Below are positions 1-64,000 of a stretch of DNA of 64,000 bases, piece by piece. The notes below the pieces were generated by a model. It was given only the letters and a program-made list of their open reading frames with translations. It ran no database searches and had not been told where the DNA came from. The stretch is taken from the NCBI GenBank assembly GCA_964625855.1, contig CAZVFC010000001.1, positions 201,756 through 265,755 of the forward strand, read 5' to 3'. The position numbers and the translations under genes are program-made. Within the stretch, counting starts at the first letter, position 1, and every line of letters begins with the position of its first letter. This DNA comes from an uncultured Verrucomicrobiota bacterium. Its GTDB lineage: Bacteria; Verrucomicrobiota; Verrucomicrobiia; Limisphaerales; UBA8199.

Positions 1-456
1 GATGGCGGCAATCTGTTCCCGGTCCTCGTGGTCGTCGCCAAAGGCCCCGGTCTCGAAGACATCCCAGAGATTGAGATGGCGGAGCTTGATCTCGGCGCCG
101 AGGCGGATGTTGCCCGTCAGCAAACCAAGCAACGGAGGTTGCGGCAGTGCCTGCAAGCCCCGAATGAACTCGCACACACCGGGACAAGTCGTGGCTTTAC
201 TCTGGGGCAGCAGGTGGTCGAGCCAGAAGACGTAGCGGTCGAAGAAGCGCTCGAAGTTCTGCGGCGTCGCCGGCACCTGGTGCAGGCTGAAGAACTCACG
301 CACCAGGCTCAGATCGGTGCGACCCGCGAACTTCAACCGCTCGAACCCGTCCACGGCGTTGAACTCCGAGGTGAAGACCTTGGCAAAGGCCTTCACCCCC
401 GCGCCGCCCGTGCGGATCAGGGTGCCATCAATGTCGAACAGAACCAGTCGAACCAT
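1..456 (-). CDS. HAD-superfamily hydrolase (phosphatase-like); N-terminal part, continues past the left edge
   Basis: Own reverse translation from ATG at 456 gives MVRLVLFDIDGTLIRTGGAGVKAFAKVF...GAFGDDHEDREQIAAI. It carries HAD motif I (DxDGT). The frame is open to position 1, so it is not in the ORF track. Confidence 0.8.
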   Translation of the reverse strand, partial: MVRLVLFDIDGTLIRTGGAGVKAFAKVFTSEFNAVDGFERLKFAGRTDLSLVREFFSLHQVPATPQNFERFFDRYVFWLDHLLPQSKATTCPGVCEFIRGLQALPQPPLLGLLTGNIRLGAEIKLRHLNLWDVFETGAFGDDHEDREQIAAI

Positions 457-584
457 GTCCGGAGAGGTTAGGCCGAAGACGCCGGTCTGGCAATTCCTGC
501 TCAACGCTTCCGCCCGGTGGCCAGCCTTCAGGCTGTCGGCCCCCGGAAGCACGCGGGACCGCAGACTCCCAACGCACTCTGCGC

Positions 585-1445
585 TCAGGGTTTGAAATAC
601 GCTGGCCGCTGGTAAACGCGCACGTAATCAACGTCGTGGAACTGAGGGAAGGTCGTCGTCTCATCCGGGTTGCCGGGCCACGCCCCGCCCACCGCGGTGT
701 TCAGGATCAGGTAATGCGGCGTGTGAGGAATCCCGTTGGTCGTCGCATGGATCTGTTGGCCGTCAATGAACCAGCGCATCCTGTCCGGCTCCCATTCCAG
801 CGCATAGACGTGAAAATCCTTTGTGTAATCGCAACTGCCCCTCCAGGTGCCGGAACTGGTCTTCTTCTGGCCGTCGAAGGTGTAATAGTGGAGGGTCCCA
901 TAGACAACCTTCGGTTCGTGTCCGAGAAACTCCATGATATCAATCTCGCTGTACCAGGGGCGAGCTTCCGGGATCAACCGCTCCTTGCCGTTGGCCACCG
1001 CTTCCGCCATCACATATTCCATCTGCCAATCCCGATTCTGCGGATAGAGCCAGTGCGCCGGCCAAAGCCCCTTGCCGCCGGGCAAGCGGGCCCGAATCTC
1101 GAACCGCCCGTAGGTGGGGGCGAACTTCCCGCTGGTATCAACCCGCCCGCTTGTATAGCGTTGCGGCCCGAAATCTCTCACCCGGCTCCTCAACCGCAGG
1201 CAGCCCTTCTTGAGGTAAACCTCGTCGGGGAGATAGTACTGAAGCTCGTTGTGCTTGCTCTGTTCCCGCAGGAGCACGTTCCACTTCTTCGGGCTGAGGT
1301 TCTTGCCGTTGAACTCATCCCGCCAGATCAGTTTCCATTCTCCGCCAGCCGGGGGCTTCTCTGCGGCAGGCAAACCGCCCGCAAGGACTGTCACACAGAA
1401 GGTAATGGCCAGGGAAAGTCTGCTCGCAATCATATGCTCGTTCAC
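585..1445 (-). CDS. Secreted glycoside hydrolase family 16 (laminarinase/beta-glucanase-like)
   Basis: 286-aa ORF with a signal-like N-terminus (LSLAITFCVTVLAGG), WPAHW, and the GH16 catalytic motif E-I-D-I-M-E (SEIDIMEF). Confidence 0.85.
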   Translation of the reverse strand: MNEHMIASRLSLAITFCVTVLAGGLPAAEKPPAGGEWKLIWRDEFNGKNLSPKKWNVLLREQSKHNELQYYLPDEVYLKKGCLRLRSRVRDFGPQRYTSGRVDTSGKFAPTYGRFEIRARLPGGKGLWPAHWLYPQNRDWQMEYVMAEAVANGKERLIPEARPWYSEIDIMEFLGHEPKVVYGTLHYYTFDGQKKTSSGTWRGSCDYTKDFHVYALEWEPDRMRWFIDGQQIHATTNGIPHTPHYLILNTAVGGAWPGNPDETTTFPQFHDVDYVRVYQRPAYFKP

Positions 1446-1574
1446 TTGTGCGCCAAGCGCGGTTGCCGGTGCGAAATACTCGTGGCGGGACGATGGCGAC
1501 AGCCCGCCGATTAGTCAAGGAATTGGGTTCGAGCCGATGCAGTGGCGGCGCATTTGTTAGTTGTTGGTATGGTG

Positions 1575-1642
1575 GGTAGGGACGCCTCGCCGAGGCGTCA
1601 CCGTCCACCCCAAACCGGACGCCTCATCGAGGCGTCCCTACC
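1575..1642. repeat. Nested palindromic element of the GTAGG...CCTAC family
   Basis: The arms GGTAGGGACGCCTCGCCGAGGCGTC and GACGCCTCATCGAGGCGTCCCTACC are reverse complements except for their 3-nt inner loops. Each arm is itself a hairpin (GACGCCTC-N3-GAGGCGTC). It lies in the divergent GH16/nadE intergenic region. Confidence 0.85.
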
Positions 1643-1689
1643 AATGACTCGCGAATGCGCTCCTCGCAGCCGCATTTCCCAGTTTAGCA

Positions 1690-3783
<2,094 letters not shown>

Positions 3784-3788
3784 CTCGA

Positions 3789-3846
3789 GTAGGGCGGGCG
3801 TCTCGCCTGCCCTTCCCGGCCGAGGCAGGCGAGACGCCTGCCCTAC
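3789..3846. repeat. Nested palindromic element (GTAGG...CCTAC family) between convergent genes; probable bidirectional terminator-like hairpin
   Basis: Arms GTAGGGCGGGCGTCTCGCCTGCCC (3789-3812) and GGCAGGCGAGACGCCTGCCCTAC (3824-3846) are near-perfect reverse complements. The element starts 5 nt after the nadE stop. The TAG stop of the minus-strand gene 3843..4619 lies inside the CCTAC end. Confidence 0.85.
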
Positions 3847-4619
3847 TTCAGCCGTTTGCCCCAGAGCCCGTGCTGTTCCTCCGAGTAACGGTCGCGCTCG
3901 GCAAAACGGCAGCCATAGCCCGCTGATCCCGGGAAGATGAAGATGACTCCCCGGTTGCGGTAACTCCAGGGATTCAGGCAGAACTTGTAATCGGCAGGAA
4001 CGCTCTGGGCGATGTAGTTCAGATCCAGCTTCCGGTCCTCATACTGGTCGAAGCACAAGCCGTTGCCCGCGTCAAAGTCGTCTATCACGATCACCGGCTT
4101 CTCGCACTCCTTGAATATGATAGCCATCTCGTCCTGCAGCGGCCAATACGCACCCCAGTGGGCGTCGAGGAAGAACAGCGACTGCGCACGGATCTCGGGC
4201 AGGTGCGCGCGCAGGAAATCCGGCGAGTTCTTCGTCTCGTAGATCAGGTTATCGGCGAAATACAGTTCGGGCCGGCGTTTCCAGTCAATCACGTCGCAGG
4301 TGAAGACCTTGTCGAACAGCAGGCTCATGGCCACTGAGGTCTCTCCGTCGTAGGTGCCGGTCTCGACGAAGTTGCGCAGGCCAAAGTCGGCTTTGAGCTT
4401 CTTGACGACCCGCACGAAGTTGGGGTCAATAATCGTGCGGCAGCCGCAGTTGTCGTGCATGTAGCGGTCGAAGGCTTTGGTGTCCTGCCCAAACCTCTGC
4501 CGCAGCTCATTTACTTCAGCAGCCGTCAAACGGCGGGCCTCGCGCTTCTTGATCTTGTAATTGATCAGCCAGTTGAGCAGGGCTCCCCCCACCGCAGTCT
4601 TTTTAAATGCTTCCAGCAT
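3843..4619 (-). CDS. Hypothetical protein, possibly a Rossmann-fold SAM-dependent methyltransferase
   Basis: 258-aa ORF with plausible composition. [12 protein letters not shown] resembles methyltransferase motif I, and LDAHW...PL resembles FkbM/CmcI-like proteins. The function is recalled from motifs only. Confidence 0.55.
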
Positions 4620-4656
4620 AGGAAATGTTCACCGTCGCCGTGACCGTCACCCGGGT

Positions 4657-5901
4657 TCAACCCAGCTTCTTGTTCGGATCGCGCTTCCCTTTGGAGGTGA
4701 GGCCGACCAGCAGCCCTTTGGCTTCGTTGGCCACCATGCCCAGGAAGCGGAAGAAGCGCCGCAGGGCGCTCAGGCGCGGCCAGGCCAGGATCGTGTCTTT
4801 GGCCACCCGCTCCGCTTCCGCGTTCCGGCCCAGCGCCCGGAGGCATTGGACCATCATTTCCTGCGCCTGCCGCGCCCGGATGTCGGCGAGTTGCGTGGCC
4901 TCCAGGTATTTGAGCGCCTCGGCGTAATCCTTCTTGTCGAAGAACTGCTGCGCGATGCCAAGCAGCCGGCTGACCGCATGCGCTTCCTGTTTGAAGTAGA
5001 GCGGGCTGAAGCGATCCCGTTCCTCGGGGGACATGGCCGTGTGGCGTTCTTCCTGGAACGTGGAATACACGTCGGAGAAACTCTCCTCTTCCTTCTTAAA
5101 GCCGGCGGCCACCGCTTCCATCTTTGCCAGCGCTGCGGCGCGGGCCGTTTCATCCTTGGGGTACATGGCGTGAATCAGTTTCGTGGCAGTCTCTTTTCTC
5201 TCGATCAAGGTCAGTTGGAAAAACCGCGTCCAGAACGGCAGGCAGCGCATGCGCTGGGTGCGGCCTTTGCCGCGGATGGGCGAAAGCAGCATCGGGATGT
5301 TGATGTAGCGGTCCACCATGCGGCCGATCTGGTCCACCCACTTGTCGTCATACCAATAATGGAAATACCCCGCATAGACGCGCCCCATTGTGTTCAGCCA
5401 GCCCCAGCCGATGATCGGAAACGTCGCAATGGCGGGCGCGACCGGATCATACGGGCAGGCCAGCAGAATGCCATCCGGGTATTTGGCTACCTCAGCCCGG
5501 AGAACGTCATCCCATCCCTGCGTCTCGAACCGCACATCGTCGTTGGCGATCATATAGACTTCGGCCGTGCGCCCCAGCGCCGTCCACAAGACCTGGTAGG
5601 TCTGGCCCCAGTCGGGTGTCCGCGGCCCGATATGCCAATGCACCGGGAATCCCAGGTCCGGGAACTTGCCCCCGTCAATCGCCGCGCGCGTCACCTGGTC
5701 GTCGTCATCCACATACAACCACAGGGCTACCTTGTCTTTGCGGCGGGTCGTAGCCCGCAAAGACTCGAACACCTCCAGCAGCATGTCCGGCCGGCCGCGG
5801 GTGGAGAGCAGGATAGCAATCTCCCCGCGCTTGATCTCAGGTTGGGCAGGGGCGGCAGGCCCGGCATTATTCATGGGCGCACAAGTTAGGGAATTGTCCA
5901 T
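4657..5901 (-). CDS. Glycosyltransferase-like protein with a helical (TPR-like) C-terminal part
   Basis: 414-aa ORF. The N-terminal IAILLSTRGRPDMLLEVFESLRATT...YVDDDD resembles the GT-A/GT2 nucleotide-sugar binding region. The antisense ORF 4561..5889 is Arg/Gly-rich and was rejected. Confidence 0.55.
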   Translation of the reverse strand: MDNSLTCAPMNNAGPAAPAQPEIKRGEIAILLSTRGRPDMLLEVFESLRATTRRKDKVALWLYVDDDDQVTRAAIDGGKFPDLGFPVHWHIGPRTPDWGQTYQVLWTALGRTAEVYMIANDDVRFETQGWDDVLRAEVAKYPDGILLACPYDPVAPAIATFPIIGWGWLNTMGRVYAGYFHYWYDDKWVDQIGRMVDRYINIPMLLSPIRGKGRTQRMRCLPFWTRFFQLTLIERKETATKLIHAMYPKDETARAAALAKMEAVAAGFKKEEESFSDVYSTFQEERHTAMSPEERDRFSPLYFKQEAHAVSRLLGIAQQFFDKKDYAEALKYLEATQLADIRARQAQEMMVQCLRALGRNAEAERVAKDTILAWPRLSALRRFFRFLGMVANEAKGLLVGLTSKGKRDPNKKLG

Positions 5902-5975
5902 GAGAAGTCAATCCGTGCTTCGATCTCTGCTTCTATGCGTCTTGAATCCGAGCCAGACGCCTGCCGGGCGAAGTG

Positions 5976-8672
5976 CTACTTAGCAGGAGCGGGCGCGCGA
6001 GACGCGGACAGTGGCGGCTTCTTGTCCCGGGCAACCGCCAGATAACCGATCAGGAGCATGGCCACCAGGACCGCCGCGATGCTGACGTAGAGCATGTCCA
6101 CCGGCGGTGCAAAGCGGAACTCAACCGTATGGGCTCCCGGTTGCAAAAAGACGCCGCGCATCAGGTAATTGCAGCGCAATAACTGTGCGGGCTTTCCGTC
6201 CACCGACACCCTCCAGTTCGGGTCAAAGCGGTCGTTCAAAAGCAACACCGACGGCACAACTGGGTTTGCCTTTAGCACGATATGCTTGGGCGCGTAACTT
6301 GCGAACTCCACGGTGCCGGCGCTCTGATTAGTGCTGTTCGTCGCGGTCGAGGCAGGCAGCGGATCGGCCACCAGCACCGTCTGCTCGGGATGGAAGTCCT
6401 CGCTCGGCAGCAGTTTCAGCGTCGCCTCGTCGTTGGTGCTGACCTGCCAGTTCGCGTAGAGCTTCGCCCTTGGCAGCGCGCCGGTGAACTCGAACACCGC
6501 GTATTGGCCTTCCGGGTTGGGGACCGCGGTCAATTCCTCCAGACGAGTGGGCTCGGCGATGCCCGGCTTGGGCGCAATGCTGAACCTTTGGGCAAACCGG
6601 AACCGACGCTGGACGGGATCAATCTGCTGGTTGAGAACGTCGAGGAACCCAGCGGCGCCAAGCAGGTAGCGGGTATTGGTAAGCTGCCACCGGCGCGTGA
6701 TCCGAGGCAGAGCGTTGCTCGTGCCGTTGTAGAACAAGGCTGTTTCGAAAGCAATCTGGTCCTGCTTCGGACGTGGGTTCATAATTTGGTCGAGCGACTG
6801 TATATTGTAATACTGGAAAAGCTGCTGCTTCCACTCGATGTCGTAGAGCTGGCTGAAGAGCGCCAGTTGCGGCGGTGGGTTGAACGGCAGGACGGCGACG
6901 CGCTGCTCGTAAGGCTTCTCGCGCAGGAAATCAATGATCGGGTTCGAGGCGTACTTCTGCACCCAGTCCCAGGTAATGACCCAAGGCAGGTTGGCCCGCC
7001 CCAGGTCAAAGACCAGCAGCACACCGAGCAGAATCGCTCCCGTGCGCGCGCGCCGGCCATTGAAGTATCCACTAAGCACCAACGCGACTACACCCAAGCC
7101 CAGCGCGAGCAAGAGCGCGAACCAGCCGACCTGCCGGATGCTAAAGTTGGCAATGGCTGTGGCCATGGCCGCCTCGAAATCCACCTCTTGCAGGTAAGCC
7201 ACCAGCCGCTCCCGTGAGGAAGCGTAGATCAGCCAGCCGAGCACACCAGCCGCCAGAGCCACGACCGAGCCCCGAGCCCACCCGCGGTCGAAGGCGGTGG
7301 CTCGGGTCCACAGCGCTTTGAGGTGCGACGCGAGATCGCGCACGGCGGCGGTCGGTGTTTCCAGGCAGCTCCGGCTCAGACCGTGCACGCCGTAGGCAAA
7401 CAGGATGACCAGGATCCACTCGACCACGTGGAAGAACTTGGATGGGTTGCGCATTGTCGAAGCAAACGGCAGGGCATAGAAGAGCTGATAGAAAGGTGCA
7501 AACCGCCCGAACCCGACCAGCACGCAGATCAACCCTACCCCACTCCAGAACCAGATGAACTTCCGTTCCGTTAACGAGAACACCGAGTTCTGCTTGCGGA
7601 ACGCCTGCAGGATCGTCCACAATGCAATCAACACTACGGACACCCCAGCGTAGATGCCCCCGCCACCATAGCGGATCGGGTAAGCCCTCGCGTCAGGGCG
7701 GGGCTCCTGCTTGCCGGAGGCAAAATACCGGTCCCAAGAGCCGTGGCGGCCGCACCGGCCCCAGTAATTTCCACCGCCCGGGGTATCCATTCGAAAGCCA
7801 AAGATGCCCGGGACGATCATGCTGAGCGCCTCCGCCTTGGGCATGCTCCACATGGTCGCCTCATCCCAGCGCTGAGCCTTGCTCTCGGCATCCTGACCCA
7901 TGCCGGCAACACCCTTGATCTGGGTGCTGACGAGAGTGCTGACTGCCGAAACCGCTATGAAAGCCGCGAATAGGACCACCACCCCTAACCGCCCGAAGCC
8001 TCGGACCAGCCGCTGCGGCGCGCTGCCATCACCGGCCAACGCTTGAAACACCACAAATGCGGCGACCACAATGCTGAAAATGGCACCGATATCAAATGCC
8101 TCCATCACACCCATGCCCACGGCAAGGCCCGCCAGCGCAACCCGGACCCAGCGCCGGCGCGATGTCTGGTCGGCCAGTGCCGCCAGGGCGAGGAAGTCGA
8201 ATCCGAAGCTCAACGGTTGCGACGCCACGCCCCAGCAGGCGGTCGAAAAGAAGTCCGAGTTCAAGCTCGCCGCGATGCCACCCAGGAAACAGGCCAGGGG
8301 CGAGAACTTCCACTGCCGGAAGCAGAACCAGGCGCTTAAGCCAAGAAACAGAAGTGCGAACGGGGCATAGACCTTCGAGAAGTAGAGCGGACCCAGGACT
8401 AAGCTCAAGCCATTGGTAATGTTCGGTGATGCGCTGGGACCGGTGGTGCCGATCCAGTTCAATTCCTGCCAGTAACCAAAAAAACCTTCAGGCTGGCTCG
8501 CGCACTTCGCGCTGATGGCGCCGAGTGGCCCGTCGTTTGAGAAGACCGTGCGGCCGGGCAACAGCCCTTCGCGAAAGAGAAAACCCAGCAGAACAACCAG
8601 CCAGAGGGCCATCCAACCAAACCGGCGCCAATCAGATAGCTGCTCCCCGGGTCCGCTTTTGGATTGATTCAT
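5976..8672 (-). CDS. Large polytopic membrane protein (YfhO/GT-C-like) with a C-terminal extracytoplasmic domain and a final TM helix
   Basis: The ORF track gives 5976..8846. The first 58 codons are Arg/Pro-rich and overlap the divergent gene, so ATG 8672 (MNQSKSGPGEQLSDWRRFGWMALWLVVLL) is the likely start. There are many hydrophobic segments. Confidence 0.75.
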   Translation of the reverse strand: MNQSKSGPGEQLSDWRRFGWMALWLVVLLGFLFREGLLPGRTVFSNDGPLGAISAKCASQPEGFFGYWQELNWIGTTGPSASPNITNGLSLVLGPLYFSKVYAPFALLFLGLSAWFCFRQWKFSPLACFLGGIAASLNSDFFSTACWGVASQPLSFGFDFLALAALADQTSRRRWVRVALAGLAVGMGVMEAFDIGAIFSIVVAAFVVFQALAGDGSAPQRLVRGFGRLGVVVLFAAFIAVSAVSTLVSTQIKGVAGMGQDAESKAQRWDEATMWSMPKAEALSMIVPGIFGFRMDTPGGGNYWGRCGRHGSWDRYFASGKQEPRPDARAYPIRYGGGGIYAGVSVVLIALWTILQAFRKQNSVFSLTERKFIWFWSGVGLICVLVGFGRFAPFYQLFYALPFASTMRNPSKFFHVVEWILVILFAYGVHGLSRSCLETPTAAVRDLASHLKALWTRATAFDRGWARGSVVALAAGVLGWLIYASSRERLVAYLQEVDFEAAMATAIANFSIRQVGWFALLLALGLGVVALVLSGYFNGRRARTGAILLGVLLVFDLGRANLPWVITWDWVQKYASNPIIDFLREKPYEQRVAVLPFNPPPQLALFSQLYDIEWKQQLFQYYNIQSLDQIMNPRPKQDQIAFETALFYNGTSNALPRITRRWQLTNTRYLLGAAGFLDVLNQQIDPVQRRFRFAQRFSIAPKPGIAEPTRLEELTAVPNPEGQYAVFEFTGALPRAKLYANWQVSTNDEATLKLLPSEDFHPEQTVLVADPLPASTATNSTNQSAGTVEFASYAPKHIVLKANPVVPSVLLLNDRFDPNWRVSVDGKPAQLLRCNYLMRGVFLQPGAHTVEFRFAPPVDMLYVSIAAVLVAMLLIGYLAVARDKKPPLSASRAPAPAK

Positions 8673-8724
8673 AGCGTCGGAGTGTTCTTCATTTCCGCGT
8701 GAAAGAAAATAGAATTCTCGCCGC

Positions 8725-10749
8725 ATGAGATTGCCGCGCGAGAGCGGGCGCGGCGCCGGGGACCGCCGGGGTGTCTGGCTCTGGGTCCTCAGCCTTTTTC
8801 TAATCGGCCTAGGCGCTCGGCTCTGGCTGATCGCGCGGTTTGGCACACCGCTGCCGTTCTGGGACCAGTGGGAGGAGGCTCGTGTAGTTTACATCCCCTT
8901 CTTCGAAGGAAAGCTGTCGCTGGCCGATCTCTTCTCGGCGCACAACGAGCACCGGATCTTCTTTACCCGCATCTACGGCCTGGGGCTGCTGCTTCTGAAC
9001 GGCCAGTGGGATAATCAGTTGCAGACGGTTGCCAACGCCATCCTGCATTGTGGCACGATGACCGGCCTGGGTTGGTTAATGTGCCGCTGGCTGGAAAAGA
9101 GGTCCTGGATATTGCTTTGGCTGCCGCTGGTTCTGGTGCTCGCCCTGCCCTTCGGATGGGAGAACTCGTTGGCCGGGTTTCAGTCCCAATTCTACTTCCT
9201 CGTCCTGTTCTCCCTCTTGACCCTATGGCTGTTGGGACTGCAGCCTTCCGGTTCAAGGTTGTGGTGGTGCGGTGTGGCCGCAGCTATGATGGCACTGTTC
9301 ACCGTCGGCTCGGGTTTCCTGGCGGCTGTCACGGTGTTTGCGCTGGTGGTGTTCCGCATTTGCCGTCAACCTGAAGGCTGGAAACGCCAGACTTTGACGC
9401 TGGCTGTCTGCGCCGCGGTGGCGGCAGCGGGCCTCCTGCTGAAGACGGATGTCCTGCACCATCACCTGCTGCAGGCGCATTCGGCCGGCGAATTCCTGGC
9501 CGCCTTGGGCGCGAACCTGGCGTGGCCCTGGATCGTTGTCCCTTCTTTCGCGTTCCTCAATCTGCTGCCGCTCGCGCTGCTTGCCTGGCGGTATTTCAAG
9601 AAACGGGATGAATCCTCCCCAGCCGCGGAAATGACGCTGGCTATCGGCATGTGGGCCGTGCTGCAAGCCGCTGCTACGGCGTATGCGCGGGGCGCCGACG
9701 GACGACCACCCGGATGGAGGTATATGGATTCCACCAGCTTCATCCTTGTCGCCAACTGCTTCAGCATCGCCGTCCTGCTAAGCAGCTATCGGTTCTCCCG
9801 CAGGAGTCTCCGTGATGATCCATTCGGCAATTTGCTGTCTGCGATCTCACCTTCGGGTTCACGGCTGATCCGCTCAGCAAGGCTCTTTCTGCTCACGGTT
9901 CTCTCCCTTTGGGCAGTCGCTTGCATAGCTGGACTGGCGTTGTTGAGTCTGCGCGCCTGGCAGATTGACATTCCTGAGCGCCAACTCTGTTTCCGTGCCC
10001 AACTGCAACTTGCCCGCGCCTTCATGGCCACGGACGATCCCCGCGTCTTCGACCACGAACCCAGATCGTACCTGCTGGCATATCAGGGGGATCCACTTGC
10101 CCCCCCTTTGCGCTATGAGGCGGAGTGGACGGTCGAGTATCTTCGCAACCCGACAGTAAGGAACCTCCTACCCGCTTGCGTGCGACTCCCGCTGGCGGTC
10201 CAAGCCGATCCCGCAGCGACGCATGGCTTTGTGACCAATGCCTATCGCTTGGCCAAGCGCGGACCGCCGACGGAAGCGTATTGGGGCTCCTACACCGAGG
10301 ATGGGGTGGCAGCGAAAAGCCGCTTCCAAAGCATGTCTGTTACCAGAAGCAAGCTTCGGTTTCTTGAATTCAGGGTGGCCGGTGATTTGGGCAAGCCCGG
10401 CTTGTCGCTGGATCTGCTCGACCTGACTTCCGGGAAAACTACCTCTGTAAAGCCTCCTCAAGCGCCCGGGGACCACTGGCAGACTTATCAAGTCAGAGCA
10501 CCCCATGGGGACTTTAAGATCATTGCGAGCGACGAGAGTGATAGCGGATGGTTCGCCTTTCAGGCACCTCGGGAGGCAGGCCGGTTGTCTTGGCTGGCGG
10601 CGCGACTGGTGTCTTTCGGCGGCAGCTTGTTTATAGCCGGTGTGGGCAATTCGTTGATCTGCCTGGCCATCGCCTTACGCCGTCGCCCGAAGGGGCCAAC
10701 TCTCCGTCAAACGGCGAATCCTGAGCGACCTTTCACATTTGCCAGTTGA
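8725..10749 (+). CDS. Large polytopic membrane protein (GT-C/ArnT-like topology) with a C-terminal soluble domain
   Basis: 674-aa ORF divergent from 5976..8672. The first ~400 aa hold more than 10 hydrophobic helices, followed by a soluble region and a terminal TM. The function is inferred from architecture only. Confidence 0.7.
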   Translation: MRLPRESGRGAGDRRGVWLWVLSLFLIGLGARLWLIARFGTPLPFWDQWEEARVVYIPFFEGKLSLADLFSAHNEHRIFFTRIYGLGLLLLNGQWDNQLQTVANAILHCGTMTGLGWLMCRWLEKRSWILLWLPLVLVLALPFGWENSLAGFQSQFYFLVLFSLLTLWLLGLQPSGSRLWWCGVAAAMMALFTVGSGFLAAVTVFALVVFRICRQPEGWKRQTLTLAVCAAVAAAGLLLKTDVLHHHLLQAHSAGEFLAALGANLAWPWIVVPSFAFLNLLPLALLAWRYFKKRDESSPAAEMTLAIGMWAVLQAAATAYARGADGRPPGWRYMDSTSFILVANCFSIAVLLSSYRFSRRSLRDDPFGNLLSAISPSGSRLIRSARLFLLTVLSLWAVACIAGLALLSLRAWQIDIPERQLCFRAQLQLARAFMATDDPRVFDHEPRSYLLAYQGDPLAPPLRYEAEWTVEYLRNPTVRNLLPACVRLPLAVQADPAATHGFVTNAYRLAKRGPPTEAYWGSYTEDGVAAKSRFQSMSVTRSKLRFLEFRVAGDLGKPGLSLDLLDLTSGKTTSVKPPQAPGDHWQTYQVRAPHGDFKIIASDESDSGWFAFQAPREAGRLSWLAARLVSFGGSLFIAGVGNSLICLAIALRRRPKGPTLRQTANPERPFTFAS

Positions 10750-10788
10750 GTCAGCGGCGCAATCACTGGTAAGGTCCCATGCATTGTT

Positions 10789-11316
10789 ATGACCCCCAGC
10801 ATCCCCGCCGAGGAAGTTGTCCTGGACACGAAATGGTTTCAGCTCGTGGCCCGGCGTCCACCTGCTTACAGCGAGCCGCATTATTCGATCCGCACGCGCG
10901 ATTATGTAGCGATCGTTGCAGTGAACCTGAAGGGAGAGCTGTTGCTGGTGCGCCAGTTCCGCCCGGCCGTCTGGGCAACCACTCTTGAGCTTCCCAGCGG
11001 CCACGTGGAGCCGGGACAGACCCCGGAGGAAGCCGCCCGCGCCGAACTGTTGGAAGAGACTGGCCACGAGGCGGAATGCTTCGAGTTGCTGGGCAACTTC
11101 TCGCCGGATACGGGCCGGCTCGGCAACCGGATGTGGTGCTTTTTTGCGGGCAGGGCCGTGCCGACCCGAAACTCGGCCTACCAACCCGAAGCCGGCATCG
11201 AGCTTGTTTTTTACCGAGGAACCCTTCGCGACCTTCTCCGCGAGGAAGGCTTCTACAGCGCGTTGAACTGCGCAGCGCTGCTTGCCGCCGCCCTGCAGGA
11301 AAAGCTCAAGGTCTGA
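10789..11316 (+). CDS. NUDIX hydrolase (ADP-ribose pyrophosphatase-like)
   Basis: Nudix box GHVEPGQTPEEAARAELLEETGHE (GX5EX7REUXEEXGU). The antisense 259-aa ORF 10675..11454 was rejected. Confidence 0.9.
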   Translation: MTPSIPAEEVVLDTKWFQLVARRPPAYSEPHYSIRTRDYVAIVAVNLKGELLLVRQFRPAVWATTLELPSGHVEPGQTPEEAARAELLEETGHEAECFELLGNFSPDTGRLGNRMWCFFAGRAVPTRNSAYQPEAGIELVFYRGTLRDLLREEGFYSALNCAALLAAALQEKLKV

Positions 11317-11459
11317 GATAGGCCCAGGTGCGTTAGCCCAAATTATATTGTTGCCATTGGTCCGCCGCCCCATCATAATAGCCATCAACTTCACGAGGTT
11401 GAACTCGTGCAGCTCAGTACAACAAAGACCGACAGCAAAATGAGAGAGGACCAACCGCT

Positions 11460-14400
11460 ATGAAGACTCGCACACCACGCGTATATGTACTTCCGGCTTT
11501 GCTCGCCATGTTTGCCACCGAAGGCTTTGCCTTCATCCCGCCAGCACGCTCGCCGTTGCCCAATTTCGACAATCGCGTGAAAGCGGCTCAGTCCGAGGCG
11601 GCTCCCTCCTCCGAACGGCTGGCCGCCGCCGATAAGTTGCGCTCCCGCCTGCCCCAGGCGCGCGTTGATTTCGACACCGTAACCGGCGCCCCTAAACTGG
11701 TTTCCGCCGGAGAAGGGTTCTTGAGCGATGCAAACGGAGCCGGGAGAGGCATCGCGGCTGCGACGGTCGCCACCTTTGCGGCCGATGATCCCCATCGCGC
11801 AACCAAAGCGTTCCTCCGCGAATACAGCACGCTCTTTGGGCACGGACCGGAGGCGCTGGAGTCAGCCCGGGTGGCACGTGAGTTTACCACGCCCCACAGC
11901 GGATTGAGAACCGTGGTCTGGGAACAGCAGGTGGAGGAAGTCCCGGTCTTCGAGGCGGTGCTCATCTCCCATACCACCCGCCAGGGGGAGCTGGTAAATC
12001 TCTCCAGCCAGTTTCTGCCCGACCCGCCCACGGCGGCGGAGCGGGGCGTGCCCAATCACGTGGCGCAAATGGCGGCGCCTGAGGTTTCCGCTCGCCAAGC
12101 CGTGGCTCTGGCGGCGCGGAATCTGGGCGAGGACCTTCAGGAGGAAGGGATCAGTCCGGTTGAACCGGACTCCCAGGGAGCAGCGCCCAGTGGTCCGGAG
12201 CGGCGGCAGGAATTCAAAGGAGAGGGGCTTATGGGCACGGCCTCAGCCAGGCTGGTTTGGCTGCCGCGCAGCCGCGACCAGTTGGCGCTGTGCTGGGACG
12301 TAATCCTCACGAGCCGGTCGCGCCAGGAGATGTACCGCGAACTGGTGGATGTCCAGACCGGCGAGGTTTTGCTCCGGCGCTGCCTGACCGACTACCTCAC
12401 CGACGCTACCTACCGCGTGTTTACGAGCGACAGCCCCACGCCGTTTTCGCCCGGGCATTCCACGCCCAGTTCCAGCCAGCCGCCAGTGGTGGACCGCACG
12501 CTGCTGACCTTCAGCGCCCTGAACACCAACGCCTCGCCGAATGGCTGGATTGACGATGGGGTCAACGAGACGCGGGGCAATAACGTGGACGCCCACACCG
12601 ACCGCAACAATGATGACCAGCCAGACCTGCCGCGCCCACAAGGCTCACCCTTCCACGTCTTCGATGCTGCCCTGGACTTGACCCAGTCGCCCACCACCTA
12701 CAGCGATGCAGCGGTGGTGCAGTTGTTCTTCTGGAACAACTTCATGCACGATAAGCTCTATGAGTTGGGCTTCACGGAGGCGGCAGGCAACTTCCAAGGC
12801 ACCAATTTCGGGCGCGGCGGCCAAGGCAACGACGCCGTCCAGGCCGACGCCCAGGATGGCGGCGGTTATAACAACGCGAACTTCTCGACCCCACCGGACG
12901 GCTCGCCGGGTCGGATGCAGATGTACATCTTCAACGGGCCGACGCCGGACCGGGATGGAGACCTCGACGCCGAGGTCGTTCTGCACGAATATACTCATGG
13001 CCTAAGCAACCGGCGCGTGGGCGGCGGCGTGGGCATGAGCACCCTGCAGTCCAGAGGTCTGGGTGAGGGCTGGTCGGACTTCTATCCCCTGGCCCTGCTG
13101 AGCGAGCCGGGCGACGACCTGAACGGAGTCTATTCCACCGGCGGATACTTGACCTACCAATTGGGCGGCCTGACGGAGAACTACTATTACGGCATCCGGC
13201 GCTACCCTTACTGCACGGACCTGAGCAAGAACCCGCTCACGTTCAAGGACATTGACCCGGCCCAGGCCAGCAGCCATTCGGGCGTGCCGCGGAGCCCAAT
13301 CATCGGGGGTGCCGCCAGTGAAGAGCACAACATGGGTGAGGTCTGGTGCATGGTACTGTGGGAAGCGCGGGCGAACCTGATTGCCAAGCACGGCTGGGCC
13401 ATCGGTAACCAACTCGTTCTGCAACTCGTCACTGACGGCATGAACCTCTCCCCGCCAAACCCCAACTTCCTCCAGGCGCGCGACGCTATCCTGCAGGCCG
13501 ATCAGGTAGCCAACGGCGGAGCCAACCGGGCCGAGCTTTGGGCGGCCTTCGCCAAGCGCGGCATGGGGTACGGCGCCACCTCCCCCTCCAGTTCAACCAC
13601 CGTTGGCCTGCACGAAGCGTATGACGTGCCGGACGCGTTGGTGATCCTCCCTGCCCTGCTCTCGGCCAGCGGCCCGGTCGGCGGGCCGTTCACCCCCAAT
13701 CCGGCCTGGTTCACCCTAACCAACAGCGGCAGCAATGCGCTCAGTTGGACGCTGGCCAACACCTCGGTCTGGGTAACCGTTGCTCCCACCGGCGGGGCGC
13801 TGGAAGTGGGAATGGCAACCAACGTAGCAGTGACGGTCACCCCCGCCGCGAATAGTTGCGCTCCCGGGATCTACAGCGCTGGTTTCTGGTTCACCAATCA
13901 AACCAGCGGTGTAGTCCAGCCCGGCACCTTCGCCCTCGCGGTGGTGGGCCGGCACATGTTCGACGACTTTGATCCCGGCCTGGACGTCTCCCAATGGTCG
14001 AGTCTTGGCGGCACAATGGGCAGCACGGTGCTGGCCAACAACTACGGCGGTAGCGTCTCAGCCCCAAACTCTCTCTGGTTTGGGGATGGAGGGGTCCGCT
14101 ACGCCACCACGTTGCCCATCAACACCACCAGCGGCGGCACGATCAGTTTCTCGCTTCGCTTGGCGGGCGGGTCAGTTTGGCCGTGGGAACTGGTGGACCT
14201 GCCCGGTGAAGGGGTGGTGCTGGAGTGCTCGACTAACAGCGGCACGAGCTGGACGGTCCTCGGTACGTATAGCACCCTGGCCTATTACGATTGGACCGCC
14301 GTGACCCTCTCAATACCTCCTGTGGCCCAGGCCCCGGCTGCGTTGTTCCGCTGGCGGCAAATGAGCCACAACGGCGCCAGCTTCGACCATTGGGCGTTGG

Positions 14401-17400
14401 ACGACGTCTTCGTTCTCGCTGAGGACATGGCCCCGCTGATCAGCACCCAACCGCAAAGCCAGACCGTGCCTGCCGGAGACCCTCTAACGCTGAGCGTCGT
14501 AGCGTTTGGCACGCAGCCGCTGAACTATCAGTGGCTGCTGAACGGCACCAACCTCGACGGCGGCACGGGGAGTTCGCTTTCCTGGTCGGGCGTCCAGATG
14601 GCCGACGCGGGCACTTACTCAGTCTTACTTTCCAACCGTATCAGCACCACCATGAGTTCAAATGCTCTGGTGACCATCTATGTGCCGCTTTGTGTATCAG
14701 CACCGTCTGGTCTCGTCAGTTGGTGGGCAGCCGAAGGTAATGCCTCAGACGTATTTGGGACCAACAACGGTGTCCTTCAGAATGGAGCCGGGTTCGCGAG
14801 CGGCAGAGCAGCACAAGGTTTCGATCTCACTGCGGCAACCAGCTATGTCGAGGCACATGCCAGCCCAAGCTGGGCCTTGGGAACAAATGAGTTCTCGATT
14901 GAGCTTTGGGTGAAGTTTGTCTCGCTGGGAGGCAGCCGGGTATTTGTCGCGCATGACCAAGGTCCATACAATGCGAACAAGTGGATTTTCTGGCTGAACG
15001 ATGGGCAACTGCAGTTGCACCTTAATAGCCCAAGCTTGGGCCCGACTTACATTGGGTCCGGCTCCTTTGCCCCCGTGTCAAACCGCTGGTATCACGTGGC
15101 CATTACTCGTAGCGGACCACTCTTCTCGTTCTACCTCGACGGCGCCCTGAACTCGACCGCTACGAGCAGCGTCTCGATTCCCGACGCCAATGTACCGCTG
15201 ACCATAGGACAGGCAGAGAACTTGGCCTACCTAGGGGGATTTGCAGACGAAATTGCCATTTACAGCCGTGCACTGGGTGCCAGCGAAATTCGAGACATTT
15301 ACATGGCGGCCAGTGCGGGCAAGTGCCAGCCCACAAATGCCCCGTCCATCCTGGCGCAGCCGCAGAGTCAGACAGTTTTCGTTGGAACTGATGTGCGCCT
15401 CAGCGTGGAAGCCGCAGGCACTCGTCCCTTGAGCTACCAATGGACTTTCAACGGAACGAACTTGAGCGGTGCCATTAGCTCGGTGCTGGACCTTGCCAGT
15501 GTCCAACTGTCTGATAGCGGGAGTTACGCGGCGGTGGTCACTAATGCCTATGGCTCGATCACAAGCTCCAACGCGGTCCTGGTGGTCAACCAGGCTCCGC
15601 CCTGCGCCAGCCCACCCTCTGGGCTTGTCAGTTGGTGGGCGGCCGAGGGAGATGCCCTGGATTCGGCCGGAACCAACCATGGCGTTCTTCAGAACGGGGC
15701 TGGCTATTCCAATGGCGAGGTTGGCCAAGCTTTAGACTTCACCGGTGGCACCGGTTACGCTCAGGTAGCTGCCAGTCCGAAATGGGCCTTCGGGACAAGT
15801 GACTTCTCAATCGAGCTGTGGGTGAAGTTTGCGTCGCTGGGTGGAAGCCGCGTCTTCGTTGCAAGCGACCAAGGCGGGGGCAATTTAAACAAATGGATTT
15901 TTTGGTTGAATGCAGGCCAGCTACAGCTGCACCTCAATGGCCCTGCTGTAGGTCCAACTTACCTCGGGTCGGGTGCCTTCAATCCCGTGTCGAACCGCTG
16001 GTATCACGTCGCCGTTACACGGAGCGGATCACTCTTTTCGTTTTACCTCGACGGCTCGCTGAATTCCACCGCGACGAGCACTGTGGCGGTGCCTAACGCC
16101 AACGCGCCGCTGACCATTGGCCAAGCGGAGAGTCTTGCCTACCTCGCAGGTTATGAGGACGAGATTTCTATCTACAATCGCGCGCTGACTGCCGGCGAAG
16201 TTCAATCCATTTACAACGCGGGCAGCTCAGGCAAATGCCAGTTGACAAATCCGCCTTCGATTTTAACTCAGCCACAGGGACGGACGGTGTTCGCGGGAGC
16301 CGGTGTGACTCTTAGCGTGACAGCGGCGGGCCACCGCCCACTAAGCTACCAGTGGACCTTCAACGGGACGAATCTGACGTGGGCTGTCGGCGCTGCCTTG
16401 AGCTTCACGAACGCGCAGCTTTCTGACAGCGGCAGCTATGCAGTGATAGTTGCCAATGCTTACGGCTCGGTGACCAGTTCTCCCGCAGTGTTGGTGGTTA
16501 ATCCTGCTCCGCCCTGTGCCGCTCCACCTTCCGGCCTCATCAGTTGGTGGCCAGGCGAGGGCACTGCTAATGATACGGTGAGCACTAAGAACGGGACGCT
16601 GCAAGGGGGGGCAACCTTTGCCTCTGGCGAGGTGGGGCTCGCTTTCGCTTTCGGCACTTCGGGGAGTTATGTGCACGTTCCCGACAGCGATCTCTGGGCA
16701 TTCGGCACCAGCAGCTTCGCCATCGAGCTGTGGGCCAATTTCAATGCGATCCCCGGCTCGCCTTACAGTGAGCCTCGGGGCGGCACGCTTGTCGCCAACG
16801 ACGAGGGGCCATATAACGTGAAGAAGTGGTGGTTTGCCCTGGGGGGAGGGCTGCTAACCTTCCATATCAATTCCCCTGGGCTGGGATCGGTCTTCTTGGT
16901 TCGCGCCCCGTTTACACCGGTCACGAACCAGTGGTATCACCTGGCTGTCGTGCGCAGTGGTAGTGTCTTCACGATGTTTCGCGATGGGGTTGCGATCGGT
17001 TCAGAGACAAATAGTATGGCCATACCCAACCCAAGCGCACCTCTAACCATCGGTCGAGCAGAGGATTTCTACTTCAACGGCCGACTTGACGAAGTTAGCG
17101 TATACAACCGTGCGCTCTCCGCGGGTGAGGTCGCGGCCATATATAGCGCTCGCAGTTCGGGCAAGTGCGGCCTTATGCCCGCCCTTCAGACGCCGCCGTC
17201 CAACCAGACCGTGGAGTGTTCGAGTAACGCCAACTTCTCGGTCACTGCCACCGGGTTGCCACCCTTGGCGTATCAGTGGTTCTTTGGCACGAGCGCTCTC
17301 CCCGGGGCGACCAACACGCAGCTCACCCTGACCAATGTCGGCTTCGCCCAGGCTGGAGCTTATTCCGTCCTCATCACCAACATTTTCGGCAGTGTAACCA

Positions 17401-18653
17401 GCGGGCCGGCGCTGTTAACCGTCGTGGATACTGTTCCGCCAACGATCACTGCCTGTGCTCCCAGCCGCACGCTTTCCGCCGTCACCGAATGCGTCGCTGT
17501 GCTGCCGGACCTCACCGACGAGGTAGTGGCGTGGGATGGCTCTGGTCCGGTAAGCATAATCCAGACTCCACCGGGCGGCACGCTGCTGAGTCTGGGGGTG
17601 ACCAATGTCGTCTTTAGCGTGCGCGACTTCTCCGGCAACGCCGCCTCCTGCTCTTGCACCACCACCGTCGCTGACCTAACGCCCCCGACTATCCTAACCT
17701 CCGTGAGTGAGGTGACGGTGCTGTTTGACGCCGATTGCCAAGCGTTACTGCCTGACCTGACAGGCACTAACTACATTACTGCCAGCGACAATTGCAGCTC
17801 GGTGACCGTGGCGCAGACGCCCTCGGCGCAGACGGTTCTTGCCACCGGCACCAACACGGTCGTTTTGACGGTGTCGGACAACGCGACTAACCAAAGCGCT
17901 CGCGCAGTGGCTGTCGTCGTCCCGGGGGAACCGCATATATCCATGCCGCCCACCAATCTCAGCGCGATCCTCACCAGCAACGCGACCTTAATCGTAACGG
18001 CCTGCGGCGCCAGCCCGCTCACTTATCAGTGGCAACACGCCGGCACGAATCTGACAGACGCCACTAACTGCGTCTTGACGCTCAGCAACGTCAAAACCAA
18101 CGATGCAGGGGACTACTTGGTAGTCGTTGCGAACCCGGCTGGCTCCATTACCAGTTTGGTGGCCACCTTGACCGTGCTGCGGCCGCCCGTTATTACCCGC
18201 CAACCCAAGGGTTTGGCAGCCGCCCCAGGGGGCTCGGCCAGTTTCTCCGTCTCAGTGCAAGGGCTCACACCTCTCTCCTTCCAGTGGCAGAGAAACGGCG
18301 AGGCTCTAGCGGGGCAGACAAAGGCCTTGTTAGCCATTACGAACGTCCAGTCGCCAGATTTCGCTACCTATACAGTTGGGATTAGCAACGCGGATGGAGC
18401 AGTTCTGAGCGACACCGCGATCCTAACCCTGGCGGTTTCACCGGTCATCACCTCCGTCGGCTATAACCTCGAAACCTTCATGCTCACCGTTCCCACTGAA
18501 GTGGGGCCGACCTATGTCATAGAGTACAAAGACACCCTTGACGGAGCCTCGTGGGATGAACTGACCGCTGTGGCCGGAACCGGCTTCCCCATACCCATAA
18601 CAGACAACGGGCTGGCCACCACCACACGGTTTTACCGCGTTCGCGTTCGCTGA
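11460..18653 (+). CDS. Giant secreted multidomain protein: M36 (fungalysin-like) metalloprotease followed by Ig-like, LamG/concanavalin-like and HYR-like modules and a terminal beta-domain
   Basis: 2397-aa ORF with a signal peptide (VLPALLAMFATEGFA). It has the zinc motif HEYTHGLSNR plus GEGWSDF, typical of M36. Repeated modules follow: QPQSQTV...YQW..NGTNL...D.G.Y (Ig I-set-like), W..EG...D (LamG-type) and TPPTI...C (HYR-like). Confidence 0.9.
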   Translation: MKTRTPRVYVLPALLAMFATEGFAFIPPARSPLPNFDNRVKAAQSEAAPSSERLAAADKLRSRLPQARVDFDTVTGAPKLVSAGEGFLSDANGAGRGIAAATVATFAADDPHRATKAFLREYSTLFGHGPEALESARVAREFTTPHSGLRTVVWEQQVEEVPVFEAVLISHTTRQGELVNLSSQFLPDPPTAAERGVPNHVAQMAAPEVSARQAVALAARNLGEDLQEEGISPVEPDSQGAAPSGPERRQEFKGEGLMGTASARLVWLPRSRDQLALCWDVILTSRSRQEMYRELVDVQTGEVLLRRCLTDYLTDATYRVFTSDSPTPFSPGHSTPSSSQPPVVDRTLLTFSALNTNASPNGWIDDGVNETRGNNVDAHTDRNNDDQPDLPRPQGSPFHVFDAALDLTQSPTTYSDAAVVQLFFWNNFMHDKLYELGFTEAAGNFQGTNFGRGGQGNDAVQADAQDGGGYNNANFSTPPDGSPGRMQMYIFNGPTPDRDGDLDAEVVLHEYTHGLSNRRVGGGVGMSTLQSRGLGEGWSDFYPLALLSEPGDDLNGVYSTGGYLTYQLGGLTENYYYGIRRYPYCTDLSKNPLTFKDIDPAQASSHSGVPRSPIIGGAASEEHNMGEVWCMVLWEARANLIAKHGWAIGNQLVLQLVTDGMNLSPPNPNFLQARDAILQADQVANGGANRAELWAAFAKRGMGYGATSPSSSTTVGLHEAYDVPDALVILPALLSASGPVGGPFTPNPAWFTLTNSGSNALSWTLANTSVWVTVAPTGGALEVGMATNVAVTVTPAANSCAPGIYSAGFWFTNQTSGVVQPGTFALAVVGRHMFDDFDPGLDVSQWSSLGGTMGSTVLANNYGGSVSAPNSLWFGDGGVRYATTLPINTTSGGTISFSLRLAGGSVWPWELVDLPGEGVVLECSTNSGTSWTVLGTYSTLAYYDWTAVTLSIPPVAQAPAALFRWRQMSHNGASFDHWALDDVFVLAEDMAPLISTQPQSQTVPAGDPLTLSVVAFGTQPLNYQWLLNGTNLDGGTGSSLSWSGVQMADAGTYSVLLSNRISTTMSSNALVTIYVPLCVSAPSGLVSWWAAEGNASDVFGTNNGVLQNGAGFASGRAAQGFDLTAATSYVEAHASPSWALGTNEFSIELWVKFVSLGGSRVFVAHDQGPYNANKWIFWLNDGQLQLHLNSPSLGPTYIGSGSFAPVSNRWYHVAITRSGPLFSFYLDGALNSTATSSVSIPDANVPLTIGQAENLAYLGGFADEIAIYSRALGASEIRDIYMAASAGKCQPTNAPSILAQPQSQTVFVGTDVRLSVEAAGTRPLSYQWTFNGTNLSGAISSVLDLASVQLSDSGSYAAVVTNAYGSITSSNAVLVVNQAPPCASPPSGLVSWWAAEGDALDSAGTNHGVLQNGAGYSNGEVGQALDFTGGTGYAQVAASPKWAFGTSDFSIELWVKFASLGGSRVFVASDQGGGNLNKWIFWLNAGQLQLHLNGPAVGPTYLGSGAFNPVSNRWYHVAVTRSGSLFSFYLDGSLNSTATSTVAVPNANAPLTIGQAESLAYLAGYEDEISIYNRALTAGEVQSIYNAGSSGKCQLTNPPSILTQPQGRTVFAGAGVTLSVTAAGHRPLSYQWTFNGTNLTWAVGAALSFTNAQLSDSGSYAVIVANAYGSVTSSPAVLVVNPAPPCAAPPSGLISWWPGEGTANDTVSTKNGTLQGGATFASGEVGLAFAFGTSGSYVHVPDSDLWAFGTSSFAIELWANFNAIPGSPYSEPRGGTLVANDEGPYNVKKWWFALGGGLLTFHINSPGLGSVFLVRAPFTPVTNQWYHLAVVRSGSVFTMFRDGVAIGSETNSMAIPNPSAPLTIGRAEDFYFNGRLDEVSVYNRALSAGEVAAIYSARSSGKCGLMPALQTPPSNQTVECSSNANFSVTATGLPPLAYQWFFGTSALPGATNTQLTLTNVGFAQAGAYSVLITNIFGSVTSGPALLTVVDTVPPTITACAPSRTLSAVTECVAVLPDLTDEVVAWDGSGPVSIIQTPPGGTLLSLGVTNVVFSVRDFSGNAASCSCTTTVADLTPPTILTSVSEVTVLFDADCQALLPDLTGTNYITASDNCSSVTVAQTPSAQTVLATGTNTVVLTVSDNATNQSARAVAVVVPGEPHISMPPTNLSAILTSNATLIVTACGASPLTYQWQHAGTNLTDATNCVLTLSNVKTNDAGDYLVVVANPAGSITSLVATLTVLRPPVITRQPKGLAAAPGGSASFSVSVQGLTPLSFQWQRNGEALAGQTKALLAITNVQSPDFATYTVGISNADGAVLSDTAILTLAVSPVITSVGYNLETFMLTVPTEVGPTYVIEYKDTLDGASWDELTAVAGTGFPIPITDNGLATTTRFYRVRVR
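14427..17172 (+). repeat. Three tandem ~0.9-kb intragenic repeats (Ig-like plus LamG-like module each)
   Basis: Protein repeats start APLISTQPQSQTV / APSILAQPQSQTV / PPSILTQPQGRTV. Each ends in ...AGKCQ / ...SGKCQ / ...SGKCG, with nucleotide boundaries near 15329, 16241 and 17172. They are clearly homologous but diverged. Confidence 0.85.
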
Positions 18654-18718
18654 AGTGCGCTCACTCGACCGGCGCCCGCGCGACCGCTCCGAGCAATACC
18701 ACTAAAGGCAGCGCTAGA

Positions 18719-19051
18719 ATGAACCTACCCAGAGCTCTCACCCCGTTATTGGCCGCGTGTGTTTTCCTCGGATGCACCGTGACCCACCAGGACTCCAATA
18801 AGCAGCAGGGTGCACTCCTGGGCACCTGGTACATGGCTGGAGATTTCACCAAGCCGTGTCATGTATGGGTTTCACCTCAGGGCCTCCAAGTGCAAAACGA
18901 GTTCGGTCTCACTTCTCGACTGGTTTACAAGCCCCCTGGTTCCATCCTTGCTCTCGACTGGCCAGACGCACACCGAGCCGATCTCCGGGACGGAACAATG
19001 CTCTGGTGCAACGGCTCTTGGTGGTCGCGAGTGCCTTCCCAATGGGATTGA
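18719..19051 (+). CDS. Small putative lipoprotein
   Basis: 110-aa ORF with a lipobox-like LLAACVFLGC. There are no recognisable family motifs. Confidence 0.55.
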   Translation: MNLPRALTPLLAACVFLGCTVTHQDSNKQQGALLGTWYMAGDFTKPCHVWVSPQGLQVQNEFGLTSRLVYKPPGSILALDWPDAHRADLRDGTMLWCNGSWWSRVPSQWD

Positions 19052-19478
19052 ATTGCATGCGGTATTCTGTGTCGCTCGTATCGCTCTGATGACGCCCATT
19101 ACCGCCTGGGTGCCCTAATGGGTGACCCCTCCCCCAGCCATTAACTCGGCCGTGGTCATAAGTTGTCACCCCAAAGGCAAACTCGAGCCCGTTCCAGCCG
19201 TTTTGCGGCGAAGTCCCCGCAGGAGCTGTGTCCTTTGCGACCGGAGTTCCGCACACCGGGCAGGCACGGTCCGACCAAACCGGCGCATGGGGCTGCTGCA
19301 GGTCTGGGCCCGCGTGCGCACACCCTGCCTGGCGCCGCACAAATCGTGTCGAGCGGCACCCGCCCGCTCTCTAGGAACTCCACTTTAGCACATAGTTTGG
19401 CGAGGCAGAGGCCAGCTAATGCGGCAAGTTGTGTTTGACGCCCAAAGGATGCCGCTGGTAGTGTCCCCTTGATTCTGG

Positions 19479-19940
19479 ATGATATTCGAGTCGGAGAGCA
19501 CCAAGGCAACCGCCATTAGGCTGGGCGTCGCATTACTTATCGAAAATGCGGCAGGAGAACTTCTCCTGGATTTAAGACGAGATTGCGAGCTTTGGGGGCT
19601 GCCGGGTGGGCGGATTGAGATCGGCGAATCCGTGGAGCAGGCTGCTATTCGTGAGACCCGGGAAGAAACAGGGTTGGAGATTCGCGTAACAGCTCTGCAG
19701 GGCGTTTACAGCTTGCCCGCGGATCGGATAGTGCGTTTCAGGGATAATGGCGATATCCGGCATCTGGTTGATGTCGCCCTTACCGCCGAGATCATTGCGG
19801 GCCAACTCGCGTGCAGCGTTGAGAGCATCCGCATGGAGTTTTTTCCTCGGGGGAACCTGCCAACAAGCGAGAGTGTTGCTCCAGCGGCGCGACTGATCAT
19901 CCGCGATTACTTGGATAAGCTCAAAGGGACAATCCGGTAA
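19479..19940 (+). CDS. NUDIX hydrolase
   Basis: Nudix box GGRIEIGESVEQAAIRETREETGLE. Confidence 0.9.
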   Translation: MIFESESTKATAIRLGVALLIENAAGELLLDLRRDCELWGLPGGRIEIGESVEQAAIRETREETGLEIRVTALQGVYSLPADRIVRFRDNGDIRHLVDVALTAEIIAGQLACSVESIRMEFFPRGNLPTSESVAPAARLIIRDYLDKLKGTIR

Positions 19941-20135
19941 TTATCGGCTGCCGCTGCTTGCGCCCGCTGAAAGCGACAAATCCGCAGACATTCACTTGCA
20001 CAATGAATCCTGACCAGTGGCTGACCGCCGAGGGTACGGCAACCGCGCAGGTCAAGGGCGGCGCCTGGCAGCGACGTGATTAACTGCCTTGCGCAGGCAC
20101 CGGCGGCGCGCACCTCTCGAGAAACTCCCCACTGC

Positions 20136-21032
20136 TCAGGACTGATCGAGCTCCACTGACTTCCAGCCGTTGCCCACCTTACGCATAGCCCACAGCCCGT
20201 CCCAGCTCGATACCCTTTGGCGGAAGAACTCCCACACCGCCAGCGTCACGCCCGGATGGAAGCGCTCCTTGGACTTCGGGTCCAACGCGTAGTCGCAATG
20301 CAAATCCTCTCGAAGCCTTTCTGCATCCAGATCCTCGAACTGAAGATCAAGGTCATCGCCACAGAGCAAGCCCCCGTCACAAACCAAACGACCTGCGTTT
20401 TCTAGATCGCGCTTCACGGCGGCGTAGGAGTGGTCGCCATCAATAAAGACGAGGTGGAACCACCCGTCGCGCAGCATCGGGAGACAGCAGTCAGACGTGC
20501 CGCGAAACGGATGAACCGCAGCCGCATAGCCTGAGGCCCGCACATTGTGATAAAAGAGCCGCACAATAGCATCCCTCTTTGTTGCTGCCTCCATAGCTCG
20601 ATAAACCGGTGTCCGGTTCGCCGCGAGGTCCAGGTAGCTTGTCCAGGGATCTACGCAGACCACAGCACCAGCGTTCTGCTTAGAGTCTTTCAGGGCCTTC
20701 GCCCAAACAATCGCACTCCAGCCGGCCCACGCACCAACCTCCAATATCCTGGCGTTCCCCTCCTTCAGAGAGCACCCCTGGACAACTAACCGGCGCATGT
20801 TGCTTTCCCGAATTCGCTTGCGTTCCTCGTTGTGAACGCCGGCTGCCACCCCTTGCCCTGACGCGCAGAAGTGACCGAAGTAGGGTTCACCGCTCATGAT
20901 CCGGCAGCCGTATTGCACCCTGCCAATGGGGTAACCTAGGAACGGATCGAACCGCTCCACCGCAAAACGGATGCAAGCCTTAAAGCCTTTCTGCTTCGCA
21001 CGCTTCCAGTTCTTAATTAGACGTGAAACCAT
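20136..21032 (-). CDS. Class I SAM-dependent methyltransferase (O-methyltransferase/Methyltransf_24-like)
   Basis: 298-aa ORF with ILEVGAWAGWSAIVWA (motif I-like) and VFIDGDHSY, typical of this fold. Confidence 0.75.
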   Translation of the reverse strand: MVSRLIKNWKRAKQKGFKACIRFAVERFDPFLGYPIGRVQYGCRIMSGEPYFGHFCASGQGVAAGVHNEERKRIRESNMRRLVVQGCSLKEGNARILEVGAWAGWSAIVWAKALKDSKQNAGAVVCVDPWTSYLDLAANRTPVYRAMEAATKRDAIVRLFYHNVRASGYAAAVHPFRGTSDCCLPMLRDGWFHLVFIDGDHSYAAVKRDLENAGRLVCDGGLLCGDDLDLQFEDLDAERLREDLHCDYALDPKSKERFHPGVTLAVWEFFRQRVSSWDGLWAMRKVGNGWKSVELDQS

Positions 21033-21280
21033 GACTTACTGGGGACACGGACTTAACTTTCGAGTCGGGTTTTGATTCACTGCGATCAATTGTCATTGTG
21101 GTGAAAAACTACCTCGGCGTCAACCGCTATCCCGCCGCATCCGCCGCCGGCCCTTTCCGGCACCAGTGCTTGGACTGGTTCGAGACCCCTTAGCTCGCCA
21201 CTCTCGTTGCCGTGGATGATGCTGCATGTTCCGCCAGCGGCCCGCAGCCCATTTGCTCAAGCCAGAGCGCTTCCTAATGT

Positions 21281-22000
<720 letters not shown>

Positions 22001-22299
22001 GGGCCACCCTGTCTCAATTGTCAGCGTGGAACTTCCCCCCCCGACCCTGCTCCTGCAGGCAGGTCTCTCTCCAGGCGCCGGTAGCTCAAAGAATGTGCGT
22101 GGAACGTCGCCTTGGCGGTGGTCAGCAGAGAAACTCCCAAGAGGGCGCTGAAGGGATTCAGAAGGAATCCAGCGCGCGCGGCTTGCTCGGTGTAAAGCAA
22201 TTCTCATGGCAAAGCCTCCGTTGAGGCAAAGACATTATTTCTTACAATACGCCTCTGCTGGTAGGCTGCAAGCAGGATTGCGGGGTCTGTAAAATGCCT

Positions 22300-22639
22300 G
22301 AGCCACCACTGGTCTTCACCAACCTCCGTTAGCGAATGCTGCCAGGCTGACACGGCGGTGGTCACCAATTCTCTTGGCAGCGTCACGAGCAGCAATGCCT
22401 ATCTCACAATGAATCCCGCGGGGGTGTCCCTCGCGCTTTACTCGTGTATCACGATTGACGGGGTGGTGGGTTTGACTTACGGCATCCAATGCAGCACCAA
22501 CCTGAGTAATACGAATGCGTGGTGGGGCATGGCCAATGTCACGCTGGGTGCGCCGATCCAGCTTTGGTTTGACCTGCAGCCCGCGAGCCGGCCTCAGCGC
22601 TACTACCGTGTCGTGCCGGGACCCATTTCGATCCCGTAG
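22300..22639 (+). pseudogene. Orphan C-terminal remnant of an Ig-repeat surface protein
   Basis: ORF 22358..22639 reads VTNSLGSVTSSNAYLTMNP...RYYRVVPG. That is the end of an Ig-like module plus a terminal beta-domain, as in 11460..18653. Upstream similarity (LVFTNLR then a TAG stop, ..QADTAVVTN) continues only across a stop and frameshift. There is no signal peptide or N-terminal part. Confidence 0.5.
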
Positions 22640-22656
22640 GCCGCAGGCGCCCGCGG

Positions 22657-23427
22657 CTACCCCGATTTCCTATAATCGCCGCGGCTGAAGTATTTCTCGA
22701 GCCAGACGTAGAGGCAGATGAAGAGATAGCGGCTGCCCATCTCCCGGATCTTCAACTTGGCCACTCCGGTGCGGCGGTTGCGCCAGGTGATGGGGATGAC
22801 GGTCCAGGAGAACCCGCGAACAATCGCCTTGAGCGGCAGCTCGACGGTGAGATTGAAGTGCGGCGCAATGAGCGGGCGGCAGCCCTCGATGGCTTCGCGC
22901 CGATACGCTTTGAAAGCATTGGTGGTATCGTTGAGGCGGATGCCAAACAGCACTTTCAGGAATAGATTCGCCATCCGGTTGATGAGGAGCTTGATCTTCG
23001 GGTAATCAACCACGCCCCCACCCTTCATAAACCGGCTCCCGAAAACACAATCCCATCCCTTGTTCAATTCCTGCCAATACCGGACCACATCCCGGCAATC
23101 GTCCGATTCATCCGCCATCATGATCACGGCCGCGTCGCCCTTCATCTGGTCGAGCCCGCGGATGACGGCGCGGCCAAAGCCGTGCGGGCCTTCGTTCTTT
23201 ACCGGCGCCAGCTCGGGCAAGCGCACCCGCAGTTCCTCGAGTAACTTCCAGGTTCCGTCGGTGCTCCCATCATCCACCACGACGATCTCGTGCGGAATCT
23301 GGTGCAAGCGCAACTCGAGATGCAGGTGCTCGACGGTCGAGCATATACAGCCTTCTTCGTCTCGCGCGGGGATGATCACCGAGACCAGGGAAACCGGGCG
23401 CGGTTGCGGCGGAGCGGAATCACTCAT
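22657..23427 (-). CDS. Family 2 glycosyltransferase (polyprenyl-phosphate sugar synthase-like)
   Basis: VSVIIPARDEEG...VVVDDGSTDGT...MADESDD are the classic GT2 DxD-type motifs, and the ~255 aa size fits. Confidence 0.9.
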   Translation of the reverse strand: MSDSAPPQPRPVSLVSVIIPARDEEGCICSTVEHLHLELRLHQIPHEIVVVDDGSTDGTWKLLEELRVRLPELAPVKNEGPHGFGRAVIRGLDQMKGDAAVIMMADESDDCRDVVRYWQELNKGWDCVFGSRFMKGGGVVDYPKIKLLINRMANLFLKVLFGIRLNDTTNAFKAYRREAIEGCRPLIAPHFNLTVELPLKAIVRGFSWTVIPITWRNRRTGVAKLKIREMGSRYLFICLYVWLEKYFSRGDYRKSG

Positions 23428-23900
23428 CGGTCAATCCGTCAATCCCATGGCAGACCTTGGTCCTGGAGCCATAGAACCGGTGCCGGGACGGCGCTGGTGA
23501 GCCGGTGATTGTTTGCGATTAAGGTCAGTTTGGCGGTGCACAACTTAGCGCCAGACTTTAGTTCAACGGAGGTTGAGCGCAAGTTCATTTACCCCCCTGC
23601 GCGGGCTGGGCGCACAGTCTGGCTGCTCAAGCGGCGGCCCAGGACCCGATGGCCTCGGCAGTCAACCGGGCTAACGGCAAGCGTGCGCGGGACATCTGCT
23701 CAACCGGGCCGCCGCTTTAGCAGCCAGCGCTAGGTCCTGTACTTATAGCGGATCGCGTCGCCGGGTGTCTGTCAGGCTCAGCACTACACTTGTTGTAGGG
23801 GTTAACCCTACACGCCCTATGGGGGTGTGCGGCCAGACGCACACTTTGCGGCGTTGGGCGCGTGGGCCAGACTGCACGGCGAATGCATGATACCCTGGAA

Positions 23901-23969
23901 GGAGCGCGGACATTCTTGTCCGCCTGCCGAATGGTGCGCAAGACGGGCGGACAGGAATGTCCGCGCTCC
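23901..23969. repeat. Palindromic element with GGAGCGCGGACA...TGTCCGCGCTCC arms
   Basis: Arms at 23901-23924 and 23946-23969 are reverse complements with one mismatch. Each arm contains its own small hairpin (GCGGACA-N3/4-TGTCCGC). It lies in the 635-bp non-coding gap upstream of the 24.0-35.4 kb cluster. Confidence 0.85.
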
Positions 23970-24062
23970 TTCTCGCCTACACCCTGGCCAGACTGCGCCC
24001 GCAATGATTAACGGTTTGCATTCAGTTGACTATTCCTTAAATTGATAGGGCGAACGGGCTCA

Positions 24063-25205
24063 ATGCGACAATTCATCACAATTGCGACGAATGCCTTCAT
24101 GGAGCTGGTCCGGCAGCCGGTGTTCCTGCTGCTGATGACCAGCTCGGCGGTATTTGAGATCTTCCTGGCAACGCCCTACTACTTCGCCTTCGGGGACGAG
24201 CCCAAGCTGGTGAAGAACAGCACGCTGGCGGTGATGTTGCTGGCCGGGTTGCTCGGGGCGGTCTTGAGCGCCTCCGCCTCGCTGGCGCGCGAGATTCGCA
24301 CCGGCACGGCGCTGGCGGTGCTCTCGAAGCCGATTGGCCGCGCACAGTTCCTGTTGGCGAAGTTCGCCGGGCTGGTGGTGGCGCTCAGCCTCCTGACGTA
24401 TGTCAACCTGGTGGTGGCGCTGCTGGCCAGCCGGATGGCGTTCGACGCGTATGGTTCGACGGATATGTTCGCCCTGGGCATCTTTGCCTTGTCGCTGGTG
24501 ATCGCCTATCTGCTGGGCGGCTTCAGCAACTTCTTTCTTCGCCGGCCTTTTGTATCGGACGCCGTCTTCAGCCTGTTGGTCATGGTGACCGTGGCGTTCG
24601 TGATCATCAACTTCTTCACCAAGGAAGCCAAGCCGCAGGCGTTTGCCACGGGGGTGGATTGGCGCCTGATCCCGGCCGCCGTGCTGGTGCTGTTCGCGCT
24701 CTGGATCCTGGCGGGACTGGCGCTGGCGTGCTCGACGCGTCTGGACATGATCCCCACGCTGGCAATCTGCTCGGCCTTCTTCCTGGTCGGCATCATGTCG
24801 GATTATGTCTTCGGTCTGCGGGCGAACGCGGTATGGAGCCGCGACTTTGGCGGCGAGTTGCGCAGCACCCGCTGGGCCTATGGGCAGAAAGTTCTGCTCA
24901 AGGAGATGGTCGAAAAGTACGACCGGAACCGCGACGGGAAGATGGAGCCGGTCGAGCGGGAGGCAATCAGCCCGGCGGACAAGGCGCGGCTGAAAGGTGC
25001 GAACATGGGTGGCGCGTGGTGGGCGTCGGTGCTTTACACGGTAACGCCAAACTGGCAGCTTTTTTGGGTCGCGGACGCGCTGGATTCGAACAAGAGCACC
25101 TTTCATTGGGTTTACGTGTGCAAGGCGTTTGGGTACATGCTGGGGTATGTGGGGGCGGCGCTGGCGATTGCGGTGGTGCTTTTTGAAGACCGGGAGTTGA
25201 GTTGA
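24063..25205 (+). CDS. ABC-2-type permease-like membrane protein with an EF-hand-like loop insert
   Basis: ORF 24042..25205, with likely start MRQFITIATNAFMELVRQPVFLLLM at 24063, a typical ABC-2 permease N-terminus. It has multiple TM helices. The insert KYDRNRDGKMEPVEREAIS matches an EF-hand loop. The antisense 348-aa ORF was rejected. Confidence 0.75.
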   Translation: MRQFITIATNAFMELVRQPVFLLLMTSSAVFEIFLATPYYFAFGDEPKLVKNSTLAVMLLAGLLGAVLSASASLAREIRTGTALAVLSKPIGRAQFLLAKFAGLVVALSLLTYVNLVVALLASRMAFDAYGSTDMFALGIFALSLVIAYLLGGFSNFFLRRPFVSDAVFSLLVMVTVAFVIINFFTKEAKPQAFATGVDWRLIPAAVLVLFALWILAGLALACSTRLDMIPTLAICSAFFLVGIMSDYVFGLRANAVWSRDFGGELRSTRWAYGQKVLLKEMVEKYDRNRDGKMEPVEREAISPADKARLKGANMGGAWWASVLYTVTPNWQLFWVADALDSNKSTFHWVYVCKAFGYMLGYVGAALAIAVVLFEDRELS

Positions 25206-25290
25206 AAGAGTGCCATGGTTTACTTAAGTTACTTCGGGTGCATGGGTTAAATGCGGTGAGTGAGTTCAACAGGGCAAACGAGCCAACCGA

Positions 25291-27186
25291 TTGATAATGG
25301 AACGAAGCATACAAAAGAACGGACTGATCAACCTGCTGACCCTGCTGGCGGTAGGTGTGGCCGGCTTTGCGGTGGCGCGATTCGCCAACTCGCTGGCGGG
25401 GATCGTCGGGGTTGTCTTCATGGGCCTGGGCATCCTGGTAGCCGCGGTGAGCTGGTTCCAGATGCGGCTCGAGGACCGCGAGCGGCTGGAGAGGCTGGAA
25501 CTGGAGGAACTGGCCCGCTCGCACGGGGAAACGGCGCTGTTTGAAGCCAAGGATGCCGAGGTGTTCCCGGCGCAGCGCTCGCGGGAGCAGTTCGAGCGGT
25601 TCTTCGTGCCGACGTTCACCGTGCTGCTCTTCCTGTTGCAGGGGGGCGGCGCCTATTTCCTGTGGCGCTGGCTGTCGCAAAGCACGTTGGTGACCGCCGT
25701 GAAGGAGCCGATCACGGGGCTGGCGCTGTTCGGCTTGTTCTCGCTGGTGCTGTTCCTCCTGGGCAGGTTTTCCGGCACGGTTGCCCGGATTGAACATTTG
25801 CGCCTGCTGCGGCCCGGGGCCAGTTGCCTGCTGGCTAACGCGGTCTTGTGCGCGGTAGTGATGCTGGGCTTGATCGGGGTCTGGGCCGGGTTCTCGAGCG
25901 TGGACTACTACCTCGCGTGTGTTTTGGCCGCGCTGCTGGCGCTGCTGGCCGTCGAAACGCTCATCCAGTTAGTGCTGGAGATCTATCGCCCCCGGGTGAA
26001 AGGCAAGATCGAGCGGCCCTTGTATGAGAGCCGTCTGATCGGGCTCCTCGGACAACCCGAGGGCTTGATTACCACGGCGGCGCAGGCGCTCGACTATCAA
26101 TTCGGATTCAAGGTCTCCGAGACGTGGTTCTATCGGTTCTTCGAGAAGGCTTTGGGCTGGCTGATCCTGCTGCAAGTGGCGGCGCTGCTCCTTTCGACCT
26201 GTGCGGTTTTCATTGACGCCGGCGAGCAAGGACTCCTCGAGCGTTTCGGCAAGCCGGTGGCGGGCCGGACGCCGCTCGGGCCCGGCGCCCATCTGAAGTG
26301 GCCCTGGCCGATTGACCGCGTTTACCGCTTCCGCACCGAGCAGATTCAGAGCTTCCACGTAGGCTCGATGCCCGATCCGAAACGCGAAGCGGAGCGGATC
26401 GTCCTCTGGACAGTGCCCCACATGAAGGAGGAGGTTGATTTTCTGATCGCCAACCGCGACATGAGCTCCCTGACGGCGACCAATCGCGTCACCGGCAAAC
26501 GGACGCCGCCGGTCAGTCTGCTGACGGTCAGCATCCCGGTGCAGTACCAGATTACGAACCTGATGGCATGGGCCTACAACAACGACGATGCGCCGACGCT
26601 TTTACAGGACCTGGCAACGCACGAGGTTGTGCATTACCTGGCCGGCGCGGACATGAATGAAGTGATGTCGCATACCCGCCTGGAGATGGCGCACGTTCTG
26701 GCCAACCGAATCCAGGCCGCGGCTGACCACCACGAGCTGGGCGCCAGGATCGAATCCATAGACCTGCATGACCTGCACCCGCCGGTCAAGGTCGCGGGCG
26801 ATTACGAGAACGTCGTGGCGGCCATTCAACAAAAGGAAGCCAAGATCCTGGCGGCCCGAGCCGACGCCATCCGGACCAACGCCATGGCCGAAGCCCAGGC
26901 GGTGAGCCTGGTCAACAAGGCCATTGCCGAACGCACGACGCGCGAGGTCGGCGCGCTGGCACAGGCGGCCTTGTTCACCAACCAGATTCCGGCGTTTGCC
27001 GCGGCGCCTTCGGTGTATGCCGAGCGGTCCTATCTGGAGACGCTGGTCCGGGCCACCGAAAATGCGCGCAAGTACGTTCTGCTTACGACCAATACCCAAG
27101 ATGTTCTGCAGTTTGACCTTCAGGAATCCATCGCCCATAGCATGCTCAGCCTGAGCGTCACATCACCGCCAAAATCATCACCATGA
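25291..27186 (+). CDS. Multi-pass membrane protein with a C-terminal SPFH/band-7 (HflK/C-like) domain
   Basis: 631-aa ORF. About 7 hydrophobic helices occupy the first ~300 aa. An SPFH-like core follows (GEQGLLERFGKP...LKWPWPIDRVYRF...), then a coiled-coil-like Ala/Glu-rich tail. Confidence 0.8.
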   Translation: MIMERSIQKNGLINLLTLLAVGVAGFAVARFANSLAGIVGVVFMGLGILVAAVSWFQMRLEDRERLERLELEELARSHGETALFEAKDAEVFPAQRSREQFERFFVPTFTVLLFLLQGGGAYFLWRWLSQSTLVTAVKEPITGLALFGLFSLVLFLLGRFSGTVARIEHLRLLRPGASCLLANAVLCAVVMLGLIGVWAGFSSVDYYLACVLAALLALLAVETLIQLVLEIYRPRVKGKIERPLYESRLIGLLGQPEGLITTAAQALDYQFGFKVSETWFYRFFEKALGWLILLQVAALLLSTCAVFIDAGEQGLLERFGKPVAGRTPLGPGAHLKWPWPIDRVYRFRTEQIQSFHVGSMPDPKREAERIVLWTVPHMKEEVDFLIANRDMSSLTATNRVTGKRTPPVSLLTVSIPVQYQITNLMAWAYNNDDAPTLLQDLATHEVVHYLAGADMNEVMSHTRLEMAHVLANRIQAAADHHELGARIESIDLHDLHPPVKVAGDYENVVAAIQQKEAKILAARADAIRTNAMAEAQAVSLVNKAIAERTTREVGALAQAALFTNQIPAFAAAPSVYAERSYLETLVRATENARKYVLLTTNTQDVLQFDLQESIAHSMLSLSVTSPPKSSP

Positions 27187-28094
27187 AACGCAATCCACTC
27201 ACCTTGGTTATCGGCATCCTGCTGATTGTCATTTTCGCCCTGTGGCTCTTTGTCTTCCAGGTCCGCACCACCGAAGTTGCCGTGGTGACCACCTTCGGCA
27301 AGCCAACGCGGCCGCTCACCGACCCGGGGCCGTACCTCAAATGGCCGTGGCCGATCCAAAAGGTCTGGACCTTCGACAAGCGGGTGCAGAACTTTGAGGA
27401 CAAGCTCACCGAGGGCCTCACCCAGGACAATTTCAACCTGCTCACGACGGTCTATGTCGGGTGGAAGATTACCGATCCGGCGGCCTTCTTCCCCAAATTC
27501 ATCAGCAGCGAGAATCCCATGCGTGAAGCCGAACGGCAACTGGAGCGGCTGCTGGGCAACGCCAAGAGCGCGGCCATCGGACGGCATCCGCTCTCCGATT
27601 TCATTTCCGCCACCGGCAATGGAACGAATTTCCTGGCCATCGAGAATGAGATTCTGACCGCCCTCCAGTCGCAGGTCCTGGCCAACAACTATGGTTTGGC
27701 AATCGAGTTCCTCGGCATCAAGCGGCTCCAACTCCCGCAAAATGTAAGCCAGTCGGTGTTTGACCGGATGACCTCCGAACGCAAGGTGCTGGCCGACCAA
27801 TTGCAGTACGAAGGCGAGGCGGAAGCTCAAAAGATCCGCTCGGAAGCCGAACGCCGCGCCCAGGAAATGCTGGCCAGCGCCCAAGGCCAGGCAACCGAGA
27901 TCAAGGGCAAAGGCGAAGCCGAAGCGGCAAAGTCGCTGGCGGTGTTCGAACAGAATCCTACACTGGCGACTTTTCTGTTCCGGCTGAACGCGCTGGAGGG
28001 CTCCCTGAAGGAGCGCTCGATACTCGTTTTCGATCAGAACACTCCGCCGTTTGACCTGTTCCGGGGCGGTGTGACCAACTGGCTGAGCAAATAG
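27183..28094 (+). CDS. SPFH/band-7 protein, HflC-like
   Basis: 303-aa ORF with a single N-terminal TM. It reads QVRTTEVAVVTTFGKP...YLKWPWPIQKV and has a coiled-coil tail (EGEAEAQKIRSEAERRAQEM). The ATGA start/stop overlaps the upstream gene. Confidence 0.85.
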   Translation: MKRNPLTLVIGILLIVIFALWLFVFQVRTTEVAVVTTFGKPTRPLTDPGPYLKWPWPIQKVWTFDKRVQNFEDKLTEGLTQDNFNLLTTVYVGWKITDPAAFFPKFISSENPMREAERQLERLLGNAKSAAIGRHPLSDFISATGNGTNFLAIENEILTALQSQVLANNYGLAIEFLGIKRLQLPQNVSQSVFDRMTSERKVLADQLQYEGEAEAQKIRSEAERRAQEMLASAQGQATEIKGKGEAEAAKSLAVFEQNPTLATFLFRLNALEGSLKERSILVFDQNTPPFDLFRGGVTNWLSK

Positions 28095-28101
28095 CACCAC
28101 C

Positions 28102-29193
28102 ATGAACGATCACCCCCACTCACACGCGGAGCCCCCCGGACCGCCGGCGCCGGCCGAGACGCCGGTGGATGCCGGCTCGCAGGCGCTATCCGAGGCGCTG
28201 CGCAGCAGCTTTGCGATCGTCCGGTTTGTGATGATCGTGCTCGTGGTGGTCTTCTTCGCTTCGGGCTTCTTCACCGTCGGCCCCGACCAGCGCGCGATTA
28301 TCCTCCGGTTTGGCAAACCTTTGGGCGAAGGCGAGAGTGCCCTGCTGGGACCGGGCAAACTGCATTGGTCCATGCCCTATCCCATTGACGAGGTGGTCAA
28401 GGTGAACATTACGGGCATTCAGACGGTCGAGTCCACCGCGGGTTGGTACGCCCAGACGCCGGAAGAGCGGCTCTCGGGCGTAGAACCCCCGGTAGCCCCC
28501 GGAACGCCCCTGAACCCGGGCGTTGATGGTTACGCCCTCACCGCCGACAACAACATCATTCACTCGTATGCCACTTTAAGATACCGGATCAACGAGCCGA
28601 TCCGCTACGTGTTCAACTTTGTGAACGCCTCGAACGCCGTGCAAAACGCGCTCGACAACGCCCTGCTGTGGACCGCCGCCCGATTCAAGGTGGACGAAGT
28701 TCTCACTCGCGATGTGGCCGGATTCCAGGAAGCGGTCCGCCGGCGTGTGGTGCAACTGATCGAGAAGCAGGAACAGGGCATCGTGGTGGAACAATGCGCC
28801 GTTCAGAGCATCCGGCCACGGCAATTGAAGGAGGCCTTCGACCGGGTAACCACTGCGGAACAGGCGCGCGGCAAGGTTCTCAACGAGGCGCGAAGCTATG
28901 AGAACCAGCTCACGAACCGGGCCAGCGCCGATGCCGAATCGCTTATCAACCTGGCACAGGCGGAGCGGGCGCAGTTGGTGAAGGACGTCGCCGCCCAGGC
29001 GGAACGGTTCCAGGACCTTCTGCCTCAGTACCGGCGCCACTCCGAACTGCTGGTGCAACAGCGCTTGAACGAGACTTTCGGCCGTGTGCTGACCAACGTG
29101 CAGGACAAAATCTTTGTCGCCGAGAGCGCAGATGGAAAATCAAAGGAATTGCGGCTACTGTTCAATCGTGAACTGATTAAGCGGACACCGTAG
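28102..29193 (+). CDS. SPFH/band-7 protein, HflK-like
   Basis: 363-aa ORF with an N-terminal TM after a Pro-rich head. It reads VGPDQRAIILRFGKP...LHWSMPYPIDEV and has a C-terminal coiled-coil-like region. It starts 7 nt after the previous gene. Confidence 0.8.
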   Translation: MNDHPHSHAEPPGPPAPAETPVDAGSQALSEALRSSFAIVRFVMIVLVVVFFASGFFTVGPDQRAIILRFGKPLGEGESALLGPGKLHWSMPYPIDEVVKVNITGIQTVESTAGWYAQTPEERLSGVEPPVAPGTPLNPGVDGYALTADNNIIHSYATLRYRINEPIRYVFNFVNASNAVQNALDNALLWTAARFKVDEVLTRDVAGFQEAVRRRVVQLIEKQEQGIVVEQCAVQSIRPRQLKEAFDRVTTAEQARGKVLNEARSYENQLTNRASADAESLINLAQAERAQLVKDVAAQAERFQDLLPQYRRHSELLVQQRLNETFGRVLTNVQDKIFVAESADGKSKELRLLFNRELIKRTP

Positions 29194-29214
29194 TCGAAAG
29201 CCATTGAAGCGAAC

Positions 29215-31245
29215 ATGCAAGTTACCTCACTTCTAACCCGCCAGGAGCACACCCATGCCGAGGGCGAGTCCTGCTCAAGCTGTGGCCATGACCACGACCA
29301 CGAACACGCGCCCGTCCGCCTGTGGCAGACGCTGATCGGCGTTGTCTTTGTGCTCAACGCCTTCATCGTGGACTGGCTGTTCAAGCAAGGCCACACCGTG
29401 GCCAGCGCCAGCGCGTTGATCGGCGCCGTTATCCTGGGCTATCCCATCGTGTGGACGGCCATCCAGGATATTCGCAAGGGCATCCTCAGCATCAACGAAC
29501 TGGTTGCCATCGCCGTGCTCGCCGCGTTTGCGTCCGGGGACTATAAAACCGCCGGAGTGGTCGCGTTCTTCATGCTGATGGGCGAGATCATCGAAACGCG
29601 CACCGCCGAAGGCGCCCGCGCGTCCATCGAATCACTCATCAAGCTCACCCCCACCAAAGCGCGCCGCATCACCCCGCAAGGCGAGGAGGAGGTCGCCGCG
29701 AAAGACCTGGCCATTGGCGACGTGATCCGCATCCGCCCGGGGGACAACGTGGCGGCGGACGGGGTCATCCAAAGCGGCCAGGGCTCCTTCAACCAGGCTA
29801 CCATCACCGGCGAATCACTGCCCGTGGACAAGAAGCCCGGCGACGATGTGTTTGCCGGCACCCAAAACCTGACCGGCGTTCTGGAGATCAAGGTGAGCCG
29901 CGCGGGCACGGACACCACGCTCGGCCGGGTGCGCGAGCTGATCCTGGCGGCGGAAAAAACCAAGCTGCCGATCATGAAGATTGTGGACCAGTACATGGGC
30001 TTTTACACGCCGCTGGTGCTGGTGATCGCGGCGTTGGTCTGGGCCTTCACCGGCAAGGAACACGGGCTTAACAACGTCATTTCGGTCATCATCTTCAGTT
30101 GTCCGTGCGCCTTCATCCTGGCCACGCCCACCGCCATGGTGGCCGCGCTCTCAGCGGCGGCGCGCCTGGGCATCCTCATCAAGAACGTCGCCGACATCGA
30201 GGCCGCCGCAAAGATCAACGCGTTCGTCTTCGACAAGACCGGCACCCTCACCACCGGAGAACTGGCGGTCAGCCGTTTGGCTCCGCTCGAGGGTGTTACC
30301 CCTGCCGAATTGCTGCGCGTGGCGGCTGCCGCGGAGAAATACAGCAACCACCCGACGGCCAAGGCGCTCGTGCAATTGGCCGCGGAGGCGGGCGTGTCGC
30401 TGCCCGAACCCAAAGATTTCGCGGAGACTGCCGGCCGGGGCGTGAAGGCGGCGGTTGACGGGGCCAAAGTGCTAGTGGGCCGCGCCCAGTGGCTCAAGGA
30501 TAACGGCGTGACGGGCGATTTTCTGAAATCGGTGGACCTCAACGAGACCGAGGGTTGGAGCCTCATATTTGTCGCGAAGGACGGCCATTGCATCGGGTGG
30601 GTAGGGTTGCAGGATCAAACCCGCGCCGAGGCCCGCGAGTCGCTGGCCGAGCTAAAGGAGAGCGGCGTGCGGCGGGTCGCGATGGTCTCGGGCGACCGCC
30701 AGCCGGTCGCGACGCGCGTGGGCCGCGAGATCGGCTGTGAGGAGGCCCGGGGCGAATGTCTGCCGCAGAACAAGGTCGAATTTGTCCGCGGCATCAAGGC
30801 CAAGGGTTACCAGGTGGCGGTGGTGGGCGACGGCGTGAACGACGCCCCGGCGCTGACAGCCGGTGACATTGGTATCGCCATGGGTGCGGCGGGCAGCGAG
30901 GTGGCGATCCACAGCGCGACGATCGCGCTCATGAACAACGACCTGCGCCGGTTGCCGTTCCTGGTGAAGCTCTCCCGCAGCACCCGCACGGTTATCAACC
31001 AGAACTTCCTGTTTGGCCTGGCCTTCATCATTGGTGGTATGACCCTCTCTGCCCTGAGCTATGTGCCGCCGGTGATGGCCGCGGCAATGCACACGGTAGG
31101 CTCGCTCATCGTGGTCTTTAACAGCGCGCGGCTCGTGCGCAAGGGCGAGGAGCTCGAGCATTATCATCCCGAACCCGCCGGCCCCAAGCCGGGCCGGCCC
31201 GCCACGGGCGTGACGAAGACTGAACTGGCGCCCGGGATGGCATGA
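29215..31245 (+). CDS. Heavy-metal translocating P1B-type ATPase (metal specificity uncertain)
   Basis: Has a His/Cys-rich N-terminus (HTHAEGESCSSCGHDHDHEH), the TM6 motif SCPCAFILATP, the phosphorylation site DKTGTLT, and the hinge GDGVNDAPAL. Confidence 0.95.
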   Translation: MQVTSLLTRQEHTHAEGESCSSCGHDHDHEHAPVRLWQTLIGVVFVLNAFIVDWLFKQGHTVASASALIGAVILGYPIVWTAIQDIRKGILSINELVAIAVLAAFASGDYKTAGVVAFFMLMGEIIETRTAEGARASIESLIKLTPTKARRITPQGEEEVAAKDLAIGDVIRIRPGDNVAADGVIQSGQGSFNQATITGESLPVDKKPGDDVFAGTQNLTGVLEIKVSRAGTDTTLGRVRELILAAEKTKLPIMKIVDQYMGFYTPLVLVIAALVWAFTGKEHGLNNVISVIIFSCPCAFILATPTAMVAALSAAARLGILIKNVADIEAAAKINAFVFDKTGTLTTGELAVSRLAPLEGVTPAELLRVAAAAEKYSNHPTAKALVQLAAEAGVSLPEPKDFAETAGRGVKAAVDGAKVLVGRAQWLKDNGVTGDFLKSVDLNETEGWSLIFVAKDGHCIGWVGLQDQTRAEARESLAELKESGVRRVAMVSGDRQPVATRVGREIGCEEARGECLPQNKVEFVRGIKAKGYQVAVVGDGVNDAPALTAGDIGIAMGAAGSEVAIHSATIALMNNDLRRLPFLVKLSRSTRTVINQNFLFGLAFIIGGMTLSALSYVPPVMAAAMHTVGSLIVVFNSARLVRKGEELEHYHPEPAGPKPGRPATGVTKTELAPGMA

Positions 31246-31257
31246 GCGACAAGGATT

Positions 31258-32457
31258 ATGATCGCGGCTGAACTGAGCCAACCCTCTTCAAAGGCCGCTC
31301 GCCCCGAAGGCGAGATCGTTGTGTCCGTCACCGGGTTGACCAAGGTCTTTAAGGACTTTTGGGGCCGCCCCAAAGCCCGCGCGGTGGACAACGTGGATTT
31401 TCACGTCCGCCGGGGTGAGGTCTTCGGCCTCCTCGGCCCGAACGGCTCCGGCAAATCAACCACGGTCAAGCTCATGCTGGGCCTCCTGTACCCGACCAAA
31501 GGCCACATAGAAGTGTTTGGTCGCTCCCCGCGGCACGTGGCGACCAAATCCCGCATCGGCTACCTGCCCGAGGAGTCCTATCTCTACCGTTACCTTGATT
31601 CGCGGGAGACGCTCGATTTCTTTGGCAACCTCTTCCGCCTCCCCAAGGGTGATCGTGAGAAGCGCGCGGACCAGTTGCTGGAAATGGTCGGCTTGAACCA
31701 AACCCGCACGCGGGCGGTGGGCGAGTTTTCCAAAGGCATGCAGCGCCGCATCGGCCTGGCCCAGGCGCTCATTAATGATCCGGACCTGGTGATCCTGGAC
31801 GAACCAACGTCCGGCCTCGATCCCATCGGCTGCCGCGAGGTGAAGGATTTGATCGTGGCGCTGGCCCGGCGCGGCAAGACGGTGATCCTGAGCAGCCATT
31901 TGCTGGCGGATGTCGAGGACGTATGCGACCGCGTGGTGATTTACTACGGCGGCAAGGTGCAGGCGATGGGTACCTTGAAAGAGCTGCTCGCCACACCTGA
32001 TGCCATCCGCATCACCACGCCAACGCTCTCCCGCGAGACGATGGAGCGGGTGCTGCAGACGATCCGGCAGGATGTAACCGAGGACAAGGTCCAGATAGAC
32101 ACCCCGACGCAAAACCTCGAGAGTTATTTCCTGGCCGTGGTCCAGCGCGCCCGGCGCGCGGCGGCCGAAACCTCGGGCGCCATGGCCGGCGCAACCGTCG
32201 CTGCTTATCTGCGCGGGGAGGGCGACGCCGGGCCAGCGCCCGACAAGATCCTCGACCGGCTGACGGCGCCGCAGGTCGCGGCGCCGCCCCCGGCTCCCGT
32301 CGCGGCGGAACCCGTGGACCAGAAGAAGCTGGCGGCTTTGACCCGGACCGCTGAGCCCGCCCCGGCTCCCGTTGCACCCACCGCCGCACCGCAACAGCCG
32401 GCGGACCTGGCGAAGGCGAATGAGAAGCTGGCGGCGCTCCTGGGCAAGCAGCCGTGA
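31258..32457 (+). CDS. ABC transporter ATP-binding protein with a Pro/Ala-rich C-terminal tail
   Basis: Walker A GPNGSGKST, signature-like FSKGMQRRIGLAQAL, and Walker B LVILDEPTSGLD. The C-terminal ~90 aa are low-complexity and Ala/Pro-rich. Confidence 0.95.
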   Translation: MIAAELSQPSSKAARPEGEIVVSVTGLTKVFKDFWGRPKARAVDNVDFHVRRGEVFGLLGPNGSGKSTTVKLMLGLLYPTKGHIEVFGRSPRHVATKSRIGYLPEESYLYRYLDSRETLDFFGNLFRLPKGDREKRADQLLEMVGLNQTRTRAVGEFSKGMQRRIGLAQALINDPDLVILDEPTSGLDPIGCREVKDLIVALARRGKTVILSSHLLADVEDVCDRVVIYYGGKVQAMGTLKELLATPDAIRITTPTLSRETMERVLQTIRQDVTEDKVQIDTPTQNLESYFLAVVQRARRAAAETSGAMAGATVAAYLRGEGDAGPAPDKILDRLTAPQVAAPPPAPVAAEPVDQKKLAALTRTAEPAPAPVAPTAAPQQPADLAKANEKLAALLGKQP

Positions 32458-32471
32458 GGCGGCCGTAATCC

Positions 32472-33854
32472 GTGCAACGATTACTGGCCATCGCCTGGTT
32501 GACCTGGAAGGCCGCGGTCAGGTTCCGGCTGTTCCTTGTGGTAGCCGTGCTGTTGCTGGGCGCCGTGGTTGGCCTGCCCCTGCTGATCAAGGACGACGGC
32601 ACCGCGCGCGGTTTCACGCAAATCCTGCTCACCTACACGCTCACCACCATTACCGCTCTGCTTGGCCTGTCCACGCTCTGGCTCGCGTGCGGCACACTCG
32701 CCCGCGACATCGAGGAGTGCCAGATGCAAGTGGTGGCTGTGAAACCGATCGCCCGGTGGCAGATCTGGCTGGGCAAATGGTTGGGCATCATGTCGCTCAA
32801 TGCGGCCTTGCTGGCCCTCTCGGGCGGCAGCGTGTATGCCTTGATGCAATGGCGCGCCACCCGCCTGCCACCTGCCGAGCAGGCCATCCTCCGCAACGAA
32901 GTCCTCGTCGCCCGCGGGTCGGTTAAGCCGGAGAGTTACCTGCGCGAGATCGAGGACGAGACGGACCAGAAACTCAAGGAACGGCTGGAGAAGAATCCCG
33001 GCCTCAAAGCGGACCTGGTCGAGGTGCGAAAGCAGATCCGCGAGAGCATCAAGGCTGAATACCAACTCGTTCCACCGGGATGGCCGCGCGAATGGAAGAT
33101 TCACCTGGGCCTGGCGAGGCATTTCCTCCAGGGCAAGCCGCTTTACCTGCGCATCAAGTTCAACGCCGCCGACAAGAGCGCTTCGGGCACTTACCTGGGC
33201 GTCTGGGCGGTCGGCGTGCCACGCCAGACGCCGCTGTGGCAAAGCGAACCCATGAGCCTGGCACCGGACACCTTTCATGAGTTTGAGATCAAACCGTATT
33301 TTGACGACCAGGGCGTCCTGACGGTCACCTTCGCCAACCTGAACAACACGGCCCTGCTCTTTCCCCTCGAAGACGGGCTCGAGGTCCTCTACCCCAAAGG
33401 CGGGTTCGGGCTGAACTTTGTGCGCGGACTGGGGATCATTTTCTGCTGGATGGCGCTGCTGGCGGCGCTCGGGCTGGCGTCCGCCAGCTTCCTTTCCTTT
33501 CCGGTAGCTTCGTTCCTGTCGCTGGGCGTCCTCACCCTGACCCTCTCCAGCGGCACGATGGCCACGGCGGTGGAGGAGGGGACCGTGGTGGGCTGGGACG
33601 CCGAGGCCAGTCAGCCGGGCCATTCGGTCGTGGACCTCTTCGCGATTCCGGTCTTTCGCTCCGTGCTCAAGGTGATCAATCTCGCCAAAGACTTTTCGCC
33701 CATTGATTCCCTCAGCACCGGCCGCAGCATCACCTGGGCACAGCTTGCCGTCGCCTTCGGCCAGATTGTCGTGCTGCTGGGCGGCATCCTCGGCGTGTTC
33801 GGCATCACCGTCTTTACCCGCCGCGAGCTGGCCACCGCGCAAGGCAACCAATGA
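32472..33854 (+). CDS. ABC-2-type permease-like membrane protein with a ~200-aa soluble insert
   Basis: 460-aa ORF starting 14 nt after the ATPase gene. Hydrophobic helices sit at both ends, and the central region (roughly aa 130-330) is hydrophilic. The antisense 456-aa ORF was rejected. Confidence 0.75.
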   Translation: MQRLLAIAWLTWKAAVRFRLFLVVAVLLLGAVVGLPLLIKDDGTARGFTQILLTYTLTTITALLGLSTLWLACGTLARDIEECQMQVVAVKPIARWQIWLGKWLGIMSLNAALLALSGGSVYALMQWRATRLPPAEQAILRNEVLVARGSVKPESYLREIEDETDQKLKERLEKNPGLKADLVEVRKQIRESIKAEYQLVPPGWPREWKIHLGLARHFLQGKPLYLRIKFNAADKSASGTYLGVWAVGVPRQTPLWQSEPMSLAPDTFHEFEIKPYFDDQGVLTVTFANLNNTALLFPLEDGLEVLYPKGGFGLNFVRGLGIIFCWMALLAALGLASASFLSFPVASFLSLGVLTLTLSSGTMATAVEEGTVVGWDAEASQPGHSVVDLFAIPVFRSVLKVINLAKDFSPIDSLSTGRSITWAQLAVAFGQIVVLLGGILGVFGITVFTRRELATAQGNQ

Positions 33855-35356
33855 GCGCCCGTTTCCGGAAGACCCTGCTGGTGCTGCTGGCGGCCGCGCT
33901 GCTGGTCGGCGTCTCGTTCGCTCAGCGCTCCCTCAATCGCGACCGGGAGAAGCTCGAACTGACGCGGGTTGAATACCTCGAGAATGCCCCGCCGGTGCTC
34001 GCCTTCACGACGATGGCGCTGGGCGGGTTCCGCGGCCTCATCGCCAACGCGCTCTGGATTCGCGCTACCGACTTGCAGGACCAGGACAAGTTCTTCGAGA
34101 TGGCCCAGTTGGCCGACTGGATCACCAAGCTCGAGCCCCATTTCGTTCACGTCTGGCTGGTGCAGGCCTGGAACATGGCCTACAACATCTCCGTCAAGTT
34201 CAAGGACTTCCCCGACCGCTGGCGCTGGGTCAAGGCGGGCATCGAGTTGTTGCGCGACGACGGCTTGCGGTTCAACCCCAACGAGACCCTCCTCTACCGC
34301 GAGCTGGCCTGGTTCTTCCAGCACAAGATCGGCGAGAATCTCGACGACGCGAACATGTATTACAAGGACGAGTGGGCCAAGGAAATGTATACGGTCTTCG
34401 GCAAGAACAAGCCGAACCTCGACGAGCTCATCAATCCCCGGACCGAGGACCAGACCAACCGCGCCAAGCTCCTGGTCGAGAAGTACAAGATGGACCCGCA
34501 GTTCATGAAGCTGGTGGATGAGCGATATGGTCCGCTGGAATGGCGCCTGCCCGAAGCGCATGCGATCTATTGGGGGGCCATGGGGTTGAAACGAGCCGAG
34601 GAAAACCCGACCAAGATCTCCACCAACGACCTCATCACTCTGCGCCGCGTCATCTACCAGTCCATGCAGTTGAGCTTCCACCGCGGCCGGCTGGTGGAGA
34701 ATCCATTCGCCGGGGCGTTCGAGTTCGGCCCCAACCTGGATATCGTCCCGAAAGTCAGCGCCGCCTATGAGCAGGCCGCGCAGGAAGATGAGAGCAATCG
34801 CGATCACATCCTGCGGGCGCACCGGAACTTCCTCCGCACCGCCATTTACTTCCTCTACGAATACAATCGCATCCCCGAGGCGGCGCGCTGGTATGAATAT
34901 CTGGGAACCAAATACCCGGACAAGCCCCTGATTGATGGCCGGCCGGATTCGTTTCCCCGCAACGTTACTTTGATTGAGTATGTGCTTTCCCAGATCGGCA
35001 CGGATATCAATGAGACCTCGCGCAATCGCGTTCAGGCGGCCATCGAGGGCATGTTCCGCAACGCGTATGACAGCCTGTTGCTGGGCGAGGAACACCACTA
35101 CGCCGGCTACAAACTGCTGGCCCGCCAGGTCTGGGAGACTTACCAGGCCAAAATCCCCAAGGACGGCCTGGCGCGGATCGGCCTGCGGCCGCTCGAAGAC
35201 ATTGACCGCGAGATGCTCAATCGCTTCCTCAACCCGGCCGAGGGCGTCCCCTTCGAGGCGCGCGCCATCCTGCGCACCAAGCTCGGCCTGCCGCCCGAAA
35301 CCGCCCCCCCGCCAGCCGTCACCAACGCTCCGCCATCCCAACCGCCGTCTCAATAG
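33851..35356 (+). CDS. Membrane-anchored protein of unknown function (helical, Trp/Tyr-rich)
   Basis: 501-aa ORF with an ATGA overlap on the permease gene. It has an N-terminal anchor (TLLVLLAAALLVGVSFA). I recognise no family motif. The antisense 580-aa ORF was rejected. Confidence 0.75.
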   Translation: MSARFRKTLLVLLAAALLVGVSFAQRSLNRDREKLELTRVEYLENAPPVLAFTTMALGGFRGLIANALWIRATDLQDQDKFFEMAQLADWITKLEPHFVHVWLVQAWNMAYNISVKFKDFPDRWRWVKAGIELLRDDGLRFNPNETLLYRELAWFFQHKIGENLDDANMYYKDEWAKEMYTVFGKNKPNLDELINPRTEDQTNRAKLLVEKYKMDPQFMKLVDERYGPLEWRLPEAHAIYWGAMGLKRAEENPTKISTNDLITLRRVIYQSMQLSFHRGRLVENPFAGAFEFGPNLDIVPKVSAAYEQAAQEDESNRDHILRAHRNFLRTAIYFLYEYNRIPEAARWYEYLGTKYPDKPLIDGRPDSFPRNVTLIEYVLSQIGTDINETSRNRVQAAIEGMFRNAYDSLLLGEEHHYAGYKLLARQVWETYQAKIPKDGLARIGLRPLEDIDREMLNRFLNPAEGVPFEARAILRTKLGLPPETAPPPAVTNAPPSQPPSQ

Positions 35357-35495
35357 CCCAGCCGCCGGCCCGGCATCCCGTCAGCCTCGACAAATCCTGC
35401 AGGCCGCGTGCCCGCACGCGGCGCACTGCTGGCGTTTCCATCGGGGTGTGAAATCCCCAGGCGAGTAGTTGTGCATTCCCGAATGATCCGCCGAC

Positions 35496-38400
35496 TTGGT
35501 CAGCAGGCCAGCGCACGGACAGCGGGCTGGTTTCGGTCTTCGGCCTTCGGGTTTTCCTTCGGCCTTCGGACATCGGCCTTCGGACTTCAGGCACTCCTTG
35601 CCATTTGTGAGGCGGGCGGCCAGACTGGCAACCGTGTTCCTGCTAACGGCACGCTGGGAAGCCAGGGGTAGCATCGGGCTGCTTTTCGCGATCCTGTGGC
35701 TCCATGCGCACGGCGGTGGCGCGGGGTTTGCGACAGCACGGGATGTTTCCAGCCTGCCTTTCGACATCTGGCAGATCGAGCAAGGTCTGGAGCAGGATCC
35801 GGTTACGGCAGTGGTGCAAGGCCGGGAAGGTTATTTGTGGCTGGGAACCTACACGGGCCTCGCGCGGTTCGACGGCGTGCGGGTGACGGTGGTTGACTCG
35901 GCCAATACGCCGGGGCTGCGCAACAGCCGGGTGACCAGTTTATACGAGGACCCGGCCGGGCTGCTCTGGATCGGCCACGAATCGGGGGAGGTCACGCGGT
36001 TGAGCGCGGGTGAGTTCCAACCGGTCGGGCGGGTCTCGGGCTGGCCAGGCGGCGCGGTCGAGGCGATCGCGAGCGACGAAAGCGGGGAGGTGTGGCTGCT
36101 GAGCGACGCCGGGATCCTCTTCCGGCTGCGGGATAGCTTCGCCTTGCAACCGCCGGGGGGAGGCTCGCCCACCCGCAAGGTCGGTCTGAGCCGGGAACGG
36201 AGCGGCCGGTTGTGGGTCGTGGCGAACGGCAAGGCGGCGACGCTGGCGCGCGGTGAGTTGGTTCCCTTCACGTTCGATGATCCCGCGGGCACGAACTTCT
36301 ATCAGCGCATCGTGCCGGCGGAGGACGGCGGTCTGTGGGTGATGGGCGGCGGCCGGCTGCGGAAGTGGCGCGAGGGCCGGTGGGCGATGGACCTGGGGCA
36401 GTGTCCGTGTGAGGCCGGGTTCGTGACCGAGCTGCTGGAGACGCGGGCGGGCCAGTTGCTGGCCGGGACCGTCCAGGACGGCCTGTACGTGCTGACGCCG
36501 GGGGCCGAGGCGTTGCACTTCGCGTGGACCAACGGTTTGTCCCACGATTGGGTGCGGGCGCTGTGCGAGGATCACGAGGGCAATATCTGGATCGGCACCG
36601 GCGCGGGCTTGAACGCTCTGCGCCCGCGCAAGGTGCAGATGCTCAACCCGCCCGACGCGTGGCAAGGGCGGGCGGTGCTGTCCTTCATCGTGGGCCGGGG
36701 AGGCGAGGCCTGGGTCGGCACGGAAGGCTCGGGCTTATACCATCGTTTCGGAGACCGATGGACCAGCTTTGGCGAGAGCGACGGTTTGGCAAACTTGTTC
36801 GTGTGGTCGGTGCTGAAGACACGGGCGGGGGAGCTGTTTGTCGGGACGTGGGGCGGAGGGTTGATGGTGAAGAACGGGGAGCGGTTCGAAACGCGCGGGG
36901 ACCTGGGCCGTTTGACGGCGCCGGTGGTGGCGCTCTACGAGGGCAGGCAGGGCGAGCTTTGGATCGGGACGACCGTGGGCCTGCACCGCTGGGAGGCAGG
37001 GAAGCTGACGTGGTTCGCGGGGCAGGAGAAGCTGATCTCGCCCGATGTCCGCGCGATCACGGAGTCGGCGGACGGCGCGCTCTGGTTCGGCATGTTGGAC
37101 GGGGGCCTGGGGTGTTTGAAAGACGGCGTGCTGCGGCAGTTTCGCAAGGCGAATGGACTGGGCAGCGATTTTGTCCTCGCGCTGTATGCGGAGGCGGACG
37201 GGACGTTGTGGATCGGCACTTCGGACAATGGGCTGTGCCGGCTGCGGGAAGGCCGGTTCGCCACCATCAGCACCCCGCAGGGGCTGCTGTCCAGCATCAT
37301 CAGCCAGATCGCGGACGACGGCGTGGGCCACCTGTGGCTGGGATCGCACCGCGGCATCCTGCGCGCGAGCAAGGCAGACCTGAACCGTTGCGCGGACGGG
37401 GAGGTAAAGTCCGTGCGCTGCCTGAGCTACGGCAAGGCCGAAGGACTGGCTTCGCCGCGGTGCACGGGCGGTTTCCAGCCGAGCGTGTGCCAGACCGCGG
37501 ATGGCCGGCTTTGGTTTCCGACGGCCAAGGGCCTGGCTATCATTGACCCGCGTGGTTTCACCACCAACGCCATCCCGCCGCCCGTCGTGATCGAAGCGCT
37601 GCTCGTCGAGGGCCAGCCCGTCACGCTGGCCGGGACCACCGCGCCGCCGGACAGCGGCCAGCGGCCCGCCGTGCAAATCCCCGCGGGCAAACAGCGGTTG
37701 GAGCTGCGTTACACCGGCTTGAGCTTCGCCGCGCCTGACAAGGTGCGGTTCAAGCACAAGCTCGAGGGACTCAATGACCAGTGGGTGGATGCGGGGACGG
37801 AACGTTTCGTCCAATATAGCTACCTGCCTCCGGGGCCCTACACCTTCCGGGTGGTGGCCTGCAACAACGACGACGTGTGGAACGAGCAGGGCGCTTCGTT
37901 GTCATTCACCGTCCTGCCCCGGGTCTGGCAGACCTGGTGGTTCAAGCTGGCGCTGCTGGCGGCGGGCGGCGGGGCCGTGGCCGCGGCGGCCATGCGGGTG
38001 GCGCGCCGGCGCGTGCGCCGCCGCGTGGAGCAGTTGGAGCGCCAGCGCGCGCTCGAACGCGAGCGCGCCCGCATCGCGCGCGACATCCACGATGACCTGG
38101 GCGCCAGCCTGACGCGCATCAGCCTGTTGAGCCAAAGCGCCCGGGCGGAGCTGACCGACGGGCATGCGGCGGCCGCCGACCTGGACCAGATTTACGCCAC
38201 GGCGCGGGAACTGACGCGGGCGATGGATGAAGTCGTCTGGGCGGTCAACCCCAAGCACGACACCTTCGACAGCCTCGTGGCCTATCTTGGACGGTTCGCG
38301 CAGAACTTCCTGAGCCGGGCGGGCGTCCGGTGCCGCCTGGACCTGCCGCTGCATCTGCCCTCCTGGCCGCTGACGTCCGAGGTCCGGCACAACACATTCC

Positions 38401-38699
38401 TCGCTTTCAAGGAGGCCCTGAACAACGTGGTCAAGCACGCGCAGGCTTCCGAAGTCCGGATTTCACTGGAGTTGAACCCGGGCGGCTTCATGCTGGTGGT
38501 GGCGGACAACGGCCGCGGATTTACCTGGAACCCGCAGGCGGGCCAGCTCGCGCCCGGCGCCGACGGCACGCGCCCGGAAGGCGGCAACGGTTTGGTTAAC
38601 ATGCAGAAGCGGCTCGAGGAAATCGGGGGCTGCTGCGACTGGGACACCGCGCCGGGCGAAGGCACGCGCGCCAAGCTGGTGCTGCGGATCAAGCCATGA
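35496..38699 (+). CDS. Sensor histidine kinase with a large periplasmic beta-propeller/Y_Y_Y-type sensor domain (HisKA_3 plus HATPase_c)
   Basis: 1067-aa ORF with repeated ...G.LW.GT..GL... propeller blades and a TM (WWFKLALLAAGGGAVAAAAM). ERARIARDIHDDLGASLT is the HisKA_3 H-box, and GNGLVNMQKRLEEIGG is the G-box. The first ~37 codons are encoded by the TTCGG repeat, so the start may be GTG 35607. Confidence 0.9.
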   Translation: MVSRPAHGQRAGFGLRPSGFPSAFGHRPSDFRHSLPFVRRAARLATVFLLTARWEARGSIGLLFAILWLHAHGGGAGFATARDVSSLPFDIWQIEQGLEQDPVTAVVQGREGYLWLGTYTGLARFDGVRVTVVDSANTPGLRNSRVTSLYEDPAGLLWIGHESGEVTRLSAGEFQPVGRVSGWPGGAVEAIASDESGEVWLLSDAGILFRLRDSFALQPPGGGSPTRKVGLSRERSGRLWVVANGKAATLARGELVPFTFDDPAGTNFYQRIVPAEDGGLWVMGGGRLRKWREGRWAMDLGQCPCEAGFVTELLETRAGQLLAGTVQDGLYVLTPGAEALHFAWTNGLSHDWVRALCEDHEGNIWIGTGAGLNALRPRKVQMLNPPDAWQGRAVLSFIVGRGGEAWVGTEGSGLYHRFGDRWTSFGESDGLANLFVWSVLKTRAGELFVGTWGGGLMVKNGERFETRGDLGRLTAPVVALYEGRQGELWIGTTVGLHRWEAGKLTWFAGQEKLISPDVRAITESADGALWFGMLDGGLGCLKDGVLRQFRKANGLGSDFVLALYAEADGTLWIGTSDNGLCRLREGRFATISTPQGLLSSIISQIADDGVGHLWLGSHRGILRASKADLNRCADGEVKSVRCLSYGKAEGLASPRCTGGFQPSVCQTADGRLWFPTAKGLAIIDPRGFTTNAIPPPVVIEALLVEGQPVTLAGTTAPPDSGQRPAVQIPAGKQRLELRYTGLSFAAPDKVRFKHKLEGLNDQWVDAGTERFVQYSYLPPGPYTFRVVACNNDDVWNEQGASLSFTVLPRVWQTWWFKLALLAAGGGAVAAAAMRVARRRVRRRVEQLERQRALERERARIARDIHDDLGASLTRISLLSQSARAELTDGHAAAADLDQIYATARELTRAMDEVVWAVNPKHDTFDSLVAYLGRFAQNFLSRAGVRCRLDLPLHLPSWPLTSEVRHNTFLAFKEALNNVVKHAQASEVRISLELNPGGFMLVVADNGRGFTWNPQAGQLAPGADGTRPEGGNGLVNMQKRLEEIGGCCDWDTAPGEGTRAKLVLRIKP
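35531..35590. repeat. Imperfect short tandem repeats containing TTCGG (TCGGCCTTCGG units)
   Basis: TTCGG occurs six times in 60 bp (35532, 35539, 35546, 35558, 35565, 35579). A similar tract lies at 63127-63177. Confidence 0.7.
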
Positions 38700-38739
38700 G
38701 TGTCATCAAAAGACACGACAGCCAATTGTCTCCGCGCCG

Positions 38740-39417
38740 GTGTATAAAGCAGGGGTGGCCATCGCGGTATCCATAGTGGAAGACGACGCCCAGACGCGAA
38801 AGATATTCGCGAACTGGATCAGCCGCGCGTCGGGCTTTCGCCTGGCGGGGGACTGGGGCGACGCGGAAAAAGCGTTGGAAGCGTTGCCGGCCAGGAAGCC
38901 CAACGTGGTGTTGATGGACATCAGCCTGCCCGGCATGAGCGGAGTCGAGGCGGTGAAGCGCTTGAAGCCCCTCCTGCCCGAAACGCAGTTCGTCATGCTG
39001 ACCGTCTATGAAGACGCCGACCACATCTACAACGCGCTGGCGGCCGGCGCCACCGGTTACCTGCTCAAGCAGACGCCGCGGGCGGAGTTGCTCGGCGCGG
39101 TGGAGGAAGTCCATCGCGGCGGCTCGCCGATGACCAGCAACATTGCCCGCAAAGTCGTCCAGTCCTTCAAGCAGACCGTCGCGTCTGGCAGCCAGGAGGA
39201 GCTTTCGCCCCGCGAACAGGAAGTCCTGGAGCTGCTCGCGCGGGGATACCTATATAAGGAAATCGCCGAGCGGCTCAACATCAGTGTGCCCACCGTCAAC
39301 ACCTACGTCCGGCGCATGTATGAAAAACTGCACGTCCGCTCCCGCGCCCAGGCCGTGGCCAAATACGCCCATTTGACCGGCGCCGAACCCAAGCCGCCGC
39401 TCGCTCCCCGCACCTGA
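38740..39417 (+). CDS. NarL/LuxR-family response regulator
   Basis: Receiver motifs (IVEDD, VVLMDISLPGMSG) and a C-terminal HTH (LSPREQEVLELLARGYLYKEIAERLNISVPTVNTYVRRMYEKLHV). Confidence 0.95.
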   Translation: MYKAGVAIAVSIVEDDAQTRKIFANWISRASGFRLAGDWGDAEKALEALPARKPNVVLMDISLPGMSGVEAVKRLKPLLPETQFVMLTVYEDADHIYNALAAGATGYLLKQTPRAELLGAVEEVHRGGSPMTSNIARKVVQSFKQTVASGSQEELSPREQEVLELLARGYLYKEIAERLNISVPTVNTYVRRMYEKLHVRSRAQAVAKYAHLTGAEPKPPLAPRT

Positions 39418-39662
39418 GACGGCACTTAATGGCGCGTGTCATCTGTTTTAATGACATGCCAACCGCCGCGAAATCAGTAAGCTGCTCCTAGTTGGCCATT
39501 CGACTTTATGAACAACAAGTCCGCCGAAGGCAGAATCTGCGGCTGGCCGAGGTTCGCCGCGCGCGCAGGCACTGAGTCAAGCTCACGCCCTCCCGTGCGG
39601 GGACTGCGCCTCCTGCGGTTCGCCAAGGCGGCATAACCCCAAACCCCCGGAAAGGACAAAAC

Positions 39663-41708
39663 ATGCAACCAAAACGCAAACCTCAGAAGTGGATTATCGC
39701 AGCCATAACCGGCTTGGCTCTGGCCGCCTCAAGCAGCTTGAGCACGGCCGCAGACATCACATACTCCTTTGACGCCGACGCCCAAGGCTGGTACGCGGCC
39801 GATGGCCACGGCACCGTGGTCTGGGACAACACGGTCGGCCGAGGGGGCCTCGGCTGCCTCAAATGCACCATAGTCTCGGATGGCACTACCGGTGATACCG
39901 AAATTGACCCGCGCGTGGATGTCGCCTACAACACCCTCGGCTACTTCAGCGTCGAGTATGACATGATGGTTGACGCTGCTTCGGGAACGGATGCCGCCGG
40001 GAGCTACGGCAACCTGCAAATGGTTGATTGGGACGCCGGGTGGAACTGGCACAGTCAGTGGTATGGCAGCCTGGGCGGGCCAACGGGCAAGTTCACCAAC
40101 TGGGTGCATGTAACCCAGTCCTTCACGGCAACTTACGGCGACAGGGTCCGCCTGCAGTTCCAGATTGCCGCCAGCGCCGCTCCTTACAGCACCAACGTTA
40201 TCATCTACATTGACAACGTCGTGATCCGCGACGGCACGCCTCCGACCAAGGCCGTCCTGTATGACTTTACGTGGCCCGAGACATGCAAACCCGGCAATAC
40301 GTGGGGAGGCGGGGGCGCCGGAGCTTCTTCCGTGTTCAGCCAGGACACCACCATCGCCACTAACGGCTGCATGAAACAGGTGGCCACCTATGGCCCCACC
40401 AACGTCTGGCAAGATGTCCCGTCCGAACTGCAAGGGCCGGCCTTTGATCCGACCAAGTTTACCTACCTTGATCTTGACCTGTACTTCGATGCGCCAACCG
40501 GTCTGTCGAGCTACGGCTCATACGCGGTGCGCTACTGGTGGTCCTGGGCCACGATCGGCAACATAACCTTGAGCGAGGCCAACATCGGAAAATGGACTCA
40601 CTACAGCTTCCCGCTTCCCGCGGGGACCGCCAACGGCATTGTCCTCCAGCCCGGCGGCGGCAACCTGTCGAATCAGGTTTTCACGTATTACCTTGACAAC
40701 GTCACAATGTGGAGGCCAGCCGAACCGCCTTCCATCAAGAAGGTAGCCAAAGCCACCGGTGCAGGTGGTGTGCAGATCACGATGGACAACGATAGCAGCC
40801 AGTGGCAACGCGAGGCCATCGTCACACCCTCAGGCGGCGGGCCTTACTTCTGGACGAGTCAGGGCGCGTACCCTGTGAGTTATTCTTTCACGATCACCAA
40901 CTTCCCGGATGCCGCAACCCATGGCGGCTTCGAGGCGCACATGTACCTCGTCAACGCCGACACGACCGACGGCCAGACAGGCTGGAACTCGACGTACGGT
41001 GGCTGTGACTGGAACGTCCCCGACATACTCAAGTTTTCGGTCGAAAACGATGCCGCAGGCGGCGCCATCGCCAGGATAAGTTGGAAGACAAATACACCCG
41101 GGGCCAACCCACCGGGTGACGTGGAACATAACCCGGTGGAAGTAAACGGGCCAGACGTGCTCGGAACCTGGACGCTGACGTTCTCGGACGCCACAAGCGG
41201 CACAGTGACTGGGCCCGGCGGAGTCTTGACCAACTTCACGCTGCCGGCAGACGCAGTGGCGAACAGTTTCAGTCCATTGACCGACTATATACAGTTTGGC
41301 ATGTTCAAGAACGACGGTGCCAATGATGGACACAACAACCGGGTCAGCGGCACCTTTAGCCGGGTGCAGCTTGTCAGCATAGGTTGGGGTGCCTTTGACG
41401 ATAGCTTCCCCGGGCCGGATCTGCAAGGCAGCGGCATCTCCTGGCGCAAGACTACCAGCAGCGGCGGAGCCACCGCGGTGCAATATGTGCCGCCGGATAT
41501 CGCCTGGTGGGTGACCTGGTCAACGCCAGACGACGGGTTCCAGGCATGGGGCGCGAACGCTGCAAACGTGCCATTCGTGGATGCGGGGGTCGGGGCGGGC
41601 ATGGGTTACAGCTACACACAGGGTGCCACCAGGATCGGCGCGGTTCCGGCCGCCAACGTTCCTGCGGGCAACGCCGCCTTCTTCCAACTCAGGAAGCCGG
41701 TGCCGTAA
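39663..41708 (+). CDS. Secreted protein of unknown function (beta-rich, possibly glycan-binding)
   Basis: 681-aa ORF with a signal peptide (IIAAITGLALAASSSLSTAAD) and Gly/Thr/Trp/Asn-rich composition. I see no catalytic motif. Confidence 0.75.
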   Translation: MQPKRKPQKWIIAAITGLALAASSSLSTAADITYSFDADAQGWYAADGHGTVVWDNTVGRGGLGCLKCTIVSDGTTGDTEIDPRVDVAYNTLGYFSVEYDMMVDAASGTDAAGSYGNLQMVDWDAGWNWHSQWYGSLGGPTGKFTNWVHVTQSFTATYGDRVRLQFQIAASAAPYSTNVIIYIDNVVIRDGTPPTKAVLYDFTWPETCKPGNTWGGGGAGASSVFSQDTTIATNGCMKQVATYGPTNVWQDVPSELQGPAFDPTKFTYLDLDLYFDAPTGLSSYGSYAVRYWWSWATIGNITLSEANIGKWTHYSFPLPAGTANGIVLQPGGGNLSNQVFTYYLDNVTMWRPAEPPSIKKVAKATGAGGVQITMDNDSSQWQREAIVTPSGGGPYFWTSQGAYPVSYSFTITNFPDAATHGGFEAHMYLVNADTTDGQTGWNSTYGGCDWNVPDILKFSVENDAAGGAIARISWKTNTPGANPPGDVEHNPVEVNGPDVLGTWTLTFSDATSGTVTGPGGVLTNFTLPADAVANSFSPLTDYIQFGMFKNDGANDGHNNRVSGTFSRVQLVSIGWGAFDDSFPGPDLQGSGISWRKTTSSGGATAVQYVPPDIAWWVTWSTPDDGFQAWGANAANVPFVDAGVGAGMGYSYTQGATRIGAVPAANVPAGNAAFFQLRKPVP

Positions 41709-41735
41709 GGCTTGAATGGCAGATGGGTGTTTATG

Positions 41736-41768
41736 GAGGGCGCCGGATGACCGGCGCCCTCTTTCTTT
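41736..41768 (+). terminator. Rho-independent terminator after 39663..41708
   Basis: An 11-bp GC stem (GAGGGCGCCGG / CCGGCGCCCTC) with loop ATGA, followed by TTTCTTT. Confidence 0.8.
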
Positions 41769-41776
41769 GGACCGCC

Positions 41777-42955
41777 ATGAATCCCCAGGTTGGGTGTGCC
41801 GCACTTGGCCGGCGCACGTCGCTTTCGACCGTGGGCCTGCTGATCTCGGCACTGCTGGCCATGTTTCGGACCTGGGCGGCAGACCCGCAACCAACGGCCC
41901 CCATAGCCACTGACGGAGGCAGGTCCCTCCGCGAAGCCTATGATCGGCTCTTCACCATCGGCGTGGCCTTGGACGGTTACCTGCCGGACAACTACAACGC
42001 GGCTGAACTGGCGTTAATCCGAACGCAATTCTCTGCCCTCACGCCGGCGAATTGCATGAAGATGACTCACCTGCAGCCCGAGCCGGGGCGGTTCAATTTC
42101 CGGATGGCGGATGCTTTCGTGGCCTTCGCGGCTTCTAACCAACTCAAAGTCTGCGGCCATTGCCTCGTGTGGGCGAAGGACGAGCGCACGCCGGAATGGG
42201 TCTTCCGGGACGGCGGAAAGCCCGCCAGCCGCGAACTGTTGCTGGAGCGCATGCAGACGCATATCCAGGCCGTGGCCGGCCGCTACCGGGGCAAGGTCAG
42301 CTCCTGGGATGTCGTCAACGAGGCCCTGGATGATGGCACGAACTTCATCCGGCCCTCGAAGTGGTTCAGTACGCTCGGCGAGGAGTTTATCGTGAAGGCA
42401 TTTGAGTATGCCCGCCAAGCCGAGCCGGAGGCCGTGCTGATTTACAATGATTACAATGTGGAATGGCCGGCCAAACGCGCGAAGCTCCTGCGCCTGCTGC
42501 GCCTGCTCCAGGAACGGCAGGCGCCGATTCAGGCCGTCGGCATTCAGGGCCATTACGAGCTGGATACTGTGCCTTACCAGGACCTTGAGGAGACCATCTC
42601 CGCCATCCAGAGCCTTGGGCTGAAGGTCATCATGACCGAATTCGACCTGGACGCCATCCCCAGAGCCAGGTGGTGGGCGGACGGCGGCAAGCATCGCCCT
42701 GAGCTGGCGCGGCTGAATCCTTACGCCGAGGGCTGCCCGCCCGACGTGCTGCAACGGCAGGCCGAGCAATACGGGAAACTCTTCCACATCTTTCGCCAGC
42801 ACGCCGATGTCATCACGCGCATCACCTTTTGGGACCTGCACGACGGGCGCAGTTGGCTCAATCATTTTCCGTGGGAGCGAGTCAACCACCCCCTCCTCTT
42901 TGACCGGGAGGCCCGCCCCAAACCGGCCTTCGGGGCCGTGTTGCGTGGGGAGTAG
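41777..42955 (+). CDS. Glycoside hydrolase family 10 endo-1,4-beta-xylanase
   Basis: The ORF track starts at 41507, but that part overlaps the upstream gene and the terminator. ATG 41777 (MNPQVGC...LLISALLAMFRTWAADP) gives a signal peptide. GH10 motifs WDVVNEAL and IMTEFDLD are present. Confidence 0.88.
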   Translation: MNPQVGCAALGRRTSLSTVGLLISALLAMFRTWAADPQPTAPIATDGGRSLREAYDRLFTIGVALDGYLPDNYNAAELALIRTQFSALTPANCMKMTHLQPEPGRFNFRMADAFVAFAASNQLKVCGHCLVWAKDERTPEWVFRDGGKPASRELLLERMQTHIQAVAGRYRGKVSSWDVVNEALDDGTNFIRPSKWFSTLGEEFIVKAFEYARQAEPEAVLIYNDYNVEWPAKRAKLLRLLRLLQERQAPIQAVGIQGHYELDTVPYQDLEETISAIQSLGLKVIMTEFDLDAIPRARWWADGGKHRPELARLNPYAEGCPPDVLQRQAEQYGKLFHIFRQHADVITRITFWDLHDGRSWLNHFPWERVNHPLLFDREARPKPAFGAVLRGE

Positions 42956-43004
42956 GGACGGGAAAGGGCCTGCGACGGCGCCTGCGCCCTGGAATCTGGA
43001 CATT

Positions 43005-43104
43005 CTGCATATCCCCTTGGCTCTAGCATCCACTGGATTCGCTAAGGTTTCCGGGCACCGCGTCTCCGAGATTCCGCAGGGGCTAGAGCAAAGGGGATAT
43101 GCAG
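43005..43104. repeat. 100-bp element bounded by 23-bp inverted repeats
   Basis: CTGCATATCCCCTTGGCTCTAGC (43005-43027) and GCTAGAGCAAAGGGGATATGCAG (43082-43104) are reverse complements with one mismatch, separated by a 54-bp spacer. Confidence 0.8.
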
Positions 43105-43142
43105 ATTTGGGCATTTTCCGCGGGGCCGAATCCTGAAATGAT

Positions 43143-43319
43143 GAGATCACTGAGCCCAAGCCTGCGAGTCGCAATCCCAAAGGAATTGAATCACCGAACC
43201 CAGGCTTGTGAGTGGCAATCCCAATGGGATTGAATCACCGAGCCCAGGGTTGCGAGTGGCAATCCCAAAGGGATTGAATCACTGAGCCCAGGCTTGTGAG
43301 TGGCAATCCCAAAGGGATT
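43143..43319. repeat. Array of four contiguous ~44-bp REP-like repeats
   Basis: Units at 43143-43187 (degenerate), 43188-43231, 43232-43275 and 43276-43319. The consensus is GAATCACYGARCCCAGGSTTGYGAGTGGCAATCCCAAWGGGATT. Each holds the hairpin CAATCCC-AAA-GGGATTG. There are no spacers. Confidence 0.9.
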
Positions 43320-43422
43320 GAATCACTCAGCCCAGGGTTGCGCGCGGCGCGCTACCCTGGGTGCGCGATGGATTAGGGCGTCAACCCTGAAAGGGTTGCA
43401 TCGTTTGTCCCTTTCACCGCAG

Positions 43423-43878
43423 TCAATCCCACACATACCGTTCGTCGTATGCAAGTTCATACCGCTTGAGCAATAGCCGGAACTCATCCTGAAATGAAAC
43501 CTTGCGGTGATGCTGCTCCTGCTCGGCGATGTAGCGCCGCACATCCTCAATTTGCGAGGCGCCAATCGAGAACATTCCGTAGCCGTTCTGCCAGCCAAAG
43601 TCCCGCATCCCGGCAACCCGCTCCTTGACCCAAAGCGACGAGCCGCGCTTCACCTCCTTGACCATTTCCGCCGCCGCGCAGGTGCGTGACAGGCTGGCGA
43701 GCAGGTGGACATGATCTTCCACGCCGCCGACGATGATGGGCTGGCAATCCAGGTGCTTGAGAATGCCTCCGAGATAGTGGTGGCATTCTTGCCGCAGCGC
43801 GGCGTCGCGCAGCAAGGGACGGCGGTCTTTGGTGGAGAAGACGGTATGCACGAGAATCCTGGCCAATGATTGCGGCAT
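43423..43878 (-). CDS. tnpA: IS200/IS605-family Y1 (HUH) transposase, REP-associated (RAYT-like), copy 1
   Basis: MPQSLARILVHTVFSTKDRRP...VEDHVHLLASL (HUH)...RRYIAEQEQHHRK (catalytic Tyr region)...DERYVWD. The start is taken at the ATG giving MPQSL, the usual family N-terminus. Confidence 0.9.
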   Translation of the reverse strand: MPQSLARILVHTVFSTKDRRPLLRDAALRQECHHYLGGILKHLDCQPIIVGGVEDHVHLLASLSRTCAAAEMVKEVKRGSSLWVKERVAGMRDFGWQNGYGMFSIGASQIEDVRRYIAEQEQHHRKVSFQDEFRLLLKRYELAYDERYVWD

Positions 43879-44042
43879 GCCGACGAGAATGGATTGGGCG
43901 GCGCGGGGATGCAACCCTTTCAGGGTTGGAGGTATATTGGGGCGCACACACCCAGGGTTGCGCGCGGCGCGCTACCCTGGGTGCGCGATGGATTAGGGCG
44001 TCAACCCTGAAAGGGTTGCATCGTTTGTCCCTTTCACCGCAG

Positions 44043-44498
44043 TCAATCCCACACATACCGTTCGTCGTATGCAAGTTCATACCGCTTGAGCAATAGCCGG
44101 AACTCATCCTGAAATGAAACCTTGCGGTGATGCTGCTCCTGCTCGGCGATGTAGCGCCGCACATCCTCAATTTGCGAGGCGCCAATCGAGAACATTCCGT
44201 AGCCGTTCTGCCAGCCAAAGTCCCGCATCCCGGCAACCCGCTCCTTGACCCAAAGCGACGAGCCGCGCTTCACCTCCTTGACCATTTCCGCCGCCGCGCA
44301 GGTGCGTGACAGGCTGGCGAGCAGGTGGACATGATCTTCCACGCCGCCGACGATGATGGGCTGGCAATCCAGGTGCTTGAGAATGCCTCCGAGATAGTGG
44401 TGGCATTCTTGCCGCAGCGCGGCGTCGCGCAGCAAGGGACGGCGGTCTTTGGTGGAGAAGACGGTATGCACGAGAATCCTGGCCAATGATTGCGGCAT
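44043..44498 (-). CDS. tnpA: IS200/IS605-family Y1 transposase (RAYT-like), copy 2
   Basis: Translation identical to copy 1, offset by +620 bp. Confidence 0.9.
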   Translation of the reverse strand: MPQSLARILVHTVFSTKDRRPLLRDAALRQECHHYLGGILKHLDCQPIIVGGVEDHVHLLASLSRTCAAAEMVKEVKRGSSLWVKERVAGMRDFGWQNGYGMFSIGASQIEDVRRYIAEQEQHHRKVSFQDEFRLLLKRYELAYDERYVWD

Positions 44499-44662
44499 GC
44501 CGACGAGAATGGATTGGGCGGCGCGGGGATGCAACCCTTTCAGGGTTGGAGGTATATTGGGGCGCACACACCCAGGGTTGCGCGCGGCGCGCTACCCTGG
44601 GTGCGCGATGGATTAGGGCGTCAACCCTGAAAGGGTTGCATCGTTTGTCCCTTTCACCGCAG

Positions 44663-45118
44663 TCAATCCCACACATACCGTTCGTCGTATGCAAGTTCAT
44701 ACCGCTTGAGCAATAGCCGGAACTCATCCTGAAATGAAACCTTGCGGTGATGCTGCTCCTGCTCGGCGATGTAGCGCCGCACATCCTCAATTTGCGAGGC
44801 GCCAATCGAGAACATTCCGTAGCCGTTCTGCCAGCCAAAGTCCCGCATCCCGGCAACCCGCTCCTTGACCCAAAGCGACGAGCCGCGCTTCACCTCCTTG
44901 ACCATTTCCGCCGCCGCGCAGGTGCGTGACAGGCTGGCGAGCAGGTGGACATGATCTTCCACGCCGCCGACGATGATGGGCTGGCAATCCAGGTGCTTGA
45001 GAATGCCTCCGAGATAGTGGTGGCATTCTTGCCGCAGCGCGGCGTCGCGCAGCAAGGGACGGCGGTCTTTGGTGGAGAAGACGGTATGCACGAGAATCCT
45101 GGCCAATGATTGCGGCAT
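44663..45118 (-). CDS. tnpA: IS200/IS605-family Y1 transposase (RAYT-like), copy 3
   Basis: Translation identical to copy 1, offset by +1240 bp. The longer track ORF (to 45343) is an artefact of the different upstream flank. Confidence 0.9.
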   Translation of the reverse strand: MPQSLARILVHTVFSTKDRRPLLRDAALRQECHHYLGGILKHLDCQPIIVGGVEDHVHLLASLSRTCAAAEMVKEVKRGSSLWVKERVAGMRDFGWQNGYGMFSIGASQIEDVRRYIAEQEQHHRKVSFQDEFRLLLKRYELAYDERYVWD

Positions 45119-45190
45119 GCCGACGAGAATGGATTGGGCGGCGCGGGGATGCAACCCTTTCAGGGTTGGAGGTATATTGGGGCGCACACA

Positions 45191-45276
45191 CCCAGGGTAG
45201 CGCGCCGCGCGCAACCCTGGGCTGAGTGATGCAACCCCTTGGGGGTTGGGCTGCGTGATGCAAGCCCTTTGGGATA
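45191..45276. repeat. Right-flank inverted GC hairpin plus two REP-like hairpins in the opposite orientation to the left array
   Basis: 45191-45230 is the exact reverse complement of 43322-43361. It is followed by GATGCAACCCCTTGGGGGTTG and a degenerate GATGCAAGCCCTTTGGGAT. Confidence 0.85.
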
Positions 45277-45416
45277 GACGCCATTTCCGTCTGCAAAACG
45301 TCCAAACGCCAGGGCGCCTGCGCCGGCAGTGCCGGCCCAGCAAAATTGATCAGGCGCCGCAGTTTTGCGCGGGGCGGAGGTTCCCTTTAGCCTGAACGTT
45401 TCATGCCTGCAAGAGC

Positions 45417-45477
45417 GGCGCGCGGGCATCTTGCCCGCTTTGCGCGCCCGGACGACCAAAGCGGACAAGATGTCCGC
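45417..45477. repeat. Two short GC hairpins downstream of deoC (terminator-like, no U-tract)
   Basis: GCGGGCA-TCT-TGCCCGC at 45422-45438, with outer GGCGCGC/GCGCGCC pairing, and GCGGACA-AGA-TGTCCGC at 45461-45477. Confidence 0.6.
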
Positions 45478-45520
45478 GCTCCGGTCTGTTGGCGTTTCGT
45501 TCTGGGGAGGAATATCCGGC

Positions 45521-46315
45521 TTAGGATCCTCCTGACCCAATCGCTCCACCCCGGCTGGGGGATGGCACGCCCGCTTTCTCGGCGGCTTCGCGGCGACGGT
45601 ATTCGTCCAACATCGCGGCGGTGGCTGTGGCTCCACAGCGCGAGCAGCCGAGGTCGCGGACCCGAATCAGGCCGTCCAGGTCACGCACACCGCCAGCCGC
45701 CTTTACCTGGACTCTTTCGGACACGCTCGCGCGCATGAGAGCCAGGTCGTGTTCCGTGGCCCCCTTGTAGTTGTAGCTGCCGTCGGGCTGCTTCACGAAT
45801 CCGTAGCCGGTGGAGGTCTTCACCCAATCGGCGCCGGCGCGTTCGCAGAGCTGGCAGAGCTTCTGCTTGAAGTCGTCGCTGCTCAGGCCGGCGCCGCCCT
45901 TCGCGAGGTAGTCGGTCTCCAGGATCACCTTCACCTTCGCGCCGCGACCGTGCGCCTCGTCGCAGACCGCCTTTACGTCGCGTTCGACGTAGTCCCAATC
46001 GCCCGAAAGCGCCTTGCCGAGGTTGATCACCATGTCAATCTCGACCGCGCCATCTTTGCACGCCAGCTCCGTTTCATAACGTTTGGCTTCGGTAATGGAA
46101 TTGCCGTGCGGAAAGCCGATGACGGCGCCGACCCGCACGCCCGTGCCGCGCAGCAAATCGGCGGCTCGTTTGACGGCGTACGGTTTAATGCAGACGGAGG
46201 CCACGCCGTATCGGGCGGCCAGCTTGCACCCGTCCTCCAACTCCTGATCCGCCATGGTCGGATGCAGGAGCGAGTGGTCAATCATCTTGGCGAGCTGTTC
46301 GTAGGTGTATTTCAT
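45521..46315 (-). CDS. deoC: Deoxyribose-phosphate aldolase
   Basis: MKYTYEQLAKMIDHSLLHPT...VCIKP...VKAAGGVRDL (Schiff-base Lys region). The track ORF extends to 46453, but ATG 46315 gives the canonical N-terminus. Confidence 0.88.
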   Translation of the reverse strand: MKYTYEQLAKMIDHSLLHPTMADQELEDGCKLAARYGVASVCIKPYAVKRAADLLRGTGVRVGAVIGFPHGNSITEAKRYETELACKDGAVEIDMVINLGKALSGDWDYVERDVKAVCDEAHGRGAKVKVILETDYLAKGGAGLSSDDFKQKLCQLCERAGADWVKTSTGYGFVKQPDGSYNYKGATEHDLALMRASVSERVQVKAAGGVRDLDGLIRVRDLGCSRCGATATAAMLDEYRRREAAEKAGVPSPSRGGAIGSGGS

Positions 46316-46594
46316 GGTTGGGGTCAAGCTGCTGGCACTGAGTGAATTTGGTGGGGGCGTTGACACCACCACCGCTCTCGGCAGTCGGGACATGCGCGGA
46401 GCGCGGCTGGCCTCAGCCGCAGCACGTGCGATAGCGAGTGGGTTTCGAGACACGGGGGGAAGCCCGCATCGTCGGGGGTGCTGCGGCTGAGGACAGCCGC
46501 GCTCCGGTGGCGGTGTCGGGATGCGCCCATTTGGTGGCGTCCCGGCTGTAGAAACCGATGCATCGGTTCGGTGCGGGGTGATCCGGCTTCCCGG

Positions 46595-48406
46595 TCAACG
46601 GTATTCAACCTCCACCCTTGAGAGCTGGGTGTCCTTCTGAAACCGGATGGTGATCGCCGACTCGTCACCCGGCATGCCCGCGACAGTGTAAAGTCGCGGC
46701 CGGCGGAAATTGTACATCTCCTTGCCGGCATAGAAATCCTGGGCGCGCGCATTGAGGGCAGGGCCGGTTCCGGGCTCGCTGCCGGCCAGGAATTCGAGCC
46801 CCGGCTCGCTTTGTTCGCCGAAGGCATAGGCTCGCGCGGCGATGATGCGGCCCGGGACGTGGTAGGCGATCCAGGCGCCGGGAGCGCCCCAGAGGCGGTG
46901 GCAGTCTTCTTTGTAATCACGAGCGCCGTTGGTCCGGAGCTCCAGCTTCCCGCCCTTCCGGTAGGTGCGCGACAGGTTGGGCAGTTCGTCCACCAGCGTG
47001 CGACAACGCATGGCCACGGGTCCGAGGACCTTTGAAGGCTGCGATCCACCGGCCTCGTTGCGGGCGATGAGACGGTAGCAATAGCTCCGGCCCGACTCGG
47101 TACATTCATCCACAGCCAGCGGACGGTATTGAGTCGCGTCGTCCGTGAGCTGGGCGGCGATGATTTGCCACGGGCCGCCGGGCTGGTCGGCGCGTTGCAA
47201 CTCGTAATTCGCCGCGCCGGCCGACCCGCGCCAGGTGAGGACGCCGCCGTCGGTCACGCTGAAAAGGTCCGGCGCGGCGGGCGCTTCGAGCGCGGGCGCG
47301 GGGCGGTGCTGAATCTCCCAGGCCTTTGCTCTCACCATCCGCATGAAACGCGTTTCATCATAAGTTTCGCCCGCCGGGCCGCCGGGCCAGTGGTAGGCCT
47401 TAAAGAAGTCCCCGCCGAGCGGTTCGTGGTGCCAATAATAGCCGCCATCCTGGTTGTGGAAACGGAGCGACCAGATCAGGCCACCGGCGATGGCCGGGTC
47501 CTGGACGATGGTGTCCATGATGGCGCGCATGCCCTCGGTGGTGACGAACCCGAATTCGCCCACCATATACACCTTGCGCCCAGCCAGCCGTTTCGCGCTG
47601 GCCTGGATTTGCTCGATCATCTTGACCGGGTCCCCCTGGTAAAGGTGGTCCTGCACGATATCCACCCCGGCATTCTCCGGGTCCGTGAAGTAGCTTTCGG
47701 CCACCAGGTGCTGCGGGTCGAGCTGCTTGAGGTAAGGGGCCATCTCGCGCACCCATTCCTTGGGCGCCTTCAATTCGTTGCCCAGCTCCCAGGCCAGCAC
47801 CGCCTTGTCGTCCAGGTAACGCACGCCCGTGAGCGTGTTGGTCCGGTGCAGGACGAGGCTGACCAGGCGCTTGTAGTCTTCCTTTACCTGCGGGTCGGTG
47901 AAGAACGCGTCTCTGGGCTTCCCATGCCAGGCGGCAAATTCCTGGATGCCGCCCCACCAACTGTTCTGATCCACGAACGGGATGATCAGCCGCACGCCGT
48001 GGCGGTGCGCGCTCGCCAGCACGCGGTCCAGCACGACCATGCCTTCCTCGTTCAACTGGCCTGGGCCCAGGATGTGCCGTGGCAGGCCGGGCGGATCGTT
48101 GGTCTTGCGGACGGAGAGGACGTAGGTGCGCGCAACCCGCCCGCCCATTTGCCGGATGGTGGCCAGCGCATCGTCAATCTCGTAGGGCGCGGGCCAGCGA
48201 AAGCTGCTCAATTGCTCGAACCGCATGTCGTCTTCCGTGTAGGTCAGATTCGGGATATTGAACGACATGAACCGGAAGGGTTGGTCGCCCTCCAGCAGTT
48301 GGCTGCCGCGCGCGGTGATAAACTCACGGAAGCTGGTTTCGGCTCGCACCGATGAGGACGAGAGAGCCGCAAGCGCGGCGCTGATAATCAAGGCAAGTGC
48401 TTTCAT
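46595..48406 (-). CDS. Secreted glycoside hydrolase family 5 (mannanase-like) with a C-terminal accessory domain
   Basis: Signal peptide MKALALIISAALAALSSSSVRA. Clan GH-A motifs LAWELGNELK (acid/base NE) and MVGEFG (nucleophile). The C-terminal ~200 aa are beta-rich. Confidence 0.82.
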   Translation of the reverse strand: MKALALIISAALAALSSSSVRAETSFREFITARGSQLLEGDQPFRFMSFNIPNLTYTEDDMRFEQLSSFRWPAPYEIDDALATIRQMGGRVARTYVLSVRKTNDPPGLPRHILGPGQLNEEGMVVLDRVLASAHRHGVRLIIPFVDQNSWWGGIQEFAAWHGKPRDAFFTDPQVKEDYKRLVSLVLHRTNTLTGVRYLDDKAVLAWELGNELKAPKEWVREMAPYLKQLDPQHLVAESYFTDPENAGVDIVQDHLYQGDPVKMIEQIQASAKRLAGRKVYMVGEFGFVTTEGMRAIMDTIVQDPAIAGGLIWSLRFHNQDGGYYWHHEPLGGDFFKAYHWPGGPAGETYDETRFMRMVRAKAWEIQHRPAPALEAPAAPDLFSVTDGGVLTWRGSAGAANYELQRADQPGGPWQIIAAQLTDDATQYRPLAVDECTESGRSYCYRLIARNEAGGSQPSKVLGPVAMRCRTLVDELPNLSRTYRKGGKLELRTNGARDYKEDCHRLWGAPGAWIAYHVPGRIIAARAYAFGEQSEPGLEFLAGSEPGTGPALNARAQDFYAGKEMYNFRRPRLYTVAGMPGDESAITIRFQKDTQLSRVEVEYR

Positions 48407-48807
48407 TCTTTAATCTCCAATTCCAGATTTCGATTTCCTGAACCTGCGTCCGCCTTAGCCTCGGCCCCCGGGCGCGGCGGGTAGAGCACCACGCTGATCA
48501 TGCCGCCCGTGATGGCATACAGAGAAGTCAGTCCCAGGATGGTGACGGCGAGATCTATCGTGTGTGGTCTCATTGCGTCGCTTGAACTGCGTCAAAGTGC
48601 CAACTGCGCCCTGGCTTATCGAGCGGAAACTACGTAGTGAGTTTTGATGACGCGGCCCGCTCCCCCTGCCCCAATCGCCCCCGATTTGCCATTGGCCATT
48701 GGCGATTGCCGATTGGCGACTGGCTACCTGAGGGAAATGAGCCCGGTGGCCAGGTATTAGCCGATTTGGCCTTGAACACGCTGGTGCGGTATGCCACAAA
48801 GGCGCCT

Positions 48808-49743
48808 ATGCAATCCACCGGTGAAAATGCTCGTAAGCCCCTTTCGACGCCGGAACCCAGCCATGCTGGACCGACGCATCAAAGCCCCTCTCTGGCTTCC
48901 CGGCGGGACTTTCTCAAGCTCTCAGCCGCCGCGTTGGCTGCCGGGGCGGCCCAGCCGCTTGTTGGCGCCGAGGCGTCTTCAACTGCACCGCGAGCCCAAT
49001 CTAACAGTGCCTCCAGCAAGGACCCCTATGCGCTGGCGGCGCGCTTCAACCGGTTCCTCCGGGTCACGGATGTCACCGACGGGCTCGACGCCGTCGGGCG
49101 GGCCGACCTGACGCTTTTGGACCCGGCGATTCGCCCGCTATGGATGGGCCTGAGGTTCTTCGGCCCGGCCATCACCATGCGCGTCGCGCCCACCAATCGC
49201 CGCATGCCGATTGTTGAGCGCAAGGATGCCCTCCGGCAGCACGCGATTTGGGATGAGATGGGCGCCATGCACGCCCGACTGCAGGTCAAACCGGGCTGTG
49301 TGGTCGTCACCTCGACCAATGGCGCGCGCGAGTGCGGCTACTGGGGGTCCAACAACTCCATGGCCATGCAGGCCAGCGGCGTGGCGGGAATCGTCACCGA
49401 CGGCTACGCGCGCGACACCGATGAGATCATAATGCAAAAGGGCCCGGTTGCCTGCCGCGGCATCGGCCGAACGATCATCCCCGGCCGCGTCGAACTGCTC
49501 GACGTCGAGGTGCCGGTCGGGTGCGGGGGCGTGTTAGTCCGGCCCGGCGACATCGTCGGCGCGGACTGGGACGGCGTGGTTGTGGTGCCTATCGAGGCGG
49601 CCGAGGATGTGTTGTGCATCGCCGCCCGCATTGCTGTTGATGACAAGAAGGCACGCCGCCGCTGGTACGAAAAGCTGGGCAAGAAGCCCGACGAGACGGT
49701 GGATTGGGAAGCTGCGGCGGAGTATTTCAAGGATCTCCTCTGA
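48808..49743 (+). CDS. RraA/HMG-aldolase-family protein with a twin-arginine (Tat) signal
   Basis: The track ORF starts at 48637. ATG 48808 gives MQSTGEN...SRRDFLKLSAAALAAGAA (Tat motif). The C-terminal part (GYWGSNNSMAMQASGVAGIVTDGYARDTDEI) is RraA-family-like. Confidence 0.78.
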   Translation: MQSTGENARKPLSTPEPSHAGPTHQSPSLASRRDFLKLSAAALAAGAAQPLVGAEASSTAPRAQSNSASSKDPYALAARFNRFLRVTDVTDGLDAVGRADLTLLDPAIRPLWMGLRFFGPAITMRVAPTNRRMPIVERKDALRQHAIWDEMGAMHARLQVKPGCVVVTSTNGARECGYWGSNNSMAMQASGVAGIVTDGYARDTDEIIMQKGPVACRGIGRTIIPGRVELLDVEVPVGCGGVLVRPGDIVGADWDGVVVVPIEAAEDVLCIAARIAVDDKKARRRWYEKLGKKPDETVDWEAAAEYFKDLL

Positions 49744-49920
49744 GCGCAAATCGGGATACGGGCCTACCTCAAGAACTGTAGTTGTTCGCTGTTTCCGGTG
49801 AGATACCCGGCGGACCGACAGCGTCTGGAGGGATCCGGGAGGTTTTGCGGTGCCTTTCGGTCCTAAGTCCCTGGAAGATAGCAGGTTGCGTAAGGAGGCA
49901 ACCGTAATGTCAAGTCAGGG

Positions 49921-49964
49921 TATCTACGGTGTGTATGCGGTCAGTATACGGTGATTATACGGCG
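49921..49964. repeat. Four tandem 11-bp repeats (consensus nnTATRCGGYG)
   Basis: TATCTACGGTG / TGTATGCGGTC / AGTATACGGTG / ATTATACGGCG, in a convergent intergenic region. Confidence 0.7.
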
Positions 49965-50061
49965 TGTCCCCGGCGCGTATGGCTATGGCTTCGTGCGTGC
50001 CCCCGGGGGCCAAGAATTCCACAACCGCCAATTTCGCACTGGCACCAGGATCCGGGCGGCC

Positions 50062-53000
50062 TCAAGGGCGGCTGATCCGGATGCGCAGATAATGCGCCGC
50101 CAAGGACGGCACCAGCGTATTGTCGCTGACGGTCACGGTTTCTGTGCCATCGTGATTGTCGCTGACCGTCTCCGTCGTAAACGCAGGGCCGGATTGCCAG
50201 GGGCCGGAAACAACGTCCTCGGCAACCTCGAATAGATAAGTGATGTCCGCCGGAGCCGGATGCGTGCGCAAGAAGTTGATCGTCAGGTGACCGCCAACCA
50301 GGTCGAAGGTAATCGGGGACGGGTTGGGCGTCTTCGGGTCGGTGTGGAAGGCATATTCAAACAGATTGATCAGGCCGTCACGGTCCGGGTCGGCTGTATC
50401 GGCGGCGATGCCCGCATCATCGGTGGTGCCGAACTTGTCCAGGCGCCACTGCTCGATGGGCGACAAAGGCGTCGTCCTCAGGCTGACCGGGAGTGCCGCG
50501 GTCGAGGGCAGCGCTGCATCGCCGGTATTGACCAGCAACGTGGCGGTGTAGATGCCCGCGGGAACGCTGCTGGGGTCGAAGGTCAGGCTCACGAAGTCGG
50601 TGTTCGAGCCGGGTACCAGCCCGGCGTTGGCCGCCAATCCGAGCCAGGGAGTCGGGCTGAGGCGCACGGCCATGCCGCTTTGCAGATAGGTTTGGTTGTA
50701 GGCCACCTGGAGGCCCTGGCTGGCCGCGGCGTTTTGCACGCCCACTGTGCAGGCGTTGCTTACGCCGATGGACTGGTACTGCATCAGGATTTCGCCTGTG
50801 GTCTTGAGGATGAGTTGGCAGCTCACGGTGGCGCTGCCGGCTCCTTTGATCGGTGCATTTTGAAACTGCAGGGTGAAGGTGCCGGCGATGGGGTCGGTGT
50901 CGGCATAAATGCGACCGCTCGTGCTGAGGTTCAGATCATCCCAGAAGACCGCGATGAGGTTGGTGGGGGCCAGTGTGCCGGGCAATGCCCGATTGACGGA
51001 GGTGTCGCCGCTGAACGGGCTGAATGTGACGAATCCGTTGGGCGATACATAGAGCTGCGTACGGATGCCGGGCGGCTGCCCTCCGCTGAAGAACGGGAAG
51101 CTGAAGCCAATGTTGACCGGGCCCGTGATGCCCTCGTCTTTGGCGTTCTTGGGGGCCGCCAGCGCGGTGAAGTTGGTCGTGAGTTCCACTCCCACGGCGG
51201 AGATGTCCTTCCAGGCGAACACCGGCCCGCCCGCTTGGGTAGAGTTGACCGCCGCATAGAGGACCGGCGCGGCACCGGTGACACAGAGCGAGTAAGGCAG
51301 CGGCAGGCCGCCGCTATTGGTGATAGCCAGCGGCAAAGTGAGCGGCGGAGAATTGGTGTCGAGAATTTGCACAAGCGTTGGCGCGCCGATGCTGCCCAGC
51401 GCAGGCCGGCCGGCGTAAAGCGCGGCGGACCGGAGAATCGCCGGCGTCGCCACGGTAGCCGCATTGGTGCCAACGACCGTGAACGTGAAGTTGCTGAGCG
51501 GCCTGCCGGCAAACGTGTCCCACCAGGTTGCGGCGTAGGTGCCGGGCTGCAGCCCGGCGAGCGGGAAGCTGCCGCTCACGGTGGCAGTGGCGGTGGCATT
51601 GTAGATGTTGGTGCGGTGCCAGAGCCAGAGCGCGGCGAAACTACTGTTGCCTATCTGATAGGCGCCGATCATGGGCACGTAGGGGTCGAGAGTAATGTCA
51701 CCGATGACCAGCCAATCCAAGCCGGGATTGATGAGGCGCACCGTATGTTGCCCGGCAGCGACGCTCGCGGCTAAGGTCAAATTGGTGTTCTGATCCGAGC
51801 CGGTGCCCGCGAAAGAGATCGCGTTGGCCGTCACCCCATCCACGGTGATTGTCAATCCTGCGCCAGCCGCCGCCACCTGCGTGATTTGGACTGCAAAAAC
51901 CCCGCCGCCCGGCGGATAGTCCACGAGGAAGGTGTAATTCGAGCCCCACTCCCGGTGATAATACCCTTGCAGATAGCGCGGCAGATCGCCGATGCCGTCC
52001 GGCGCCACGCCGCCCACGGTGAAGACGGTTTGCGTTGCGGCCTGCCAGTAGGCGCCGGGACTGAAGACCAGGCTGGTGTTTTGCGCACAGGCAACCCGAG
52101 GCGCGGTCCTGGTGAGAGTGTTCTGATCGGCAATGCCGGCGGACAGCACGAAATCTCGCGCCGCGCGGAACAGCTTGTAGGCGCTCTCAGCCTCCAGTTG
52201 GTCGCTATACCACTGCTGGGCGGCACCCGATTGAGCCGCCATCAAGCCCGCCCAGAGGGGCGCATGGAACCCGAAGTGTGGCGTGGAACCCCGGCCGCAT
52301 TCGCCGCTGAAGATCGGCTTGACCGGTTGTCCGGCCGGCACGCCCGGCGCGTCACGCAGCGATGAAATCAGATCGCTGGGGTAGTCGTGGTGCTGGTAGT
52401 AATCGCATTGGTTCCAGATCGGCCGGTCAAGCTCGGAGCTCGTCGTGATCAGATGCCCGTAGCCGTCCTGAGAGCGGATGAACTGGGCCATTTCATCGTG
52501 CCAGGCGGCGATATTAGTCCACTGGTTGGCGTAGGCGGCGTCGGTGAACTGAACCTCGTTGAACAGCTCCCAGCTCATAACCGCCGGCGAGTAACCCCAG
52601 CGCGCGACGATGTAACGGTACTTCCGCTTGGTCAGCGCCTTGGCCTGGGCGTCGGTAAAGAACTGCGTCGCATTCGCCAGAAACCCGCCGTTGGCGGTGT
52701 TGTAGGGATTCTGCTCCCAGTTCGGGTTGACGTTGCTGCCAGGGATGCTCGCATACTGGCCATGGTGCTGCAGCGTGACTTGGAAAGAGACGCCGCCCTG
52801 CTCCGCCGCCGAAACGATGGCGTCCCACTTCCGGGCCACAGGAAGGCTGAAGCTTCCGAAGCTGCCGGTTTTGGGCCATTCCAGGTTAAGGCTGTCATAG
52901 AAGTGAGTCATCCAGACGCGCGACCAATTCTCGCGCGCGGCCCCCAGCCGGGAGAAGACGCCGGGGAGGTGGGTATTGTTCGTCCACCAGGCGACGTTGT

Positions 53001-53463
53001 GCCCGAGCGGGAAATGGCGGCGTCCGTTGCAGGTGATGAACCGGTTGGTGTTCGCCGGGTCCACCCGCACGAACCCAGGGCTGGTGGGGCTCCCGCTGAC
53101 TGTCCACGAGGCCGGTTGCAGGCTCCCGACCGTCAAAGGCTGTCCATTCAACGTCACCCCAGCTACTTGGTAGAGGCCGGACTGCGGCGGCGTATGGCGA
53201 ACGCGCCACGTCGTGCCGCCATCGAAGAACGCCGACAACGAGTTTGTCGTGCCGTCCGGCTGCGTGATCTGCACTCGCACATCCGTCTGTGCGTAGTCAA
53301 ATGGGTCGGTGGCCAGATTCGAGATGCTGAAGGAAGCCTCTATCCTGGGATAGACGCCGGCTGAGGCTAAATCGCCCATTGCCAGGAGCGCGCATAGCAT
53401 AGGCATGCTGGTCGCAATCCGCCGCAAAGGTGCGCGAGGAGATTTACCTGGCTTTGAATTCAC
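50062..53463 (-). CDS. Large secreted glycoside hydrolase (clan GH-A, GH5-like) with an N-terminal Ig-like domain, central beta-rich region and C-terminal Ca-binding-like motif plus terminal beta-domain
   Basis: 1133-aa ORF with a signal region (MPMLCALLAMGDLASAG). WELFNEV is an acid/base-type motif and FSGECG is a nucleophile-type motif. Near the C-terminus it has DTADPDRDGLINLFEYAF, and it ends ...HYLRIRISRP. Confidence 0.78.
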   Translation of the reverse strand: MNSKPGKSPRAPLRRIATSMPMLCALLAMGDLASAGVYPRIEASFSISNLATDPFDYAQTDVRVQITQPDGTTNSLSAFFDGGTTWRVRHTPPQSGLYQVAGVTLNGQPLTVGSLQPASWTVSGSPTSPGFVRVDPANTNRFITCNGRRHFPLGHNVAWWTNNTHLPGVFSRLGAARENWSRVWMTHFYDSLNLEWPKTGSFGSFSLPVARKWDAIVSAAEQGGVSFQVTLQHHGQYASIPGSNVNPNWEQNPYNTANGGFLANATQFFTDAQAKALTKRKYRYIVARWGYSPAVMSWELFNEVQFTDAAYANQWTNIAAWHDEMAQFIRSQDGYGHLITTSSELDRPIWNQCDYYQHHDYPSDLISSLRDAPGVPAGQPVKPIFSGECGRGSTPHFGFHAPLWAGLMAAQSGAAQQWYSDQLEAESAYKLFRAARDFVLSAGIADQNTLTRTAPRVACAQNTSLVFSPGAYWQAATQTVFTVGGVAPDGIGDLPRYLQGYYHREWGSNYTFLVDYPPGGGVFAVQITQVAAAGAGLTITVDGVTANAISFAGTGSDQNTNLTLAASVAAGQHTVRLINPGLDWLVIGDITLDPYVPMIGAYQIGNSSFAALWLWHRTNIYNATATATVSGSFPLAGLQPGTYAATWWDTFAGRPLSNFTFTVVGTNAATVATPAILRSAALYAGRPALGSIGAPTLVQILDTNSPPLTLPLAITNSGGLPLPYSLCVTGAAPVLYAAVNSTQAGGPVFAWKDISAVGVELTTNFTALAAPKNAKDEGITGPVNIGFSFPFFSGGQPPGIRTQLYVSPNGFVTFSPFSGDTSVNRALPGTLAPTNLIAVFWDDLNLSTSGRIYADTDPIAGTFTLQFQNAPIKGAGSATVSCQLILKTTGEILMQYQSIGVSNACTVGVQNAAASQGLQVAYNQTYLQSGMAVRLSPTPWLGLAANAGLVPGSNTDFVSLTFDPSSVPAGIYTATLLVNTGDAALPSTAALPVSLRTTPLSPIEQWRLDKFGTTDDAGIAADTADPDRDGLINLFEYAFHTDPKTPNPSPITFDLVGGHLTINFLRTHPAPADITYLFEVAEDVVSGPWQSGPAFTTETVSDNHDGTETVTVSDNTLVPSLAAHYLRIRISRP

Positions 53464-53819
53464 TTGGGCCTTATGGAGGCGTCGGTTAAACGCCGGAATC
53501 GTGCACCCGCTCGGGAACCAGCATATATCGCCCCCAATATAGCGGCAGCGCTCGCCCTGATCGAGGACGAAGTTGAGACGCCAGCCGTGCGCTGTTGCCG
53601 ACTGTCATACGCGGCAGCGAAGCCTCGAGGTAGTGAATTTTGATGACATGTGCGCTGGAGCTGTCATCGTACCATTACTCAAGAGACATTCGTCTTCCTC
53701 GAGAGAGAGCGGTTTGCTATGGCCCTGATGATTCTGTTCCATGTTAGATGGCGAGTGCACACGCCCGCACGAAAGACGCTCACCGGCGTGTGGTGCCCCG
53801 CGCCGTTCGCGAACAAGCC

Positions 53820-55034
53820 ATGAGTCCTCAAAGCCTGAAGGAATTCAGCGGCCGAGTCCGCGACCACCTCTTCGGCCATATCCTGCCGTTTTGGTGTGGC
53901 CCGGCGGTGGATCGGGAGCAGGGCGGCTGGATGGCCTGGCTCTCCAACGACCTTAAGCCCGACCGCACTCAACCCAAAGGGCTGATCGTTCACAGCCGGA
54001 TTCTCTGGGCCTTCTCCGCCGTCCACCAGGCGCAGCCAGACCCTGCGTATCGGAAAATGGCCGAGCGCGCGTTTGACTACCTGATGAACAGGTTCTGGGA
54101 CCCGCAGCACGGCGGCGCGTTTTGGCAACTGGACGATGCCGGCCGGTTACGGGATGGCGCGAAGAAGACCTACGGCCAGGCGTTCTACATCTATGCCCTG
54201 GCGGAATTCCACCGCGCCTTTGGTTCCGCGCCGGCGCTGGCCCGCGCGCTGGAATTGTTCGAGTTGATCGAACGCCACGCCCACGACGCGAGATTCGGCG
54301 GTTACCTCGAGGTCCTCGCCCGCGACTGGTCCGACGCCGGGCCAAACGCGCGCCTGAGTGACAAAGACCTGAACGAGAAGAAGTCCATGAACAATCATCT
54401 TCACGTTCTGGAGGCCTACACCAATCTGCACCGCGTCACCGCGTCACCGGTAGTGCGACAACGCCTGCGCGAACTCATCCGACTGTTCCTCGAACGCATC
54501 CTGGACCCGCACACCGGCCATCTGCACCATTTCTTCAATGAAGAATGGTGCGTGCGCTCCGACGCCCACACCTTCGGCCACGACATCGAGGCGAGCTGGC
54601 TCTTGTGCGAGGCGGCAGATGAGTTGAGGGATCCTGGGATGTTGCCGCAAGTTCACCAAGCAGCTTTGCGCATGGCCGCGGTCGTCCGCGAGGAAGGGCT
54701 TGGCGCTGATGGCGGGCTGTATTATGAAGGCCGGTCCGGCCAGGTCATTGACCGTGGCCGCGAGTGCTGGCCGCAAGCGGAGGCGCTCGTCGGCTTTCTC
54801 AACGCGCTGGAACTTAGCGGAGACAGCAGTTATTTCGACACCGCGCGGCGGGTCTGGCAGTATTTGGAGCAACACCTGGTGGACCGTGTTCACGGCGAGT
54901 GGTTCTGGCGCATCAAGCCCGACGGCGAACCGGACCTGGAACTGCCGAAAGTAAGCGAGTGGAAAGGCCCGTATCACGGCACGCGCGCGTGCCTCGAGAC
55001 TCTGCGCCGGCTTGACCGGCTGTCCAAACCCTGA
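53820..55034 (+). CDS. AGE-family epimerase/isomerase (cellobiose 2-epimerase / N-acylglucosamine 2-epimerase-like)
   Basis: The start is taken at ATG 53820 ([25 protein letters not shown]). [13 protein letters not shown] and the [10 protein letters not shown]-type helices fit the (alpha/alpha)6 AGE fold. Confidence 0.82.
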
Positions 55035-55048
55035 AGAAAGATGAACCC

Positions 55049-56227
55049 ATGACTCGAACCTCGTTCAAGCAAGAGCTCAAACGGCTGGAACAGCAGCACC
55101 GGAAACTCATCCGGCGGCCGAACCCGCCGCAGAGGAACGGCAACGGAATCTTCGACCGCTACCAGAACCCGGTGCTCACCGCTGAGCACATCCCGCTTTC
55201 CTGGCGCTACGACCTTGATCACAGGACCAACCCGCACCTGATGACGCGGCTGGGCATCAACTCAGTCTTCAACGTCGGCGCGATGGGCTGGAATGGAAGG
55301 ATTGTCCTCGCCGCCCGCGTCGAGGGGTGGGATCGCAAATCGTTCTTCGCCATCGCCGACAGCGCGAATGGCGTGGAAGGATTCTGCTTCTGGGATTACC
55401 CGGTGCGCATGCCGGAGTTGGACGACAAGGAAACCAACCTTTACGACATGCGCCTGGTCCGCCACGAAGACGGTTGGATCTACGGACTATTCTGTGCCGA
55501 GCGCCACGATGATTCCGCACCCCACGATCTCTCCGCCGCCATCGCGCGCTGCGGCATCGCGCGCACCAGGGATTTAGTGACCTGGCAACGCCTGCCCGAC
55601 CTCAAGACCCCTGCTTTGCACCAGCGCAACTGCGTGCTGCATCCGGAATTCGTGAATCGCCAGTACGCGTTCTACACGCGGCCGATGGCGGACTTCGCAG
55701 CCGCCGGCACGGGCGACGGCATCGGCTGGGGTCTGTGCGATGACATTACCCACGCCGTCATTTCCGAGGAGAGCATCATTGATCCCCGGTTCTATCACAC
55801 CATCAAGGAGGGCAAGAACGGCCTCGGCCCGGCACCCATTAAGACGAAGGCGGGCTGGCTGCATCTCGCGCACGGGGTGCGCACCACTGCGGTCGGCATG
55901 CGCTATGTGCTCTACCTCTTCCTCTGCGATCTGAAGGAGCCCTGGAACCTCGTCAAGGCGCCTGGCGGCTACTTCATGGCGCCGGAGGGGGACGAGCGGG
56001 TGGGGGATGTGTCGAACGTGCTATTCGCCAATGGCTGGGTGGCGCGCGCGAACGGCGACGTTTTCATCTACTATGGTTCGTCGGACACGCGGACGCACGT
56101 GGCAACGAGCACCGTGGACAAGCTGCTCGACTACGTGCTGAACACGCCCGAGGACGGGATGCGATCGAGACTTTGCGCGGAGCAGCGTTGCCACCTCATC
56201 GAGAAGAACCGGCGGCTGACGCGCTGA
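55049..56227 (+). CDS. GH130 glycoside phosphorylase (4-O-beta-D-mannosyl-D-glucose phosphorylase-like)
   Basis: [25 protein letters not shown]...[36 protein letters not shown] closely resembles my recollection of the Bacteroides/Ruminococcus MGP N-terminus. Confidence 0.88.
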
Positions 56228-56250
56228 GAGCGAGAGGCACGCGGCCTCGT

Positions 56251-56448
56251 TCATTCGTCCGCGTAACGCGCCTTCAGCATCGCTGAGAATCGGGCGGCCT
56301 TTTCTTTCCGCCGCCTCTTGGCGCTGGGCTTCTCGAACCGCCGCCGCATGCGGAACTGTAGCAGCGTTTGCTCGCGGTCGAGCTTCTTCTTGAGCCGGCG
56401 GATCGCTCTCTCCACCGGCTCACCCTTTTTCAGCCTTATCTCAGTCAT
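56251..56448 (-). CDS. rpsU: 30S ribosomal protein S21
   Basis: 65 aa: MTEIRLKKGEPVERAIRRLKKKLDREQTLLQFRMRRRFEKPSAKRRRKEKAARF. Confidence 0.93.
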   Translation of the reverse strand: MTEIRLKKGEPVERAIRRLKKKLDREQTLLQFRMRRRFEKPSAKRRRKEKAARFSAMLKARYADE

Positions 56449-56574
56449 AGTTCAAGTTCAGGTTGCCGCACGGCTCGGCTTGCGGGGCTCGACCTCGGGG
56501 CCACCCCGCTCCGTGCCCCCTGGCAGTTCACGATAATCACTCGATTGGAAAACACAAGCACCTGGACGAGCCGG

Positions 56575-58509
56575 TTACCCGGTCTTCTTCCCAAACTGCG
56601 GATCAATCTTCCGGTTCACCAGGAAGGCCAGAGTGAGGCCCGGCACCGCGGAGCAGATGACCCAGACAAAGAAGTGTTTGTAACCCACCAGGTCGGCCAC
56701 CCAGCCGCTCCAGAAGCCCGGGATCATCATCCCCAACGCCATGAAGCCGGTGCAGATAGCATAGTGCGCCGTCTTGTGCGGACCGTCGGCGAACAGGAGC
56801 ATATAGAGCATGAAGGCGGTAAAGCCGAAACCGTAACCGAATTGCTCCAGAGCCACGGCGACGCAGGTGACGAGGAAGTTGGATGGCTGGGTCCAGGACA
56901 GATAAACGAAGGCAAGCTTGGGCAGGTACATCGAGGCAACCATGATGGGAAGCATCCGTTTGAGGCCGTACTTGGCCGCGCTGAATCCGCCCAGCAGACC
57001 GCCAAAGGTCAAGGCCAGGATACCGAAGGTCCCATAGACCAGGCCGACCTGGCTGGTTGTCAGGCCCAAACCTCCCAGTTCACGGCTGTCGAGCAGGAAC
57101 GGCGAAATGACCTTGACCAACTGGGCCTCGTCAAAGCGATAAAGGAGGATGAACGCCATGGCCAGCAGCACGCCGGGCTTCTGGAAGAACGAACCGAGCG
57201 TGGCAAAGAACTCCTGAAACATGTTGTGCTGAGTGAGCACCGGACCGTCATTGGCCGGGCGCGGCAGCATGACGCTGTGCCAGCAACTGAAAGCCAGGAA
57301 TAGCGCGGCCACGAAGAACAAGGTGATTGACCAGGCGAGGGGGATATTGCCGCAACTGGTGACAAACGTGACGGCGGTATCGGTCTTGAGCTTGGGATCA
57401 AGTTGGATGACCGCCATGGCGGGCTGGTTCCAATTGTCCGCGTTGAAGACGAACCGCTCGCCTTCCTTAAGGCCGAACCCCTTGTCGCTCTTGCCCACAC
57501 CGATGTATTCAAGGCCGTGCGGTTTGCGGCCAAAATTGACGGCGACTTCGCGGCCGGCGGGCGGCGGCTTGGACAGGGAAAGGTAGATCACACCGACATT
57601 CCCGGCGGCTGCTATCGGCGCGGCAGTGCGACTCAACTGCTTGGGAAAGTGGTTGGTCAGGAAGCTGCCAAAGGGACCGGAGACATTCAGGGCCCACCAG
57701 GAGGGCGCGTTGGGCTCGGTCTTGGCAGGGACGGGGCTGTCCTCGGCGATGAAGCCGTGCTGCTGGTTCCAGGCCTTGGCCTGGCCGATGACCGCTTTGG
57801 CGTCCTCCGCGCTTCGCTCCGTCAGGGCGATATCGAGTGGGTTGGGTTGAGCGACGATGCGCAGTTCTCCTTCCGCCGCGGTCAACTTGACCGCCGCGGG
57901 GTCCCAAGCGGCGACGACCGGGGCCTTGGTGCTCGCCTGGACGGGAATCTCGACCGGCGGCAGCCCGTTCTTGCTCTCCAACACGCCCGCCAGCACAACC
58001 AGCAGGCCGCTGCCAACGATCATCGCCGTGCGGTAGAACGTGCTGCGCAGCCCCACCCACCAGGCCTGCTCATGTTTGGTCAGGCTCAGCATGTAGAACC
58101 CATCCGCCGCGATGTCGTGTGTCGCCGAGGCGAAGGCCATGATCCAGAAGAGAAACAGCGACCACTGAAAGAAAGCCGAGCCCTGGACCGAGAACGCTAC
58201 CAACGCGAGCCCGAACGAAACGAGAAACTGCATCGAAACCACCCAGAATCGCTTGGTGCGGGTAATATCCACCAGCGGACTCCAGAGCGGCTTGATGACC
58301 CACGGCAGATAAAGCCAGCTTGTATAGAGGGCGATATCCGTGTTGGAGATTCCCAGCCGCTTATACATGACCACAGACATGGTCATGACAATCACGTAGG
58401 GAATGCCCTGTGAGAAATAAAGGCTCGGCACCCACCACCAGGGGTTGCGAGTGGTGTGCTTGCTTTCCGGTGGTTTGGCTTCGGCTGCGGCAGTGGTGGA
58501 GGGCGTCAT
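56575..58509 (-). CDS. MFS transporter, AmpG/PAT-family-like, with a ~210-aa central insertion
   Basis: NPWWWVPSLYFSQGIPYVIV...LYLPWVIKPLWSPLVD is an AmpG-like N-terminus. There are twelve or so TM segments, and aa ~178-388 are hydrophilic. Confidence 0.82.
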   Translation of the reverse strand: MTPSTTAAAEAKPPESKHTTRNPWWWVPSLYFSQGIPYVIVMTMSVVMYKRLGISNTDIALYTSWLYLPWVIKPLWSPLVDITRTKRFWVVSMQFLVSFGLALVAFSVQGSAFFQWSLFLFWIMAFASATHDIAADGFYMLSLTKHEQAWWVGLRSTFYRTAMIVGSGLLVVLAGVLESKNGLPPVEIPVQASTKAPVVAAWDPAAVKLTAAEGELRIVAQPNPLDIALTERSAEDAKAVIGQAKAWNQQHGFIAEDSPVPAKTEPNAPSWWALNVSGPFGSFLTNHFPKQLSRTAAPIAAAGNVGVIYLSLSKPPPAGREVAVNFGRKPHGLEYIGVGKSDKGFGLKEGERFVFNADNWNQPAMAVIQLDPKLKTDTAVTFVTSCGNIPLAWSITLFFVAALFLAFSCWHSVMLPRPANDGPVLTQHNMFQEFFATLGSFFQKPGVLLAMAFILLYRFDEAQLVKVISPFLLDSRELGGLGLTTSQVGLVYGTFGILALTFGGLLGGFSAAKYGLKRMLPIMVASMYLPKLAFVYLSWTQPSNFLVTCVAVALEQFGYGFGFTAFMLYMLLFADGPHKTAHYAICTGFMALGMMIPGFWSGWVADLVGYKHFFVWVICSAVPGLTLAFLVNRKIDPQFGKKTG

Positions 58510-58768
58510 GTCGTTACGCGCCCTCTTTTATCATCAAACATCCAGCGCCGGCAAGCCGAGAATCCGCTGGAAACTTTGGCGGGCTTCGGCTCTAAGGGGG
58601 CCAGCGGCAACAGGCCCAATTGGCCTACCGGCCCTTAACAGAAACAACTCCAACAACGAAAGGAAACGCAGCTATGGAAATGACGCAGCCTGATCACCCC
58701 GTCCTGGCCGGCCTTGGTATTATGACCGTGGCGTTGATCGTGATGGCGCTTATGTTTGTGCCGACGAG

Positions 58769-61654
58769 CTAGCCGCGCGCGCTTTCCTGAACCGCCCTCA
58801 CGCACCTCCCGCAGATGGTCGGATGCTCGGCGACTGATCCGATATCGGTCTCCCAATGCCAGCAGCGTTCACACTTTTCGCCGGCGGCTTTGCTGACGGA
58901 AATTGTGAGGGCCGCCTCACCCGCCGGCCGGAACTCGAGCTGGGAAACGTTGAGCAGCTCGCGCAGCGATTCCTGATGCGCCTGAGCGGCTGCCACCGCC
59001 GGACTTGAGCCGACAAAGGTCAGTTTCGCCTCGAGGGCCTTGCCGATCGCTTTGGCCTGCCGGGCCTTCTCCAGTTCCGGCAAAGCCAGCTCGCGCAGCT
59101 CGAATAGCGCCTTCCAATCCGCCCGCTCAACCTCGGGCCGGACAAAGTCCAGGTGTTGCCAGGTCAGTTGATGCACGGAAGCAACCGTCTTGCCCGGCAC
59201 ATACTCCCACGCCTCATCCGCCGTAAACGCCAGCACCGGCGCGAGCATCCTGCAAAGGCCGGCGACCATCCGGTGCAACACGGTCTGCGTCGAGCGGCGC
59301 CGGGGAGAGTTCGCCGCATCGGTGTAGAGGCGGTCCTTGACCACGTCGTGATAGACGGCGGAGAGTTCGACTGCCACAAACTGGCTCACCTTCTGGTACA
59401 CGACGTGAAACTCGTATCGGTCATAAGCGGCTATGACTTCCTGCTCCAATTGAGCAAACGCACCCAGGACCCAGCGGTCCAGGCCGGTTAGCTTGTCATC
59501 GGGCACGGCATGTTTGGCCGGGTCGAAGTCGTAGAGGTTGGAAAGCTGGTAGCGCAGGGCATTGCGGAGACCGCGATATGTCTCGGCCACGGTCTTGATT
59601 CGCTCCTCGCTGACGATGATGTCATTGCGGAAGTCCTGAGATGCCACCCAAAGGCGGACAACGTCGGCGCCCCACTTCTTGACGTACGCCTCCGCAGTCT
59701 GTGGCTTCTCGTAAGCGCCCTGTGTCTGCTTGCTCTTGGAAATCTTCTCGCGGTCGGCATCCACCATGAAACCGTGGGTCAGCACGGTCTTGAAGGGCGC
59801 GGCGCCGTTGCCCGCCAGCGAGAGGAGCAGCGAGGACTGGAACCACCCGCGATGCTGGTCGCTGCCCTCCAGGTACATGTCGCACTGGAAGCGTTTGTTG
59901 CTGCCGCGGATTTCCGCGCGCCGCGCAATCACCGCGCGCGAGGAAGAGCCGGAATCAATCCACACGTCCAGCGTGTCGTTCGACTTGGCGGCGGGCGTCG
60001 GCCCTTTCCAATCCGCCGGCCTGAGAGCGGCCCAGAGCTCGGCGGCAGACCTCTCGAACCAGCTATTCGATCCGTGCTGCTCAAAGAGGGCTGCGGCGTT
60101 CCGGACGATCTGGGCGTCGAGTATGGCATTGCCCTCCGCGTCGTAGAACGCCGGGATCGGCACGCCCCAGGTGCGCTGGCGTGAGATGCACCAGTCGGGC
60201 CGGCCCTTGACCGCGGCCTCGATCCGGCTCTTGCCCCAGTCAGGCACCCAGTTCACGCGGTTGATCTCTTCCAGCGCTCGCTCGCGGAATGAACGTAGGA
60301 CAGGCGTCTCGCCTGTCCCTGTCTGGTCTGTTGCAGCCGAGGACAGGCGAGACGCCTGTCCTACCTCATGGTCAACCTCGATGAACCACTGATCCATGGC
60401 GCGGAAGATGATCGGCGTCTTGCTGCGCCAGCAGTGCGGATAGCTATGGTGATAGTTTTCCTGGTGCAGTAGCGCCTTGCGCACACGCAACTCGTGCAGC
60501 ACCGCCTCGTTCGCCTCGCTCTTGCCGTGCTTCTCCAGGATGGCCTTGCCAATCATCTCGGCGGGCATCTGTTGTTCCTGCGGCAGATCGCTCGTGTAGG
60601 CGAACTTCCCGTCATCGTCCACCGGCGAGTAGATGGGCAGGCCGTGCTCCGTGCCGAGGTGGTAGTCATCCAAGCCGTGCCCCGGGGCAATATGAACGAA
60701 GCCCGTGCCGGTGGCATTGTCCACAAAGCTGTCCCCGGCAAAGAACTTTCCCCTGCGGTTGCAGAACGGATGCTGGTATTCGAACTGGCTCAGGTGCCCG
60801 CCGTCGAGGCTGCGGACAATCTGATAGCCCTGCCAGCCGCACTTCTCGGCCACCGTCGGCAGCAGGAGGGCGGACACGATGTATTGCTCCTGACCCACCA
60901 GCACCAGCGAGTAGCTAAAGGTGGAGTTGTAGGCCACCGCGAGGTTTGCCGGCAGAGTCCAGGGCGTCGTGGTCCAGATCACCACCGACGTGCCCGGGTG
61001 CCCGACCAGCGGGAACTTCACATACGCGCTCTGGCTCACGTGATCCTTGTATTCCACTTCCGCCTCCGCCAGCGCGGTTCGGCAGGGTATGCTCCAATAC
61101 ACCGGTTTCTTGCCGCGATACACGAAGCCCCGCTCCACGATGTCCGCGAAGAGTCGCAGTTCCTCGGCCTCGTATTCCCGGGCCAGCGTCAGGTAAGGAT
61201 TGTCCCAGTCCCCGAGCACTCCGAGCCGCTTGAACTGGACGCGCTGGATGTCAATGTACTTGCGCGCGTAGGTTTCGCACGCCTTGCGAATAGTGGCCGC
61301 GTCGGTGGCGGTGTCGCCCGCTTTGCGCATGTCCTGGCTGACCTTGAACTCGATGGGCAGCCCGTGGCAATCCCAGCCCGGCACATACGGCGCACTAAAA
61401 CCGCGCAGAGTTTTGTACTTGATGATGATATCCTTGAGAATCTTGTTCAGGGCGGTGCCGATGTGCACATCGCCGTTAGCGAAAGGCGGCCCGTCGTGCA
61501 GGACAAACCTCTCCGCGCCGGCGCGCTGAGCCTGGATAGCGGCATAAAGCCCCGCGGCTTCCCACTGTTTGAGCCGCGCCGGCTCCCGCGTCACCAGGTC
61601 TGCCTTCATCGGAAAATCGGTCTGCGGCAGGTTCAATGTGCTCTTGTAGTCCAT
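58769..61654 (-). CDS. ileS: Isoleucyl-tRNA synthetase
   Basis: 961 aa with the HIGH motif (PFANGDVHIGTAL), the KMSKS motif (KISKSK), WCISRQRTWGVPIP, and a C-terminal Zn finger (CERCWHW...CGRC). Confidence 0.97.
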   Translation of the reverse strand: MDYKSTLNLPQTDFPMKADLVTREPARLKQWEAAGLYAAIQAQRAGAERFVLHDGPPFANGDVHIGTALNKILKDIIIKYKTLRGFSAPYVPGWDCHGLPIEFKVSQDMRKAGDTATDAATIRKACETYARKYIDIQRVQFKRLGVLGDWDNPYLTLAREYEAEELRLFADIVERGFVYRGKKPVYWSIPCRTALAEAEVEYKDHVSQSAYVKFPLVGHPGTSVVIWTTTPWTLPANLAVAYNSTFSYSLVLVGQEQYIVSALLLPTVAEKCGWQGYQIVRSLDGGHLSQFEYQHPFCNRRGKFFAGDSFVDNATGTGFVHIAPGHGLDDYHLGTEHGLPIYSPVDDDGKFAYTSDLPQEQQMPAEMIGKAILEKHGKSEANEAVLHELRVRKALLHQENYHHSYPHCWRSKTPIIFRAMDQWFIEVDHEVGQASRLSSAATDQTGTGETPVLRSFRERALEEINRVNWVPDWGKSRIEAAVKGRPDWCISRQRTWGVPIPAFYDAEGNAILDAQIVRNAAALFEQHGSNSWFERSAAELWAALRPADWKGPTPAAKSNDTLDVWIDSGSSSRAVIARRAEIRGSNKRFQCDMYLEGSDQHRGWFQSSLLLSLAGNGAAPFKTVLTHGFMVDADREKISKSKQTQGAYEKPQTAEAYVKKWGADVVRLWVASQDFRNDIIVSEERIKTVAETYRGLRNALRYQLSNLYDFDPAKHAVPDDKLTGLDRWVLGAFAQLEQEVIAAYDRYEFHVVYQKVSQFVAVELSAVYHDVVKDRLYTDAANSPRRRSTQTVLHRMVAGLCRMLAPVLAFTADEAWEYVPGKTVASVHQLTWQHLDFVRPEVERADWKALFELRELALPELEKARQAKAIGKALEAKLTFVGSSPAVAAAQAHQESLRELLNVSQLEFRPAGEAALTISVSKAAGEKCERCWHWETDIGSVAEHPTICGRCVRAVQESARG
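60295..60364. repeat. 70-bp nested palindromic element (GTAGG...CCTAC family) inside the ileS coding sequence
   Basis: Arms at 60295-60318 (GTAGGACAGGCGTCTCGCCTGTCC) and 60341-60364 are perfect reverse complements, with a 22-nt spacer. It is translated as VGQASRLSSAATDQTGTGETPVLR within IleS. Confidence 0.9.
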
Positions 61655-61783
61655 GGAGTGCCTTAAAGAAGCCGGACACTAGCAGCGGCATCGGCCAGTG
61701 TCAATGCAAGGACTCTCGCAAGGACCGCCTTGAGAGCGGGTTCCCCCAAGGTTCCGCCCCAGATGTATGGCTGCGGAAGGTTT

Positions 61784-63007
61784 CTAAATTCCCCGGTTCG
61801 TCCGCCAGAGCAATACCGTGCCGACGGCCTGGAACACAAAATTGGGCAGCCAAACAATCAGATGCGGCGCCCACTCGGGGCGGTTGTCCAGGGACTGGCC
61901 GAGCAACACGAAGCTGTAATAGACCGCCACCAGCACCAACGCCACCGCAATGCCGATGTTGGTCTCGCGCCGGTGCATGCGCACTCCCAGCGGAATACCC
62001 ACCAGCGTGAAGCCCAGACACGCGAACGAAAACGCCGCCTGCCGATGCATCTGAACCCGAATCGGTTCGGTCATCTCGTCCATCCGCCACTTCAATTGGA
62101 ACCGCCGCACAAAGATCTGGTCCTTGGTCATGTTGACGGTCGGCTCCGGCACGCTCAGCCGCCGCTCCATGTCATGCAGCTCGTCCCACAGTTGACCGAA
62201 CGTCATGTCGCTGAGCGAGGCTGAATGCTGGTTCTGCTCGGGAGGTTTCAAATCCACCTGCAGCGACAATTCGGCCTGCGCGCCCGGCGTCGGCCGGCCC
62301 TCGTTAAAGCTCAGCGTCTTAACGTCGTACAGGTTGAGCGTGACCGTCCGGTTCTGGGCATCAATTTCCACTTTGCCGCGCGGCGCCTTCATCGTCATCA
62401 CCACATTCGTTTCGTCCTCCAGCTTGAACACCATCACCTTGCGCAGCTCGCCCCCGCGGTTCTCGCCGCAATAGAAGATGTAACCCGGCACCTCCTTGAT
62501 GAATTGGTTCGCCGGCAATTGGGCGCGCGCAAGCTCGGTCTTGAACCGGAACAGCAACCTCGTGTAGGCCACCCGGCACCGCGGTCCAATCTCCATGTTG
62601 ACCAGCGCACTCAGGCCACACAAGGCGATGCTGAGCAGCAGAATCGGGCTGATCGCCGACAGCAGACTGATGCCGCTGGCCCGCATGGCCGTCAATTCCT
62701 GGTCCGCGCTGAACCGGCCGAAGATGAGCAGCGTGGCCGTCAACATCCCCATCGGCAGTGCAAACACCCATACGAACGGGACCAACAGCCCGATCGCTTC
62801 CGCCACCAGGCCGAATGACACCTGCCGATTCACCAGCAACGGAATAACCTCCTTCAGCGCGTTGCCGAGCAGCAGCACAAAGGTGAAGACCATCACCGTT
62901 AACAACAGCGAGGCCAGAACCTGGCGGATCAAATATGCGTGCAACGTTCTCAACAGGGCGACATCGTCAGCGGCTCGCACCCATTGTGCAACCAGAAAGG
63001 AGGCCAT
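61784..63007 (-). CDS. LptF/LptG-family (YjgP/YjgQ) permease
   Basis: LHAYLIRQVLASLLLTVMVFTFVLLLGNALKEV...FGRFSADQELTAMRASGISL is typical of the family N-terminus, with a central periplasmic domain and C-terminal TMs. The exact start is uncertain. Confidence 0.82.
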   Translation of the reverse strand: MASFLVAQWVRAADDVALLRTLHAYLIRQVLASLLLTVMVFTFVLLLGNALKEVIPLLVNRQVSFGLVAEAIGLLVPFVWVFALPMGMLTATLLIFGRFSADQELTAMRASGISLLSAISPILLLSIALCGLSALVNMEIGPRCRVAYTRLLFRFKTELARAQLPANQFIKEVPGYIFYCGENRGGELRKVMVFKLEDETNVVMTMKAPRGKVEIDAQNRTVTLNLYDVKTLSFNEGRPTPGAQAELSLQVDLKPPEQNQHSASLSDMTFGQLWDELHDMERRLSVPEPTVNMTKDQIFVRRFQLKWRMDEMTEPIRVQMHRQAAFSFACLGFTLVGIPLGVRMHRRETNIGIAVALVLVAVYYSFVLLGQSLDNRPEWAPHLIVWLPNFVFQAVGTVLLWRTNRGI

Positions 63008-63126
63008 CGGCCGCGTGGCGGCGGGGCCCTAGAATCGGTTCCTTGCGCCGCAAACCTGAAGCCCGCAAGCTCGATTCCGAATCGGCTTCCGCGCCGCTGC
63101 TCCGGCTCGCCACCAACCCAGCCCTG

Positions 63127-63177
63127 TTCGGGCTTCGGTTTTCGGGCTTCTCTCGGCTTTCGGCTTCCGGTTTTCAG
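63127..63177. repeat. Imperfect TTCGG-containing short tandem repeats
   Basis: TTCGGGCTTCGGTTTTCGGGCTTCTCTCGGCTTTCGGCTTCCGGTTTTC, similar in motif and strand to 35531-35590. Confidence 0.6.
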
Positions 63178-63228
63178 ATCCTGGCGGGCCAGCTTTGGAG
63201 TTTCGGGAGCAAAGGCGGCTCCGCGTAG

Positions 63229-63972
63229 TCAATGGTGCGCCAACAGGCTGGCATGGTCCTTGAGCCACTGTTCCGCCTCGTGGAAATTGGGACACAGGCG
63301 TGCCACTTCGTTCCAGAACCGCCGCGAGTGGTTCATTTCTTTGAGGTGTGCCAGCTCGTGCAGCACCAGGTAATCGCGGACAGCGGGAGGAGTCTGCACC
63401 AGACGCCAGTTCAGGGAGATCGTGCCGCGACGCGAGCAGGAGCCCCAACGCGAGCGCTGGTTCCGCACCAGGACGCGCTGCACCGAAAGCTCGTGCCGGG
63501 CTGCGAGTTCAAGGACGCGCGCCGACAACTCCCGCTCTGCCAGGCGCCGGAGATGCCGCTCGACGGCGGGGCGCAGGTCCGCGGCTGTATCGGGCACGCG
63601 CACCGCTTCCCCGCCAAAGCGCACCATGCCGTCCTGAGCTTCAGCGCCTGCCTCCAATCGCACACGGTCCCCGCGGAAGAGAATCTCCGTGCCGATCGCC
63701 CAGGTAAGTGGCCGTCGCGGTTGGGCGGCCTGCTGCAAAAGCTGCTGCTCCAGCCAGGCGGCGTTTCTTGCCGCGAAGCGTCTTGCCTCGTCCGCCGACC
63801 CGCCGCGAGGAATGGTCACGCGGGCGGCGCCATCGGGTCGCAGGCGGAGGACGTAGCGCCGCGCCCGGCGGTTGCGGACCAGCCATAACCGCACCGGCAG
63901 GGTGCCGACACGCAACCACGATTCGTCCGGTGGAATGGGGCGCCCCGGGCCTAAGGGCAGTTCAAATTGCAC
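63229..63972 (-). CDS. YgjP-like (DUF45/M48-like) metal-dependent hydrolase
   Basis: 247 aa with the C-terminal zinc motif YLVLHELAHLKEMNHSRRFW (HExxH...H) and N-terminal RRARRYVLRLRPDGAARVTIP, typical of the family. Confidence 0.85.
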   Translation of the reverse strand: MQFELPLGPGRPIPPDESWLRVGTLPVRLWLVRNRRARRYVLRLRPDGAARVTIPRGGSADEARRFAARNAAWLEQQLLQQAAQPRRPLTWAIGTEILFRGDRVRLEAGAEAQDGMVRFGGEAVRVPDTAADLRPAVERHLRRLAERELSARVLELAARHELSVQRVLVRNQRSRWGSCSRRGTISLNWRLVQTPPAVRDYLVLHELAHLKEMNHSRRFWNEVARLCPNFHEAEQWLKDHASLLAHH

Positions 63973-64000
63973 CCCTGAGTTATACCGGGTTCAGAGGCAA

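Follow-up and report, generated by a model that had tools for sequence, protein, structure and literature searches.

The window, by which we mean the whole 64,000-nt stretch of DNA analysed from an uncultured Verrucomicrobiota bacterium, contains three tandem genes for a small transposase, each hugged by a perfect 21-nt inverted hairpin pair (CAACCCTGAAAGGGTTGCATC / GATGCAACCCTTTCAGGGTTG) and together bracketed by hairpin arrays, an inverted terminal motif, and a 12-bp direct repeat (Table 1). An earlier sequence-only reading described the inner parts of this bracket and overlooked the 21-nt pair, the terminal motif, and the direct repeat. Reading inward, each end begins with the terminal motif (CTGGA..TGGAC.TT.TGC), followed by a module of about 105 nt comprising three hairpins: H1, the 'REP' of the sequence-only reading; H2, its 'GC hairpin'; and H3, an inner hairpin that it missed. 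H2 carries a conserved T.T mismatch and an AGCC foot, and H3 (CAACCC-TGAAA-GGGTTG with an ATC foot) hardly varies from phylum to phylum. As foot, the hairpins have GAT[G/T] (GATG/GATT; NATC on the other strand), not GT[AG]G.

Table 1. Features of the transposase locus, with positions in the window
Feature	Position	Strand	Remarks
Direct repeat, left copy (GGCGCCTGCGCC)	42977–42988	.	12 bp; itself a small hairpin, immediately outside the terminus
Left terminal motif (CTGGAATCTGGACATTCTGCA)	42989–43009	+	Outermost part of the long terminal inverted repeat
Palindrome	43004–43105	.	102 nt, 24-nt arms 96% complementary; between two terminal-motif copies
Left terminal motif, second copy	43104–43125		
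Degenerate outer hairpin, then four 44-bp tandem units	43129–43321	+	Degenerate hairpin at 43129–43145
Left full three-hairpin module	43299–43404	+	Covariance model R1 95 bits, E 4e-21; H1 43304–43320, linker 43321–43330, H2 43331–43361 (T.T mismatch), spacer, H3 43382–43398, foot CATC 43399–43402
Transposase gene, copy 1	43423–43878	-	151 aa, Y1/HUH, 'subclass 1.2' type; ORF open as far upstream as a GTG start (43947); alignments with homologues begin at the ATG (43878)
Junction, gene copies 1/2	43906–44024	.	119-nt palindrome, outer hairpins absent; upstream H3, 22-nt spacer, single left-orientation H2, 20-nt spacer, downstream H3
Transposase gene, copy 2	44043–44498	-	Identical to copy 1
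Junction, gene copies 2/3	44526–44644	.	Identical to first junction
Transposase gene, copy 3	44663–45118	-	Identical to copies 1 and 2
Right full three-hairpin module	45146–45253	-	Canonical on minus strand; R1 92.6 bits, E 1.5e-20; foot GATG 45148–45151, H3 45152–45168, spacer, flipped H2 45191–45221, linker 45222–45231, H1 45232–45248
Second, degenerate outer-hairpin unit	45247–45275	-	Second copy in 29-bp register
Right terminal motif	45292–45312	-	Mirror of 42989–43009; reverse complement reads CTGGCGTTTGGACGTTTTGCA
Direct repeat, right copy (GGCGCCTGCGCC)	45313–45324	.	

The perfect 40-bp inverted repeat reported in the sequence-only reading is real, 43322–43361 (ATCACTCAGCCCAGGGTTGCGCGCGGCGCGCTACCCTGGG) being the exact reverse complement of 45191–45230, and it is longer than had been stated (60 nt at 93%, 43304–43363 / 45189–45248). 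H2 being nearly palindromic in its own right, self-complementarity is trivial at 28 of the 40 positions, and what the repeat adds independently is the 9-nt linker and three asymmetric positions. The left end and both internal junctions read ...GGGT-T-GCGCGC-G-GCGCGC-T-ACCC..., and the right-terminal copy reads ...GGGT-A-GCGCGC-C-GCGCGC-A-ACCC..., so that the flip claimed for this last copy alone is genuine and shows at three positions only. Both flanking arrays were recovered as described: on the left, 4.5 copies of a 44-bp unit (43146–43342, 88% matches), among them the four reported units, in each of which CAATCCC-AAA-GGGATTG is followed by AATCAC, and on the right the two hairpins of inverted sense, as 1.9 copies of a 29-bp unit (45218–45273). 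The suggestion that each 44-bp unit joins half of the GC hairpin to one 'REP' also held, as the unit consists of H1, the linker AATCACYGAG, and the 5' half of H2; it is identical to the full module at 23 of 27 positions, and its half-H2 has the GCGAG form of relatives, not the window's own GCGCGC form. Flank arrays occur in relatives as well (L094 has one 44-bp unit more, L118 has four whole modules as direct repeats, and L068 has arrays), and those of the window may be truncated end modules that were multiplied by slippage akin to the gene amplification considered below. The 102-nt palindrome probably entered the left end later, as a secondary insertion.

That the genes encode a Y1 (HUH) transposase, as had been proposed, is borne out by the Pfam Y1_Tnp profile (PF01797; E 2.6e-22, profile positions 4–121 of 121). 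A PDB search returned a weak but specific match to IS608 TnpA in which the HUH and tyrosine motifs are aligned, and E. coli TnpA-REP was not matched at E ≤ 1. The NCBIfam IS200/IS605 equivalog (NF033573) was marginally passed (59.6 bits against a cut-off of 55), and the RAYT identity given to the genes in the sequence-only reading fails in the curated sense, with REP_Tyr_transpos (NF047646) scoring 16.6 bits where 80 are required. At the tyrosine motif the protein reads YIAEQEQHH (Y---Q--HH), not Y---NP. DHVH and Y116 are invariant across 18 diverse relatives, and the family-wide invariants (D55, H56, H58, W96, Q97, Y116, I117, Q120, H123, and H124, with a conserved C-terminal tail) fit the signature of subclass 1.2 (Table 1 of PMC6006769). 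Assigned by motifs and length, the protein fits this subclass of Quentin et al. (2018), all of whose listed signatures are present (DH[IV]H, WQ, Y---Q--HH, about 148 aa, and a conserved C-terminal domain) together with an apparently low copy number. Subclass 1.2 was reported without REPs or IS-end secondary structures (PMC6006769), and our search found no literature on it after the 2018 paper. Exact-protein look-ups for the 174-aa and 151-aa products gave no match; the best relative in the genome-contig collection is 86% identical.

The association that had been reported as absent emerged from the module. An alignment of 43 modules, taken from both gene sides in Verrucomicrobiota, Planctomycetota, and Acidobacteriota, has 99% of its cells paired and compensatory changes in 11 of 19 pairs, a level that none of 500 shuffles equalled, and slid controls collapse. 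The upper stem of H2 is kept in 24 of 52 distinct variants, as against about 1% of shuffles, and its T.T mismatch is found in 56 of 82 instances. Folding as single-stranded DNA, one of the checks proposed beforehand, gave three hairpins for the left module (predicted -32.5 kcal/mol, z -6.3). Relatives typically carry the module on the plus strand upstream and the minus strand downstream of the gene, as inverted copies, and module-flanked genes of subclass 1.2 type occur in Verrucomicrobiota, Planctomycetota, Acidobacteriota, Bacteroidota, and others. Judged from its covariation, the three-hairpin module is a conserved, selected structure, and by its matches in these loci it flanks relatives of the gene in several phyla, which is the link reported as absent in PMC6006769. 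No Rfam family matches the module (the E-value mode returned spurious microRNA and sRNA matches only), a literature search with the H3 sequence string retrieved no relevant paper, and a promoter and terminator scan gave nothing useful, H3 resembling a terminator only when read on the opposite strand from the gene.

The three 620-bp units (43331–43950, 43951–44570, and 44571–45190) are 100% identical, and this identity runs only 8 nt (CCCAGGGT) into the right-terminal H2. Every unit begins at H2, so that each inter-unit junction holds a single H2 between the upstream and downstream H3, and the junction palindrome has a predicted single-stranded fold of -46.5 kcal/mol (z -10.1). The left and right H2 are near-palindromes and can therefore be aligned in direct orientation as well, with 28 of 31 positions matching. 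The triplication is probably a secondary, recent amplification whose copies were joined at H2, probably by recombination at the near-palindrome: a single event linking the left and right H2, either an illegitimate exchange or a template switch during replication, would have generated a duplication, and the 620-bp homology of the duplicated units could then have given rise to the third copy. It is unique among about 90 gene-bearing loci examined, none of the relatives being tandem. A 620-nt contig with a homologue (L153) was considered as a collapsed tandem unit and rejected, as it ends in Illumina adapter and is a mere fragment.

An assembly artefact, with one gene copy in the organism and the bracket and arrays still real, would account for the lack of any difference over 3 × 620 bp, for unit boundaries inside a strong palindrome, a kind of sequence on which assemblers and polymerases go wrong, and for the absence of tandems in relatives. 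We hold this to be improbable, since the usual assembly error for perfect repeats is collapse rather than expansion, missed-adapter chimeras produce inverted rather than direct duplications, and the array sits within unique flanks with the asymmetric H2 in consistent orientation at each junction. A perfect triplication joined at a palindrome would be a clean natural example of hairpin-mediated gene amplification.

The limits of the element were traced in its closest relatives (L001, L085, L094, and L132; 86–93% amino acid identity), whose homology to the window ends at the terminal motifs and whose flanking genes are unrelated. The terminal motif is kept as CTGGAGTTTGGACATT... at the ends of L001, L085, L107, and L132 and of metagenomic deletion derivatives. 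Exact copies of the 33-nt H2 were found in 72 metagenome contigs representing 51 flank contexts, only three of which hold an intact gene; most of the others are MITE/REPIN-like doublets with an internal deletion, and a single deletion class (180-nt interior, same breakpoints, codons 1–46 retained) recurs in at least six different contexts. Direct duplications surround copies in the window (12 bp), L001 (20 bp), the 180-class (19 bp), and L099 and L117 (14 bp), each lying just outside the CTGGAG terminus; other relatives have longer direct repeats slightly further out, with 24–68 bp exact (longer if imperfect) in L027, L013, L039, and L032. The duplicated piece outside the terminal motif is a hairpin or palindrome piece in the window and several relatives. 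Such duplications are present in only about one-fifth of the loci checked and are, to our knowledge, not among the products of Y1 transposition. No conserved target tetranucleotide or flank sequence was found at the copies. No empty site turned up, whether sought in the 80 loci of the genome collection as an H1-H2-H1' form (H2 with a linker on either side) or, in the window and every retrieved locus, as a 55-nt outer palindrome without interruption. As a rule for the 180-class, duplication of the target at the outermost GTAAC...GTTAC ends was rejected: L143 shows it (8 bp), and four other copies lack it. We consider it probable that the bracket consists of the two structured ends, in the form of terminal inverted repeats, of a single small mobile element at 42989–45312, which encodes a Y1/HUH transposase of subclass 1.2.

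The sequence-only reading had taken the locus for the organism's REP/RAYT home locus. On such a view a domesticated single-locus RAYT would lie between its cognate REPs, themselves scattered genome-wide as short REP or BIME sequences. The inverted orientation of the hairpins that bracket the genes, which we confirmed, is indeed REPtron-like. REPtron and RAYT-REPIN systems, exemplified by E. coli TnpA-REP with REP/BIME and the Pseudomonas RAYTs with REPINs, likewise place a Y1/HUH gene between inverted hairpin repeats (PMC6006769, PMC3116915, PMC5581495). They also share the clustering of hairpin units around the gene, a short conserved 'foot' beside each hairpin, and a few intact genes alongside many inverted, non-autonomous doublets able to form long hairpins. 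JGI, moreover, labels close homologues 'REP element-mobilizing transposase RayT', and a 94%-identical homologue (P0007) occupies the same chromosomal place in nine samples and is therefore stably resident.

A home locus is nonetheless unlikely. The protein is of class 1 (Y---Q--HH, against Y---NP in class 2) and falls short of the curated RAYT model, and the foot is GAT[G/T]/ATC rather than GT[AG]G. The repeated unit is a three-hairpin module of about 105 nt with a terminal motif rather than a 20–40-nt REP, direct duplications bracket some copies, and the gene stands here in three tandem copies. The absence of a hairpin population elsewhere had been named beforehand as evidence against the claim, and a covariance-model search with filters off found no module outside the locus in 64 kb; the roughly 61 kb of the window that remain likewise yielded no cognate short REPs. 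CAAYCC-N(1-7)-GGRTTG hairpins number 11 in the window, where a rough calculation gives about 0.1 by chance, and 10 of them lie inside the transposase locus. Isolated hairpins are all but missing from related contigs as well (three single 'REP' hairpins away from a module in 441 kb), and the dispersed units of metagenomes are whole three-hairpin modules, mostly internally deleted doublets. The dispersed palindromic repeats of the window are GTAG-footed REP doublets (1577–1641, 3789–3847, and 60295–60364), unrelated to the module hairpins and not adjacent to the transposase genes; since they belong to a different family, the window gives no sign of this being the organism's REP home locus. Close relatives stand in unrelated contexts, some with flank duplications, which points to insertion events and not to vertical residence.

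Mobile elements of the IS200/IS605 kind offer a further comparison. An unpaired or mismatched T is a recognition feature of the IS608 hairpin, and H2 has its conserved T.T mismatch; IS200/IS605 elements also have non-autonomous palindrome-associated derivatives (PATEs), which the deletion derivatives that keep only ends resemble. IS608, ISDra2, and IS200 have similarly small (about 150 aa) HUH/Y1 transposases with a Y---Q motif (PMC6006769) and imperfect hairpins near their ends. The ends here, however, are long inverted repeats that mirror each other over more than 100 nt, whereas those of IS200/IS605 are two differently built subterminal hairpin structures on one strand, and terminal inverted repeats are lacking there. 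IS200/IS605 elements insert 3' of a specific tetra- or pentanucleotide and without target duplication, in contrast to the direct duplications of 12–68 bp in a subset of copies here. There is no tnpB, intact genes appear to be of low copy number (protein clusters on few contigs each, with three identical copies at one locus, as against many near-identical gene copies dispersed through a genome for IS200/IS605), and the protein has an extra conserved C-terminal tail (FQDE.R...YDERYVWD).

We give little credence to an ordinary IS200/IS605-type element that inserted three times in a row beside its own target site and left circle-junction copies at the junctions. The passing equivalog score and IS608 TnpA as nearest solved structure agree with it, as do the three identical copies and the presence of exactly one H2 per junction, as expected of joined right and left ends. 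The ends of dispersed copies, however, lie at the terminal motif and further out, some 100 nt beyond H2, so H2 is not a transposition end, and the circle junction was rejected as the leading idea for this reason. The inverted rather than asymmetric LE/RE ends, the lack of a conserved target tetranucleotide, and the absence of tandems in relatives also argue against it.

It is similarly doubtful that the Y1 gene and modules are passengers, with another enzyme moving the doublets or the hairpins serving as RNA-level regulatory structures. For the other enzyme, the candidates would be a class-2 RAYT that uses the outer GT[AG]G-footed hairpins as substrate, or a DDE transposase that uses the outer inverted repeats. 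The outermost arms of the 180-class (GTAACTGTTCAGGTGTGG...), 18-nt inverted arms with a GTGG-footed, REP-like hairpin, travel with the element, so a different enzyme could be moving those composites; L143 has its 8-bp direct repeat outside them, and the GTAG doublets of the window indicate that a class-2 RAYT probably exists in the genome. A six-frame search of the window with the regular expression HUH ... Y[IV]xxNP, a weak test, found no class-2 RAYT ORF. H3 lies 29 nt upstream of the ATG and could thus act in a 5' UTR. Against these points, the covariance model matches the module in 79 of 80 relatives' loci in the genome collection, so that module and gene co-occur across phyla whatever lies further out, and the outer hairpins vary between copies, H2 and H3 being constant. 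Outside the outer arms, a direct repeat is lacking in four further complete 180-type copies. The module contains hardly any G.U pairs and its two strands fold equally well, which fits a role in DNA better than one in RNA, and the hairpins persist in copies that have no gene to regulate.

The reading we prefer remains that of a small mobile element with structured inverted ends, in which the putative protein–hairpin link rests on co-occurrence and covariation. By analogy with IS200/IS605 TnpA and TnpA-REP, the transposase would most likely recognise the module hairpins in single-stranded DNA, with H3 and the mismatched H2 as candidate binding sites, and would act both on gene-bearing copies and, in trans, on internally deleted end-only copies, which would be the dispersed population of metagenomes. 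IS200/IS605 ends lie on one strand in one orientation; because the ends here are inverted, the known peel-and-paste scheme is not transferable as it stands. TIRYTs (Di Nocera et al. 2013, as summarised in PMC6006769), most of which (20 of 26) are subclass 2.1 proteins with HTH C-terminal domains, are also encoded by Y1 transposase genes that lie between terminal inverted repeats and not between simple REPs, and their repeats are given in that summary as the consensus GGGG[AT][CG]A[CG] and are not described there as multi-hairpin modules.

Y1/HUH transposases are a model for single-strand DNA transposition and for the spread of REPs, and subclass 1.2 has so far been left without a known DNA partner. 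It differs from its published description (PMC6006769) by the conserved, covarying module on both sides of the gene and by the non-autonomous derivatives. We raise, tentatively, the possibility that subclass 1.2 defines a widespread, undescribed kind of single-stranded DNA element, with three-hairpin inverted ends, MITE/REPIN-like doublets, and insertion at hairpin feet on both strands that duplicates the target. Its range in this reading would take in Verrucomicrobiota, Planctomycetota, Acidobacteriota, Bacteroidota, and others, its targets would be pre-existing hairpins or palindromes, including REPs, and the duplicated target hairpin would measure from 12 to more than 60 bp; we know of no such outcome for HUH/Y1 transposition. 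If the module is the partner, subclass 1.2 gains a testable substrate (H1, H2, and H3 oligonucleotides, top and bottom strand), would be intermediate between selfish IS200 elements and domesticated RAYT/REPIN systems, and may add target-hairpin duplication as a new insertion outcome. The module is also a recognisable, uncurated repeat family, absent from Rfam, at which short-read assemblies of Verrucomicrobiota and Planctomycetota from soil and freshwater break.

Relatives of the transposase gene were fetched at 80 loci of a genome collection that did not include the source genome, the best match there, in a Verrucomicrobiae MAG, being 86% identical. The nearer relatives show the window's hairpin architecture, placed upstream of the gene and mirrored downstream: outermost is hairpin H1 (CAATCCC-NNN-GGGATTG or its covarying equivalent), next come the linker NATCAYTCAGC and the long hairpin H2 (CCCAGGGT-T-G[variable stem-loop]C-T-ACCCTGGG), then a variable spacer of 20–25 nt, and innermost is hairpin H3 (CAACCC-TGAAA-GGGTTG, then NATC). 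An alignment of 43 of these ~105-nt modules (A1) supported selection on the structure of the module: standard pairs filled 99% of the pair cells, and compensatory changes affected 11 of 19 pairs (values reached by none of 500 shuffles, with slid-partner controls collapsing), including the whole of H1 (six pairs) and half of the lower stem of H2 (four of eight), H3 being near-invariant. The upper stem of H2 varies in sequence by locus, yet among its 52 distinct variants 24 retain a run of four or more pairs, versus about 1% of shuffles; a T.T mismatch in H2 was present in 56 of 82 instances. G.U pairs were almost absent, and both strands, when folded as single-stranded DNA as the sequence-only reading had proposed, folded equally well (−31 to −32.5 kcal/mol, z about −6), so that a DNA-level role on either strand would fit better than an RNA role; no Rfam family matched the module. 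A covariance model built from A1 (R1) found the module in 79 of the 80 relatives' loci, including those of Acidobacteriota, Bacteroidota, and Desulfobacterota, typically on the plus strand just upstream and the minus strand just downstream of the gene. The interest of the locus rests mainly on this conserved, covarying end module across phyla and on a possible hairpin-duplicating mode of insertion. H1 and H3 in A1 mostly close on a GAA (or AAC/AAA) triloop, GAA being present in 16/43 copies of H1 (columns 15–17) and 37/43 of H3 (columns 112–114). Loops of the C-GAA-G type form unusually stable DNA mini-hairpins, which would suit a role in single-stranded DNA.

The protein matched Pfam Y1_Tnp (E 2.6e-22), narrowly passed the NCBIfam IS200/IS605 equivalog (59.6 bits, cut-off 55), and was far from reaching the NCBIfam model for REP-associated tyrosine transposases (16.6 bits, cut-off 80). 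A sequence search of solved structures returned only IS608 TnpA and archaeal IS200-like proteins, weakly (E 2e-4), and did not match E. coli TnpA-REP. Across an alignment of 18 relatives with identities down to 52%, D55, H56, H58, W96, Q97, Y116, I117, Q120, H123, and H124 were invariant, as were F129, Q130, E132, R134 ... D145, E146, R147, Y148, W150, and D151 in the C-terminal tail. By its residues, the transposase carries the signature of TnpA-Y1 subclass 1.2, namely DH[IV]H, WQ, and YIKNQKEHH (Y---Q--HH), with a median length of 148 aa and a specific C-terminal domain (Quentin et al. 2018, PMC6006769). The family is large: over 7,875 database proteins match at E ≤ 1e-20, with members named "REP element-mobilizing transposase RayT" by JGI and "IS200/IS605 family transposase" by NCBI. 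No DNA partner for subclass 1.2 was reported in the literature searched; the link between protein and hairpins, like every mechanistic step below, is one that we infer. The locus works like REPtron/REPIN systems or like an IS200 element with non-autonomous derivatives, yet it fails defining features of both families. The earlier interpretation was right in spirit regarding a Y1 transposase, inverted hairpin repeats, and array growth, but not in its filing of the locus or in its predicted population of short REPs.

The interval 42800–45700 was read directly and the claims made for it were re-checked by script, and the earlier sequence observations were confirmed in all details: the exact 40-bp inverted repeat, the left and right arrays, and the "GC hairpin" (H2), which reads GGGT-T-GCGCGC-G-GCGCGC-T-ACCC at the left end and both internal junctions and is flipped only at the right end (GGGT-A-GCGCGC-C-GCGCGC-A-ACCC). 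What was earlier called the REP corresponds to H1. The 40-bp repeat consists of the linker plus H2 and grows to 60 nt at 93% identity; between its arms lie three 620-bp units that are 100% identical, and a perfect 21-nt inverted pair (CAACCCTGAAAGGGTTGCATC / GATGCAACCCTTTCAGGGTTG), unmentioned previously, hugs every gene copy. Because homologue alignments begin only at residue 24 of the longest ORF, the product is likely 151 aa from an ATG. The 44-bp unit of the left array, described earlier as half a GC hairpin fused to one REP, does combine H1 and the linker with some 16 nt from the start of H2, 23 of 27 positions matching the full module. Its half-H2 has the GCGAG form seen in relatives, whereas the window's own H2 has the GCGCGC form, which means that the units were not copied recently from the H2 beside them. 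One such unit also occurs in the contigs L094, L104, and L142 (a single locus, 88% identical), and whole modules form direct arrays in L118, L068, L034, and L044. A deletion between direct modules and subsequent slippage could have generated the 44-bp array.

Coordinates of the element and of other repeats in the window
Feature	Position	Strand	Remarks
Element	42989-45312		
Terminal motif	42989-43009, 45292-45312		CTGGAGTTTGGACATT... and mirror image
12-bp direct repeat	42977-42988, 45313-45324		GGCGCCTGCGCC; immediately outside terminal motifs
Palindrome at left end	43004-43105		102 nt; 24-nt arms, 96% complementary
Imperfect terminal-motif copies	42989-43009, 43104-43125		flank the 102-nt palindrome
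Left array	43146-43342		4.5 copies of 44-bp unit
Full module, left	43299-43404	+	
Full module, right	45146-45253	-	
60-nt inverted repeat	43304-43363, 45189-45248		
40-bp inverted repeat	43322-43361, 45191-45230		
620-bp units	43331-43950, 43951-44570, 44571-45190		
ORFs, one per unit	43423-43878, 44043-44498, 44663-45118	-	start set by homologue alignment
Internal junctions	43906-44024, 44526-44644		
Right array	45218-45273		1.9 copies of 29-bp unit
GTAG-footed REP doublets	1577-1641, 3789-3847, 60295-60364		e.g. GTAGGGCGGGCGTCTCGCCTGCCC ... GGCAGGCGAGACGCCTGCCCTAC
GGAGCGCGGACAT-type doublets	23898-23972, 45417-45482		GGAGCGCGGACAT(T)CTTGTCCGC; 26-27-nt arms
Inverted repeat	46397-46506		29-nt arms, 97% complementary; 52-nt loop
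Diverged tandem repeats	14667-16741		three of 912 bp, 65-85% identical

The limits of the element follow from its terminal motifs: when the window is compared with its closest relatives (L001, L085, L094, L107, and L132), homology spans one motif to its mirror image and stops there, the flanking genes being unrelated. The 12-bp direct repeat just outside forms a small hairpin of its own, around which a larger, imperfect palindrome is centred. Like duplications flank the element in L001 (20 bp), L117 (14 bp), L099 (14 bp, lying within a GTAG-footed REP doublet), and a class of internally deleted metagenomic doublets with a 180-nt interior (a 19-bp hairpin, its loop oriented alike on the two sides); longer direct repeats occur in L027 (24 bp), L039 (60 bp), L032 (68 bp), and L013 (35 bp exact, ~110 bp imperfect). 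The repeat in L027 seemingly takes in the 3' end of an upstream ORF, and L032 and L039 carry the same duplicated target sequence in two different Pyrinomonadaceae genomes. Where a direct repeat is present, the element seems to have inserted into a hairpin or palindrome and duplicated that hairpin; about four-fifths of the loci checked had no direct repeat within 130 nt, so such duplication is not a rule, and no empty site was found among the 80 genome-collection loci, the fetched loci, and the window. The 102-nt palindrome, for its part, resembles a short palindromic sequence that inserted into the left end and duplicated ~20 bp.

Run over the 64-kb window with filters off, R1 recovered the two full modules, two junction hybrids, and partial 44-bp units, and nothing better than E = 1 elsewhere; the earlier designation as the organism's REP home locus, which by its own terms depended on dispersed copies, was not borne out there. 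The window's dispersed palindromic repeats belong to other families. Its GTAG-footed REP doublets, canonical and REPIN-like, are unrelated to the hairpins of the transposase array and imply a separate class-2 RAYT somewhere in this genome. Their core, CAGGCGAGACGCCTG, recurs in L001 as the hairpin that is duplicated at the element's ends, and in L094 beside the element. The second copy of the GGAGCGCGGACAT-type doublet, just right of the element, was the source of a spurious mir-942 Rfam match, and its CCCTGGAA...GGACATTCT stretch resembles the terminal motif.

In metagenomes, the exact 33-nt AG+H2 sequence was present in 72 contigs representing 51 distinct flank contexts, only five of which contigs (three contexts) held an intact gene, 91–93% identical to the window unit in protein and 87–89% in DNA. 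About 28 contigs carried two convergent modules only 14–288 nt apart, and are thus internally deleted doublets; most of the remainder carried single modules, and L118 had four modules in direct orientation, repeating every 181 nt. One deletion class (180-nt interior, codons 1–46 kept) recurred with identical breakpoints in at least six unrelated contexts, which is hard to explain unless a non-autonomous copy was mobilized. Away from modules, isolated CAAYCC-type hairpins were essentially absent (three in 441 kb of related contigs), and the dispersed unit is therefore the composite end rather than a short REP. Between the same flanks, L132 has an intact gene and L083 and L095 a 203-nt remnant, so either at least some deletion derivatives form in situ, or the population is polymorphic at this locus. 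A 94%-identical homologue (P0007; L155–L160) occupies the same chromosomal position in contigs from nine samples, between a beta-lactamase-family gene and a quinolinate phosphoribosyltransferase gene, and this gene-bearing copy is thus stably resident in that lineage.

Each internal junction of the triplicated unit runs from the upstream H3 through a 22-nt spacer, one left-orientation H2, and a 20-nt spacer to the downstream H3, lacks H1 and the terminal motif, and forms a 119-nt palindrome (−46.5 kcal/mol, z −10). Unit identity carries on for only 8 nt (CCCAGGGT) into the right-terminal H2. As H2 is a near-palindrome, its left and right copies also agree at 28 of 31 positions when aligned in direct orientation, and the simplest reading is that a single illegitimate exchange between the two, or a switch of template during replication, would have produced the first duplication, with the 620-bp homology then permitting further amplification. 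The triplication could also be an artefact of assembly. A tandem made by the transposase, through re-insertion of an excised circle beside its donor, is less likely, as dispersed copies end ~100 nt outside H2. The tandem had no counterpart among ~90 related gene-bearing loci; the two copies in L046 are paralogous and lie 1.9 kb from each other. One contig of 620 nt, considered as a collapsed repeat, was rejected, being an adapter-ended fragment.

Other elements were seen at related loci. In the metagenome contigs L098 (~3165), L135, L150, and L152, an unrelated element ends within the lower stem of H2 and breaks it at one shared position (...ATATA|AGGGTTGCGCGC); H2 may be the target of another insertion sequence, or the contigs may represent one locus sampled repeatedly. 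A module pair in L107 (4472–6547) surrounds 1.86 kb without a Y1 gene, with H3 interrupted in its loop or 3' arm and an inverted repeat (AATGGCGCT / AGCGCCATT) at the borders of the insert; the centre of the pair has been invaded or replaced by another element. Within the window, the inverted repeat right of the element covers the 5' end of the ORF at 45521–46453 and the region just upstream, and the 912-bp tandem repeats, unrelated to the element, are apparently repeated domains in a coding region.

Follow-up and report, generated by a model that had tools for sequence, protein, structure and literature searches.

At the GH10/deoC site of the window (the whole 64-kb stretch of DNA analysed here), a 620-bp segment carrying a Y1 transposase gene and its hairpins is present three times, head to tail and with no base different among the three copies. 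The segment is the core of an element, and the locus and its relatives make up a family that stands between IS200 elements and RAYTs. The array is an unusual state of an already known kind of element: judged from the same site in relatives, it derives from a single ancestral copy by a recent triplication, for which mis-pairing of the near-palindromic hairpins at the two element ends is the probable cause.

Anatomy of the array and its flanks

The exact period-620 repeat extends over positions 43331-45198 of the assembled sequence (repeat finder) and comprises 3 x 620 + 8 bp. At this period 1,868 bases match with zero mismatches, and the hairpin motif was matched 10 times against 0.02 expected, which together rule out chance as the source of the repeat. 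A sequence-only reading of this DNA had described three identical head-to-tail units, each with hairpins and a minus-strand 151-aa gene, and this description is confirmed base for base, with the sub-terminal hairpins hpA, hp2 and hp2' located in every unit (Table 1). The copy count of three is that of the assembly, not of reads. The closing hairpin hpA', the 60-nt inverted arms and the 44-bp and 29-bp flank repeats had been overlooked, as had the fact that the 620-bp unit is the core of a larger element; the unit lacks hp1 and hp1' as well as the outer inverted repeat. The repeated stretch runs from hpA up to just before the inverted hpA', which closes the array. Reverse-complementing hpA gives hpA' exactly, and read in the same direction the two differ at 3 of 31 positions.

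Table 1. Features at the GH10/deoC site, in window positions.
Feature	Position	Strand	Details
12-bp direct repeat GGCGCCTGCGCC, left copy, target-site duplication-like	42977..42988	.	once in L166 empty site
Outer inverted repeat, left arm (CTGGAATCTGGAC...)	42989..43001, resumes 43113	+	L164 comparison; arm split by 111-bp insert
MITE-like 111-bp insert	43002..43112	.	~24-bp terminal inverted repeats; alignment gap against L164 and own sequence
44-bp unit array	43146..43330 (repeat call to 43342)	+	TRF period 44; 4.5 copies, 78-88% alike
Three-hairpin end module hp1-hpA-hp2, gene's 3' side, complete	43297..43403	+	R1 100.1 bits, E 5e-19
Repeat unit 1	43331..43950	-	hpA (CCCAGGGTTGCGCGCGGCGCGCTACCCTGGG) 43331-43361; hp2 (CAACCCTGAAAGGGTTG) 43382-43398; gene 43423-43878 (minus); hp2' (CAACCCTTTCAGGGTTG) 43912-43928; spacer
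Repeat unit 2, identical to unit 1	43951..44570	-	junction hpA 43951-43981; hp2 from 44002; gene 44043-44498 (minus); hp2' from 44532
Repeat unit 3, identical to unit 1	44571..45190	-	junction hpA 44571-44601; hp2 from 44622; gene 44663-45118 (minus); hp2' from 45152
Three-hairpin end module, inverted, gene's 5' side, complete	45147..45255	-	R1 92.7 bits, E 2e-17; hp2' 45152-45168, hpA' 45191-45221, hp1' 45232-45248
29-bp repeat, spacer + hp1'	45218..45273	+	TRF; 1.9 copies
Outer inverted repeat, right arm	45295..45312	-	minus strand reads CTGGCGTTTGGACGTTTT
12-bp direct repeat GGCGCCTGCGCC, right copy	45313..45324	.	both element sides in window and L164

The inverted arms of the locus are 60 nt long (43304-43363 and 45189-45248, 93% complementary), the junction region 43905-44025 forms a single long palindrome fold (-46.5 kcal/mol, z -9.8), and the left-hand end module folds at -35.3 kcal/mol (z -7.2). 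In the 44-bp array each unit has hp1 (CAATCCCAAAGGGATTG) followed by AATCACYGAG and the 5' half of hpA. The 111-bp insert in the left outer arm is missing in the syntenic locus L164 and is no part of the Y1 element. A scan of 42700-45700 against Rfam gave no match at the gathering score, the hairpins fitting no curated RNA family there, and a promoter and terminator scan returned weak consensus matches alone, which recur with each unit.

The transposase and its family

The 151-aa protein matches Pfam Y1_Tnp (PF01797) with 80.3 bits against a cut-off of 23, over profile positions 4-121 of 121, and the earlier assignment to the HUH/Y1 transposases is thus upheld. It passes the NCBIfam IS200/IS605 model NF033573 narrowly (60.1 bits, cut-off 55); of the two profile comparisons that had been proposed, the one with Y1_Tnp succeeded, whereas the curated RAYT model NF047646 gave 17.2 bits, below its cut-off of 80. 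The best sequence matches in the PDB are the TnpA proteins of IS608 and ISDra2, and the family profile found no match to the solved E. coli TnpA_REP, even at E <= 10. In an alignment with IS608 TnpA, H56-V-H58 (HVHLL) falls on HIH, Y116 on Y127 and Q120 on Q131, so that the single catalytic Tyr of the C-terminal helix and the Gln four residues on are both in place. Across 26 homologues there is no variation at Y116 and Q120, and conservation at H56 and H58 is at least 90%. No tnpB/iscB partner is present at the locus, as had been noted.

The gene is a member of a very large Verrucomicrobiota family, in which it lies between two inverted modules of ~105 nt, each made of hp1, hpA and hp2; the terminal inverted repeat has a median length of 96 nt (148 loci). 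When 118 modules are aligned, pairing holds in 93.7% of cells and double changes are seen at 15 of the 23 pairs, a level that none of 500 shuffles attained; slid controls gave 24-53%. This covariation supports the three-hairpin structure. The T.T mismatch of hpA and its neighbours (GTTG / CTAC) are invariant throughout the 118 modules, and the T.T form lies on opposite strands at the element's two ends. On the complementary strand the invariant CTAC reads GTAG, inside the stem beside the mismatch. REP hairpins are associated with a conserved GTAG (or CGTC) tag, which in the REPs of E. coli lies 5' of the hairpin (PMC8266576).

It is also evident that the gene and its modules are still mobile as a unit. 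Near-identical elements at unrelated loci share homology as far as their hp1 ends (~665-715 bp), with units 92-96% identical within unrelated flanks, and two copies of 93% identity (L060 and L062) lie 12 kb apart on the same contig. The outer inverted repeat CTGGAGTTTGGACRTTTT brackets the closest relatives (L001, L084, L085, L087, L151 and L164), and in this subfamily the shared homology runs on to an outer inverted repeat. At five insertions, a hairpin-like target is repeated directly over 12-21 bp. Gene-less inverted hairpin doublets have been left behind beside the gene in many relatives, a few of them 1-5 kb off, and L055, L086 and L120 contain gene-less hairpin arrays comparable to REPIN clusters. 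Recombination at its own hairpins is a further trait of the family.

The ends of IS200/IS605 elements are not inverted repeats, both hairpins being read on one strand, and insertion takes place 3' of a fixed tetra- or pentanucleotide without target duplication. The window family has imperfect hairpins near the ends as these elements do, its protein aligns with the TnpA of IS608 and ISDra2 at the HUH motif and at the catalytic Tyr and Gln, and it resembles IS200 proper in having no tnpB; it differs from them in its ends, which are inverted repeats of ~100 nt, and in its 12-21-bp direct target repeats. As a refinement of the sequence-only reading, the ends are long inverted hairpin modules of the REPtron kind, unlike the same-strand hairpins of IS200.

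REP-associated Y1 transposases are viewed as single-copy, immobile, domesticated genes. Like the REPtrons or RAYT-REPIN systems (TnpA_REP of E. coli, Pseudomonas RAYTs), the window element has a small HUH/Y1 gene between inverted REP-type hairpins, inverted doublets without a gene, some of them arranged in tandem, are found next to it (PMC6006769; PMC3116915), and the element has been retained vertically, its locus being common to L164. It differs in that its protein is unlike both the curated RAYT model and the solved E. coli enzyme, in that a 105-nt three-hairpin module takes the place of the single REP at each end, and in that gene and modules move together. Covariance model R1 found no dispersed hairpin modules in the rest of the 64-kb window. 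A RAYT gene typically occurs once (PMC5581495; PMC8266576), whereas the window gene is present three times; a tandem arrangement, as had rightly been pointed out, is unusual for RAYT and IS200 elements alike.

Single-copy, empty and tandem sites in relatives

The window flanks show no synteny with the 160 loci collected through the transposase. A search with the neighbouring DeoC protein reached the syntenic locus L164, whose flanks are 97.5% and 96.7% identical to those of the window over 9.5 and 10.5 kb. At the same site L164 bears a single copy of the element, with hpA toward GH10 and hpA' toward deoC; this copy has a ~370-bp deletion within the transposase gene, and only about two hp1 units are found where the window has the 44-bp array. 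In a more distant relative (L166) the site is empty, and in contig P0124 merely 98 bp separate deoC and GH10 (gene spacing). The window element differs from the L164 remnant by 2-8%, and the window copies differ from one another by zero. Because L164 is single-copy and the L166 site is empty, the triplication is lineage-specific and recent, and the ancestor had one copy at exactly this GH10/deoC site. The 44-bp and 29-bp micro-arrays also have copy numbers unlike those of L164, and the local neighbourhood is unstable. The same-locus comparison suggested by the sequence-only reading thus provides, with the window, a single-copy relative and an empty site, a dated before-and-after series for one rearrangement.

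Among the 160 related loci, similar tandem duplications joined within hpA were found in two cases, L141 and L083/L086, and L021 probably holds a similar tandem too. In L141 the period is 595 and the copies are 96% alike; here the crossover fell at positions 18-20 of 31, and the joint hairpin is a hybrid. In L083/L086 the first ORF is gone and the joint hairpin is entirely of the downstream type, like that of the window, whereas that of L021 is of the upstream type. No second copy within 5 kb was present at any of 80 reference-genome loci. Tandem forms are rare in the family yet recurrent. Other candidates were rejected: L065, a junction-type arrangement in a regex screen, is a false positive in which hp1 resembles hp2, and of the ~620-bp ENA contigs with homologues considered as collapsed arrays or circles, L161 has an Illumina adapter at its end, and L162 is a linear contig with ordinary flanks.

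Origin of the tandem copies

Our preferred explanation, which we regard as probable, is that a REPtron-like element was amplified via mis-pairing of its near-palindromic hpA copies. Because hpA is nearly palindromic, its left copy and the inverted right copy, which lie 620 bp apart, double as direct repeats that agree at 28/31 positions. Unequal exchange or a replication template switch between the two, with the crossover in the shared 8-nt outer stem CCCAGGGT, would have doubled the stretch hpA - hp2 - gene - hp2' - spacer, probably with the aid of hairpin extrusion, and the two 620-bp copies could then have given rise to the third through ordinary unequal homologous recombination. The repeat boundaries are indeed the 8 nt shared by hpA and hpA', since the array consists of three exact copies plus 8 bp and ends in a fourth hairpin that is hpA in reverse complement. 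Moreover, the crossover point varies between loci, which is better explained by unequal recombination or template switching at the hairpins than by site-specific cutting by the transposase. While these joints are directly observed, we infer the molecular route (slippage or RecA-dependent exchange), and the transposase would have been dispensable for the duplication event, although nicking by the encoded HUH enzyme may have stimulated the exchange. Among the amplification routes listed by the sequence-only reading, hairpin-mediated slippage and unequal recombination are those supported. Against mis-pairing, the first exchange would have used only 8 nt of perfect identity (28/31 overall), which is short for RecA, and the joint hairpins of the window and of L083/L086 are both wholly of the downstream type, a uniformity also predicted by a site-specific event at the hairpin foot.

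Such an event is at the heart of a rival explanation, unlikely in our estimate, in which the encoded Y1/HUH transposase built the array by nicking at the foot of the T.T-form hpA and joining the strand to an equivalent site on another near-identical hairpin or on the sister chromatid, much as failed termination in rolling-circle replication yields unit-length head-to-tail copies. On the + strand the unit begins at the 5' foot of a hairpin and stops exactly where the following hairpin has its own 5' foot, the invariant mismatch and its neighbours fit a protein-recognised imperfect palindrome, HUH, Tyr116 and Gln120 are aligned with the catalytic residues of IS608 TnpA, and the joint type is common to the window and L083/L086; after a first duplication, the T.T hairpins in direct repeat on the + strand would be possible excision substrates. 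However, the joints of L141 and L021 lie elsewhere, the family has no known cleavage site, and at the single-copy locus the right-hand hairpin of that strand has the A.A form, which the conservation of the T.T mismatch suggests is not recognised. That the Y1 enzyme itself both makes the array and can resolve it, as a rolling-circle-like amplification state, seems to us quite improbable. With a T.T hpA every 620 nt in direct orientation on the + strand, nick-and-join between neighbouring hairpins could release or re-insert unit-length ssDNA circles carrying the gene and one hairpin. If true, this would give a direct handle on how such enzymes copy DNA.

The sequence-only reading had left the choice between recent amplification and an artefact, and of these amplification is favoured by the single copy in L164, the joint sequence and the diverged tandems in relatives. 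It is improbable that assembly or polishing created the array, in the sense that the true copy number is fewer or more, or that polishing homogenised the copies. Such an artefact would fit the zero divergence over 1,860 bp, a sequence known from the assembly alone and the lack of second copies in the 80 reference-genome loci; the exact 151-aa protein is also absent from the public collection (exact-sequence look-up), and therefore no independent assembly of the array is available. However, each joint reads spacer' and then T.T-form hpA (...GCGCACACA CCCAGGGTT...), whereas the single-copy locus reads ...CACACA CCCAGGGTA... and does not contain the joint sequence; reads from a single copy would need to switch inside 8 nt, which is below any assembler overlap, and at least two copies are therefore real. 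In addition, the usual outcome of assembly at tandem repeats is collapse, not expansion, and the diverged tandems of like build in L141 and L083/L086 are assembled unambiguously. Repeated transposition is very unlikely. An excised circle would have re-inserted at the element's own end or used the same target again, as might happen with IS200/IS605 elements, which use circular ssDNA and insert by a short target kept at the left end. However, the unit is without the true ends that define the mobile unit (hp1 and hp1', with the outer inverted repeat in the subfamily), the hairpins of the two ends are inverted and do not lie on the same strand, and the 12-bp direct repeat flanks the whole element with no target duplication at the internal joints.

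The amplification is real, recurrent and rare, and it is ordinary in mechanism as in biology. With their near-palindromic end hairpins, the elements are hot spots for tandem amplification and deletion, a behaviour that bears on assembly and annotation alike. Tandem duplications are known to be joined at REP sequences, as far as the account of Shyamala 1990 in PMC7661048 goes. In the REP-mediated chromosomal duplication of Shyamala, Schneider & Ames (1990), to the extent covered by that account, short palindromic repeats likewise join the tandem duplication and later copies are gained by homologous unequal crossing-over. The window differs in that its segment is just 620 bp and consists of the transposase gene that its hairpins bracket, and in that the repeats that recombine belong to a single element, as its two inverted ends, and act as direct repeats only because each is nearly palindromic. 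The tandem REPIN clusters of Pseudomonas fluorescens SBW25 are similar in their ordered, near-identical hairpin units with flanking sequence (PMC3116915); they are without a transposase gene, whereas the repeat unit of the window contains one.

The 620-bp array and the extent of the element

Compared with itself at a period of 620, the window shows zero mismatches over the array as assembled. The sequence-only reading had claimed three identical tandem units of a Y1 transposase, each with two hairpins, a minus-strand gene for a 151-aa protein and an inverted hairpin, and both the units and all four of their parts are borne out. Its interpretation is supported overall, with refinements concerning, among others, what the unit represents. 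The motif CAAYCC-N5-GGRTTG has 10 matches in the window, all of them within the array locus, against a chance expectation of 0.02.

In 148 related loci, inverted repeats surround the gene, and their median length is 96 nt. The layout of these end modules is fixed across 118 aligned modules and consists, from outside to inside, of the hairpin hp1 (AATCCCAAAGGGATT), AATCAYYCAG, the hairpin hpA with invariant flanking GTTG and CTAC around a conserved T.T mismatch, ~22 nt of variable spacer, the hairpin hp2 and AATCA; the inverted counterparts at the other end are hp1', hpA' and hp2'. Pairing is found in 93.7% of the cells of the alignment, a level reached by 0 of 500 shuffles and compared with 24-53% in slid controls, and 15 of the 23 pairs show double-sided changes. 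The three helices are thus supported by covariation. We made a covariance model (R1) from this alignment and scanned the 64-kb window with it. Complete modules are found only at the two ends of the array, both internal joints give partial matches, and there is no further module in the rest of the window; the 620-bp unit is therefore the element core, from hpA to just before hpA', and not the complete element. Moreover, elements of 92-96% identity occur in unrelated flanks, where homology ends at the outer module ends, ~665-715 bp apart, and in one case (L060 and L062) two such near-identical elements share a contig at a distance of 12 kb. In the closest subfamily, the mobile unit reaches an outer inverted repeat, CTGGAGTTTGGACRTTTT, which is limited to the window and six related loci (L001, L084, L085, L087, L151 and L164); no instance of it without a transposase gene was seen in the sequence examined. 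Two micro-tandem arrays also flank the element, and their breakpoints lie in or beside hpA, as with the 620-bp array.

Features of the array locus and of selected repeats in the window and in related loci
Feature	Location	Sequence	Remarks
620-bp array	43331-45198		three complete units, starts 43331, 43951 and 44571, plus 8 extra bases
hpA, 31-nt hairpin		CCCAGGGTTGCGCGCGGCGCGCTACCCTGGG	one in every unit
hp2, 17-nt hairpin		CAACCCTGAAAGGGTTG	one in every unit
Transposase ORF, 151 codons			minus strand; one in every unit
hp2' hairpin		CAACCCTTTCAGGGTTG	one in every unit
Hairpin after third unit	45191-45221		exact reverse complement of hpA
Inverted arms, 60 nt	43304-43363; 45189-45248		include hp1
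Complete R1 modules	43297-43403 (+); 45147-45255 (-)
Outer inverted repeat	42989-43001 plus 43113-43119; 45295-45312	CTGGAGTTTGGACRTTTT	bounds the Y1 element
12-bp direct repeat	42977-42988; 45313-45324	GGCGCCTGCGCC	flanks whole element
Empty site	L166, 6860-6880	GGCGCCTGCGCC	present once only
111-bp insert	43002-43112	TTCTGCATATCCCCTTGGCTCTAGC / GCTAGAGCAAAGGGGATATGCAGA	~24-bp terminal inverted repeats
Left micro-tandem array	43146-43342		44-bp unit (hp1, spacer, 5' half of hpA), 4.5 copies, 78-88% alike
Right micro-tandem array	45218-45273		29-bp unit, 1.9 copies
Gene-less doublets, three	L055, 5513-6490		period ~375; directly after gene
Gene-less modules, four	L086, 5075-5514		period ~111; directly after gene
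Gene-less tandem array of modules/doublets	L120, 10564-11218		directly after gene
Adapter at contig end	L161, 583-620	AGATCGGAAGAGCACACGTCTGAACTCCAGTCAC	joined mid-hpA'
Unrelated palindromic repeats and arms	3789-3846, 60295-60364; 1575-1642; 23898-23972 and 45417-45482; 46397-46506	GTAGGGCAGGCGTCTCGCCTGCC, GGTAGGGACGCCTCGCCGAGGCGTC, GGAGCGCGGACATTCTTGTCCGC types
Diverged direct repeats, three	14667-16741		period 912 bp, 65-85% identity

Age and origin of the array

To find relatives of the locus, we searched with the neighbouring DeoC protein and then fetched the contigs encoding the closest DeoC. The 69-kb JGI contig L164 is syntenic with the window, with flank identities of 97.5% over 9,468 bp and 96.7% over 10,473 bp, and bears a single element copy between GH10 and deoC. 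Its hairpins have the same orientation as in the window (hpA toward GH10, hpA' toward deoC), its gene carries an internal deletion of ~370 bp, and only ~2 hp1 units are present where the window has the 4.5-copy 44-bp array. Other relatives lack the element at this site: in L166, with a DeoC of 91% identity, GGCGCCTGCGCC comes after the GH10 stop codon and leads into deoC-side sequence, another relative has just 98 bp between GH10 and deoC, and two unrelated genes occupy the position in L163. The element thus arrived at this site before the split of the window and L164 lineages and was single-copy at that time. The three copies show no differences over 1,860 bp, while the element remnant in L164 differs from the window by 2-8% and the flanks by 2.5-3.3%. 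These values suggest that the triplication is at least ~10 times younger than the split, or that the copies are undergoing homogenisation.

hpA is nearly palindromic, so that on the same strand only 3 of the 31 positions distinguish it from hpA'; the two form direct repeats 620 bp apart. At both internal joints the right-hand spacer (...GCGCACACA) leads into the left-hand hairpin form, which places the exchange inside the initial 8 shared bases, CCCAGGGT. The hp2' - hpA - hp2 region at each joint folds as a single long palindrome of about -46 kcal/mol (z about -10).

Tandem forms are rare in relatives: 0 of 80 reference-genome loci have a second gene copy within 5 kb, and 1 of 80 metagenome loci has a second copy, a partial one. 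Model and regex screens revealed the hp2' - hpA - hp2 arrangement at two further loci. The tandem at L141 has a period of 595 bp, with copies 96% alike and the second gene internally deleted, and its joint hairpin is a hybrid of a downstream-type 5' part and an upstream-type 3' part, with the crossover at positions 18-20 of 31. At L083/L086, which are one locus with a protein 89-91% identical to that of the window, the ORF of the first copy has been deleted while the module, the ATG and the last codons are kept, and the joint hairpin, like those of the window, is entirely downstream-type. L021 is probably a similar tandem, its joint hairpin being upstream-type. In all cases hpA contains the exchange point, but its position differs between loci.

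The best-supported reading is recombination in two steps. The first duplication would have come from unequal recombination or template switching, with the near-palindromic hairpins at the two ends of the element as partners, and homologous unequal crossing-over between the 620-bp copies would then have given the third copy. That tandem duplications can be joined at REP sequences is established (Shyamala et al. 1990, as cited in PMC7661048). It is possible that the exchange is catalysed by the transposase itself, at the foot of the T.T hairpin that it would recognise (hpA as read, the opposite strand being the A.A form), and the joint type shared by the window and L083/L086 would fit this; however, L141 and L021 have different joints, which speaks against one fixed cleavage site. 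Among the routes proposed from the sequence alone, hairpin-mediated slippage and unequal recombination find support, and it is unlikely that an excised circle re-inserted, since the element's ends are missing from the repeated unit. The alternative of a pure assembly artefact, raised there beside very recent amplification, is unlikely as well: a single-copy locus does not contain the joint, in which spacer' runs into the T.T form of hpA, so that at least two copies must be real. The amplification is real in kind, recent and mechanistically ordinary.

Gene-less inverted module doublets also adjoin the gene in many relatives, some of them in tandem, and some of these arrays may be remnants of gene-carrying tandems with deleted ORFs, as in the first copy of L083. 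REPIN clusters of a comparable sort are known in Pseudomonas (PMC3116915) and in REPtrons (PMC6006769). Separately, L161, a public ENA contig encoding a homologue, ends in an Illumina adapter, which is an untrimmed-adapter artefact of that assembly.

The transposase and its classification

The Y1 assignment of the 151-aa protein is upheld by the Pfam Y1_Tnp profile (80.3 bits, cut-off 23). The protein also passes the NCBIfam IS200/IS605 model (60.1 bits, cut-off 55), and scores only 17 bits against the REP-associated tyrosine transposase model, below the cut-off of 80. In a search of solved structures, the protein and its family profile matched IS608, ISDra2 and Sulfolobus TnpA, and neither matched E. 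coli TnpA_REP. H56-V-H58, Y116 and Q120 line up with the catalytic HUH, Y127 and Q131 of IS608; across 26 homologues there is no variation at Y116 or Q120, and conservation at H56 and H58 is at least 90%. The homologue search gave 7,966 significant matches among 8,000 scored candidates, from Verrucomicrobiota MAGs wherever the source gives an organism. The closest match has 95% identity, and a look-up found no record of the exact 151-aa sequence.

Judged by its sequence, the enzyme is an IS200/IS605-type Y1 transposase, whereas the architecture of the element resembles that of a REPtron in having inverted hairpin modules at both ends, gene-less doublets adjoining the gene and vertical retention at the locus. 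It departs from both families in defining traits. Unlike IS200/IS605, it has inverted ends and a target duplication. RAYTs usually occur in single copy, and their duplication rates are low (PMC5581495; PMC8266576), while the present element is multi-copy and mobile as a unit, and its protein does not match the RAYT model. We place it in the IS200/RAYT continuum as a new member, found in a tandem state that is rare but recurs. Its value lies mainly in the intermediate character of the family between IS200 and RAYTs and in the possibility, though a small one, that the tandem state is driven by the enzyme.

Insertion flanks and unrelated repeats

A 12-bp direct repeat brackets the whole element. 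In four further insertions of the subfamily (L001, L084, L087 and L151) the bracketing direct repeats are 18-21 bp long and consist of hairpin-like targets, GCAGGCGAGACGCCTGCG for L001 and TCTCCTCCAGAGGAGGAGA for L087, for example; for a Y1 transposase, it is unexpected that the target duplication should vary in length and span a palindrome. A 111-bp insert, which the syntenic L164 lacks, looks like a MITE because it has terminal inverted repeats and splits the outer repeat of the Y1 element in the window; the window has no second copy.

The window also holds further palindromic repeat families and, upstream of deoC, a pair of 29-nt inverted arms unrelated to the Y1 hairpins. In L001 and L084, the GCAGGCG-N5-CGCCTGC palindrome type also serves as the insertion target that the Y1 element has duplicated. 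The 912-bp repeats, unrelated to the array, look like a repeated domain within a large gene.

Follow-up and report, generated by a model that had tools for sequence, protein, structure and literature searches.

A GTAG-type REP doublet lying in frame within ileS of an uncultured Verrucomicrobiota bacterium, at an IleRS loop in which palindromic repeats have landed repeatedly

The window, meaning the whole 64-kb stretch of DNA from an uncultured Verrucomicrobiota bacterium analysed here, carries ileS on its minus strand (58769..61654), a coding sequence identified from its ORF and Pfam matches that specifies a class Ia isoleucyl-tRNA synthetase (IleRS) of 961 aa and hosts the insert described below. 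The domains tRNA-synt_1, Anticodon_1 and zf-FPG_IleRS score above their cut-offs, and Pfam found nothing beyond these IleRS domains in the ORF at E <= 0.001. The HIGH-like motif VHIGT lies at residue 64 and KISKS at residue 637, so that the catalytic core with its motifs, the anticodon-binding domain and the C-terminal zinc finger that characterize a class Ia IleRS are all present, and the protein matches the solved IleRS structure 8C9E with E = 4e-238. It is 80-88% identical to the Verrucomicrobiota IleRS of 937 aa, and alignments that set 87% amino-acid identity against 40-46% four-fold divergence indicate that the gene is under strong purifying selection; it is assumed to be essential and single-copy. 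No tRNA genes were found in the 64-kb window.

Within ileS, inverted-repeat search and folding delimit a REPIN-like doublet of REP units at 60295..60364, with the GTAG heads outermost. On the sense strand (minus), the 5' unit GTAGGACAGGCGTCTCGCCTGTCC (60341..60364) forms a 9-bp stem capped by a 3-nt loop and codes for VGQASRLS, the 22-nt spacer between the units (60319..60340) codes for SAATDQT and opens a Gly codon, and the 3' unit GGACAGGCGAGACGCCTGTCCTAC (60295..60318) completes that codon, continues with TGETPVL and stops after the first base of an Arg codon. The two 24-nt arms are exact reverse complements, and the inverted-repeat search reproduced the perfect arms and 22-nt spacer that the sequence-only reading had reported inside ileS; if imperfect extension is allowed, the inverted repeat reaches 31 nt at 90%. 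The palindrome was also said to be nested, and an inner inverted repeat of 10 nt with a 3-nt loop was indeed detected in the right arm, implying an identical one in the left arm because that arm is its exact reverse complement. Compared with the 937-aa orthologues, the net insertion measures 72 nt (60293..60364, minus strand; codons 431-454), made up of the 70-bp element and a sense-strand GT. A 90-nt sense-strand stretch is predicted to fold with free energies of -61.4 kcal/mol for RNA and -36 kcal/mol for DNA (z = -9.9 and -10, respectively).

Each unit is laid out as GTAG followed by GACAGGCG TCT CGCCTGTC(C), with its 9-bp stem and 3-nt loop falling within the pattern of GTAG-tagged REPs, which have a stem of about 6-9 bp and GTAG at one end. 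The 70-bp element likewise has the form of a REPIN or REP dimer, namely two inverted units separated by a short spacer and forming one long hairpin. The insert thus belongs to the REP palindromic repeats of the GTAG superfamily, with its two units in an inverted doublet. Of the original description "REP/MITE-like", the REP part stands, given a family-mate that is intergenic in the same window, while the classical MITE part falls, since no target-site duplication is evident. No consistent direct repeat surrounds the element in the ileS relatives; the bases 3' of CCTAC vary among them (GT, TT or AA), and the AAA...TTT flanks of family copies are inverted, not direct. The element is also a nested palindrome built from two REP hairpins, not a pair of terminal repeats enclosing unrelated DNA.

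The intergenic family-mate is a doublet at 3788..3847, with three mismatches per arm and a spacer of 10-12 nt. Its arm at 3789-3812 differs from the ileS arm at 3 of 24 positions, a recount that agrees with the 21 of 24 matches claimed from sequence inspection, and its partner arm lies at 3823-3846. The doublet sits between a long ORF ending at 3783, which on reading of its translation resembles NAD+ synthetase, and a convergent minus-strand ORF (3843-4619). The 64-kb window contains no third copy of the family; the 24-mer with up to three mismatches has four matches there against 0.00 expected from 100 shuffles. A second intergenic GTAG-headed doublet, GTAGGGACGCCTCGCCGAGGCGTC (1577..1642), also found by inverted-repeat search, belongs to a different REP family, and the genome therefore hosts several of them. 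Outside the window, the same 24-mer pattern occurs in more than 119 genomic stretches of other genomes and MAGs, commonly as +/- doublets, and 23 family copies in the fetched loci fall within long frames free of stops, mostly in MAGs labelled Verrucomicrobiota. A subfamily with a conserved inner palindrome is common to the ileS inserts of loci L174 and L199 and to copies in other genes. The 3-10 kb flanks of related ileS loci contained no additional copy of the repeat in each locus's own insert, the window itself excepted.

The element is in frame. Its translation, VGQASRLSSAATDQTGTGETPVLR, occupies IleRS residues 431-454, and the ORF remains open throughout, as had been stated. The argument that the frame used avoids a TAG holds as well: offset 1 meets TAG at once, while offsets 0 and 2 are stop-free. 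Nearly all related ileS inserts are read in the GTA-G.. frame, with L142 alone in the other open frame, and the frame is open across the site in 87 of 87 related loci whatever the insert length, all lengths being multiples of three. It might be supposed from the metagenome-type assembly and the strong hairpin that the insert is a chimera, or that it is removed before the mature protein by intein-like excision or ribosomal bypass, but this is barely credible. The same insert recurs at this codon in independent ENA and JGI assemblies from different projects (L200, L203, L204, L205, L129, L156 and others), and it is therefore not an assembly artefact; the multiple-of-three, stop-free lengths at all 87 loci argue in the same direction. 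As for removal, the 24 residues run from Val to Arg (VGQ...VLR) and are followed by Ser, in contrast to an intein splicing domain of at least 130 residues, which begins with Cys/Ser/Thr and ends with His-Asn plus Cys/Ser/Thr, and no stop codon of the kind needed for bypassing is present.

The baseline orthologue, of 937 aa, has two codons only between ...IDH and FRER.... Aligning orthologues, a check suggested beforehand, indicates that most lack the 24-aa insert, a pattern contrary to the ancient, homologous loop in non-palindromic DNA across the phylum that would have undercut the idea of insertion. The insert falls in the loop between QWF(I/V)x(I/V)DH and FRERALEEI, which we take to be placed just after the CP1 editing domain. 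In phmmer alignments to solved IleRS structures, the break falls precisely at residues 428|453 of the window's IleRS, corresponding to residues 416-419 of Staphylococcus aureus 1FFY and residue 415 of 8C9E, which indicates a site that tolerates length variation. An AlphaFold2 model built on a 48-sequence alignment of relatives with at least 80% identity (mean pLDDT 53, pTM 0.34) was too poor to judge exposure; exposure is argued instead from the alignment to solved IleRS, on which the loop is probably at the surface.

Another view is that the 24 extra residues are an ordinary lineage-specific loop under protein-level selection, the palindrome being incidental. IleRS cluster representatives do vary widely in loop length from QWF to WxP (mode 20 residues, up to 81), and in the solved structure 8wnf the loop at the insert site is longer. 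Such a loop, however, would hardly be expected to consist of a perfect 24-nt inverted repeat identical at 21 of 24 positions to an intergenic element, to conserve synonymous positions while the middle of the peptide is free in length and sequence, or to be missing from the majority of orthologues. This view is very improbable and largely refuted.

Extra in-frame codons at this loop are present in 56 of 87 related ileS DNA loci, and extra residues in 71 of 197 protein sequences. Among the inserts are at least seven palindrome families, six of them GTAG-headed, with at least four 5' junction offsets. These comparisons identify the IleRS loop as a recurrent landing site for many repeat families in Verrucomicrobiota, a recurrence that may reflect the tolerance of the loop to changes in length.

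The arms of the insert have been conserved to a degree that the gene around them has not. Against four relatives, 6 of 192 arm positions differ, while four-fold sites of ileS differ at 40-46% (binomial P = 2e-10 for the arm differences against the 18% gene-wide divergence); at third codon positions within the arms the count is 4 of 64, against 42% at four-fold sites. Spacers vary in length and sequence among orthologues, from 1 to 52 nt in the family-A inserts of related ileS. In the sister lineage L201, the same insert has decayed, with 7 and 9 of 24 arm positions changed by manual count from the alignment. Because L201 keeps the insert with decayed arms, the palindrome is dispensable for IleRS. 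Sequence comparison thus indicates both arm conservation and its decay in one lineage, and the conservation probably stems from a REP-specific process rather than from a need of IleRS.

Alternatively, the arms may be conserved through selection on the hairpin, either in the mRNA or in the DNA. The hairpin might be a domesticated host function in ileS, slowing ribosomes after the N-terminal half and the editing domain emerge, or acting in transcript stability or processing. The near-invariant arms set against diverged four-fold sites and a drifting spacer, the very stable predicted fold and the recurrence of palindromes of several families at one codon across lineages would all suit such a function. 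Most close orthologues, however, do without the insert, L201 retains it while the palindrome decays, and the conserved sequence is the family consensus, which is found in intergenic regions and other genes too. Additionally, no Rfam family was matched by the hairpin, the sole hits being microRNA precursor families far under their gathering scores, and a terminator and promoter scan detected neither. A host function is accordingly judged unlikely.

The pristine copies may descend from one old insertion whose arms were maintained or be independent recent insertions, and the junction is not a simple one. Close empty alleles read DH-A-K/R/Q-FR and filled ones DH-K/E/R/V[insert]S-FR, and no exact pre-insertion allele was found, including in the closest filled/empty pair, L207 and L206, which share 90% nucleotide identity and differ in the downstream flanking codon. 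In a neighbour-joining tree, filled alleles are scattered among empty ones, and sliding-window identity between filled and empty alleles gave no clear local signal of recombination around the insert. The scatter would fit independent recent insertions at a specific target codon, as would the subfamilies with differing loops and spacers at the same junction (the window type, the L156 type and the L174/L199 type) and the entry of other families 0-12 nt away, while the AAA...TTT flanks on copies elsewhere could represent a target preference. On the other side, L200, L205 and L201 have diverged spacers that nonetheless look mutually homologous, which fits vertical descent; the Ser codon after the insert is found in all close filled alleles and in no close empty one, and empty sites have no conserved target beyond coding constraint. 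Independent insertion is a possibility to be taken seriously, though we doubt it.

The account favoured here, of a GTAG REP doublet that entered ileS in an ancestor, was tolerated in a variable loop and is read through, is held as a whole with high confidence. The 70-bp element would be a non-autonomous palindromic repeat that entered ileS in an ancestor of the lineage. If other REP systems are a guide, a RAYT-type HUH tyrosine transposase that works on single-stranded DNA presumably moved it in trans. Its survival may be attributed to three circumstances: the loop that received it differs greatly in length from one IleRS to another, the element and two flanking bases amount to a multiple of three, and the frame used, GTA GGA ..., is free of stops, as only one other frame is. 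Because the loop is tolerant, the length a multiple of three and the frame stop-free, the insert would be read through, adding 24 residues to IleRS. Different REP families are found in the loop in different Verrucomicrobiota lineages, old copies decaying to ordinary loop sequence or vanishing. Where the family seems active, the arms remain at the family consensus although the spacer and the ileS silent sites have diverged, and candidate processes for keeping them are re-templating on other copies or gene conversion with them, replacement where a REP already resides, and RAYT-linked maintenance. Motif search and tblastn with a verrucomicrobial Y1_Tnp protein detected no RAYT gene in the 64-kb window, nor did motif search and tblastn detect one flanked by the ileS-insert repeat in about 200 fetched loci; the sole RAYT-like gene seen, in L089 (PF01797, Y1_Tnp), is flanked by a different repeat.

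Insertions of this kind have precedents. Di Nocera et al. (2013, BMC Genomics 14:522, PMC3733652) described in-frame GTAG and CGTC REP monomers and dimers coding for 20-30 aa, most abundant in Opitutus terrae, and interpreted the O. terrae insertions as neutral, in linkers or loops. The ileS insert resembles these intragenic REPs in its GTAG-headed short hairpin units and its Verrucomicrobiota host, and in being an inverted dimer, the O. terrae dimers coding for 20-30 in-frame residues of known proteins, mostly beginning V-G/A-... (PMC3733652). The peptides of O. terrae GTAG-17, GTAG-18 and GTAG-19 (VAGVADPG, VGPALAAG and GTGVPPV) differ from that of the ileS insert, so the families appear to be distinct, and the O. 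terrae list does not include ileS (PMC3733652). The closest parallel by gene is a CGTC-1 REP dimer at residues 467-488 of the Erythrobacter litoralis IleRS ELI_13550 (PMC3733652, Additional file 3), likewise an in-frame dimer, of 22 residues, in the middle of an IleRS of about 940 residues, yet of the CGTC rather than the GTAG superfamily and from another phylum; compared by listed numbering alone, its residue numbers lie about 36 from those of the ileS insert. Since in-frame GTAG REP dimers and the Erythrobacter IleRS dimer are both published (PMC3733652), the ileS insert is an instance of a documented phenomenon. REPs that fall in several genes of a single functional class usually occupy different positions (PMC3733652), whereas here one IleRS loop has been hit repeatedly by many families across lineages.

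Two further systems invite comparison. Rickettsia palindromic elements (RPEs; Ogata et al. 2000, as relayed by PMC3733652) occur in frame in protein genes, including housekeeping ones, that are apparently functional, and the same source gives RPE-1 insertions as longer. The ileS insert shares with RPEs the in-frame insertion into a gene that remains intact, a functional resemblance only, and its host is a member of the Verrucomicrobiota rather than Rickettsia. To our knowledge, RPEs are restricted to Rickettsia, and we know of no proposal that links RPE-1 to a GTAG head or RAYT. REPIN-RAYT systems (Bertels and Rainey 2011, PMC3116915) share a structure with it, having two inverted REPs in a hairpin-capable unit and a family master sequence. 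REPINs have been described to decay after RAYT loss (bioRxiv 10.1101/2021.07.10.451892). Long persistence with decay when the system is inactive recalls the decayed L201 copy. REPINs are nevertheless described as extragenic and accompanied by a cognate RAYT, while the ileS doublet is intragenic and none was found for it in the window or the roughly 200 loci. We are aware of no published REPIN description that includes one orthologous coding copy conserved over about 40% silent-site divergence.

Taken singly, the window's insert lengthens by one a published list of housekeeping proteins that carry REPs and will not surprise specialists; what goes beyond the documented phenomenon is the recurrence at one hotspot and the conservation of the arms. 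The loop of a presumed essential enzyme appears to have been colonised repeatedly by palindromic repeat families, with copies ranging from pristine through decayed to remnant. The locus allows study of how mobile palindromes select coding sites or persist in them, and could reveal how repeat arms are kept over the long term and how insertions feed protein-loop growth. A bolder reading, offered tentatively, is that the loop is a phylum-wide, possibly cross-phylum, landing pad for REPs and REPINs whose arms are actively kept at the master sequence while silent sites in the remainder of the gene saturate, unmaintained copies decaying to ordinary residues; RAYT-dependent replacement, gene conversion or host selection on the mRNA hairpin would do the keeping. 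If true, REPIN insertion would be a regular route of loop growth and turnover in an essential enzyme, and the locus a natural, datable series of REPIN maintenance versus decay. Annotators and structure modellers should be warned that odd low-complexity loops like VGQASRL...GETPVL in Verrucomicrobiota proteins derive from repeats. The tryptic peptide predicted from the IleRS insert is LSSAATDQTGTGETPVLR.

The isoleucyl-tRNA synthetase (IleRS) gene ileS occupies 58769-61654 on the minus strand (961 codons) and encodes the full IleRS domain set with HIGH and KMSKS motifs. The nested palindrome claimed for it by the sequence-only reading is present at 60295-60364, where perfectly reverse-complementary 24-nt arms (60295-60318 and 60341-60364) flank a 22-nt spacer. 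Inside the right arm is a smaller inverted repeat (10 nt, 3-nt loop), which recurs in the left arm because the two arms are exact reverse complements. The unit, GTAG followed by GACAGGCG-TCT-CGCCTGTC, is a typical GTAG-headed REP, and the inverted pair is a REPIN-like doublet, translated as VGQASRLSSAATDQTGTGETPVLR (IleRS residues 431-454). Predicted folding energies of the sense-strand stretch are -61.4 kcal/mol (RNA) and -36 kcal/mol (DNA), both ~10 SD better than shuffles. Allowing up to 3 mismatches, four sites in the window match the 24-mer, with none expected from 100 shuffles; the two outside ileS form a doublet at 3789-3846 (3/24 mismatches each), within a sister element of the same family (3788-3847) between two convergent ORFs. 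A doublet of a second GTAG family forms a long intergenic inverted repeat at 1577-1642.

Alignment to orthologues bore out the proposed insertion. The nearest IleRS proteins, from Verrucomicrobiota MAGs, have a baseline of 937 aa, 24 shorter than the window protein. Most lack the 24-residue insert, which forms a single block between ...QWFIE(I/V)DH and FRERALEEI, a place holding two residues in empty alleles. Together, the GTAG-headed doublet, the intergenic sister copy and the empty orthologues support a REP-type insert in ileS. Alignments to solved IleRS structures (phmmer) break exactly at residues 428|453, mapping the site between residues 416 and 419 of Staphylococcus aureus IleRS (1FFY) and to residue 415 of 8C9E. 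In 8wnf, also a solved IleRS, the loop at this place is naturally longer. The site presumably lies just past the strand returning from the CP1 editing domain. The AlphaFold model of IleRS (mean pLDDT 53) was too poor to inform on the insert.

This loop has received inserts recurrently. Among 80 metagenomic ileS loci (68-86% identity) and 8 further contigs, sampled at the DNA level, more than 2 codons occupy the site in 56/87 loci, in frame every time, and inverted repeats of at least 20 nt occur in ~20 loci. At least seven palindrome families are represented. The window's own family comprises three subtypes; a GTAG head is shared by GTAGCAGCGGACGTGAGTCCGCT, the GTAG(C/G)AG(C/A)CGA(C/G)GT..GAGGCTC group, GTAGCCGCGTTTGTGAAAACGCGG, GTAGCGGCGCTGTGTCAGCGCCG and GTAGCGGCGGACGGCAGTCCGCCGC, and is absent from one family (TCGGAGGGGCGAG...). 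The inserts start 0, 3, 4, 9 or 12 nt past the His codon, and these differing offsets mark the insertions as separate events. Two of the families also occupy non-ileS places in other loci. The inserts of two ileS loci, L174 and L199, belong at full length to a subfamily whose inner palindrome is conserved and which other genes carry in frame as well. The AAA...TTT flanks of this subfamily account for the Lys before and Leu after many IleRS inserts. At the protein level, 71/197 sequences carry at least 6 extra residues here, against at most 9 of 197 at any other clearly resolved site. Of 111 IleRS cluster representatives drawn from all sources, about half show the basal loop length, and in the others the loop is longer by up to 61 residues; some long loops, apparently from other lineages, contain repeat-like peptides by eye. 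Shorter irregular inserts at this site in other lineages look like remnants.

Two further sites within IleS are also prone to indels. After window residue ~582-588 (window ~59889-59909), where the window protein has no insert, 4-32 additional residues are present in 44/120 close relatives and follow the pattern (I/T)THHAS..PSTLNPQPSTL, whose PSTLNPQ part would, by back-translation, be encoded by a heptanucleotide repeat (CCCTCAA)n. A minor third site, after residue ~111-117, is filled in 9/197 sequences, some with repeat-like peptides such as QRAVGVPPA...ETGTSGKIPEVPLE.

The history of the window copy was approached through four relatives that share its insert (L200, L203, L204 and L205; 86-87% amino acid identity to the window IleRS). 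Four-fold degenerate sites differ from theirs by 40-46% and the whole gene by 17-20%, while the arms show 0, 2, 3 and 1 differences per 48 nt, respectively, totalling 6/192 (binomial P = 2e-10), with 4/64 at third codon positions within the arms (P = 1e-10). Spacer length varies from 1 to 22 nt; the spacers of L200, L205 and the sister lineage L201 have diverged, yet still look homologous to one another. L201 retains the insert with arms decayed at 7/24 and 9/24 positions, counted from the alignment, and the palindrome is therefore not needed by IleRS. REPINs stay near their master sequence while the RAYT (Y1/HUH transposase) is active and decay afterwards (bioRxiv 10.1101/2021.07.10.451892); the intact arms and the decay in L201 fit this published RAYT-dependent maintenance, and it is unusual for such a pattern to be visible at a single orthologous coding position.

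In a neighbour-joining tree, filled alleles are interspersed with empty alleles; at the same place close empty alleles read A-K/R/Q and filled alleles K/E/R/V...S. No clean pre-insertion site was found in the closest filled/empty pair (90% nucleotide identity), and no clear local recombination signal between filled and empty ileS alleles. Given these observations, a single old insertion may have kept its arms and been followed by losses or allele exchange, or insertion may instead have been repeated at a preferred target.

Rickettsia RPEs are the classic precedent for such elements. Di Nocera et al. (PMC3733652) described in-frame REPs of the GTAG and CGTC types, both monomers and dimers, spanning 20-30 residues; these were most numerous in Opitutus terrae, and the IleRS of Erythrobacter litoralis is listed with a CGTC-1 dimer. 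Since these were described earlier, the ileS doublet as a single case is a kind of insertion already known. Neither the reuse of one loop by many families nor the conservation of arms at an orthologous position in a coding sequence was found in these earlier descriptions, and the interest of the case rests on this comparative pattern rather than on the single insertion.

A scan for GTAGGRCRGGCGTCTCGCCYGYCY, one genome per species, returned at least 119 stretches (L001-L119). Among the matches listed, MAG labels name Verrucomicrobiota but also, unexpectedly, several further phyla; the +/- doublet is the commonest multi-copy arrangement, and at least 23 copies lie within long stop-free frames, mostly in Verrucomicrobiota-labelled MAGs. 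Some of these frames look ClpB-like and XseA-like by eye from flanking peptides. Large proteins of related MAGs hold in-frame copies of the same family at L026:7404-7464, L051:988-1048, L035:4223-4324, L101:3140-3225 and 5057-5157, and L024:5007-5128; one 1206-aa ORF holds two. The exact 24-mer pattern also appears, among the matches listed, in Cyanobacteria-labelled MAGs (Oscillatoria, Hormoscilla, Cylindrospermum) and in those labelled Atribacterota, Syntrophales, Nitrospirota, Acidobacteriota, Armatimonadota, Chloroflexota and others. For a single REP sequence this spread is unusually wide; certain labels, such as 'Bifidobacterium', are possible binning errors.

No RAYT gene was found within the 64-kb window. 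Among related MAGs, the sole Y1_Tnp gene seen is a RAYT-like gene of a Verrucomicrobia MAG (L089:5581-6423). A palindrome other than the ileS-insert REP, GGGAGCGCCGGCATCC(G/C)TGCCGGCG, borders this gene on either side; its coding sequence seems to hold an in-frame copy of the flanking type (peptide ...GAPASLPAS...AGRDAGAP...).

Elsewhere in the window, 43129-44870 contains a 44-nt tandem array (AATCCCAAAGGGATTGAATCACCGAGCCCAGGCTTGTGAGTGGC; four 88-nt copies, ~80% alike, that overlap at 44-nt spacing) and, after it, three repeats of a 620-bp unit. The three copies agree at 100% over at least 300 nt, and in two of them lies a perfect 21-nt inverted repeat (spacing 73 nt). Either a genuine tandem duplication or an assembly effect could account for these repeats. 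Further long inverted repeats lie at 23898-23972, overlapping no ORF of at least 120 aa, at 43004-43105, and at 46397-46506, overlapping two long putative minus-strand ORFs.
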